DNA of 39,157 bases. Source: Candidatus Xenobia bacterium (lineage in GTDB: Bacteria; Vulcanimicrobiota; Xenobia; Xenobiales; QWHO01). The translations under genes and the position numbers were made by a program. Under the pieces are notes generated by a model. The model did not search any database. It saw only the letters and a program-made list of their open reading frames with translations, and was not told the DNA's origin. Below, piece after piece: positions 1-39,157 of this stretch. Location: NCBI GenBank assembly GCA_045863235.1, contig BTUM01000074.1, forward strand, positions 1 through 39,157, given 5' to 3'. Numbering within the stretch: the stretch's first letter is position 1; each line of letters starts with the position of its first letter.

Positions 1-290
1 GGCAGCCAGTCCATCCGACGCAAGCCGTTGTAAATGGCGCCGCGTACGACCGGGGTGGCATAGGTCTCGAACTTGAAGCCGCGCCCCGGATCGAAGCCGT
101 CGATGGCGCGCACCAGACCGAAGTTGCCGTCCGCAATGAGATCGTCGAGCTCGGTGCCCGAGCGCAGCTTGCGCAAGACTCCCAGAGCCAGGTTCCGCAC
201 CAGACCCTGGTAATGCTCCGTCAGGTCGGCGCGAAGCTCTGGACTGCCCGTCTCCTTGAATTTTCGCCAAACCTCGGCGAGGTCTTGCAT
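1..290 (-). CDS. fliA: FliA/WhiG family RNA polymerase sigma-28 factor, 5' part (runs off window start)
   Basis: Not in the ORF track. Manual translation from ATG 290 (GGAGAG upstream; alternative in-frame ATG at 302): MQDLAEVWRKFKETGSPELRADLTEHYQGLVRNLA...ELDDLIADGNFGLVRAIDGFDPGRGFKFETYATPVVRGAIYNGLRRMDWL, which is sigma-70 region 2 with the FliA-type LRxxDW end. Lies downstream of flagellar genes. Confidence 0.88.
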   Translation of the reverse strand, partial: MQDLAEVWRKFKETGSPELRADLTEHYQGLVRNLALGVLRKLRSGTELDDLIADGNFGLVRAIDGFDPGRGFKFETYATPVVRGAIYNGLRRMDWL

Positions 291-336
291 CCGGCTCTCC
301 ATCGAAGTTTCCGTGGCTGTACGCGCCCCATGCACG

Positions 337-368
337 CAAGAAGCGGGCCGGTCAATCCAGCCCGCTTC
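337..368 (-). terminator. Putative intrinsic terminator hairpin between flgJ and fliA
   Basis: GAAGCGGGC (340-348) pairs with GCCCGCTTC (360-368). On the minus strand the stem ends in TTC followed by TTG, so the U tract is weak. Confidence 0.5.
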
Positions 369-406
369 CGTGTTCCCTGTTTCAGGGCCTTAGCCCTGCC
401 GCGGCC

Positions 407-706
407 CTACATCTGCTCTTTCATCTGCTGGAAGAGCAAATTCGCCAGGCCCACCCCTCCGTCTTGTGACCAGGACTTGGCGCGCTCTTGATCGAGCATG
501 CCGTTGAACATCTCCTCTTGCTGTCCGCCGCCCATGAAGTCGCTCTTGGGCATCGAGCTTCGCATCTGGGCCAGCATCTGGGTCAAGAAGAGCTGCTCGA
601 ACTCCTGGCAAGCCTGCTTGAGCTTGCCTTCCTCGGCCTGACGCGAGGGGGTCTGCTCGGCGGCAGCTTTCTGCAGGGGCAGCGGGTTGAATCCTTCAAT
701 TTGCAC
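407..706 (-). CDS. flgJ: FlgJ-like rod-binding protein (no muramidase domain)
   Basis: 99 aa with KLKQACQEFEQLFLTQMLAQMRSS...EEMFNGMLDQERAK...GVGLANLLFQQM, the rod-binding domain signature. Directly after flgG. Confidence 0.85.
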   Translation of the reverse strand: MQIEGFNPLPLQKAAAEQTPSRQAEEGKLKQACQEFEQLFLTQMLAQMRSSMPKSDFMGGGQQEEMFNGMLDQERAKSWSQDGGVGLANLLFQQMKEQM

Positions 707-726
707 GGTTCATGCCTCCCTAAAAA

Positions 727-1503
727 TTAGCCGCGCTGCAGCTGGTTGGCCTGACGCATCATTTCGTCGGCAGCCTGCACGCCCTTCTGGTTCATGTCGA
801 AGGCGCGCTGGGCCTGGACGATGTTGATCATCTCTTCCACGATGTTGATGTTGGACTTCTCCAGGTGGCCCTGGGCCAACACGCCCATCCCGTTCTCGCC
901 CGGGATACACTCGGTCTTGGCGCCACAGGTGGGCTTCTCCAGGTAGAGATTGCCACCGATGGCCTCCAGGCCGGCCGGGTTGAGGAAGCGGGTCAACTTG
1001 ATCTGGCCGATGGTGACCGGCTCGGTGTTGTCGCTGCCCAGTCGCACGCCCTTGATCTCGCCCTTGGGGGTGATCTCGATGTTGGTCATATCCTTGGGGA
1101 TGGTGATGCCCAGGGACTGACCCGACTGGGTGGTGAGCGTGTTGGTCTCGCCGTCATACTTGAAGGAGCCGTCCCGGGTGTAGGCGGTGGTTCCGTCGGC
1201 CAGTTGCACCTTGAAGAACCCGTCGCCCTGGATGGCCACGTCAAACGGGTTGTTGGTCTTCTGCAGCGAGCCCTGGCTGAACATCCGCTGGGTGGAAACG
1301 GCCTTGACACCCATACCGATCTGGGTGCCGCCCGAGGCTTCGGCGTTGGGGTCGCGCATGGTGGCGTAGAGAAGGTCTTCGAAGGTGACCCGGGACTTCT
1401 TGAAGCCCACCGACTGGTAGTTCGCCAGGTTGTGCGACACGTTGTCGATGTTCATCTGCTGGGCCATCATTCCCGACGCGGCGGTGTAGAGCGCTCTCAT
1501 CAT
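727..1503 (-). CDS. flgG: Flagellar basal-body distal rod protein FlgG
   Basis: MMRALYTAASGMMAQQMNIDNVSHNLAN, DVAIQGDGFF, YTRDGSF, LEKSNINIVEEMINIVQAQRAFDMN. AGGAGG SD upstream. Confidence 0.95.
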   Translation of the reverse strand: MMRALYTAASGMMAQQMNIDNVSHNLANYQSVGFKKSRVTFEDLLYATMRDPNAEASGGTQIGMGVKAVSTQRMFSQGSLQKTNNPFDVAIQGDGFFKVQLADGTTAYTRDGSFKYDGETNTLTTQSGQSLGITIPKDMTNIEITPKGEIKGVRLGSDNTEPVTIGQIKLTRFLNPAGLEAIGGNLYLEKPTCGAKTECIPGENGMGVLAQGHLEKSNINIVEEMINIVQAQRAFDMNQKGVQAADEMMRQANQLQRG

Positions 1504-1539
1504 GGTGGTTTCGTGTCCTCCTGAATTCCTTATTTAATC

Positions 1540-2313
1540 CTAGCGAACCTTGCCCAGCTCGTTGACGGCCTTCTGCAGACGCGAGTCGTGCGACTGGAGG
1601 GCCTTCTGGTTGGCCTCGAAGTTGCGCATGACCATCAGCAGGTCGACCATTTCCTGAACCGAGTTCATATTGCCCATTTCCACGTAACCTTGCTTGACCG
1701 AGAACTGGCTGGTGGCTTTGACCCCGCCCTCGGGAGCCACGAAATTGGTGTCCCCCGCCTTTTTCATCATATTGCCGTCCTCGAAGGTGCTCACCAGCAG
1801 CTTGTCGACCTCCTTGCCGTCGATCGAGATGACGCCGTCATCGGAGACCTTGAAGTCGGTGCCGTTCACTTTGATGGGGCCTTTGTGGCCGAGCAAGAAC
1901 GACCCATCGGCCGTCACCAGGTGGCCGTCGGTGGAGAGGTGGAACGTGCCGGCCCGGGTGAACTTGATGCCCTGCGGGGTCTGGAGAGTGAAGAAACCCT
2001 TGCCGTTGTCGCTCAGAGCCATGTCGAAGGGGTTGCCGGTCTCTTTCAGGGCTCCCTGAGCCGAGTGGGTCAGCGACTGGTGGAACAGGCCACCCTGCTT
2101 CTCGAGCCCACCGTTGTTGACCACCTCACCCGAGGTCTGGCGCATTCCCTGCATGCCCAGCTCGCGGTTGAGCACGTCCGAGAAGGACGATACCACCATG
2201 CTCTCCTTGCGGAAGCCGATGGTTCCCGCGTTGGCGAGGTTGTTGGTGATGATGTCCTGCTTCACGGACATCGCGATCATCCCCTGAGTGGCCATTTTCA
2301 TCCCATCAAGCAT
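1540..2313 (-). CDS. flgF: Flagellar basal-body rod protein FlgF (FlgF/FlgG family)
   Basis: DIITNNLANAGTIGFRK, TGNPFDMAL, FTRAGTF, QGYVEMGNMNSVQEMVDL. Start moved to ATG 2313, which has GGAGGTG upstream (2321-2327). Precedes flgG. Confidence 0.85.
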   Translation of the reverse strand: MLDGMKMATQGMIAMSVKQDIITNNLANAGTIGFRKESMVVSSFSDVLNRELGMQGMRQTSGEVVNNGGLEKQGGLFHQSLTHSAQGALKETGNPFDMALSDNGKGFFTLQTPQGIKFTRAGTFHLSTDGHLVTADGSFLLGHKGPIKVNGTDFKVSDDGVISIDGKEVDKLLVSTFEDGNMMKKAGDTNFVAPEGGVKATSQFSVKQGYVEMGNMNSVQEMVDLLMVMRNFEANQKALQSHDSRLQKAVNELGKVR

Positions 2314-2342
2314 CGACCGGCACCTCCACCTGTTTTCCCCTG

Positions 2343-2364
2343 GAACCATAGAAATTCTAGGTTC
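2343..2364. promoter_or_regulatory. Imperfect palindrome upstream of flgF, candidate operator
   Basis: GAACCATAGAA-A-TTCTAGGTTC. Half-sites recur upstream of fliK at 4172-4183 and 4262-4270. Confidence 0.4.
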
Positions 2365-2383
2365 TCAGGAATCAGACCTTTCT

Positions 2384-2683
2384 CTAAACTTCTTCAAATC
2401 CGTGTTGCTGAACCCAGGCGTCATTCAGCTCCTGAGCAAAGTTGACGATGGTGGTCATCAACTCATAGATCTCCGAGTCGATCCGCGTGCCCGGGTCGGT
2501 CTCGGCCCGCAGCAGCTGCTGCACCATCTCGGCATCCTGGCGAACCTCCACCCCAGAAGCCTGGGCTTTGGCCACGATCTCGTCGGCCACCGCCCCCTGG
2601 CCCGCGGCTACCACCTTGGGGCGCCCGTCGGCGCCCATCCGCATGGCCACAGCCCACTTGCCCATCTCCTCAGGCCTCGACAC
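2384..2683 (-). CDS. FlhB C-terminal-like small protein (EscU/YscU/HrcU switch family)
   Basis: AVAMRM...PKVVAAGQGAVADEIVAKAQASGVEVRQDAEMVQQL...IDSEIYELM. Overlaps the end of the fliK-like gene, the usual pairing. Confidence 0.85.
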   Translation of the reverse strand: MSRPEEMGKWAVAMRMGADGRPKVVAAGQGAVADEIVAKAQASGVEVRQDAEMVQQLLRAETDPGTRIDSEIYELMTTIVNFAQELNDAWVQQHGFEEV

Positions 2684-4124
2684 TGAGACGCTCCATCTGG
2701 TCGAAGTCCTGTCGCTCCACCACCTGGCGGCGACCGGTAAAGGGGCGGTAGGTGGCCCCGATCTGGGTCACGTCCCAGCCCAGGGCCTGAACCCGCTCGG
2801 CCAGCACCGGCAAGAAACGCTGCACGAAGCTGCGCACCTCCTCGGAAGGCGTGCCCACATCGATCATCGCGCTGTCGCCATAGAGCTCGACGACAAAGGT
2901 CAACTCGCCCAGGTGCTCGGTGCAGACCAGAAACTCGAGCTTGCCGTCCTCGCGGTCGACCGTGCGCGAGCCGTCCTCTTCCTGGCGATAGCGGATCCAG
3001 ATCTCGGCCGTGTCGCCCGCCATCAGCGGCAGCGGCACCTGCAAGTAGAAGAAGCCGTAGAGCTCGTGGGTGCGAGCCTGGTTGATCAGAGTATGGGCCT
3101 GCAGGTTCTCTTCCAGTTCTTGCATCATCGAGAGCGCCGTGGAAAGGTGGGCCGCCTCGGGGTCCTTCTCCAGTCCCTGGCGAATGTGGCGCAAAGCCAT
3201 GGCCAGGTTCCAATCCTCCTCATCGGCTCCCCCGCCACCGGGCCCCACGCGGGCCTCGATGCCCATGTCCCTAGCCAGGTCCTTGAGCCGCCTGGCGGTC
3301 TTCTTCTGGCTGGCCTGGCGGTTGGGGTCAATGACCACCTCGCCGAGCAGGCCGGGGACCTCGCTCAACAGCTCCATCGCCTTGGTGCTCTTGGTGCTGG
3401 GCGACTCGGCCATCTTGCGGAACTCCGTTTGCAGCGCCATCAACTGACAACCCACCTGCGGGTTCGTGGTCAGGAAGTTGGCCAGGGTCAGCACGTTCTG
3501 GGGCGTCACCGGAATGTTGTTGGACTGCAGGAAGAAGGTCGCTCCCACTTTGTTGGGCGTGGACGCCTGGTTGGGACTGCCGCTCTGCTCGGCGTGCTGG
3601 CCGACCTGGGCCAGCACGCTCTTGAGGAAAGTCAGGTTGTCGCGGGTCACCGGCACCGAATGCTCCACCATCGAATGCGCCAGGTTCAAGTTCTCATCGC
3701 TGGGCGGCATATGATCGTGCATCAGAGCCTCGGACAGATCGGTGTGGCTCATCTGCTGAGCCGGCTTGGGAACGACCGTCAGGTGCAGCTGGCCGCTCTT
3801 TTCGCCCTGCACCTGGACGAGCAGCTTCTGACCCACCTCGAGGGGTACCTGGGCCTGGGCTCGCAAAGTGTGCTCACCAAAGCGCAGCAGGAACTGGCCT
3901 TTGTCCTTGCCCGTCACCTCGCCCTGCAACTTGGTGCCGGGAGGGAACGAGAGCCCGGGGGGAAGGCGGGCCGTGAGGCCCATCCCGGTGGGGGCCTGAG
4001 ACTGAGGGGGAGCGAGCAGAGGACGACCACCGACGTTGACGCCGGTGTTGAAGCCGCCAGGTCCGGGCCCGGTGGGGCCACCACTCCGGGCAGGAAACCC
4101 TCCCGAAGCGCCAAGCATGTTCAT
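2670..4124 (-). CDS. fliK: Flagellar hook-length control protein FliK-like
   Basis: Gly/Pro-rich N-terminus; C-terminal FYLQVPLP...TEHLGELTFVVEL...LPVLAERVQALGW resembles the FliK C-terminal domain. AGGAGG SD. Adjacent to the FlhB-like gene. Confidence 0.7.
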   Translation of the reverse strand: MNMLGASGGFPARSGGPTGPGPGGFNTGVNVGGRPLLAPPQSQAPTGMGLTARLPPGLSFPPGTKLQGEVTGKDKGQFLLRFGEHTLRAQAQVPLEVGQKLLVQVQGEKSGQLHLTVVPKPAQQMSHTDLSEALMHDHMPPSDENLNLAHSMVEHSVPVTRDNLTFLKSVLAQVGQHAEQSGSPNQASTPNKVGATFFLQSNNIPVTPQNVLTLANFLTTNPQVGCQLMALQTEFRKMAESPSTKSTKAMELLSEVPGLLGEVVIDPNRQASQKKTARRLKDLARDMGIEARVGPGGGGADEEDWNLAMALRHIRQGLEKDPEAAHLSTALSMMQELEENLQAHTLINQARTHELYGFFYLQVPLPLMAGDTAEIWIRYRQEEDGSRTVDREDGKLEFLVCTEHLGELTFVVELYGDSAMIDVGTPSEEVRSFVQRFLPVLAERVQALGWDVTQIGATYRPFTGRRQVVERQDFDQMERLSVEA

Positions 4125-4183
4125 CCCAGTTTCGTTCCTCCTGATGCCATAGCCGGGCTTAGAAGCCTCTGTTTCTATGGTTC

Positions 4184-4189
4184 ATTATA
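4184..4189 (-). promoter_or_regulatory. Sigma-70-type -10 element (TATAAT) upstream of the fliK operon
   Basis: ATTATA on plus reads TATAAT on minus, about 60 nt before ATG 4124, in an AT-rich divergent intergenic region. No good -35 at 17 nt. Confidence 0.5.
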
Positions 4190-4319
4190 GGTTTGACTTG
4201 TTACTCAGATGTAAGCAGCTTGTAAACGCGATGTTAACTCACTCGACCGAAAGACCGTCATTTCTAGGTTTTAAGCCCTTCCAGAATGGATCGGGGTGAG
4301 CCTCGTCGTATAGGCCGCC

Positions 4320-4514
4320 GTGCCGGTTTGCGGATGGTGCGGAAAGTTCGACAAGAAGGTCGAGACGGTGGACAACGGAGCCACCGTTCTCTACCTCTGT
4401 CCCTTCTGCTATGCCCAGTATGAGCTCAGGGAAGGCAAGGAGCTGACCCCGACCGAGCTGACCCGTCCCCCCAGCCTGGTGGAGCGACTCAAGCGTTGGT
4501 TGTTTCGACACTGA
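4320..4514 (+). CDS. Small zinc-ribbon protein
   Basis: 64 aa with CGWC...CPFC and a basic amphipathic C-terminus. Overlaps the next gene start. Confidence 0.65.
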   Translation: MPVCGWCGKFDKKVETVDNGATVLYLCPFCYAQYELREGKELTPTELTRPPSLVERLKRWLFRH

Positions 4515-5815
4515 CCAGCCGCCCCCCGGCCCAGCGCCTGCTTGCCCTGGCCCTGCGCCGCTGTCGCGACGCCGAGATCGCCTGGGAAGAGCGCGTCGAC
4601 CTGGACCTGGCCGCCCTGGACAAGCCCCGCCGCCTGGGGGGGTGGGGCCTGCGGGTCAATTACGAAGGCGGATTGGGCTTTGCCTGGGGCGATCTGCAGG
4701 AGACTCCCGAGAACCTGCTCGAGCAGGCCGTGGAAGCCTCCCGTGAGCAGCCCGGACAGGGGGTGCTCTTCAGTCACGGGCTGCCCTTCTCTCCTGCCAA
4801 CCAGCTGCTCGAGCCGGTCGACCTCGGGCCGGTGGCCGAAGACCTGCAGCGCCTGGTGGCCCGCATCCAGTTCTTGCTGCCCTCGCTGCTGCCCAACTGG
4901 AACACACGCATTCGCGGGGGGGTGCGTTTTCAGCGCATGACGCTGACCACCCGCTCGGGCGAGCAGACAGCCCACCGTACCGTGGTCTACCTGGCCGTGC
5001 ACGCCGACGAGCCGGCCCCCATCCACGCTTCCTTCATCGCCCGTCGGGTGCCCGAGCACCCGGGCGAGCTGCTGTGCGAGCTGGCCTGGCGAGCGGCCCA
5101 CTCCAAACCCCCCAAGAAAGGCTTTGAGGGTCTGACCGGCACGCGTCCGGCCCTGTTCAGCCCGGCCGCCACCGCCGCCCTGCTGCGGGATCTGGCCTCA
5201 GACGTGCTCGATGCCCGCAACCCCGGAGAGCTCGAGGATCTCGCGCAGCGCATCACTCTCACCGACGATGGCCAGCAGACGGACGGACCGGGCTCCACTC
5301 CCTTCGACGCCGAGGGCCAGGCGCGCCGCCCCGTGGTGCTGCTCGGCGGCGGCCGGGTGCAGCACTTTCTGTGCGATCGGCTGTACGCGCGCAAGCTGCA
5401 GCAAGAGCTGCAGCCCCTGGCGGTGCGCGACTGGGGGCGCCCCCCCCGACCTGGTTACTCCAACCTGGTCCTGGCGCCGGGTGACAGCTCGCTGCCCGAG
5501 ATGGCTCGCGAGCTGAAAGACGGGGTTCTCCTCGACCACCTGGTGCCCTGCGACGCCCTGCGCCAGCCGGGCGAGCTCTGTCGCCTGGCCCAGCTTGCCT
5601 TCAAGCTCAAGAACGGTCGCCCGGCCGAGCGACTGGCTCCGATGCTGGTGCGGGCTCGCTACGCCTCGGTGCTGGGGAGCGACCTGAGCCAGCTCTCGCG
5701 CGAGACCAGCTGGCACGGACGCTGCCTGACGCCGGCCCTGAGCTGTGCGAGCGTGCAACTCGAATCGGCCGAGGGAGTGCAGGAATCGGGCGAGGACCCG
5801 GGGACCTGGTGGTAG
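4496..5815 (+). CDS. TldE/PmbA-family protein (divergent)
   Basis: GWGLRVNYEGGLGFAW, PALFSPAATAALL, PFDAEG, PGYSNLVLAPG. No HExxH zinc motif, so the non-catalytic TldE/PmbA type. Start codon uncertain. Confidence 0.8.
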   Translation: MVVSTLTSRPPAQRLLALALRRCRDAEIAWEERVDLDLAALDKPRRLGGWGLRVNYEGGLGFAWGDLQETPENLLEQAVEASREQPGQGVLFSHGLPFSPANQLLEPVDLGPVAEDLQRLVARIQFLLPSLLPNWNTRIRGGVRFQRMTLTTRSGEQTAHRTVVYLAVHADEPAPIHASFIARRVPEHPGELLCELAWRAAHSKPPKKGFEGLTGTRPALFSPAATAALLRDLASDVLDARNPGELEDLAQRITLTDDGQQTDGPGSTPFDAEGQARRPVVLLGGGRVQHFLCDRLYARKLQQELQPLAVRDWGRPPRPGYSNLVLAPGDSSLPEMARELKDGVLLDHLVPCDALRQPGELCRLAQLAFKLKNGRPAERLAPMLVRARYASVLGSDLSQLSRETSWHGRCLTPALSCASVQLESAEGVQESGEDPGTWW

Positions 5816-5895
5816 CGTGACGACATCACTGAATCGGTAGTCCGGTCCGTGCTGATGCACAGGGATCCTGGTCGACGCGGGCGAACAATAGGCCC

Positions 5896-6642
5896 GTGCG
5901 GGGGATTCTTTTCATTTTCCTTCTCCTTTGCATGCCAGCTCAGGCCGGCGTCGAGCTCGACCAGGCTCTCGACCTGCTCAAGCGGGGCCAGTTCCCCGAG
6001 GCGGTGGTGGCCGCCCAGAAGGCGGTCGCAGCCGAGCCCGGATCGACGCAGGCTCGGCTGACCCTGGCGCAGGCAGCCGAAGCGGCTGGCGATATCCGCC
6101 TGGCAGGCCTGACCTACGCGAAGGCCGTCGAGCTCGAGCCGAGCAATGCAGAGATCAGCCTGGCAGCGGGCGACTTCCTGGTCCGTCAGGGCGAGCTTGC
6201 CATGGCAGACCAGTTCTACATCCTGGCTTTCGAGGCAGCGTCCGACAAGCTGGTGCCTCTCCGTCGCAAGGCCGCGGCTCTGACCGCTCAGGCGGCCATG
6301 GGTCGCAAAGAGGTCGCTGTCGAGTTGCCGATAGCGGCCTGGGAAGCCGTGCTGAAGGACCCGCAGTGCGGCCCCGAGGACTTCTACGGTCTGGCCGATT
6401 GCTGCCTGTTGCCTCCCTACGACACAGCCCGGTTGGACAAGTGCCAGCAGTCGATCGAGCAGGGCCGGGCGCGCTGGCCCGACAGCGGGCTGCTGATGTA
6501 TGCGCTCGCCCGGTTGGATGTCCGCCGATTCAAAAGCGATCAGGCGCTGGCCCATTACAAGAGGGCCGTTCAGCTCGGCCTTCCCGCCCTGGAGAACAGG
6601 TTGGCCATTGAACAAATCAAACTCCTGGAGGCTGCCCGATGA
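5896..6642 (+). CDS. Secreted tetratricopeptide-repeat protein
   Basis: Signal peptide MRGILFIFLLLCMPAQA; TPR patterns such as AQKAVAAEPGSTQARLTLA and YAKAVELEPSNAEISLAAG. Confidence 0.8.
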   Translation: MRGILFIFLLLCMPAQAGVELDQALDLLKRGQFPEAVVAAQKAVAAEPGSTQARLTLAQAAEAAGDIRLAGLTYAKAVELEPSNAEISLAAGDFLVRQGELAMADQFYILAFEAASDKLVPLRRKAAALTAQAAMGRKEVAVELPIAAWEAVLKDPQCGPEDFYGLADCCLLPPYDTARLDKCQQSIEQGRARWPDSGLLMYALARLDVRRFKSDQALAHYKRAVQLGLPALENRLAIEQIKLLEAAR

Positions 6643-7277
6643 AGAAGCTCTTTTTGGCCGGAGTCCTGACCTTGAGCCTGGTCTTACCGGCTGCCGCAGG
6701 GGATGCCGCGATCACAGCGGCTCAGGCCGCCAACAACCTGAACAACTGGGCCAACGGGCGGGTTCAGAACGCTGCTGGAGCCGGTCTCGATCTGGCCGCC
6801 ATGTTCGATATGGCCAATGACAATGGCAACGCGCGTCTGGCGGCGGCGCAGGCCAATGTTGAGACGGCCATGGCCAACTTCCTGGTATCCCTGATGCAAC
6901 TGGAGAACTTGAATCGCAGGATCCAGGGCCTGAGGCAGGGCCACGCGCAGTTGATGGTCCTGGCCCTGAATGACAGCGGCTCGGTGGACATGTTTAGCGA
7001 GGCTTATCATCAGGCGGGCGTCGTGGCCACGTTGCTGGGCCATGCTCAGCAGCAGGTGGCGATCGCCGAGGCCAATGCCAAGAAGGCTGCCGACGCCCTG
7101 GGACATGCGCTCGACAATCTCAACCGGATCGAACGCGGCTCCCTGGGAAGCGATGACGGGGACGAGCGCGGAGGCAACGGTCCGATCAACCCTGGCGCCT
7201 CGCCGGGCAGCGCCGGCTCGGGCAGTTGCGGCCCGGGCACGGGCAGTTGCAATCCTGGTTGCGGCCCGATGCGCTGA
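6639..7277 (+). CDS. Secreted helical hypothetical protein with Gly/Ser/Cys/Pro tail
   Basis: ATGA overlap with the TPR gene; signal peptide MKKLFLAGVLTLSLVLPAAA; Ala/Asn-rich coiled coil; ends GSGSCGPGTGSCNPGCGPMR. Confidence 0.75.
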   Translation: MKKLFLAGVLTLSLVLPAAAGDAAITAAQAANNLNNWANGRVQNAAGAGLDLAAMFDMANDNGNARLAAAQANVETAMANFLVSLMQLENLNRRIQGLRQGHAQLMVLALNDSGSVDMFSEAYHQAGVVATLLGHAQQQVAIAEANAKKAADALGHALDNLNRIERGSLGSDDGDERGGNGPINPGASPGSAGSGSCGPGTGSCNPGCGPMR

Positions 7278-7281
7278 TTCA

Positions 7282-7312
7282 GCCGATGCGGGGAAACTGC
7301 TCCCCGCTCGGC
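7282..7312. terminator. Hairpin between convergent genes
   Basis: GCCGA-T-GCGGGGA pairs with TCCCCGC-TCGGC immediately after the stop at 7277. Weak U tract. Confidence 0.45.
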
Positions 7313-7345
7313 ATTCTGCGCGGACCCGTTGTCGTAATTAGCACA

Positions 7346-7720
7346 TCAAATGGAAGCGGTCAGCTCGGCCCAGGTCTTGCCATCCGCCACCCGGTCGCCT
7401 GCCTTGTAGCCCACCCGGGTGAGCAGCACCCGCGTGACGTGCGGAGTATCGTTGTTGAAGGCGAGCACATCGCCGGGCTCGCACTCGAAAGTCTGGCCGG
7501 CCTGCGGACGGAACAACCGCCCCCCCAGATACAATAAGGCCCCGCCGGAGCGAACGAAGCAAATGAAGATGCGCTGCTCCTTGTGGCTGTGGGGCTCGAT
7601 CACCGCTCCCGGCTGAAGCTCGAGCATCTCGACTCGGGTGGTGGCCTCTTCGAGCAGCACGCAGTGCGAGCCGCACTCGGACGGTTGCCAGGACAAATTC
7701 TCGGGCACGATGGCTTTCAT
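7346..7720 (-). CDS. Cupin-domain protein
   Basis: LELQPGAVIEPHSHKEQRIFICFVRSG...CEPGDVLAFNND matches cupin motifs 1 and 2; the second-motif His is absent. Confidence 0.8.
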   Translation of the reverse strand: MKAIVPENLSWQPSECGSHCVLLEEATTRVEMLELQPGAVIEPHSHKEQRIFICFVRSGGALLYLGGRLFRPQAGQTFECEPGDVLAFNNDTPHVTRVLLTRVGYKAGDRVADGKTWAELTASI

Positions 7721-7800
7721 GGCGCGCCCCTTCGCCTTGCGGGGCGGCCCTCCTTCGAGTGGCAGGGTGGCTCGAACGACCGCCGAACGGCCGGCGAATG

Positions 7801-8946
7801 ATGCGAAATTTACGATATCTCCTCCTGCTTGGCTGCGTGCTGCTGACCTGGGGCTGCGGCAACGAAGTCTCCTTCACTCCGGTCGACGGGGCGCTGCCCC
7901 CGGTGGCTCCCAGTTTCATCGACCCCACCGCCGAGCTCGGCGAGCAGGTCCAACTCGGGCGTCAGGTGCTGATCGCTCCCTTCGCCCGCGTCCAGGGCCC
8001 GGTGACGGTGGGCGATCGCAGCAATCTGCAGGATAATGTCATCGTCGAAGGCCAGGTGGCCATCGGCGATCAGGCCATCCTGGCCCACGGTTGCGTGGTG
8101 CGAGGTCCGGCCACCATCGGGGCGGCCGGCGGGGCACCCTGCTTCATCGGCTTCAACGCCCTGGTCGAAGGTGGCGTGGTGGAGCCCGGGGCCATGGTCA
8201 GCATCCTGGCCCGCCTGGGCCCGGGAGTGACCCTGCGCCAGGGAATGCGCATTCTCGAGGGCAAGAACGTGACCACCCAGGCCGAAGCCGACGAGCCCGC
8301 CCTGGGGAAGGTCACCCCCGTGACCGACAACGACCGACACTTCATGGAAGACGTGCTGCAGGTCAACTTCGAGCTGGCCGCCGGCTACGCCGCGATGGAG
8401 GTGGAAGACGCCAACCTGGTGCGGGGCATCGGACCTTCACCGGTGACCTCGCTGCACAACGTGCGCCACTTCCCCACCCTCGAGGGCGTGCCCACCAGCG
8501 ACCCGCTCTTCCCCAACCGCATCATCGGCGAGACGCTGCTCTCGGACACCCTGGTCGAGCTCTTCCAGAAGCTGGGCCGGCGGGTCAGCATCCGATCGGA
8601 CGAGGGCTCCCCCTTCCAGATCGGTCGGCTGGGATCGATGGATTCGGAGGTCACCCTGCATGCGCTGGAGCACAGCTCCATCACGGTGGGCGAGAACTGC
8701 CAGTTGGGCACGCGGGTCGTTCTTCATGGCGGCGAGGACCGGGCCAACGTTCCTCACTCGGTAACCCGCCTGGGGAACAACGTCACCGTGGGAGCGGGGG
8801 CGGTCGTCTTCCGAGCGACCGTCGAGAACGGCTGCACCATCGGGGCCGGGGCCCTGGTGGCCGGCTCGCAGCTGGCTCCCGGCTCGGACATCCCGGCCCG
8901 GACGATCCTGATCGGCAACCAGAACCTCGGCGAGGTGGAGTGGTAG
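7801..8946 (+). CDS. Lipoprotein with two tandem gamma-carbonic anhydrase (Cam-like) left-handed beta-helix domains
   Basis: Lipobox LTWG-C after MRNLRYLLLLGCVL; hexapeptide repeats; Cam-like motifs GDRSNLQDN, LAHG, VLQVNFELAAGY, SIRSDEG, LHALE, VLHG. Start at ATG 7798 or 7801. Confidence 0.8.
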   Translation: MRNLRYLLLLGCVLLTWGCGNEVSFTPVDGALPPVAPSFIDPTAELGEQVQLGRQVLIAPFARVQGPVTVGDRSNLQDNVIVEGQVAIGDQAILAHGCVVRGPATIGAAGGAPCFIGFNALVEGGVVEPGAMVSILARLGPGVTLRQGMRILEGKNVTTQAEADEPALGKVTPVTDNDRHFMEDVLQVNFELAAGYAAMEVEDANLVRGIGPSPVTSLHNVRHFPTLEGVPTSDPLFPNRIIGETLLSDTLVELFQKLGRRVSIRSDEGSPFQIGRLGSMDSEVTLHALEHSSITVGENCQLGTRVVLHGGEDRANVPHSVTRLGNNVTVGAGAVVFRATVENGCTIGAGALVAGSQLAPGSDIPARTILIGNQNLGEVEW

Positions 8947-11264
8947 GTCGGGTCCTCCTGCTCGAAGACGACGCCGCGCTGCGCGAGTCGCTGGCCGAGG
9001 TGCTCGAGGACCAGGGCTATGAGGTGGCCACCGCCGGGGCCGGCGCCCAGGCAGTGGCCATGGCCGCCGAGCAGGGTTTCGACCTGATCGTCACCGACAT
9101 CCGGATGGAGGGCATGAGCGGTCTGGACGCCCTGGAAAAGGTCAAAAAAGACCGTCCCGACATCGGCAGCCTGGTGATCACCGGCTATTCCACCGAGGCC
9201 GACTCGATCCGGGCCCTGCAGCTGGGGGTGGGAGACTACCTCAAGAAGCCCTTCCAGGTGAGCGACTTCCTGCAAGCGGTCGAGGTGCAGATGGCCCGGC
9301 GCCGCGAGGAGCGAAAGCTCGTGCGCCGCGAGCGAGCGCTGCGCAGGACGGCGCTCTGGGCTCTGGAGACGGTGGCCCGCTCGCTGGACATGGCCGGTCC
9401 TCCGGGTCCCCTGGGGGGCCTGGTGGAGGCCGGACGGCTGGCCGCGCGCGCGGCCCTGGCCCTGGGTCTGGGGGAAGCCCAGGCCGAGGAAGCTCAGCTG
9501 GGCTTCCTCATGGCCGCTCTGACCCGCTCCGAGCACGCCAGCCTGCCCGAGTTTCTGACCGCCGGCCTGCCCGAATCGGTGCAGCGCCTGGCCGGCGAGG
9601 TGGAGCTTCGCTACGACGAGCACGGTCAGCGCATCTCCCTGGCGGCCCGGCTGGCCGGCTACCTGCTCAGCCGGGTTCGCGAAGAAGAGCGAGCCGACCC
9701 CGAAGTGGCGGCAGCTGTGGAATCGGCCCTGCAAGGGCCGCTGGCCGAGGAGAGCGACCTGGCCGCCGCTTTGGAGCAGGCCCGCAAGCGGCGCGGGTTG
9801 CTCTCGCTGGGACGGGCCCTGATCAGCGGGGGGGATGCCGCCTCAGCGCGCCAATCCTTTCAGAGCGTGCTCGACCAGGAGCCGCCCGGCAGACCTACCC
9901 GCGAGGGGGTTGAGGCCATGTTGGCGCTGGCTCGTCTGAGCGGCGAGACAAGCCTTTGCCGGGAAGCGGCCAATCGGGCCCGTTCGCTGGCCCCCTCGGC
10001 CCGGGGTCTGAGCCAGTTGGAGGCCGCCCTCACGCTGCTGCGGGCGGGTGACCCGGAGGGGCCAAGCTGGCTGGCCGAGGCGGAAGGGGTGCTGGACTCG
10101 CTCGGACCAAACCCGGGGGCCTCCTGCGCCCACCTGGCCCGCCGACGGCTGGCCGGCACGGCTCGCGCCTCCGAGCTACAGGACGACCTCCGCCTGCTCT
10201 TGCTGCCCGAGCATCTGGACACGCTTTACGAGTCGGCCGGCTGGCTGTTGCCCTGGCTGGTGGAGACCCCTGACTGCCTGCAAGACGCCACAGTCAACCG
10301 GGCCCTGATGCTCCTGGCCCGCGAATGCCCTGGCGCCTGCGCAACCGTGCTGGGCGGCAACCTTTCCCCCACCGGCCGACGCAACCTGGCCGAAGTGCTG
10401 GCTCGCTGCGGCTCGGCTGCGGCCCGCGAGCTGCTCGAGCGTCTGCGAGGGGATGCCGACGAAGAAGTGCGCAGGAGCGCGGCCGAAGGCCTGACCCGAG
10501 AGGAGGAGAGCTCCCTGCCCTTGCTGCGCCTCCACTCTCTGGGCCCCTTCACGGTCTATCTGGGCGAGCGGCGCATCGAGGAGTGGCACTCCCAGAAAGT
10601 GCGCTATCTTCTGGCCTGCCTGGCAGCCCATCCCGGCCGTCCCGTCAGTGAGGACGTGCTGGTGGACGCCTTCTGGCCGGAAGACCCCATCCGGGGCAAG
10701 AACAACCTCTACACCACCAGCTCCAACCTGCGCCGGGCTCTCCGGCACCCGGGCTTCAAAGGCGACCTGAACACCATCCCGCGCACTCCGGCCGGGCTGA
10801 CCCTGAACCCCGACCTGCCCCGCTGGCACGATCTGGAGGAGCTGGAGCGCTGCTGGCGCGAGGCCCAGGCCTCCGCCAAAGACCCCGAGCGACTGCTGCA
10901 GGCCTGGCTCAGCGCCGCCCGTCTCTACCGGGGACCTTACCTGGAGGGCTGCTATCACGAGTGGGCCATGGTCACCCGCAACCGGCTGGAGGTGCGCATG
11001 CAAGAGACCCTGGTCTCGTTGCTGCAAGCCCTGACGGCCCGCGAGCGCTGGTCCGAGGTGCTGGAGTATTCCCAACAACTGCTCGAGCTCGAGCCCTGTT
11101 CGCAAGAGGCCCACCTGGGGGTGATGAAGGCCTACCTGAACCAGGGCCAGCCCGAGCTCGCCCTGCGCCAGTTCGAGACCTGCCGCGTGACCCTCAAGAA
11201 GGAGCTCCAGCTGGATCCCTCGCCGGCCCTGCTCGAGCTGCGCCAGCGCTGTCTGATGGCGTAA
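8940..11264 (+). CDS. Response regulator: REC, eroded HD-GYP-like region, TPR/HEAT, SARP-type wHTH and BTAD
   Basis: Likely GTG start at 8940 overlapping the upstream stop. VLLLEDD...TDIRMEGMSG...KKPF receiver; C-terminal LHSLGPFTV, DAFWPED, LYRGPYLEG, LELEPCSQEAHLGVMKAY...LKKELQLDPSP. Confidence 0.88.
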   Translation: MVGRVLLLEDDAALRESLAEVLEDQGYEVATAGAGAQAVAMAAEQGFDLIVTDIRMEGMSGLDALEKVKKDRPDIGSLVITGYSTEADSIRALQLGVGDYLKKPFQVSDFLQAVEVQMARRREERKLVRRERALRRTALWALETVARSLDMAGPPGPLGGLVEAGRLAARAALALGLGEAQAEEAQLGFLMAALTRSEHASLPEFLTAGLPESVQRLAGEVELRYDEHGQRISLAARLAGYLLSRVREEERADPEVAAAVESALQGPLAEESDLAAALEQARKRRGLLSLGRALISGGDAASARQSFQSVLDQEPPGRPTREGVEAMLALARLSGETSLCREAANRARSLAPSARGLSQLEAALTLLRAGDPEGPSWLAEAEGVLDSLGPNPGASCAHLARRRLAGTARASELQDDLRLLLLPEHLDTLYESAGWLLPWLVETPDCLQDATVNRALMLLARECPGACATVLGGNLSPTGRRNLAEVLARCGSAAARELLERLRGDADEEVRRSAAEGLTREEESSLPLLRLHSLGPFTVYLGERRIEEWHSQKVRYLLACLAAHPGRPVSEDVLVDAFWPEDPIRGKNNLYTTSSNLRRALRHPGFKGDLNTIPRTPAGLTLNPDLPRWHDLEELERCWREAQASAKDPERLLQAWLSAARLYRGPYLEGCYHEWAMVTRNRLEVRMQETLVSLLQALTARERWSEVLEYSQQLLELEPCSQEAHLGVMKAYLNQGQPELALRQFETCRVTLKKELQLDPSPALLELRQRCLMA

Positions 11265-11369
11265 ATGTTCATTCCTGGGCCGAAGTGAGGGCGAATCGGT
11301 AAAGACTGTTCGCTCCCAGTTCATCCTCCGGCGTGCGCCAACTGCTAGGATCGTGCCAGGAGGTGCACC

Positions 11370-11981
11370 ATGAACGTCGTCATCCAGCCCTTTCACCCTC
11401 GGCTCGACCTGGAGACCCAGAAACGAGCGGCCGCTCTGGCTGATTACACCGACCATCTCTTGACGGTGGTGGACCAGCTTGACGAGACTCCCCGGGACCG
11501 GGCCTCGGGCACGAAGGGGAACGTGGTGCTGGCCGAGGGCCTCGATCTGGGCCAGCAGGGTCACATCAACCGCGCCCAGCTCAAAAGCCGCGGGGAGAAC
11601 CACCGCGAGGCTCGCATCGAGACCGACCTGGCCCGCTACGAAGTCAAAGACAAGGGTGACCGACGCGAGATCCGTATCTCGACCCACGACCGGGAAGGCT
11701 ATCGCAGCAGCCTGAAGACCATCACGGTGGACATGGAAAGTGGGCACCTGGTAGGTTTCGCCGAGCATGGCTACGCCTTCGGGCGCCGCGCGGTGGAGGG
11801 CTTGAAGGAACCCATGGTCTGGGTCCTGGGAGGGCCCTTCGCCATGACGGCCGGCGCGGTGGCCCTGGCTGCCACTGGAAACGCCGTGGCCGGTCTGGCC
11901 GTGGGCATCGCCGCTATGGTCGGCATCGGAGCCTTCGCCCACTGGGACAGCGTCTCGCGGCCTTACGAAGGACGCGACTGA
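11370..11981 (+). CDS. Hypothetical protein with C-terminal hydrophobic helices (paralog of 26629-27297)
   Basis: AGGAGG SD; two C-terminal hydrophobic segments; followed by a terminator. Confidence 0.75.
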   Translation: MNVVIQPFHPRLDLETQKRAAALADYTDHLLTVVDQLDETPRDRASGTKGNVVLAEGLDLGQQGHINRAQLKSRGENHREARIETDLARYEVKDKGDRREIRISTHDREGYRSSLKTITVDMESGHLVGFAEHGYAFGRRAVEGLKEPMVWVLGGPFAMTAGAVALAATGNAVAGLAVGIAAMVGIGAFAHWDSVSRPYEGRD

Positions 11982-12016
11982 ACTTTCAAGAGCTGATTGG
12001 GACCCCTCGAGTGCGC

Positions 12017-12044
12017 GCCCCGGGGCAACCCGGGGCCTCTTTTT
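12017..12044 (+). terminator. Rho-independent terminator
   Basis: GCCCCGGG-GCAA-CCCGGGGC perfect 8-bp stem with GNRA loop, then CTCTTTTT. Confidence 0.8.
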
Positions 12045-12121
12045 CCGGGCTAAACATCTGCGAAAGGTCCAACCCTTATGCTCGCCCCACGGACTCCAGC
12101 CCGACAAGGAGGCACAACCAG

Positions 12122-12475
12122 ATGAACGGCAACTTTCTTTACAGCTCGCGGGTGGACGGCGAAGTGCTGCGTCGCCTCCACTCGGCGGGCATCCAGACGG
12201 CACTCGTCGACCTGCGCTCGTTTCGAGTGCGCAACTACTGGCGCCAGCCCCAGTTGATGATCCGTGACGGCTGGCAGATCGACCCCGAGATCAATACCAA
12301 GCGAGAGCACCCTCGCTCGTGGATTCTGGGCGATCCGCGCCAGACCGGGCAGAAGCTGGTCTTCGACCGCAACCTCGGGCGCATCAAGCTCACCAGCTAC
12401 TCGCGCGGACTGGCCCAGGAAGTGGTGCTCGACCTCAACACCGACCAGATTCTGGCCAATCGGATGACCCAGTAA
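12122..12475 (+). CDS. Hypothetical protein
   Basis: ATG 12122 (MNGNFLYSSR...) preceded by AAGGAGG; GC3-rich codon usage. Confidence 0.7.
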   Translation: MNGNFLYSSRVDGEVLRRLHSAGIQTALVDLRSFRVRNYWRQPQLMIRDGWQIDPEINTKREHPRSWILGDPRQTGQKLVFDRNLGRIKLTSYSRGLAQEVVLDLNTDQILANRMTQ

Positions 12476-12550
12476 AGAGCTCCGAAAGATCCCCGAAAGG
12501 TCGCCCGGCTACGCTGCCCTCAGAGAACTTTTCGAAAGGACACCGATACG

Positions 12551-12952
12551 ATGCAAGTCAATCCCGCCAACGGCCAGAACCCGCCCACCTTCACCGCCGA
12601 CCAGCTCGGCGCGCTGCTCACCCTGCTCAATGCGCTCAATGGCTCAGATGAAGGCCTCCCGGGCGGGGGCGACCTGTCCGGGCTGCCCTTCTTCCCCGGC
12701 ACGACCACCACCCAGATGCCCGGTCAGGCCAACCAGGCCGCCTGGCAGCAGATGATGCTGGCCGATCAGATGCAGGCTCAGACCATCATGATCCAGTCCC
12801 TGGCCGAGTTTCAGAAACATCAGGCCGAGCGCAACCGCATCCTGCGCGACACCCAGACCAAAATCTTCGAGCTGCAGCAGGAGTCCACCAACCAGTGGAT
12901 CGGCACCTGCGGCAAGGTCAACAAGGAGTTCAGCCAGGCTCTGATGAGCTGA
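12551..12952 (+). CDS. Gln/Met-rich helical hypothetical protein
   Basis: AAAGGA SD; low-complexity N-terminus; long amphipathic C-terminal helix QKHQAERNRILRDTQTKIFELQQE. Confidence 0.75.
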   Translation: MQVNPANGQNPPTFTADQLGALLTLLNALNGSDEGLPGGGDLSGLPFFPGTTTTQMPGQANQAAWQQMMLADQMQAQTIMIQSLAEFQKHQAERNRILRDTQTKIFELQQESTNQWIGTCGKVNKEFSQALMS

Positions 12953-12980
12953 TCGGCTCTCCGCCCCGTCCCCCAGGCCA

Positions 12981-13002
12981 GCGGCGCCCGCTCGGGCGCC
13001 GC
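12981..13002. other. Perfect GC-rich inverted repeat in intergenic region
   Basis: GCGGCGCCC-GCTC-GGGCGCCGC, 9-bp stem, no U tract. Confidence 0.5.
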
Positions 13003-13036
13003 CGGTACTCCATTGCCCCAAAGGAGGACCCTCTCC

Positions 13037-14230
13037 ATGCTCCGACCCGTGCTGAGCAACCACCTCCCCACTCAGGCGCCCCCGGTTGGGGGCCGCGCCC
13101 CGCTGCCACCGGCCGACTCGCCACCTCCCGCGCCCCGGACCGTCGGGGATCAGGTCACCCTGCAGGCTCCCCCCGCCGGGGGAGCAGACCCCCAGCAGCC
13201 GGATCCCCCTCCCCAGCCGACCCAGCCTCCTGCCCTCAAAGGCCTGACCACCTCCCACCTGGGCCAGAGCTACAGCTCGAGCGGCAACGGCACTCTGCTG
13301 GCCGAGATGAGCCAGACCTCAGGCTCGGCCTGGGCCGAGTCAGGCATCAGCTGGTTCGAGCTCTCCGAAGTGGCGCCCCCCGACCCCGGCAAGCTGGCCA
13401 CCGAGCTCAAGGTGGAGCCCCGCGACGGCCAGACCATCGAGCAAGCCCTCCAGGACGAGCTGCGCGAATACAACTGGTGCCTGGTGCAAGGAGCCGACAG
13501 CCCGACCTTCGCCTCCTATGCCCGGCAGGTTCTGGCGGGCAGCGACGTCGACCTGGCCGTGGCCGGCTTCTCGAGTCCCCCGGATACGACCTATGAGCCA
13601 GTCTCACGCCAGTTCCTGAAGAGCCTGGTGCAGGAGCTGGGAGGCAGCGTGGGGTTCATCACCAGCCCCACGATCGAGCCCGCCACGAGCATCGACGCAA
13701 TCTGCAGCGCCGTCTCCCAACAAGAGCAAAACCCCATTGTCTATGTGACCGCGCTGGACTACATGCAGTATGCCGACGACCTCCCCGAGACCGGCCTCAA
13801 GGCGGAAGCCTTCAAGAGCCAGCCCAAGTTCGCGTTCCCCGACGCGGCCGCTTACTCGGCCGCCACGGCCCCCTTTTCCAACGCCTTCCTCACCATCGGG
13901 GGAGCCAACCAGGCAGTGCGCGATCTGTACCACGCCGTCGAGGCCGGGCGACCGGCGGTGGTGGTGGATTACGAGAGCGACAAGATGCCAGCCTGGAACG
14001 AGCAGCGCAACCGGGTGGGCAATGCCTCGGCCCTGCTACGCCAGGTGAGCGAGTCGGTCTACCAGGGAAAGCCCTGGCCGGAGGGGGTGCCACGCGAGGG
14101 CAAGCTTTGGGAAGGCTTCACCGTGGGCGACCTGGCCGGCTGGCTCGGCTCCAAACCCGAGAGCAGCGTCCGCTTTGTCACCCCGGATGCCTCCGGCGTT
14201 CGCCAGGCAGCCGAGTGGCTGAGGAACTGA
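13037..14230 (+). CDS. Protein with Pro-rich N-terminus and putative SLOG (Smf/DprA-LOG) domain
   Basis: AAGGAGG SD before ATG 13037. LAVAGFS...GFITSPT...SIDAI...SNAFLTIGGANQAVRDLYHAVEAGRPAVVV resembles the SLOG pattern (sDa-hhh-GG...A...gkPvvv). Confidence 0.6.
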   Translation: MLRPVLSNHLPTQAPPVGGRAPLPPADSPPPAPRTVGDQVTLQAPPAGGADPQQPDPPPQPTQPPALKGLTTSHLGQSYSSSGNGTLLAEMSQTSGSAWAESGISWFELSEVAPPDPGKLATELKVEPRDGQTIEQALQDELREYNWCLVQGADSPTFASYARQVLAGSDVDLAVAGFSSPPDTTYEPVSRQFLKSLVQELGGSVGFITSPTIEPATSIDAICSAVSQQEQNPIVYVTALDYMQYADDLPETGLKAEAFKSQPKFAFPDAAAYSAATAPFSNAFLTIGGANQAVRDLYHAVEAGRPAVVVDYESDKMPAWNEQRNRVGNASALLRQVSESVYQGKPWPEGVPREGKLWEGFTVGDLAGWLGSKPESSVRFVTPDASGVRQAAEWLRN

Positions 14231-14233
14231 GCC

Positions 14234-16033
14234 ATGAAGGTCCCTCTGCACGCCCTCCCCGGCCCTGCGCTCAGCCTGACTCGACCTGCAGCCCTGGTGC
14301 GCGAGGATCGACTGGTCGACAGCCTCCGCCTCGGGGTCGAGGATGGCGCTCATCAGGGCGCCAAGCTCGGCCGCCTGGCCGGTGCCTCAGCCCTGTCTCT
14401 GGCCCTACCGTTGGGGCTGGCCGTGCTGGGCGCCCAGCTGGGAGCCGCCGCCGTGGTGGGGGTGGCTCTCAGCCCGGTGGGCCTGATCGGAGGACTGGTG
14501 GCGGCCAGCCTGGCCGAGCGCCATGTCGGGGTCGGGCGCCGAGCGGGTGCGGCCCTGGGTGCGGTGCTGGGGCTGGGCCTTGGCCTGGCTCGCCACCTGC
14601 GAGGCAAGCAGGATGCAGGGCCGGTTGAGCTCCCCTTCCGGCCGGCCTCCGGAGCCCCGCCCTCGGAGGGCCTGGCTCCCCGCCTCTTGCACTCGGCCCA
14701 GCGGCGCTTCCTGGGCCAGGTTCCCGAGCGCAACCAGCGCGTCGAAGTCGCCGAGAACGTGTGCGCCAACGCCACCACCATGCTGGTGGGCGGCCTCTGG
14801 CTGCCCCAGCTGGCGGCCAGTTTGCTGCCCATGCCCTTCTCGCTGGTCTTCGCCACGGTGGCTGGGCCGGCTTTGGGCGTGGTGGCCGCTGGCGTGCTGG
14901 AGAACGCCCTGGGCCTGGGGCGGGTAACCGGCGAGTTGCTCGGTCACGCCGCCAACAAGCTTCTACCGCCACCGGGTCCGGCCAAAGAACCCCCGCCCCA
15001 CCGCCCTCCTTCGGCTCTCAAGAAGGCGTTCTTCGCCCTCAATCAGGTGATCGCCGAGCCAATCCTGACCACCATGATCGACGCCACCCGGGTCACCAAC
15101 CGGCTGTTTGCCCAGGAGCCATCGCTGTGCGTGGCCTTCCAACCCCGCCCCGAGCCGCGGATCGATGACCAGCGCCTGCTGGACAACTTCGTCAAGCTGG
15201 CCGGCATCAACGGGGTCAGCGGGCAGGAGCAGGAGGTGGGACGCGAGCTCAAACGCCAGCTCGAGGAGTTGGGCATTTCCTCCCTCGAGAAGCCCGACGG
15301 CACCTTGATCGCCACTGTCCCGGGCACGGTGAGCGACGCTCCCACGCTCATCCTGAGCGCCCACCAGGACACGGTGGCGCCCACCAGCGCCCAGGCCATC
15401 CGAATCACCGACCGCAAGGTGCAAACCGACGGCAGCCACATCCTGGGGGCCGACAACCGGGCCGGGCTGGCTCAGATCCTGGAGGCCGTGCGGGTGGTTC
15501 TGGAAACCGGTCAGGAACGACCGGAGATCAAGCTGGTCTTCACCGTCAGCGAGGAGACCGGGCTCACCGGCGCCGGACGGCTCGCTCCCCAGGACCTGAG
15601 CCTTCGCCCCGCCCTGGGCGTGGTGGTGGACTCGACCGACGTGCGCGATCTGAACCTCACAAACGACGCCGTGCTGGTCAACCCGACTCGCTCGCTGCGC
15701 TATCAGTTCAGCCAGGAGGATCCGGTGGTGCAACTGGCCATGGTCAGCATGGCCCGCGGCGGCACCCGCCCCCGTCCCCTGCGCGTGCCCATCATGACCG
15801 GAGCCGGCACCGACGCCAACACGCTGGCCTTCAACAGCGGCAACATCCGCTCCATCGCCATCGGGTGCGGCCAGCGCGACATCCACACTCCCCACGAGAA
15901 CATCCTGCGCTCGGACCTCTCGGCTGTGGCCCGCACCCTGGTGGGCTGCATCACCAACTGCACCGACTTCAGGGTAGACGGGGGGGCGATCGTGCCGCGA
16001 CTCAGCTCTGGGAGCGGGCGTCCAGAAACTTGA
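14234..16033 (+). CDS. M20/M42-clan metallopeptidase (PepT-like) with long hydrophobic N-terminal extension
   Basis: LLDNFVKLAGINGVSGQE, SAHQDTV, LGADNRAG, VSEETGLTGA, GTDAN, IHTPHE metal-ligand motifs. First ~300 aa are Gly/Ala/Leu hydrophobic helices. Confidence 0.85.
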   Translation: MKVPLHALPGPALSLTRPAALVREDRLVDSLRLGVEDGAHQGAKLGRLAGASALSLALPLGLAVLGAQLGAAAVVGVALSPVGLIGGLVAASLAERHVGVGRRAGAALGAVLGLGLGLARHLRGKQDAGPVELPFRPASGAPPSEGLAPRLLHSAQRRFLGQVPERNQRVEVAENVCANATTMLVGGLWLPQLAASLLPMPFSLVFATVAGPALGVVAAGVLENALGLGRVTGELLGHAANKLLPPPGPAKEPPPHRPPSALKKAFFALNQVIAEPILTTMIDATRVTNRLFAQEPSLCVAFQPRPEPRIDDQRLLDNFVKLAGINGVSGQEQEVGRELKRQLEELGISSLEKPDGTLIATVPGTVSDAPTLILSAHQDTVAPTSAQAIRITDRKVQTDGSHILGADNRAGLAQILEAVRVVLETGQERPEIKLVFTVSEETGLTGAGRLAPQDLSLRPALGVVVDSTDVRDLNLTNDAVLVNPTRSLRYQFSQEDPVVQLAMVSMARGGTRPRPLRVPIMTGAGTDANTLAFNSGNIRSIAIGCGQRDIHTPHENILRSDLSAVARTLVGCITNCTDFRVDGGAIVPRLSSGSGRPET

Positions 16034-17699
16034 GCACGGTGTTCTCGGAGAGCTGCAGCAGGTCGCCCGGCTGAAGCTCACGCTCGCGTTCGAGGATGAC
16101 CCCGTTGACCACGGTGGTGGCGCTCCCCACGGGGGCCACCCGCACCTCGTCTTGCAGGGTGAAGAAGGCGTGCTGACGCGAGACGGTGGGATCGTGCAAC
16201 ACGATGGCGCAGTCGGCCAGGCGCCCCAGCACGCTGACCCCTTGCTTGAGGGGGAAGCTCTTGTTCAGGTCGGCCGGCGTTCCTCGGGTGACCCGCAGGA
16301 AGAAACGACCTTCCAGAATGGCCTTCTCACCCTGCTTGGGAGCCGCCGAGGCACGCTGGAACTCCAATCGCGTCGAGCCCAGCTCGATGCTCTCGCCGCC
16401 GAACAAGAACACCTGGCGCACGGCCAGCCCGTTGACCTTGACGTCCGCTCCCGGCAAGCTGCTCAGCTGCAAACCGTTCTCTCTCAACTGCAGCGAGGCC
16501 GCCCGATTGGGGAGCTCGGGGTCCTCCAGCTCGATCTCGTTGGGCTTGAGCCCGGGGGCGCCCAGGGTGATCACCTGGCCTTCCTCCAGCGCCTGCGGGA
16601 AGAGAGGAATCTTGCGCCCCTGCTCGGGCCCGCCGGTACAGACCAGCTGGTAGAGAGGGGCGAAGCTCGACTCCACCGTAGCCAGCGAAATCATCGCAGG
16701 CGCCTGGCTGGCGGTCAGCCGGGTCTCAGGATCTCCAAAGAGGACCATGGCCTGGGAGGCGAGCCAGGGGTCGGGTTGACCTTGAAGGCGACGTCGGGTT
16801 TCCAGCAAGGCCTGGGCCACCGGAACCCCCTGGGACAGGCTCTGGTAAAAGGGCACCCAGAATCGCTCGGCGTGGGCCACATCCCACAGCCAGCCCACCA
16901 CGCTGCGTGCACCCAGGCCGGTCAGGAGCTGGGCCCAGGAGGTCAGAGGCTCGAGCAGGGGACGAGGGGAGCTACCCACGCCCGGATAAAGCGACAGCAC
17001 CACCAGCTCGGGCAGTCGGCCCAGCACCAGCTCGCGCAGATCGTCGCGGGTGACCGGCCGGTCGGAGAGGTGGATGGTGGCGTCCAAACCCTGGCCTCCG
17101 GCGTAGGCCCAGAGGTGCAGCAGGCTGGTTCCCCCCTGGTTGAGCGCCCCCATCAGGGCCAGCTGATCCGACTCCGGACCGCTGAGTACCTGGCACGGCA
17201 TCACCTCCTTGAGGGCCCGCGCGACTTGCTGAGCCTCGGCAGTCGACCAGGGTAGCAGCCCCTGGCTGTCGGCCAGCAGGACCCCCCGCCCGGTGGAGCG
17301 AGGGCTGTCTGTCGGTGGTGGTGCGAGCTGACGGGTCAGGGACCAGAGCTGACCGAGCGGGCCGTGGCCGGGCAGCTCGGCCAGTTCCCAGGGGAGGGTG
17401 CGGTCGGCCGTCTCCAGGATCAGAGTGCCGCCCCCGGAGAGCGCCTCGCGCATCCGTTCGGAGAGCTGCTGGCCCAGCACCCGGGCCAGGTTGGCTGCCG
17501 CCTGCGCGGCACGGGTCGGTTCCGGATCGACCCAGGGCGAGGGCGACAAAGCCACTTGCAGCTCGCCCAGGTGGGTGGACAGCAGCTCATCGGTGGCATC
17601 GGTGAGAGGGATGCTCTCGGTGAGCAAGACCGAGCCCTCTTGCTCGAGCTCGAGCACGAAGTTGAGCAACTCTCTCTGGATGCGCAGCCGGAAGCTCAC
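16002..17699 (-). CDS. CHAT-like domain protein with two FHA domains
   Basis: TLPWELAEL, VLLADSQGLLP, GARSVVGWLWDV, MVLFGDP (CHAT scaffold); C-terminal FHA with VLGRLADCAIVLHDPTVSRQHA...TVVNG...LQPGDLLQLS; first FHA degenerate. Confidence 0.8.
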   Translation of the reverse strand: MSFRLRIQRELLNFVLELEQEGSVLLTESIPLTDATDELLSTHLGELQVALSPSPWVDPEPTRAAQAAANLARVLGQQLSERMREALSGGGTLILETADRTLPWELAELPGHGPLGQLWSLTRQLAPPPTDSPRSTGRGVLLADSQGLLPWSTAEAQQVARALKEVMPCQVLSGPESDQLALMGALNQGGTSLLHLWAYAGGQGLDATIHLSDRPVTRDDLRELVLGRLPELVVLSLYPGVGSSPRPLLEPLTSWAQLLTGLGARSVVGWLWDVAHAERFWVPFYQSLSQGVPVAQALLETRRRLQGQPDPWLASQAMVLFGDPETRLTASQAPAMISLATVESSFAPLYQLVCTGGPEQGRKIPLFPQALEEGQVITLGAPGLKPNEIELEDPELPNRAASLQLRENGLQLSSLPGADVKVNGLAVRQVFLFGGESIELGSTRLEFQRASAAPKQGEKAILEGRFFLRVTRGTPADLNKSFPLKQGVSVLGRLADCAIVLHDPTVSRQHAFFTLQDEVRVAPVGSATTVVNGVILERERELQPGDLLQLSENTVLKFLDARSQS

Positions 17700-17798
17700 C
17701 AGGCGGGGTTCGATCCGGCCCGGTCCCGGCTCCTGCGAAAGATCGGCGAAAGGCGCGAGCTCTATGCTGGGACCATCTTCTCCAAGGAGGACAACCAG

Positions 17799-18134
17799 AT
17801 GCCTTTACCCTTACTGGCGGCCGCGGCAATGATCGCCTCCACGGTGGTCACCGTGGTGCAGGGAGTGCAGATGAACCAGATGATGCAGTCGAGCCAGGAG
17901 CAGAGTCAGGCCAACTTCGACCAGATCATGCAGTCCAACCAGCAGTACAGCCAGTCGAGCAACGAGCAGCTGCTGGCCTGGCGCCAGGAGTCAAACCAGC
18001 AAATGCACGCCTTCTACTCGGCCATGGGGGCCCAGTTCAACATGCCACAAGGTTTCTGGGACGACCTCTTCGGCATCAGCCCGACCCCCACGCCGACCAG
18101 CCCCGCGTCAGGCAACGTCTTTTATCAGGTTTGA
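17799..18134 (+). CDS. Small Gln/Met/Ser-rich hypothetical protein with N-terminal hydrophobic helix
   Basis: AAGGAGG SD before ATG 17799 (MPLPLLAAAAMIASTVVTVVQG). The longer ORF-track version overlaps the CHAT gene antisense. Confidence 0.7.
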   Translation: MPLPLLAAAAMIASTVVTVVQGVQMNQMMQSSQEQSQANFDQIMQSNQQYSQSSNEQLLAWRQESNQQMHAFYSAMGAQFNMPQGFWDDLFGISPTPTPTSPASGNVFYQV

Positions 18135-18147
18135 AAGGAGACCCCCC

Positions 18148-18720
18148 ATGCATTGTTTGAGCTGTCACCAAGAAAACCCCCTCAACCAGAGGTTCTGCCT
18201 GCACTGCCAGGCCCGACTTCCCTGGGTCCCACCCGACACCGGGCCCGGCTTGGAGCTGGAGGAAGGCACCGAATACCTCACGCCCGAGCGGCATTACGCC
18301 AACGAGTACCTGGCCGAGTTCCAGCTCACCGCCTTCGCTTACCTGGACGGAGTGGTCGAGCTGAGCGAGTTGCTCGGCCACTATCGGGGCCTGGCCCTGA
18401 GGCTGGAGCACTTTGTGAAGTCGGAGGTGCCGGGCTGGCTGGCGCGCCTGGCGGTCGAGCAGCTGGAATGGCCAGCTTACCTCTACCCCAGCCAGATGAG
18501 CTACCTTCTGCGCAAGGGCTGCTTTGATACCCGGGCCGGCATGAGCTGTCTGGAGGCCTTCCAGGCCGAGCCCGACGAGGAGCGGCTGCTGCTGGCCTTG
18601 AGGATGCTCCAGACCGGACACGACCACTTCGCCCTGGCCTGGGAGCTTCTCGCGGCCCGGGCCGAAGCGCTGGAAATCGAGGCCCGCCGGCGGCAGCTCG
18701 AGCTGGGGCCAGCTGCCTGA
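18148..18720 (+). CDS. N-terminal zinc-ribbon hypothetical protein
   Basis: AAAGGAG SD; MHCLSCHQENPLNQRFCLHCQARL followed by a helical body. Confidence 0.8.
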   Translation: MHCLSCHQENPLNQRFCLHCQARLPWVPPDTGPGLELEEGTEYLTPERHYANEYLAEFQLTAFAYLDGVVELSELLGHYRGLALRLEHFVKSEVPGWLARLAVEQLEWPAYLYPSQMSYLLRKGCFDTRAGMSCLEAFQAEPDEERLLLALRMLQTGHDHFALAWELLAARAEALEIEARRRQLELGPAA

Positions 18721-18727
18721 TCCCCAC

Positions 18728-18822
18728 CCGGGGCCTGTGCGCCCCCACCGCCCGCGGTGGGGATCCCCACCCTCCGCCGTGGGGCAACCGGAGCCTGTCC
18801 GCCCCCACCGCCCGCGGGGGGG
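18728..18822. repeat. Two 35-nt palindromic direct repeats (period 60) with a related hairpin between, REP/BIME-like
   Basis: 18728-18762 and 18788-18822 differ at 3 positions; core CCCCACCG-CCCG-CGGTGGGG; spacer holds CCCCAC...GTGGGG. Confidence 0.7.
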
Positions 18823-18917
18823 CTGCAAACTGGTAGGAAACGTTCACAGCCAGGACTTTTTCGGTAACGTCCCCTGGCGCTGTAATAAGAGCAATCCCGA
18901 CAGGAGGCCTAGAAATC

Positions 18918-20915
18918 GTGCTCGGTTCCATTCCCAGCTTCCAGATCGCGACCAGAAACCACAGCTTCCCCATCGCGGCCCCCGGCCTGCCCGCGGGCGC
19001 CGGCTCGGCCTTCTGGATGGAGGACCGGAGCCAGCTATCGCTGGCTGCTTACCTGCCAGACTCCGAGCGCCTGCGAAGCTACCTGGCCGCGCAGGGCCTG
19101 GCCCCCGAGCCGTCGACCTGGGCGACGGCGTTCCAGAGGGCCACACAACTGATGCAGCCCGGGGGAATGCCTTCGCTGACCGAGCTCAATGAGAGCCTGT
19201 CGCCCCCGCTCAGCCCGGAAGCTTACGCGGGCTTCCTCCAACAGCTCGAGGAATCGAGGCTGGGGGACGACCCCACCGCCCGGGTCACGGCCCTCAGCCT
19301 GCTCCTGAGCGGCTTTCCGGGGCAGTTGATCGAGCAGGCCCTCGGCCGGCTGGGCCAGGATCACGAGCAGGGCCGGCTCGACCTGGGTGAGCGCCTGCCC
19401 ACCGGCACCGCTCTGAGCCCACCAACTCCCTCCGCCCCATCGAACCAATCGGGCCCCTCCAGCCCGAGCCCAACACCCCACTCCACCCAGCAACCACTGG
19501 CCGAGCTGGAAGCCCGGGTGGCCCGCGAAAGCGAGCAGCTGAGCCGGGCGGAGGGTCTGGTAACCACCTATCAGGCTCGTGCTGCCCAGGCGCAAGAGCA
19601 GGTCCAATCGCTGGAAAGCCGGCTGAACATCCTGCCCGCCAACGACCCGGCGCGCGCCGCTCTGCAAGGACAAATCTCCCAGGCCCGGACCCTGCAGCAA
19701 CAGGCCGAGTCGGCCAGCCGCGCGGCCCGGCAAGAAGCGTCTGCCGCCCGCACTCGCCTCGAGCAGGCCCGGGCCCAGCTGCAACAGGTCCGCCAGCAGC
19801 TCGTTCAAGGCCCGCAAGCGGCCTCGAAGGCCAACCCGGGGCAGCCGCCCGACAGCGAGCGACGCGCGCCCAACGAGACCTTCGTGCTCCAGTTCAACCA
19901 TCCCCAGTACAACCCGGGCGGGCCATCCAGCAGCGCCAACTGCGGACCGGCCTCGGTGGCCATGGCCCTGGCCAATACCTCGCTCTTGCCCGACGAGCTC
20001 GACTACACCGAGGGAGGCTCCTCGCCCCAGGCCACCATCGACGCCGTACGCGTTGCCGGCACCGGAAGCAACGATCCCCATGCCTTCACCAGCATCGGCC
20101 AGATGGAGCGGGCGGCCCGAGCCTACGGCGCCGAGACCCAATCGATCCGCACGATGGACGACATCGACGCCGCCCTGATGCGGGGCGACCAGGTGGTGCT
20201 GGCCGGCAACCCCAACCATCCCGGGGCCTACGGGGTGGGCAACGGCATCAACTACAGCGGCGGACACTTCATCAACGTGACCGCCATGGATACCAGCTAC
20301 CAGCCCCCCCGCTACGTGATTCAGGATCCGCTCAGCCGTCAGGGCAGCCTGGTGGTCACCCAGGAGCAGCTGCAGGCCTACATGAACGCTCCCAACGCCA
20401 CCGGAGTGGAGGGCTTCTCGGTTGGCAACCCGAGCGACGACAACGCTCCCCGCCTGATGGACTCGAGCGCCCTGGGTCAACCCGGGCCGCGCACCACCTC
20501 CACCGCAAGCTACCCTCCCCCTACCCCCGACTCGGTTCCGGCCAACGGGGCGATGGTCCAGCCCTTCATGGGTGGGCTGCCCTCGGAGGTGGGCGGGCTG
20601 CTGGGCGCGGCCGGCCTGAGCCAGGTGGGCGAGCTGCTGCGCGAGGGTGACCTCGAATCGGCCATCAAGCTTCTCTGCCAGGCCATCTTGCAGGCACGCA
20701 CACGGCCTGAGTCCACTCCCGAGGCAGAGCAGCTGACCCAGGTCCTGATGCTGGTGGTGGGCCAGGCCCTGGGGCAGCAGCTCAAGGTCGCGGCGAGCAC
20801 CCGTCTGCTGGTGCAAGCCACCCTCGGCTTCGACCCCTTCACCCTACCATCCCAGACCATGCTGCGCGGCATGCCCGGGGCCTGGCAGCTGGCCCGACAG
20901 GAGAGCCTGCGATGA
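18918..20915 (+). CDS. Coiled-coil protein with peptidase C39-like (papain-fold) domain
   Basis: AGGAGG SD, GTG start. QFN...NCGPASVAMAL (Cys), GGHFINV (His), VIQDP (Asp). Gln/Ala coiled coil upstream; no signal peptide. Confidence 0.8.
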   Translation: MLGSIPSFQIATRNHSFPIAAPGLPAGAGSAFWMEDRSQLSLAAYLPDSERLRSYLAAQGLAPEPSTWATAFQRATQLMQPGGMPSLTELNESLSPPLSPEAYAGFLQQLEESRLGDDPTARVTALSLLLSGFPGQLIEQALGRLGQDHEQGRLDLGERLPTGTALSPPTPSAPSNQSGPSSPSPTPHSTQQPLAELEARVARESEQLSRAEGLVTTYQARAAQAQEQVQSLESRLNILPANDPARAALQGQISQARTLQQQAESASRAARQEASAARTRLEQARAQLQQVRQQLVQGPQAASKANPGQPPDSERRAPNETFVLQFNHPQYNPGGPSSSANCGPASVAMALANTSLLPDELDYTEGGSSPQATIDAVRVAGTGSNDPHAFTSIGQMERAARAYGAETQSIRTMDDIDAALMRGDQVVLAGNPNHPGAYGVGNGINYSGGHFINVTAMDTSYQPPRYVIQDPLSRQGSLVVTQEQLQAYMNAPNATGVEGFSVGNPSDDNAPRLMDSSALGQPGPRTTSTASYPPPTPDSVPANGAMVQPFMGGLPSEVGGLLGAAGLSQVGELLREGDLESAIKLLCQAILQARTRPESTPEAEQLTQVLMLVVGQALGQQLKVAASTRLLVQATLGFDPFTLPSQTMLRGMPGAWQLARQESLR

Positions 20916-21517
20916 TCCTTCGCCTGTTTCGAAAGCTGATTCGACCCGTCCCGAGCCGGGCAGGCCTGCGCGAGCGCAGGGGGACTTTGCGCCACGGCGC
21001 CAACCGGTCGGCTCTCTGCCGACACGGAAAGCGCATCCTGGCAGCCGTCATCCTGGATGAGAGCCACTCGGGCCTGCGCCTGCGGCTCGACCGCTCTCCC
21101 CGCCTGCGCCCCGGCGCCAGGCTCGCCATCGGGGTTCCCAACGGTCTGGGAGTGCTGTGGCAGACCGGCCGGGTGGCCTGGTGGAAAACCAGCGCCGCCC
21201 TGCCGGCGGGGGGCTACGTGGGGCTCTGCCTGCCCCCCTCCGACACCGGAGGGCAGGAGCGGCGGCGGTTTCGCCGCTTTGTCGGACCTGTCGAAGTCGA
21301 GTTGGAGGATGGCACCCGCACCACCTGCCAGAACATCAGCCTGCACGGGATGGCGCTCGCGGCCGGCCGGTCTTCGGGGGCCGTCTGTAAGCTGCGGGTG
21401 GGCGAGAACTGGCTGCGGGGAGTGGCACTGGATCAAGGCCGGGTCGTCTTTCCCAACCCGCCCGACTGGCTGGCCAGGTGGTTGGAGGAGCGGGACTCGA
21501 AGAGCCCCGCTCGATGA
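20912..21517 (+). CDS. Tandem PilZ-domain (c-di-GMP receptor) protein
   Basis: Two RxxxR plus D/NxSxxG pairs: ERRGTLR...DESHSG and ERRRFRR...NISLHG. ATGA overlap with the upstream gene. Confidence 0.75.
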   Translation: MILRLFRKLIRPVPSRAGLRERRGTLRHGANRSALCRHGKRILAAVILDESHSGLRLRLDRSPRLRPGARLAIGVPNGLGVLWQTGRVAWWKTSAALPAGGYVGLCLPPSDTGGQERRRFRRFVGPVEVELEDGTRTTCQNISLHGMALAAGRSSGAVCKLRVGENWLRGVALDQGRVVFPNPPDWLARWLEERDSKSPAR

Positions 21518-21614
21518 ATTCACAACCCTGAGAACCCAGGAAGCAGGCCGAGACGAGCCGAACTTTCAGGCAAGCCATTCCCAAGGCAAATCCGTAACAA
21601 GAGAGGCATCAAAA

Positions 21615-21719
21615 GTGGCCAACAAGAGCGACGGGGTCCGCAAGGAAGTCAAGAAGAAGCCAGCCAAGACTCAAAAGGAAAAGAAAGCCGAAAAGAAGGC
21701 CAAGAAAGACGGCAAGTAG
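21615..21719 (+). CDS. 34-aa Lys-rich small protein
   Basis: GAGAGG SD, GTG start, MANKSDGVRKEVKKKPAKTQKEKKAEKKAKKDGK. Confidence 0.6.
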   Translation: MANKSDGVRKEVKKKPAKTQKEKKAEKKAKKDGK

Positions 21720-21817
21720 CCGGCCGTCGCGATAAGGCGCGGCGCCGTTCAGGAGATTGTCTACACTCCCGCGCCTACGAATTCCGAAAGGTCCACGCGC
21801 GAAAGTGTAGCTCTGAG

Positions 21818-21852
21818 CAAACGGTCGAGCGGAAAGCTCGGCCGTTTGTTTT
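21818..21852 (+). terminator. Rho-independent terminator, possibly bidirectional
   Basis: CAAACGGTCGAGC-GGAAA-GCTCGGCCGTTTG then TTTT; sits between convergent genes. Confidence 0.8.
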
Positions 21853-21857
21853 CCCGC

Positions 21858-23597
21858 TCAGGCAGAGGGCAAGCGCACCTGAAAGCAGGCTCCGCCGCCC
21901 GGGCGGCGGCAGAAGGTCAGCTGGCCCTGATGCAGCTCCACGATCTGCTTGCTGACCGACAGGCCCAGGCCCGTGCCCCGGCCCACCGGCTTGGTCGTGA
22001 AGAAGGGATCGAAGATTCGCTCCTCCACCTCGGGCGGCACTCCCGGGCCATTGTCGGCCACCTCCAGCACCACCCGGTCGCCCTCGGCTCGAACCGTCAC
22101 CTGCACCTCACCACCCCTCTCCCCCACGGCGTCGCGGGCGTTGAGCAGCAAATTGATCAGCACCTGCTGGATCTCGTTGGCATTGCAATAGGCGGAGGGC
22201 GCCTTCTCAAAGAGCGTGCTGACCCGCACCCCGCCGGTCTCCAGCTGGTGGCCGATCAGGCCCAGAGTATCTCGCACCAGTTGCTCCCCGCTCACGCTCT
22301 GGCGTCCGGCCGAGGCGGCGTCGCGGGCATAGTAGAGCAGCTTGGCCACGATCTCGCGGGCCCGCATGACCTCACCCCTGGCCCGCTCCAGGCGCTTGAG
22401 AGCGGCCTCGGAGCGACCCGAGTCGAGGGCCGAGCGGGTGGAGTCGAGGCTGAGCAGCACCGTACCCAGAGGCGTGTTCAGCTCGTGGGCAACTCCCGCC
22501 GCCAACTCGCCCACGGCCGCCAGCTTGCTCGACTGCACCAGCTGGCTGCGCGAGTCTCGCAGGTGCTGGTAAGCCTGCTGCAGCTCAGCATGCAACCAGG
22601 CTCCCGACAGAGCGGCCGAGGCCTGATAGGCCAGAGCGGCCAGCAGGTCTCGCTCGGTGGTCCGGAAGGCATCCAAGGAGCGGTCGCAAAGCGCGATTCC
22701 CCCCAGCAGGCCGCGCTCACCGCGCAAACTCACAGCCGAAAAGCTTCGCTGCCAGGGCCAGAGAGGCGGCTCGTCGGAGAGGTTGCCCAGAAACACGGCC
22801 GACTCTCCCGCCTCAAAGCGAGCCACCAGCTGCTCGAAGCCGGCTGGATCGGGCTCGCAGTTGCTGCGCACCACCTGCCATGAGCCTTCGTGCAGCAGGG
22901 CGACAGCGAAGTCGCAGCCCGGGAACAGGGCCGTGAGCGTCTCCTCGAGATGGCTCACGATCAGGGTCAGGCCGCTCTCCAGGCTGGCAGCCATCTGACC
23001 GGCGGCTTCCAGCAAGCGCTTGAGCCCGGCCGCCCACTCGCTCAAAGCGTGCTCGTGGCGACGCATCTGCTCGGACTCGCGTTCAAGAGTGGCGTAGCGG
23101 CGAGAGAACTCGAGCGCCGGGCTGAGCTGGCCCACCAGCAGGGTCAGCCACTGATGATCGCGCTCCTCGAAGGGCACTCCGGGCTCGCGACTTACGTAGA
23201 GCACGCCCTGGCGCGGAATGGGTAGGGCCAGGGCATTGCTCTCGCCCTCCAGAAGGCGCGGTCCGACGGCCCGCTCGGCGGTCATGGCCAGCACCGCTTT
23301 CTGCCTCCAGCATTGATCCACCAGGGGCTCGCTCACCTGCAGCAGGCTGGCACAACCCAGGCGCTCGGCGTGAGGGCTGGAGAAGCGGGCGGGCACCAGT
23401 TGTCCGCCTTCCTCCAGAAAGATCACCCGGCTGACCCAGCCGCTGCCCAGCTCCAGCACCAGGCGCAGGGCGGCCTCCATCAACTCCTCCGGGGGGGCCC
23501 CCCGCACCAGCAGCCGGTTGATCTGCTCGCGCAGACGGCATTCCAGGGTGCGATCCTCCAGTTGACGGCGCAGCGCCTCGGGCGACTGGGGCAGCAC
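21858..23597 (-). CDS. Cytoplasmic GAF-GAF sensor histidine kinase (NtrB-like core)
   Basis: H box GVAHELNTPL, N box QVLINLLLNARDA, DNGPG, FDPFFTTK, GTGLGL; two GAF-like segments; no transmembrane helix. Confidence 0.92.
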   Translation of the reverse strand: MLPQSPEALRRQLEDRTLECRLREQINRLLVRGAPPEELMEAALRLVLELGSGWVSRVIFLEEGGQLVPARFSSPHAERLGCASLLQVSEPLVDQCWRQKAVLAMTAERAVGPRLLEGESNALALPIPRQGVLYVSREPGVPFEERDHQWLTLLVGQLSPALEFSRRYATLERESEQMRRHEHALSEWAAGLKRLLEAAGQMAASLESGLTLIVSHLEETLTALFPGCDFAVALLHEGSWQVVRSNCEPDPAGFEQLVARFEAGESAVFLGNLSDEPPLWPWQRSFSAVSLRGERGLLGGIALCDRSLDAFRTTERDLLAALAYQASAALSGAWLHAELQQAYQHLRDSRSQLVQSSKLAAVGELAAGVAHELNTPLGTVLLSLDSTRSALDSGRSEAALKRLERARGEVMRAREIVAKLLYYARDAASAGRQSVSGEQLVRDTLGLIGHQLETGGVRVSTLFEKAPSAYCNANEIQQVLINLLLNARDAVGERGGEVQVTVRAEGDRVVLEVADNGPGVPPEVEERIFDPFFTTKPVGRGTGLGLSVSKQIVELHQGQLTFCRRPGGGACFQVRLPSA

Positions 23598-23598
23598 C

Positions 23599-24117
23599 TC
23601 AGCGCTTCCAGCCCAGCTTCCACCAGCGCGAGCGGCCCAGCGAAGCCTGACAGTGGCTGCACTTTCCGCTCTTGACCAGGGTACAGCGCTCGCAACTCGG
23701 GCACAAAGTCGTTTCGGGCGAGAGCACCAGCAGCGAGAGCCGATCGTCCAGGCCCTTGCCGATCCGGATCAGCAGGCGCAAAGGGTCGGCCTGCAGCTCG
23801 GTGGGACGGTCATGCCACTGCTCGCTCTCGAGCAGGGCGGCGATCGAAGCCGGGGGACGGGGAAAGCACTGCTCGAGGAAGGCGCCGGCCAGGTCTCGGG
23901 CCAGCTGCGACTGGGGCTTCTGGCTGGCCAGATCGCGAGCGATCAAGAGCTCGGCCGCCTGGACCCGTTCCCCCTCGAGCTGAAGTTGCAGCTCGACCAG
24001 CCCGCGCATGCGGTAGCCCGAAGGACGAAAGCCGCGTACGTCGCCCACCTGATAGTCTCTCACCAACCCGAAGGCTCGGAAGAACTCGCTCTGGGGGTCG
24101 AGGGGACGGTCGATCAC
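23599..24117 (-). CDS. Hypothetical protein with C-terminal zinc ribbon
   Basis: Ends LCPSCERCTLVKSGKCSHCQASLGRSRWWKLGWKR; abuts the kinase start. Confidence 0.65.
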   Translation of the reverse strand: MIDRPLDPQSEFFRAFGLVRDYQVGDVRGFRPSGYRMRGLVELQLQLEGERVQAAELLIARDLASQKPQSQLARDLAGAFLEQCFPRPPASIAALLESEQWHDRPTELQADPLRLLIRIGKGLDDRLSLLVLSPETTLCPSCERCTLVKSGKCSHCQASLGRSRWWKLGWKR

Positions 24118-24150
24118 CTGCCTGCCATTGGGCGAGCGGGGGCCGATCTC

Positions 24151-25590
24151 CTACACCTGCTCGGGCGGACCCACGTTCCAGGCGATCAGCCCGTCGGTCT
24201 TCTGCTGGTAGAGCAACTGGCCATCGCGCTCATAGAGCCGCCCGCGCTCGAGCTCGATGGGCTTCTCCTGGCTGCGGGCCTCGAAGAAGGCCAATGTTCC
24301 CACCGCGGCTGCCCCCAGAATTTGCGCCGCCGGGCCGGCCGGGGCCCCGGCCATGGCTCCGAAGATGCTTACCAGGCTGGCACCCAGGGCGATGCCCAGG
24401 CCGACTCGGGCGACCTTCTTGTAGACCGGCAGCGGGTCGACCGGACGGTAGAGGCGAACGGCCACCCCTCTCCCGCCCGGACCTTCGGGGAGCTCACGCG
24501 AGAGGCTCTCCAGGGTCGGATGGGCCGGGGAGTCGGGAGGAGCCGAGGCCAGCTTCCAGTAGTCGCGGCCAGGACGATTGGGGTGCAGGGGGGGAAGAGT
24601 GTTCATGGGATACCTCCTCATTTCCGGATTCTCGGGAAGGGACGGGGGTGGCGGGGGGCCCGGCCGGGGCAGGGCCCCCCGTGGATACACCAGGCAGGTC
24701 AGCCGCCGGCTGAACTCGAGGGTTTCCATGCGCTCGGTGCCGTGAGAGAGTTGCTCGTGCCCGGGGCCGGTGGAACCGGGCTGCGGACACCCCCACGGGT
24801 TGCGAAAATAGACCTGCCCGCCCCGCTGGGAGGTGAGCGAGACAGCGTGATAGACCTCCCCCTCCCAGCTGAGGACAGCCACCACCGGCAGACCCGAGCG
24901 CAGCGACTCGAGCGACTTGCGCAGCTGCTGGGGATGATTACGGCCGGTGCTGGCCCAGACCTCGAAGGGACGCTGGTAGAGGGCGCTCAAGAGGCGAGCC
25001 GTCTGCTCCGGGAGAAGTCCCCGCTGGCCAGAGTGCAGCCGATCCCTGTCGGGGTCATAGGCGTGGCCGGCGGCGTAAGTCATGAAGGCGGTCTGCACGA
25101 TGCGCTCCACCCTCGTGTTGTAGCCCCGCGCGTCGATCTGGGCCGGATGCACGCTCAGCCGCACCCGGTCGTGGTTGGGGAGCCGGGCCTCCCCCGAGCG
25201 GGCCAGCTCGACCGTGATGCGGGCAAACTCGGCCGGCTGGTCGCACAGGAAGTTGTAGGCGGGAGCCGTGGCGGCGCAGGTCCCCCGCCCGGCCAGCTGA
25301 CGGAAGAGGCGGTGAGGCTCGGCCAGGTGGATCAAGAGATCGGTGGCCAGGTCGCGGCGGTAGTTCACCTCCAGCCGCTGATCGCCGGCCAGGTAGGCCA
25401 CTTGCAGCAAGGCCGCCTGGGGGACCTCGCGCTTTCGTAGCAGGCGGGCGATCGCCTCGCGCGCCAGCATGCGCCGGTCGTTAAGCTCGACCCGCCGGTT
25501 GCCCAGCTCCTTGAGCAGGGTGCGCAGCACCCAGTCGGGGGACTCGGGAATGGTTTTCGGCATCGGCGGTGGCGGGGCGTGGAGGATCAT
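24151..25590 (-). CDS. Papain/calpain-like cysteine protease domain joined in frame to a membrane-associated module (possibly two genes)
   Basis: QLAGRGTCAA (Cys), YHAVSL (His), YFRNPWG (Asn, calpain-type). Probable start ATG 25590 (GGAGAG SD; alternative 25617). Internal ATG 24606 has its own GAGGAGG SD. Confidence 0.65.
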   Translation of the reverse strand: MILHAPPPPMPKTIPESPDWVLRTLLKELGNRRVELNDRRMLAREAIARLLRKREVPQAALLQVAYLAGDQRLEVNYRRDLATDLLIHLAEPHRLFRQLAGRGTCAATAPAYNFLCDQPAEFARITVELARSGEARLPNHDRVRLSVHPAQIDARGYNTRVERIVQTAFMTYAAGHAYDPDRDRLHSGQRGLLPEQTARLLSALYQRPFEVWASTGRNHPQQLRKSLESLRSGLPVVAVLSWEGEVYHAVSLTSQRGGQVYFRNPWGCPQPGSTGPGHEQLSHGTERMETLEFSRRLTCLVYPRGALPRPGPPPPPSLPENPEMRRYPMNTLPPLHPNRPGRDYWKLASAPPDSPAHPTLESLSRELPEGPGGRGVAVRLYRPVDPLPVYKKVARVGLGIALGASLVSIFGAMAGAPAGPAAQILGAAAVGTLAFFEARSQEKPIELERGRLYERDGQLLYQQKTDGLIAWNVGPPEQV

Positions 25591-25745
25591 TGGAGCTCTC
25601 CAGTCGGGGGGATGCACCCATCCTAAGGCGGGCTCCTGAAAGATTGCAGAATGGAAAAACGGCTCTAATTATGGATTTTTTGTCCCTCGACAGAGCAAAA
25701 TATTCACTTCCAGGGAAATCTCGCAGGGGAGCAGAACCGGCCGGA

Positions 25746-26525
25746 ATGCGCATCCTGGTTGTGGACGACGACCGGCCCTTCGCCGACAGCCTGGTGGAGG
25801 CGCTGGAAGACCTGGGCTACACCGAGCCAACCGCCTGTTATTCGGCCATCGAGGCGCTCAACCACGTGGCCGAGCACCCGGTGGACCTGGTGATCAGCGA
25901 CGTGCGCATGGCCGGCATGGACGGCCTCGGCCTGCTGGCCGAGTTGCAGCGCACCCGGCCCGAGATCCGCTCCATCGTGATCACCGGCTACGCCGATGAG
26001 GAGGCTCCCGGGCGCGCCGTGGCCGCCCGCACCGAGGACTACCTCTACAAGCCCTTCAGCGTGGAGCAACTGCACGCCAGCATCAAGTCGCTGCGTCCCC
26101 TGGTTCCCGCCCATGAAGGGCCGGCCGAGCTGCTGCCGGTGGTGGAGCTGCGCCAGAGCGTCCTGCGCGCTTTCTACGTGGGCCTGCGCTCGGGCGGGCT
26201 CACCGAGGGCTACCCCCTGTGGGTAGCCCTGGAGGACCTCGACCGCCAGATCGCTTCCCACCTCTCGGCTCCCTCCGCCCCCGCCTCCCAGGCCCTCGAC
26301 CGTCGCCAGCTGGTGGAAGGCTTGCTGGCCCTGCGGCGCTGGGTCCAGCTCATGGTGGCCGCCCCCTCGACCCGCTCCTCCTCGGGCTGGTTCGAGGCCC
26401 TGGCTCAGGAAGTGCGTCAGGGGCGGCTCGGCCCCGAGGAGCTAAGCCTGGCCCCCCTGCTGCGCACCGCCCCCCAGTCCCCTCCCCAGTGGAAGGCTCT
26501 CCAGGAGCGTCTCCAAACCCTTTAA
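25746..26525 (+). CDS. Response regulator with unnamed C-terminal helical domain
   Basis: MRILVVDDD...SDVRMAGMDGL...ITGYA...YKPF. Start set to ATG 25746. Confidence 0.88.
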   Translation: MRILVVDDDRPFADSLVEALEDLGYTEPTACYSAIEALNHVAEHPVDLVISDVRMAGMDGLGLLAELQRTRPEIRSIVITGYADEEAPGRAVAARTEDYLYKPFSVEQLHASIKSLRPLVPAHEGPAELLPVVELRQSVLRAFYVGLRSGGLTEGYPLWVALEDLDRQIASHLSAPSAPASQALDRRQLVEGLLALRRWVQLMVAAPSTRSSSGWFEALAQEVRQGRLGPEELSLAPLLRTAPQSPPQWKALQERLQTL

Positions 26526-26628
26526 CCTGCCTGGTAGGAAATGTTCAAGGCTGTTCGGTCCTGGTTCACCACCTTCGGCCCACAAGGCCGCTAAGCTGGA
26601 GCCAGAACCGACAGACTGGAGCCAGGCA

Positions 26629-27297
26629 ATGATCCTCACCCGCACCCCCTCCAATGAGCAGCTGGCCTCGGCGGCCCGCTGGAAGAACACCACCGACGAC
26701 CTGGTTGCCCTGGTGGCCGCCCAGGATCAACAGGCTGCCGACCTGGATCGCCGCAAGGACGCCGTCACCTTGCAGGGCGGCGAGCTAGAGAGCCCGCCCA
26801 ACGCACCCACGGGCGAGTTCCGAGACCGAATCACCAGCGCCAACCTGAAACAAGACGGCTCGGGCACCGTGCAATCAGCCCGTGTCGAAACCCACAACTA
26901 CTACCCCACCAACGGCTTCGGACCCAGCATTCTCGAGCCGCGACGTTATGAGCTGCGCGACCACGGCGCCGAGCAAAGCTACCTGATCCACAGCGACGGC
27001 ACCTGGGGCAACCGCTTCGACGTGCGCTTCTCGGTGGACAAAGCCACCGGCGACGTGACCGATTACTCCGAGCGGCATTACGCAATGACCTTTCCCGAGG
27101 CCCTCAAGGACGTGCTCACCAGACCGTCGGGCCTGATCCTGACGGCCGGGGCCGGGCTCCTGGCCGGCCTCCCCTTCGGCCTGACCGGTGCCCTGGCCCA
27201 GGCCGCCTTCGGGCCGGGCGGCCCGCTGCTGGCCGGGCTGGCCGGGGCCGCGGGAACGGCCCTGTTGCTGGCCCACCTCAAGACCCGCCCGATGTAA
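26629..27297 (+). CDS. Hypothetical protein with C-terminal hydrophobic helices (paralog of 11370-11981)
   Basis: GGAG SD; soluble N-terminal domain and Gly/Ala/Leu-rich C-terminus. Confidence 0.75.
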   Translation: MILTRTPSNEQLASAARWKNTTDDLVALVAAQDQQAADLDRRKDAVTLQGGELESPPNAPTGEFRDRITSANLKQDGSGTVQSARVETHNYYPTNGFGPSILEPRRYELRDHGAEQSYLIHSDGTWGNRFDVRFSVDKATGDVTDYSERHYAMTFPEALKDVLTRPSGLILTAGAGLLAGLPFGLTGALAQAAFGPGGPLLAGLAGAAGTALLLAHLKTRPM

Positions 27298-27330
27298 GGG
27301 AATCGCGCCCGGGGCGCGAACGCCCGGGCC

Positions 27331-28572
27331 ATGGGCCGATGGCTGCTCCTGGTCTGCCTGACTTGCGCCGCCCTGGCGCAGGAGAACTGGCTCGAGCTGC
27401 GCGTCGAGCCGGGCGACGCCAGAGTGCTCCTGCAACGCCCGGGCTACGCCGCCGAGCCCCTGGGGCGGGCGGGCCAGCGGCTGCCCGCCCCGGCTGCGGG
27501 CCCGGTCATCCTGCGCTTTGAGCGGCCTGGCTGGAAGAGCCTGGAGGTCCGGCTGGACAGCCCTTCGGGGCTCTATCCCCCGACCGGACAGCCTCCCCTG
27601 CGGCTCGAGCCCGACCCGGCCGGCGGCTGGCATCGCCTCGGTCGCCGGGTCGCGCCGGCGGGGCTGGCCCTGCTGGGGTTGGCTGCCCTGGCACTCCTGG
27701 CCCGCCGGGCCCGTGGGCAGCACCAGCGCAAGCGCCTGCGCCAGCTCGTGGAGGGGCTCGACCGCTCCGATCCCCTGACCGGCACGGCCCTGGGAGCCTT
27801 TCGCCTGCTCGAGCCCCTCGGACGAGGGACCAGCGGAACGGTCTATCGAGCCCTGCCCGAGGACAGCCTCGACCCCACCCGGGCGGTCGCCGTCAAGGTC
27901 TTGCACCGCGAATTCGCCTCCAGCCCGGTCTACCGTCGCCGCTTCGAGCGCGAGACCCGCATCACGGGCGAACTCGAGCATGCGAACCTGGTGCGCGTTC
28001 TGGCCTCGGGCAGCGAGCGCGGACTGGCCTACCTGGCCACCGAATTGGTGGAGGGGCGCAGCCTGCGCCAGGTGCTCGAGCAGGGCCGGCCCGACCCGGC
28101 CGACAGCCTGGCCTGGATCGCCCAGGCTCTGGAAGGGGTGGCCTGCGCCCACGACCGGGGAGTGGTGCACCGCGACCTCAAGCCGGAGAACCTGCTGCTC
28201 ACCGACCAGGGAGTGCTCAAGGTGGTCGATTTCGGGGTGGCCGCAGGCGAGAGCTACACCGTGCTCACAGCCACCGGATTCGTGGCCGGCACGCCCACCT
28301 ACCTGGCCCCCGAGCAGATCGCCGGCGAGGCCGTGCCCGCCTCGGACCAGTACAGCCTGGGCGTGGTGCTCTACGAGCTTCTGAACGGCGCGCCCCCTTT
28401 CCAGCACCCCGATCCCATGGCCCTGGCCCAGCTGCACGTGGGTCGTCCTCCGCCCCCGCTCCCCCCCGAAACGCCGGGTGCGACCGCGGTCATGCGCATG
28501 CTCAAGAAGGCCCCTGGAACTCGCTTTCCCGACTGTCGGGCGGCGGCCGCCGCCCTGCGCGGGGAGGGCTGA
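27331..28572 (+). CDS. Membrane Hanks-type Ser/Thr protein kinase with N-terminal extracellular PEGA-like domain
   Basis: Signal peptide, LELRVEPGDARV...LRFERPGWKS, TM helix, GRGTSGTVY, VAVK, HRDLKPEN, DFG, APE. Confidence 0.92.
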   Translation: MGRWLLLVCLTCAALAQENWLELRVEPGDARVLLQRPGYAAEPLGRAGQRLPAPAAGPVILRFERPGWKSLEVRLDSPSGLYPPTGQPPLRLEPDPAGGWHRLGRRVAPAGLALLGLAALALLARRARGQHQRKRLRQLVEGLDRSDPLTGTALGAFRLLEPLGRGTSGTVYRALPEDSLDPTRAVAVKVLHREFASSPVYRRRFERETRITGELEHANLVRVLASGSERGLAYLATELVEGRSLRQVLEQGRPDPADSLAWIAQALEGVACAHDRGVVHRDLKPENLLLTDQGVLKVVDFGVAAGESYTVLTATGFVAGTPTYLAPEQIAGEAVPASDQYSLGVVLYELLNGAPPFQHPDPMALAQLHVGRPPPPLPPETPGATAVMRMLKKAPGTRFPDCRAAAAALRGEG

Positions 28573-29795
28573 TGCGGCTGATCCTGGCGGGGGTTCTCCT
28601 GATCCTGGCGCAACTGCTCTGGCCTGCAAGCCAGCCCCCGTCGGGCCCCATCTCGATCCCTACCGTCCCCTCGGGAGCCGCCATCAGCAAACCCCAGACC
28701 GACCTGTTCCTGCCGCAATCTGGCGGCGATTCGGCGGCTCGTTTCGCCTGGGTTCGGGTCGGACGCTCGCCGGGACCGCTCCAGCTCACCTTCGAGGACC
28801 TGCCCTGCGACGTGCGCCTGGAGCTCTTCGGCTACCAGCCGCGCAGGCTCCGTCTCCTGCCCGACTCCTTCCCGCTGGCCCCGGTAGCGCTGGAGCCGAA
28901 GATCCCGCTGCTGGCTCCGGCTCTCTATGCCCTGCGGGACCATCCCCTGGCCGGCCTGGGAGGCCTGCTGCTTCTTGGGGGAGCCCTGCTGGCCGGGCGC
29001 GATCACAGGCGCGCGCGAGCCCTCCGGGCCATGCGCGAGCGCCAGCGCCAGGGGGACTTTCAGCCGGGCGACCTGGTCGGCCCCTACCGCCTGGACCGGC
29101 CCCTGGGCCAGGGCGGCAGTGGACGTGTCTTCCTGGCCCACAGGGCTGGAGAGGAGGTGGCCCTCAAGGTGCTCTGGTCGGGCGGGCAGGAGGCTCTGCG
29201 CCGCGAGGTGCAGGCCTTGCGCCAGCTCCACCACCCGCGCCTGGTGCGCCTGGACGACTGGGGGGAGGTGGAGGGCTGGCTCTACCTGGTGATGGAGCGG
29301 GTCAGCGGCCCTACCCTGGAGGACGCTCCTCCGACCGATCGCGCGGCCGCCCTGACCGTGGCCCGGCAGCTGGCCGAGGCCGTGCAAGCGGTGCACGATG
29401 TGGCGCTCGTGCACCGCGACGTCAAGCCGGGCAACCTGATCCTGAGCCCAACCGGCCTCAAGCTGATGGATTTCGGCCTGGCCGGACCCACCCCAGAAGG
29501 CCAGCGAGCCGGCACTCCCGGCTACATGGCCCCGGAGCAGATCCGGGGAGAGCCGGTGGACGAGCGCGCCGACCTCTACGCCCTGGGCGCCGTGCTCTAC
29601 TTCTGCCTGAGCCAGGGCCGGCGGGCCTTTGCGGGAGAGACTCCCACGGCCGTCATGCAGGCCCAGCTCGAGGGCCGCTGGACCCCCCTGGAAGACGAGC
29701 TACGGGATCTGCTCACGGGGTTGCTCGCGCCCGATCCCGCCGAGCGCAGGCCGAGCTCGGCGCGCGAGGTGGGAGAGCGTCTGGACCGCGCCTAG
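28572..29795 (+). CDS. Membrane Hanks-type Ser/Thr protein kinase, paralog of the upstream gene
   Basis: TGATG overlap; signal peptide, PEGA-like IPTVPSGAAI...VRLELFGYQP, TM helix, GQGGSGRVF, VALK, HRDVKPGN, DFG, APE. Confidence 0.92.
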   Translation: MRLILAGVLLILAQLLWPASQPPSGPISIPTVPSGAAISKPQTDLFLPQSGGDSAARFAWVRVGRSPGPLQLTFEDLPCDVRLELFGYQPRRLRLLPDSFPLAPVALEPKIPLLAPALYALRDHPLAGLGGLLLLGGALLAGRDHRRARALRAMRERQRQGDFQPGDLVGPYRLDRPLGQGGSGRVFLAHRAGEEVALKVLWSGGQEALRREVQALRQLHHPRLVRLDDWGEVEGWLYLVMERVSGPTLEDAPPTDRAAALTVARQLAEAVQAVHDVALVHRDVKPGNLILSPTGLKLMDFGLAGPTPEGQRAGTPGYMAPEQIRGEPVDERADLYALGAVLYFCLSQGRRAFAGETPTAVMQAQLEGRWTPLEDELRDLLTGLLAPDPAERRPSSAREVGERLDRA

Positions 29796-29800
29796 CAGAG

Positions 29801-29834
29801 TGATGCAAAGTCCTCGAAGAGGGCTCTTGCATCA
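29801..29834. terminator. Long hairpin between convergent genes
   Basis: TGATGCAA-AGTCCTC-GAA-GAGGGCT-C-TTGCATCA just after the stop at 29795. No U tract. Confidence 0.5.
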
Positions 29835-29894
29835 TCCTGCGCTCAACAGATTGTGTAGGGCATCAGCCTGCCAGAGCCAGGCCCGATAACTTGC

Positions 29895-30845
29895 TCAGTT
29901 GGCCTGGGCCGTCGCCAGGTAGCTTGCCGCGATGTGGCCCAGCGGGTTGTCCTTCAGTCGAGCAGCCATGAAGGCCGTTACCTCCGGGCTTCGTATGGCG
30001 GCCAGAGTCGCCCCCAGCACCCGTTTGACGGGAATGCTGCGCTCGCAGCTCAACCATCCAATCAGGCAGGGAGCGCATTGCGGTCCGATCCGATCGACCG
30101 CGGAGGGAACATATTCAGCCGCCGCCGCGGGAAGCTCGACGAAACGCTCCAGTTGAGGAGCCTGCCAGAAAGATGCGATGATGCTGCAAAGCTGAGGCGG
30201 AAACGAGCCCTGGCCCCAGGCGCGCTCCAGAGCCTCGTGGACCCACTCCTGCGCGGTCGGAAAGGCGTAGGCCAGAGCAACCGCCAGGCCCAGCGGAGCG
30301 TCGGGCCAGAATTCTCCGGCTGCCTCGCGCGCCGACTCGTAAGCCGGGTCTACCGCCAGGTAGGCTCGCAGGGTCTTCCAGCCGCTCATGCTGAGCGAGT
30401 CAGGCTGGCTGTTGGGCACAAGCTTGCCCTCATACGTCACCTCGAGCGCGTGGCTGGCGCACAGGGCCCGGGTGGCGTAGGCAAGGCCCCGATGGGCCAC
30501 CCAGTGGTCCACCAGGTCGCTCCCGACCGTGGCCGGGTGGCTCGGACTCCAGAAGACACCGTTAATGCCCAGCAAGCTGGCCACCCGCCCCTCCGCCTTC
30601 GGGTCCTCAGCGGGTGGACCGGTGATGTTGCGCCATCGATCGAGCGCGGCCTGGGTCCCGGGCCGACCGGCGCGCATGGACTCTCGCGCCCGCGTCAGCC
30701 GGGTGGCTCCCTTCTTGAGGCTGGGTGCGGGGGGCGGCGGGGGTGACTGCATCCCCGGCCACGGGTGGATCATCTTGCGGGCCTCATCCGTCCAGCGCAT
30801 TTCCACGAGCGGGTGTTCGCGGAACCCGGGGAGGACCCTGCGCAA
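29895..30845 (-). CDS. Hypothetical alpha-helical protein, reminiscent of the N-terminal part of MolR/DUF4132-type proteins
   Basis: WTDEARKMIHPWPG, WKTLRAYLA, LAYAFPTAQEWV. Start uncertain (30845 TTG or 30800 ATG). Family resemblance from memory only. Confidence 0.5.
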   Translation of the reverse strand: MRRVLPGFREHPLVEMRWTDEARKMIHPWPGMQSPPPPPAPSLKKGATRLTRARESMRAGRPGTQAALDRWRNITGPPAEDPKAEGRVASLLGINGVFWSPSHPATVGSDLVDHWVAHRGLAYATRALCASHALEVTYEGKLVPNSQPDSLSMSGWKTLRAYLAVDPAYESAREAAGEFWPDAPLGLAVALAYAFPTAQEWVHEALERAWGQGSFPPQLCSIIASFWQAPQLERFVELPAAAAEYVPSAVDRIGPQCAPCLIGWLSCERSIPVKRVLGATLAAIRSPEVTAFMAARLKDNPLGHIAASYLATAQAN

Positions 30846-30948
30846 CCTGGGCCGATCGGTTTGTCCGCTATGTGCCCGCTGAGAACCATCTGGTTCTAGA
30901 AGTCCGGCTGCACACGCTGCGAGAGCGCCGCGCCGAGGTCACCAACCC

Positions 30949-31520
30949 TTACTGGTTGGGGTTCTCGATGAGCCCGCGAAGTCGCTCGGCCAGCTGCGGT
31001 GGAAGTCTCTCCAGCCAGGTCCCATCCAGCAGGCCGACCTCGAGCATGTCGAGCAGGTGCACGCGGTCTTTCAGCCGGAAAGAATTGAGCTTCATGCGCA
31101 CGAGCCCATCCAGGCTCACAGCCGTAAAGCTCGCCATGCGCACCGACTCGGTCACTGCCGGAGTGGGCTCGGGGTCCTCAGGATAGACCCGTTCCTCGGC
31201 GAAGACGATGCGGATTCCGTCGCGCGCCTTGGACTCGGGCGTTTCCAGGAACATGTCCAGGCCCTTAGCGTGGCGGTAGCAAAATCCAGCTTCGCCAAGC
31301 GCTTTCTTTGTCGCCTCCAGATCGTTTCGGCTGATCAGGATGTCCACATCTTGCGTATTGCGTACTGCTCCTTCGTCGATCTGGGAAACCCAGGCAGCCA
31401 CCGCATTCCCCCCTACCACCGCGTAAGCGATTCCAGCCCTGAGGCGCCCCTCAGCAGCCGCTCGCGAACCTTTTCCACCGCCTGAGCCATCCTCTCCAGG
31501 GTATCCGGCCGTAAAAGCAT
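30949..31520 (-). pseudogene. Frameshifted nucleotidyltransferase-family gene
   Basis: Frame A from ATG 31520: MLLRPDTLERMAQAVEKVRERLLRGASGLE, then stop. Frame B continues AGIAYAVVGGNAVAAW...RNTQDVDILI...MKLNSFRLKDRVHL (GG, DxD and K...R.KD motifs). Frames switch at about 31431-31438. Confidence 0.75.
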
Positions 31521-31829
31521 CGTTGGTATGGATTCATCGCTGGCCCACAGGACACCTATGCCCCCATCAGGGCACCCACCCTCCTCCTGGCTGATCGGGA
31601 CCGAGCCCGGAAATCGGTAAGGCTCGTCCCTCCTGACGGGCCCAGGCAGCCACCCGCGCATAGATGGATGGGGGAATCTCCTTCTGCCCCTTTAGCCAGA
31701 TGAACATTTCCCACCCAGGCCGCGCAAAACATTCACACAATTGCGCAAATGTTTTGACTAAAATTCAATACATTTTGAGCTTGATCGACTACCCTGGCTT
31801 TGCATCCAAACTGGAGAGGAGCCCGGACC

Positions 31830-32585
31830 GTGATCAAGACCATACCCTCCCTGGCATTCTCGCGCCCCCGCCCGGAATATCGCCGCCCTCTGCGCGAGGC
31901 AGAGCTCGACCAGGTGGAGCTCTCCCCCACCCAACCCGCGGAGCCCCCCACTCCCCTTCACCCCGCTCGCCGTCGAGGCTGGCTCAAAGCGGCCGTCATC
32001 ATCGCCCTGGCCGGTAGCCTTGGACTGGCCGCGTTGGGAGCGGCTCCCTCCGCGTCCCCGGCCAATGAACCGGTAAGCACCGTGACCCTGGTGGAATCTC
32101 AGACCTACACCCCGGCCGTGCCCTCCGAGTCTTTCCTGATCGAGGCCTACGGCCGGATGGGAGCCTTCTCGGCCCAGCTCGGACCCCAGATTCCCAGCTA
32201 CCTGAGGGACCTCTATCCCGGCTTCTACCCCGATCAGGCCCTGATCACGCTGATGTACTACTTCTCTCAGCCGGCCCAGGAAGGCCCCCTGGCCGTACCG
32301 CCAGGCAACAACTACTTCGCCCTGCCGGCCCAGGTCGGCCCCTCCTCCAACCAGTGGACCGGTCCGGTGCAAGACGGGTTGCGCGTCTACTCTTCGCCCA
32401 AGGAGTCGGTGATGGACTTCGATGCCGTCCTGCGCAGCGGCAGCTTCCAACAGGTGGAGCGGCTCGGTCAGGCCGAGACGGCCCCCGAGTTCTTCCAGGC
32501 CCTGGGCGAGCTCGGCTATTTGACCCCCGACCAGCAGCGCGACGTGCTGGATCTTTATCAAGCCAACTGGGAGGGAACGCCATGA
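31830..32585 (+). CDS. Membrane-anchored GH73 (glucosaminidase/FlgJ muramidase)-like protein, catalytic motif altered
   Basis: GGAGAGGAG SD, GTG start; TM helix; GNNYFALPA, WTG, LRVYSSPKESVMDF, FFQALGELGYLTP. Confidence 0.65.
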   Translation: MIKTIPSLAFSRPRPEYRRPLREAELDQVELSPTQPAEPPTPLHPARRRGWLKAAVIIALAGSLGLAALGAAPSASPANEPVSTVTLVESQTYTPAVPSESFLIEAYGRMGAFSAQLGPQIPSYLRDLYPGFYPDQALITLMYYFSQPAQEGPLAVPPGNNYFALPAQVGPSSNQWTGPVQDGLRVYSSPKESVMDFDAVLRSGSFQQVERLGQAETAPEFFQALGELGYLTPDQQRDVLDLYQANWEGTP

Positions 32586-33526
32586 ACTGCCATACCATCG
32601 CCCGATCCTCGGGCTCGATCTTCAGCGCCTGGGCGCGACCGGCCGTGCCAGAGGCCTCGAACGGAGACAGCTACCAGAAAACTCCCGCCTGGCAGGCGGC
32701 TCTGAAAGGCGGTGTCCGACTCGGAGTTCGGGCCGTCAAGGCAGGCGGGCGAGGGGTCGTCCGGGGGGCCCGATTCATCGCCCGCCTGGCCCGTCGCCAA
32801 CCCCGGGTGGCCCTGGGCGTGGCGGGCGCGCTGCTGTTGGCCGGGGCCATCGGGGTGGTCGTCACCCGGCAGGACCCGATCGTGCCGCCCCCGCCTCCAC
32901 CGATCTCGGTGGTGGTGGAAAGCCCCAGCGGGGCCCAGGTCTTCGAGAGCCAGGCTGCCCCAGTTCAGGGCCAGCTTGTGCACACCGTTCAGCCGGGCGA
33001 CACCCTGTTTCGCATCTCCCAGCGCTATGGAGTCAGCCTGCAAGCGATCGCCAGCGCCAACAACCTGGCCGATCCCAACCAGATTGTAGCGGGGAGCCAG
33101 CTCGTCATTCCCCAGAGCGTCATTCCCCCGCCGGTAGCGACCGCGCCAGTCGACCCGATGGCCAGCTTCTACCAGGAGTATCGCCCCCTGGCCAGCCAGA
33201 TCGAGTCAGGACTGGGCTATGACGGCGGGGTTCTGACGGCCGTGGCCTACTACTTCAGCGCCTACGACGGCGCCAGCCTGGTCGGCAACAACCTCTACGA
33301 CCTGCCCGCCGACGCCGACTGGACCGGACCCGTGTTGGAGGGCCAACGCCGCTATGACGGGCCCGTCGGCAGCATGGTGGACTACACCCTCTTTCGGATC
33401 GCCGCTGCCGGAGTCGAGCCGGGCCTCACGGGACACGAATTGCTGGCCGAGATGGAGGCCCGGGGCGTCCTGAGCCACGGTCAGAAGGTCGTGATCCAGG
33501 CCCTCTACGAGATTGCGCCGTCTTGA
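32582..33526 (+). CDS. Membrane-anchored LysM plus GH73-like protein
   Basis: ATGA overlap; TM helix; LysM HTVQPGDTLFRISQRYGVSLQAIASANNLADPNQIVAGSQLVIP; GNNLYDLPA, WTG, RRYDGPVGSMVDY. Confidence 0.8.
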   Translation: MNCHTIARSSGSIFSAWARPAVPEASNGDSYQKTPAWQAALKGGVRLGVRAVKAGGRGVVRGARFIARLARRQPRVALGVAGALLLAGAIGVVVTRQDPIVPPPPPPISVVVESPSGAQVFESQAAPVQGQLVHTVQPGDTLFRISQRYGVSLQAIASANNLADPNQIVAGSQLVIPQSVIPPPVATAPVDPMASFYQEYRPLASQIESGLGYDGGVLTAVAYYFSAYDGASLVGNNLYDLPADADWTGPVLEGQRRYDGPVGSMVDYTLFRIAAAGVEPGLTGHELLAEMEARGVLSHGQKVVIQALYEIAPS

Positions 33527-33570
33527 CCCGGTCTTTGCTTTGGGGGCGAACCTGGGCTACCATGGGGGAC

Positions 33571-33984
33571 ATGACTCGACGATCGGCCGGATTCTCCCTG
33601 ACCGAGGTGCTGCTCTCCTTGATGATCCTGGCCTGCCTGTCGGTCCTGATGGTGGGCTCGGTTCCGGCTGCCATCTTCGGGCTGCGAGCCGCCGAGCAGC
33701 AGGTAGCCGCCTCGGGGGTGGCCCGGGGCGGGCTCGAGCGCCTCAAAGCCCGTGGCTTCGGGGCGCTGCCGACCGGCGCCAACCAGCCGCTGGGGGTGGT
33801 CACGCTGGACGGAGTGGACTACACCGTCCAGTGTGACGTGCAAGCCCTCCCCGTCAGCGGCACCCCGCCCGCTGCGGCCCCTCCCGCCCCCTGGCTCAAG
33901 CGTGTTACCGTTACGGTCACCTGGAAGGGCCGCTCGGGGGAGCGCCGCTACACCCTGAGCCAGCTGCTGTCGCGGGTCCCATGA
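33571..33984 (+). CDS. Type IV minor pilin / pseudopilin (PilV-like)
   Basis: Class III signal MTRRSAG|FSLTEVLLSL (G-1, F+1, E+5); KRVTVTVTW. Confidence 0.85.
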   Translation: MTRRSAGFSLTEVLLSLMILACLSVLMVGSVPAAIFGLRAAEQQVAASGVARGGLERLKARGFGALPTGANQPLGVVTLDGVDYTVQCDVQALPVSGTPPAAAPPAPWLKRVTVTVTWKGRSGERRYTLSQLLSRVP

Positions 33985-34670
33985 CAAGGCGCGCCTTCAC
34001 CATCCCCGAGATCCTCACGGTCACCTTTCTGGGGCTGATCGTGATGACCATGGCGGCCCAGCTGATGTGGCCGGCGGCCGAGATGTACCGGCGCGAGCAG
34101 GCCTCGTCGGACTGCTACCAGTCGGCCCAGATGGTCATCACCCGTCTCAGCCGCGAGCTACTCAACGCCAGCCTGGAATCGGTCACCCTGCTGCACGACC
34201 CCGACAGTCCCATCCCGTCGGCGGTCTCGTTCGTCCCCTTGCAGGGATTTGGGCCCCGAGGCACGCCCCAATACGGCTCGGCTGTCGTCTGTTACTACTT
34301 CCTGCCAGCCCAGAGCCGGGTGATCCGAACCACCTGGACGCCCGGGCGTCCTCCCCTGGCGGGCGCCGACTACTCGCTGGCCCGTCCCGAGCCCCCCTGT
34401 CTGAGCCACGCCGACCTGGCCGCGATCTGCGCCTTTGATGCCTCCCAACCCGTGGGAGGGCGCGTGGTGGGCTTCCATGTCAAGAGCTTCCGAGTCCACG
34501 ACGCCGACGATGATCCCAACTCGACGGCCGACGACAACCTGGCCCAGCTCACCCCTCCACTGGTGCTGGAGGTCACCACCGAAGCCCTGGTCCACCGGCG
34601 CTCGCGCCAGCCCCACACCACCTCGGTGGTGCTGCAGGACAGCCTGACCCCCCGGAGCACCCGCTGGTGA
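33981..34670 (+). CDS. Type IV minor pilin / pseudopilin (PilW/GspJ-like)
   Basis: MTRRA|FTIPEIL prepilin motif; ITRLSRELLNA; ATGA overlap. Confidence 0.8.
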   Translation: MTRRAFTIPEILTVTFLGLIVMTMAAQLMWPAAEMYRREQASSDCYQSAQMVITRLSRELLNASLESVTLLHDPDSPIPSAVSFVPLQGFGPRGTPQYGSAVVCYYFLPAQSRVIRTTWTPGRPPLAGADYSLARPEPPCLSHADLAAICAFDASQPVGGRVVGFHVKSFRVHDADDDPNSTADDNLAQLTPPLVLEVTTEALVHRRSRQPHTTSVVLQDSLTPRSTRW

Positions 34671-36460
34671 GGCGGCGCGGTGCCAGCCTGCACCTGGTGC
34701 TGGTTCTGGTCATGCTGCTCTCGATGCTGGCCCTCAGCATGACGGCCCTGTACGTCTCCAACCTGAACTTCGCTCACGCCGGCCTGAACCGAGGGCTGGC
34801 GCAGCAAGAGGCCGAGACCGCCCTCAACGAGCTGGTGGCTCGGCTGACCCAGAACCCGGCTTACGGCCTCAACGGAGAGATCTTGAGCGGCACCGCCAGC
34901 CCCGGACTGCATCCAGGTCAGGCCTATCACGTCATCTCCTTCCGGCGCGGTGGCAGCTGGCCTTATTCTACCAACAACCTCTCGGGTGGGGCCCGGGGAT
35001 ACCCTGACCAGGCGCTGCCAGCCGGCAGCGTGCACGTCATGGCGGTGGGCTTTTGCAAGGGCCAGACCTGCACGCTGGAGGTCCTGCTGCAGCATCCGCC
35101 TTTCCCCTACGGTCTGGCCGTGGACGGGCCGGTGCGCTCCAACTCCTCGCTGGTGGTGCGTGGCACCACGGGGGTGGGGCCGAACGGCGAGCTGGAGTAC
35201 GACCGCCCCGGCCACGTGGCTTCCAACCGGGCCGGCAATGACACGGTGGACATTCCCGGTGAGCAGACCTACATCACCGGGTTCATCCAGACCCCGGGCA
35301 CCATTCGCCTGCATCCCCGGGCCGTCGTGCGAGGTGGGCTCAAGCCGCTCAGCCAGCAAGTCGAGTTGCCCCGCATCGACTTCAGCCAGTTCCAAGCGCT
35401 GGAAACAGAAGGGGTCCGGGTCCAGGACCGGGAGTTCTTTGAAAGGCAGAACCTCAACACGCTCTACTATTCCCCCAACGACCTCACCTTCCAGAGCGGG
35501 ATCAAGTTCCAGAAAGGCCTGGTGCGCTGTCTTGGAAACGTGACCGTGCGGGGCGGCCTGAGCGGCGAGGGGGCCCTGATCGTGGATGGCGACGTGACCA
35601 TCGTGGAGGGTGCCACCCTCTCGGGAAGCAACCGGGTGGCCGTGGTATCGCGCGGCAAGATCACCATCCAGGGCGGCGGCAGCTACTTCCAGGGCCTGGT
35701 CTACTCCGAGAAAGAGCTGGAGGCGGACAAGGTGACCATCGTGGGCAATACGGTGGTCAACCTGGCCCCCGGCAGCACCGCCAGCGGCTCGGCCAGCCTC
35801 AAGGAGAACGTCGTGATCGTGGGGGACGAGTCGGTGGCCCGAATGAAGCTGCGGGTAGCCCGTCCCGGAACCGTGCAGTATCAGAACGAGCCCGGCCGCT
35901 TTCCGCTCAAGCCCCAGACCGGAGCGGCCCGAGACGGGGTCTTCTACTTCCCGGAGACCCCCGAAGGGCTGGGGGTGGCCTACTACCCGCCCGACGATGA
36001 CACGGACTACCTGTCCAACTGGCTGAACGCCTCTCGCGATGCGCTCTGGAACACGGCCAAAGACCCCGGCGGCTCTCCCCTGCGCGTCCACACCGGGGTG
36101 GTGGTCACCGAGGCCCTGGAGTCCAAAGTGCTGTATGAGCAGCTGGGCTGGGTGGCGGTCGAAGCTCGCGACATCGCCGAAGAGCTCGAGCAGGCCCAGC
36201 GCGCCGGCGATGACATCGCCGTCGCCAGGCTGCAGGGCGACCTGGACAGCAAGCATGACGAGTTCATGGAAGTCGAGGCCCAGGCTCGCGCAGCCTTCAT
36301 GAGGTTTTACGACCAGCACACCCGCCTGGACGGCTCGGTGGTGCACACCGACAATCCCGGCCAGCCGCCGCGAGAGTTCGACTTCGAGCTCAACACCTTC
36401 ATGCCGCCCAGCGAAAGCTTCCGGATCACCTACTGGCAGCTTCACCCGGGGAAGCGATGA
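34667..36460 (+). CDS. Large PilX/GspK-like minor pilin with beta-solenoid region
   Basis: MRRRG|ASLHLVLVLV (no E+5, as in PilX/GspK); AQQEAETALNE; repetitive beta-rich GNVTVRGGLSGEGALIVDGDVTI; GTGA overlap. Confidence 0.78.
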   Translation: MRRRGASLHLVLVLVMLLSMLALSMTALYVSNLNFAHAGLNRGLAQQEAETALNELVARLTQNPAYGLNGEILSGTASPGLHPGQAYHVISFRRGGSWPYSTNNLSGGARGYPDQALPAGSVHVMAVGFCKGQTCTLEVLLQHPPFPYGLAVDGPVRSNSSLVVRGTTGVGPNGELEYDRPGHVASNRAGNDTVDIPGEQTYITGFIQTPGTIRLHPRAVVRGGLKPLSQQVELPRIDFSQFQALETEGVRVQDREFFERQNLNTLYYSPNDLTFQSGIKFQKGLVRCLGNVTVRGGLSGEGALIVDGDVTIVEGATLSGSNRVAVVSRGKITIQGGGSYFQGLVYSEKELEADKVTIVGNTVVNLAPGSTASGSASLKENVVIVGDESVARMKLRVARPGTVQYQNEPGRFPLKPQTGAARDGVFYFPETPEGLGVAYYPPDDDTDYLSNWLNASRDALWNTAKDPGGSPLRVHTGVVVTEALESKVLYEQLGWVAVEARDIAEELEQAQRAGDDIAVARLQGDLDSKHDEFMEVEAQARAAFMRFYDQHTRLDGSVVHTDNPGQPPREFDFELNTFMPPSESFRITYWQLHPGKR

Positions 36461-36577
36461 GCAACAAAGAGCGCAACTTTTTAACAAGTCGTTAACGAGC
36501 CGGCAACATGGCCAAAGCTGGCGAAAGGAGGCCGGGTTACCTTCAGGTCGAGATCAGCGACCAGGAGGAAGCGCCCG

Positions 36578-36832
36578 ATGAAAACCAGCCACCCGAAGAA
36601 CCCGATCCCCCAGATGATCGCCGAGGGCTTGAGCAGTTTTTTCACAAACATGCTGGTACCGCCCCAGGTTTCGGTGGAGATGGATCTCAGCGACCAGGTC
36701 TGCCTCTCCCCCTGGGCCGAGCAGGCGGCCGCCTCGCTGCCCCCCAGCCTGGTCGAGGATACCGACCAGATGTATGCCGTGGGGGCGATGATGGGGAAGT
36801 ACCGCTACCAGCTGGCCGCCCTGCTGCGATAG
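36578..36832 (+). CDS. Small hypothetical protein
   Basis: AGGAGG SD before ATG 36578; 84 aa; GC3-rich codons. Confidence 0.6.
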   Translation: MKTSHPKNPIPQMIAEGLSSFFTNMLVPPQVSVEMDLSDQVCLSPWAEQAAASLPPSLVEDTDQMYAVGAMMGKYRYQLAALLR

Positions 36833-36868
36833 AAGTCACATTTGCGCCTGCCTGGAGGCCGCCTACCT

Positions 36869-37708
36869 TCAGGTGGACCAGATTCGCTGATAGAGCTTCG
36901 CGAGCTCGGACGACCTCCCCCGCACCCGGCTGTCCACCTTCCGCACGAAGGGAGCCAGAATCAGCTCCTCGGTGGAAACGGAGCTATCCAGAACGCGCGC
37001 GAACAAGCCGCGGAAGGTGTCGGCGGAAATCACCTGGTCGTGTCGCGCGCAGGCTTGAATCAAGCGCCTGACCGCCGCCAGCTCATCGTGCAACTGCTTG
37101 CGCCGCTCGGAAGGCTGCTCGGGGTCGCGCACCCGATTCATCGTCTCGTCCAGCTCTTCGAGCATCACCCAGAAGCCCCAGGCCAGTTGCTCGCCGAGGG
37201 CCTTGGAGCGGACGGCCACGAAGAAAGTCCGGAAGAGGGCGTCGCGTTGCTCCTCAACTTGACCCATCTCGCGCGCCGCCTGGGTGGCCGGATCGCGCTG
37301 CAAGAGCTTCTGGGCTCCGGCCACCAGGGTTTGCAGCAGAGAGCGCCGGGCAGGCCGCTCGAGCACTCGGCTGACCGACTCGCGCAACTCCTGCAGGCTG
37401 AAGGGCTTGTAGAGGTAGTCGCTGGCTCCCACCTCCAGGGCCCGGGGGGGAGCGGTGGCGTCGGCATAGCCCGTCATCACGATGCTCTGCAGCCCGGGCC
37501 AGCGACGCTTGAGCTGCAGCAGACAGTCCAGCCCGTCCATCCCGGCCATGCGCACGTCAGTGATGATCAGCTCGAACGACTCGTGCTCGGCCAGGCGCAG
37601 CGCCTCCGCCGCGGAGGCGGCCGACTGGACGGAAAGATTCTCATCCTCGAGGAACTCGACGATCGACTCGCGCAGCGCGTCATCGTCTTCCAGCACCAGA
37701 ATGGACAT
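36869..37708 (-). CDS. Response regulator with unnamed C-terminal helical domain (paralog of 25746-26525)
   Basis: MSILVLEDD...TDVRMAGMDGL...MTGYA...YKPF. Confidence 0.9.
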   Translation of the reverse strand: MSILVLEDDDALRESIVEFLEDENLSVQSAASAAEALRLAEHESFELIITDVRMAGMDGLDCLLQLKRRWPGLQSIVMTGYADATAPPRALEVGASDYLYKPFSLQELRESVSRVLERPARRSLLQTLVAGAQKLLQRDPATQAAREMGQVEEQRDALFRTFFVAVRSKALGEQLAWGFWVMLEELDETMNRVRDPEQPSERRKQLHDELAAVRRLIQACARHDQVISADTFRGLFARVLDSSVSTEELILAPFVRKVDSRVRGRSSELAKLYQRIWST

Positions 37709-37804
37709 CGGGCGGGCTTCTCGTCCCGACTTGCCTCAACCTGCTCCGTCGGGATTGCGACCGTTAACCTGCTCAGAGACGGGGATTCCTGCGCGAGAAC
37801 GGTC

Positions 37805-38824
37805 TTACCAGAGAATCTCCATCATCGAGCAGTTCAGCCCGCTCCCGATGCCCATGAGAGCCAGCCGCTGGCCCTTCTTCACCCGTCCCCGGTCGCGAGC
37901 CAGGGCCAGCGTCAGGGGCACCGAGGCAGGGCCGACGTTGCCCAGGTAGGGATAGGTCAAGAAGGCCTTGCTCAAGTCGAGCCCCAGCCGGTCGAACAAG
38001 GCGCGCTGGTGAGTCGCGCCCACCTGGTGGCAGACGAACAGGTCGATGTTCTGACGCGTCCAGCCAAAGGTCTGGCAGGCCAGCTCGAAAGTGCGCTCGG
38101 CCAGTCCGATGCCCGCCTCCAGCAAGCCTTTCGAGTCGGTTACCATCTCGGTGGGCTGGCCGAGACACAGCCGCGAGTTGCGCGTGTCCGACAGGGCAAC
38201 ATGCCCGGTCAGGTGGTGGTGGTGCTTGGACAGGCTCTTGTGGGTCAGCACCGTCGCCACGGCTCCCGAGCCCAGCGTCAGGGCCGCGAACTGCGAGCGA
38301 AAGGTCACCGCGTCCACATCGGGCTTGCCCAGGCGCTCGATGGTGGCCTCGGTCACCTCGCGGGCACTCTCTGCGTCCACCACCAGGGCGGCGGTGATGG
38401 TGCGCTTGCTGATCAACTCGGCGGCTATGGACATACCGTTGAGGAAACCCAGGCAGGCGTTGCCGATGTCGAAATTCAAGCAGTTGTCGGGCAGGCAACC
38501 GAGCTCTCCGTGGATCAGGCTGGCCATGGAGGGCTCGATGTAATCCTTGCAGACCGACGTGCTGATCAGGCATCCGATGTGCCCGGGCGGCACGTCGGAG
38601 GCTGCCAGGGCCTTGCGAGCGGCCATCGCGCCCAACTCGCTCAGGCGCACACCCGGGTCCCAAAAGCGTCGCTCCTCCACACCCGAAAGGGCAATGAGCC
38701 GCTCCGGCACCACCTCGAGCCTCTCCAGAGTAGCGCTCAACTCTTCGAAGATCGACACCGTAGAAACCACGTTGGGGGGCAACTCGCAGGCTACCGACTC
38801 GACACACACCTGATCGTGCAGCAT
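37805..38824 (-). CDS. oleA: OleA-type thiolase-fold acyl condensing enzyme (FabH-like)
   Basis: TSVCKDYIEPSMAS (Glu), FDIGNACLGFLNGM (Cys), FAALTLGSGA, HQVG (His), GNVGPASVP (Asn), LMGIGSGLNCSMMEILW follow OleA rather than canonical FabH. Confidence 0.82.
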   Translation of the reverse strand: MLHDQVCVESVACELPPNVVSTVSIFEELSATLERLEVVPERLIALSGVEERRFWDPGVRLSELGAMAARKALAASDVPPGHIGCLISTSVCKDYIEPSMASLIHGELGCLPDNCLNFDIGNACLGFLNGMSIAAELISKRTITAALVVDAESAREVTEATIERLGKPDVDAVTFRSQFAALTLGSGAVATVLTHKSLSKHHHHLTGHVALSDTRNSRLCLGQPTEMVTDSKGLLEAGIGLAERTFELACQTFGWTRQNIDLFVCHQVGATHQRALFDRLGLDLSKAFLTYPYLGNVGPASVPLTLALARDRGRVKKGQRLALMGIGSGLNCSMMEILW

Positions 38825-39001
38825 GATTGGGGCGCGATTTGGCCAACGCCAGGCAAAGTCCTGCGGCTGCGGGATCTCATCGAGCCGTGACTGCTCGTAG
38901 TGTCTGGGGTCGACGCGATGACTGCCATCCCCGTCTTGAGCCGCCGGCGCGCGGTTTCGGACATGGGGGTTTTATGGCCGGGAACCGCGTCAAGAGGCTC
39001 C

Positions 39002-39110
39002 GGGCGCGCTGTAACGCAGTGTTCGTCAGATTGACGCCTGGTGCACCCGAAGGTTTTACCCATCCTTCGGGGGAGCTCCAAACGAGTCTGTCAGCGCGCT
39101 TTACAGTCCC
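39002..39110. ncRNA. Candidate structured non-coding RNA (long irregular hairpin, some 6S-like features)
   Basis: Nested pairings CTGTAA/TTACAG, AGTGT/GCGCT, CAGAT/GTCTG, CCCGAAGG/CCTTCGGG in an intergenic region. Confidence 0.3.
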
Positions 39111-39157
39111 TCGCATTGAGTGTGCGATGAATTCTCAACAGGTTGAACTTCGTCGCA

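Follow-up and report, generated by a model that had tools for sequence, protein, structure and literature searches.

Can a carbonic anhydrase chain with no complete metal site in either of its two domains still build one between them? The question is raised by a gene on contig BTUM01000074.1 of a Candidatus Xenobia bacterium, within a 39,157-nucleotide stretch (hereafter the window), whose product consists of two domains resembling Cam, the γ-carbonic anhydrase (γ-CA) of Methanosarcina thermophila. Cam has one domain per subunit and assembles into a homotrimer that holds three sites (PDB 1QRF, 1QQ0, 1THJ), whereas the chain studied here has two divergent domains, each with half a site. As described in a passage of PMC4519908, His81 and His122 of one Cam monomer and His117 of its neighbour are the metal ligands, Asn73, Gln75, and Asn202 form a hydrogen-bond network, and Glu62 and Glu84 move the proton. 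Arg59 and Asp61 are bridged within a monomer and Asp76 makes a bridge between monomers (passage in PMC12635333). According to a passage in PMC5746736, Cam is active only when trimeric, and known γ-CAs are trimers.

The features of the locus are listed in Table 1. Tandem ATG codons lie at 7798 and 7801, the former being an alternative start, and the covered parts of the gene contain no indel among near-identical contigs from public runs. A sequence-only reading had proposed that the two domains lost complementary halves of the Cam site, and every motif that it quoted is present in the open reading frame. In domain 1, SNLQD spans residues 74‒78, VIVE 80‒83, LAHG 94‒97, VVRG 99‒102, and QVNF 187‒190; in domain 2, SIRSDEG spans 263‒269, LHALE 286‒290, LGTR 302‒305, and VLHG 307‒310. 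Cam residue numbers were taken from the printed Cam alignment, and the register was fixed by profile alignments. These bear out the proposal for domain 1, in which Asn75, Gln77, Asp78, His96, and Asn189 correspond to Cam Asn73, Gln75, Asp76, His117, and Asn202, and Glu83 and Arg101 stand in place of His81 and His122; the loop from Arg59 to Glu62 is deleted. Arg265, Asp267, Glu268, His287, Glu290, and His309 of domain 2 correspond to Arg59, Asp61, Glu62, His81, Glu84, and His122. The proposed loss of His117 from domain 2 is found (Thr304), but the loss of Asp76 (Ser282 here) is not family-wide, since 55 of 99 homologues have Asp at this position. Domain 2 ends at a conserved VEW before a C-terminal helix would begin, and Cam's long acidic loop is missing from it. 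The linker between the domains corresponds by homology to the N-terminal arm found in Cam-type domains.

Table 1 Features of the γ-CA-type locus, in window coordinates.
Feature	Position	Strand	Basis or remark
Two-domain γ-carbonic-anhydrase-type lipoprotein gene	7801..8946	+	381 aa; sequence and Cam matches
Lipoprotein-type signal peptide ending at Cys19 (TWG-C, non-canonical lipobox)	7801..7857	+	Sequence; G-Cys of homologues
Domain 1 (about aa 36‒202), left-handed β-helix and C-terminal helix	7906..8406	+	
His96 (Cam His117), predicted metal ligand, domain 1	8086..8088	+	Cam match, alignments
Domain 2 (about aa 208‒381), Cam-type N-terminal arm and β-helix without C-terminal helix	8422..8943	+	
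His287 (Cam His81), predicted metal ligand, domain 2	8659..8661	+	Alignments
His309 (Cam His122), predicted metal ligand, domain 2	8725..8727	+	Alignments
Divergent cupin gene	7346..7720	-	Kept beside the enzyme gene in closest relatives only
REC / Trans_reg_C / BTAD (SARP-type) regulator	8940..11264	+	Pfam; neighbour, not a conserved part

Neither domain has all three metal-binding His residues. The full set occurs once per chain, as do the equivalents of the Arg59/Asp61/Asp76 bridge and of Asn73, Gln75, Asn202, Glu62, and Glu84, all divided between the domains. Domain 1 supplies the His117 face (Asn75, Gln77, Asp78, His96, and Asn189), and domain 2 supplies the His81/His122 face (Arg265, Asp267, Glu268, His287, Glu290, and His309). 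In Cam, Asn73, Gln75, and Asn202 probably lie on the subunit that gives His117, judging from the β-helix register.

Alignment of each half to Cam, the check that the sequence-only reading had suggested, confirmed that both are of Cam type with complementary residues. In the PDB, both halves find Cam and CcmM: Cam is the best match of the N-terminal half, and CcmM is the best sequence match of the C-terminal half (E = 5e-11). Profile alignment relates the halves to intact Cam-type repeats with probabilities of 99.8% and 99.6%, and to each other with 98.3%. Pfam finds only hexapeptide repeats in the enzyme reading frame. The protein has the left-handed β-helix with a C-terminal helix that characterizes Cam-type γ-CAs, and its scores lie below the curated NCBIfam cut-offs for carb_anhyd (NF040597; 89.1 bits against 380) and CcmM (NF053794; 94.2 bits against 550). 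Since no subunit carries the full His set of Cam and the NCBIfam cut-offs are not reached, the protein is Cam-like but is set apart as a variant outside the Cam equivalog. The AlphaFold2 model is confident over all 381 residues (pLDDT 93.6, pTM 0.88), and the Atlas models of three homologue clusters superpose across both domains (TM 0.79‒0.88). No PDB chain among the matches listed spans both domains, the best TM by query being 0.39.

CcmM is trimeric. It is also carboxysomal, whereas the genome studied here has no Rubisco match, and its N-terminal γ-CA domain (PDB 3KWC, 7O4Z) has the R-x-DEG motif in common with domain 2. The γ-CA heterotrimer of plant mitochondrial complex I (CA1/CA2/CAL2) offers the nearest logic described, also one of complementary losses: only one of its three interfaces keeps all three His residues and binds Zn, and the activity of that site is described as unproven (passages in PMC7447434). 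However, the plant assembly consists of three separate subunits in a full ring on complex I, whereas here a single exported chain of two domains leaves the third position empty. A "putative acetyltransferase" of Desulfovibrio desulfuricans G20 (PDB 3C8V) aligns poorly over the whole chain (rmsd 12.3 Å, TM 0.20) and is absent from the 60 best sequence matches to the family profile. Since its helix-bearing domain is probably C-terminal and that of the present family is N-terminal, 3C8V is likely a separate fusion. In the open-access literature searched, we found no description of a two-domain split-site γ-CA.

A word-indexed search recovered 66 homologues, and among representatives clustered at 50% identity, 242 matched in a profile search with E no higher than 1e-30. 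GTDB genomes were scanned as well and yielded 66 loci, which belong to Vulcanimicrobiota, Armatimonadota, Gemmatimonadota, Planctomycetota, Pseudomonadota, Actinomycetota, Cyanobacteriota, Bacteroidota, and Bacillota; the family thus spans at least nine phyla. Its distribution is patchy, with a match in 6 of 60 relatives of the source genome, one of the six being partial only. The nearest named relative, from a Vulcanimicrobiota genome, is 57% identical, and its gene likewise lies near a cupin and a TldD gene, in keeping with a probable host in that phylum.

Conservation of the complementary split, which the sequence-only reading had proposed to check, holds across this large family. In 64 aligned proteins, Asp78, Arg265, and Asp267 are invariant, and His96, His287, and His309 are present in 46, 47, and 46, respectively. 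Residues of the representatives were analysed in the best 150 of the 242, where 103 are near full length and 63 of these have all three His residues. After removal of rows more than 80% identical, 141 full-length rows were left, of which 94 carry three His residues, 36 carry none, 10 have a single one, and 1 has two. A different architecture, with a triple repeat, accounts for two of the 94 and for the sole two-His row; these aside, no three-His row has both reciprocal His residues in domain 1, and an isolated His at a vacated position occurs in five rows. Gln77 is found in 92, Asp78 in 97, Asn189 in 97, Glu268 in 97, and Glu290 in 72 of 99 non-redundant three-His rows.

The surfaces of the two domains show a reciprocal pattern of conservation in these 99 rows, outward positions having been assigned manually on the hexapeptide register instead of on coordinates. 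On the His117 side, mean column entropy is 1.02 bits in domain 1 and 2.82 bits in domain 2; on the His81/His122 side, it is 2.84 bits in domain 1 and 1.07 bits in domain 2. Outer-face controls gave 3.10 bits (domain 1) and 3.30 bits (domain 2). The kept face of each domain is therefore conserved, and the vacated face, which is polar as well, varies almost like the outer surface. Variability so close to that of solvent-exposed surface favours a single interface, that of domain 1 with domain 2, and speaks against a ring or a conserved third subunit. Coevolution, judged from the alignments, lends weak support to the same interface. With 199 rows, the kept-face pairs Lys155‒Glu380, His96‒His287, Phe61‒Ala288, and Phe118‒Leu289 rank high, and positions 155 and 380 form a Lys-Glu pair in 101 of 141 rows; most of the high-ranking kept-face pairs fall once the His-less rows are removed. 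In the three-His rows, 14 of 750 kept-face pairs exceed z = 3 against a background of 0.84%, as do 3 of 396 vacated-face pairs, and the top inter-domain pairs are mostly noise.

The conserved split, the variable vacated faces, and the pTM of the model together support a single predicted metal site between the domains, which we regard as highly probable. We propose that a Cam-type chain was duplicated and that its halves kept opposite faces of the subunit interface, so that the protein would fold like a Cam trimer lacking one third, its one predicted site lying where its own two domains meet. His96 of domain 1 and His287 and His309 of domain 2 would bind Zn or Fe. Arg265 would bridge Asp267 and Asp78, as Arg59 of Cam does Asp61 and the neighbour's Asp76; Asn75, Gln77, and Asn189 would orient the metal-bound water, and Glu268 and Glu290 may pass the proton. 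With the faces for a third subunit left free, no trimer would be needed, and the enzyme is likely a monomeric, lipid-anchored CO2/bicarbonate hydratase outside the cytoplasm. The whole of this reading, a monomeric, active, and exported carbonic anhydrase, seems probable to us, with some reserve.

A substantial minority of the family lacks the triad. In a 62-row tree, built by a quick method with five fragmentary or frameshifted loci excluded, 18 His-less and 6 one-His rows fall on one Planctomycete branch. In the GTDB scan, loci L039‒L066 except L061 are from Planctomycetota, mostly Isosphaeraceae, and have lost two or all three metal His residues together with the second-shell residues, but kept the Arg/Asp/Asp bridge and the export leader. 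A Planctomycete-type leader pattern occurs in 32 of the 47 non-triad rows, which retain Asp78 in 43, Arg265 in 42, and Asp267 in 46. This clade is likely a pseudo-enzyme, as far as its residues indicate. The joint loss of His across both domains fits a single shared site, with few independent events behind it since most of the losses come from this one clade.

Fusions of the two-domain module also occur, with chemoreceptors and with FG-GAP, Ig, and DUF4214 domains, as would be expected of a unit that is complete in itself. It forms the N-terminus of the methyl-accepting chemotaxis proteins P0155, which keeps the three His residues, and P0209, which has lost two (4HB, HAMP, and MCP domains), and P0197, a partial fusion, shows the 4HB domain only. 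Other architectures were seen besides. P0156, P0138, and P0205 are single chains with an N-terminal hydrophobic leader and three tandem Cam-type repeats; every repeat of the first two has all its His residues, so that each chain is a covalent pseudo-trimer, and P0205 is degenerate. In Atlas clusters, SulP sulfate/bicarbonate permeases, mostly of Myxococcota, are fused to γ-CA-like domains.

The sequence-only reading had also described the protein as lipid-anchored. A G-Cys pair is found at the corresponding position in all 13 of a hand-picked set of close homologues that includes the query, and the window protein is likely exported and lipid-anchored. The anchor is predicted for its clade only; other members use other export signals, and distant ones have other leaders. 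By a crude test, the N-terminus is hydrophobic or of Planctomycete type in 72 of the 94 three-His rows and neither in 22; some of the latter are truncated, and others may be cytoplasmic. The source genome (97.6% complete) contains five β-CA matches and one ordinary single-domain γ-CA-like reading frame, read by eye, and neither an α-CA nor a Rubisco match was found in it. From this complement of carbonic anhydrases and the missing Rubisco match, the role would be pH buffering or CO2/bicarbonate exchange in the periplasm, not carbon fixation. Replacement of a periplasmic α-CA was considered and found no support, as α-CA occurs in 2 of 10 carrier genomes and 1 of 14 controls.

The overlap of the enzyme stop codon with the start of the REC-SARP gene, pointed out by the sequence-only reading, is real (GTG at 8940, TAG at 8944‒8946, 7 nt), but the link that it implied finds no support. 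Such a regulator lies 3′ of the enzyme gene in only one of nine related loci examined, a 98%-identical copy from the same genus. The nine include two that match weakly or in part and one that ends 118 bp past the gene. Since the codons for the C-terminal VEW and the stop yield the same overlapping GTG before the partner gene (below) in many other loci, the overlap in the window looks incidental, judging from these sequences. The source genome has nine matches to regulators of this kind. No promoter consensus was found. Contigs from RNA libraries cover the region thinly and evenly, and one spans the junction between the divergent cupin gene and the enzyme gene; this coverage gives no evidence of transcription, as DNA carry-over is possible. 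Elsewhere in the window, minus-strand flagellar genes (FlgJ-like, flgG, flgF, FlhB-like, and FliK-like, read from translations) occupy 407‒4124 and are followed by a PmbA/TldD gene at 4496‒5815, an order also seen in locus L001. The gene at 6639‒7277 (+) encodes a 212-residue protein that is rich in Ala, begins with a signal-like segment, and is rich in Gly and Cys towards its C-terminus; it has no Pfam match and was not seen in the related loci searched.

In one subclade, a second gene accompanies the enzyme. A gene for an exported protein of about 170 residues, nearly always with a lipoprotein-type Cys, adjoins the enzyme gene at 31 of 66 GTDB loci, several of the partner-less loci being too short to judge. 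It lies directly downstream in 29, often overlapping the enzyme stop codon, and upstream in 2. The partnered loci form one branch over five phyla, within which one long-branch Paenibacillus row has no partner gene. A scan with a single partner sequence gave nothing, and a closer alignment used as the query instead found 30 metagenome loci with the partner; of 26 with at least 300 bp upstream, 25 have the enzyme gene, once in pieces on the opposite strand. The partner is found almost only beside a two-domain γ-CA gene (L011:7189‒7695, the 30 other GTDB loci, and most of L075‒L104) and has invariant W, W, EG, and A-x-G. Its 86 homologues are all hypothetical or unnamed save one named "fibronectin type III", and no Pfam or NCBIfam family matches it. 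The confident model is mainly β-strand, and the FN3-like label comes from its Atlas neighbours (TM 0.56‒0.60) and that one UniRef name. At the position of Cam Gln118, which is Arg305 in the window protein (codon 8713‒8715), 17 of 22 rows without a partner gene have His; neither the partnered clade nor the window protein does.

The same split site might be active but completed between chains, in a domain-swapped dimer or a larger ring, or with a further protein in the third slot, which in one subclade may be the FN3-like lipoprotein. The trimeric state of the known γ-CAs (as stated in PMC5746736) and the dedicated exported partner gene of one subclade speak for such assemblies. On the other hand, the vacated faces are variable and polar, and the model of the single chain is confident. 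We looked for docking of the partner on a vacated face and found no clear extra conservation there in the partner subclade. Moreover, the best match to the partner in the source genome (E = 0.004) extends over short stretches only and does not convince, and four other partner-less carrier genomes likewise gave no convincing homologue. We consider completion by other chains unlikely.

It is also conceivable that the metal site forms without making an efficient hydratase, and that the protein is a bicarbonate/CO2 or metal sensor, a scaffold, or an enzyme for a related substrate such as COS. The chemoreceptor fusions point this way, as do the five β-CA matches already in the genome and the His-less clade, whose retained fold and Arg/Asp/Asp bridge imply a non-catalytic use for the scaffold. 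Even a full triad does not guarantee good activity, since thermostable γ-CAs that have one reach only 3‒10 WAU/mg (passage in PMC12635333). The missing acidic loop of domain 2 also counts against the proposed hydratase. However, the second-shell residues are kept where the His residues are kept and decay without them, to 15 of 47 rows for Gln77, 16 for Asn189, and 15 for Glu268, and a non-hydratase role appears rather improbable to us. A hexapeptide-repeat acyltransferase or an inert structural β-helix, with a coincidental His pattern, is more remote still. Automatic names for the family include "acetyltransferase", and there are weak matches to NeuD, LpxA, and GlmU models, all far under their cut-offs; but Cam and CcmM match best in both sequence and fold, with LpxA, GlmU, and NeuD ranking lower in fold searches, and Cam-specific residues are conserved in an exactly complementary manner. 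We therefore retain the monomeric, exported carbonic anhydrase as the preferred reading. Its wider form, in which a γ-CA active without a trimer serves as a portable module that is lipid-anchored, secreted, fused to chemoreceptors as a CO2/pH input, partnered with an FN3-like protein, or reduced to a metal-free pseudo-enzyme in Planctomycetes, is tentative, its probability slightly short of even in our judgement.

Since γ-CAs have been described as active only as trimers (passage in PMC5746736), a single-chain form would matter. If the proposal is true, it would show that the interfacial site works with two β-helices and one site per chain, and the two halves of the Cam site could be mutated asymmetrically, unlike in the homotrimer. 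The His-less clade, the partnered clade, and the chemoreceptor fusions are natural controls within the family. For surface display and CO2 capture, a secreted monomeric γ-CA would make an appealing scaffold. The members, at present annotated as "acetyltransferase" or "hypothetical", would then represent an unrecognised class of exported carbonic anhydrases in bacteria of soil, rock, and sludge.
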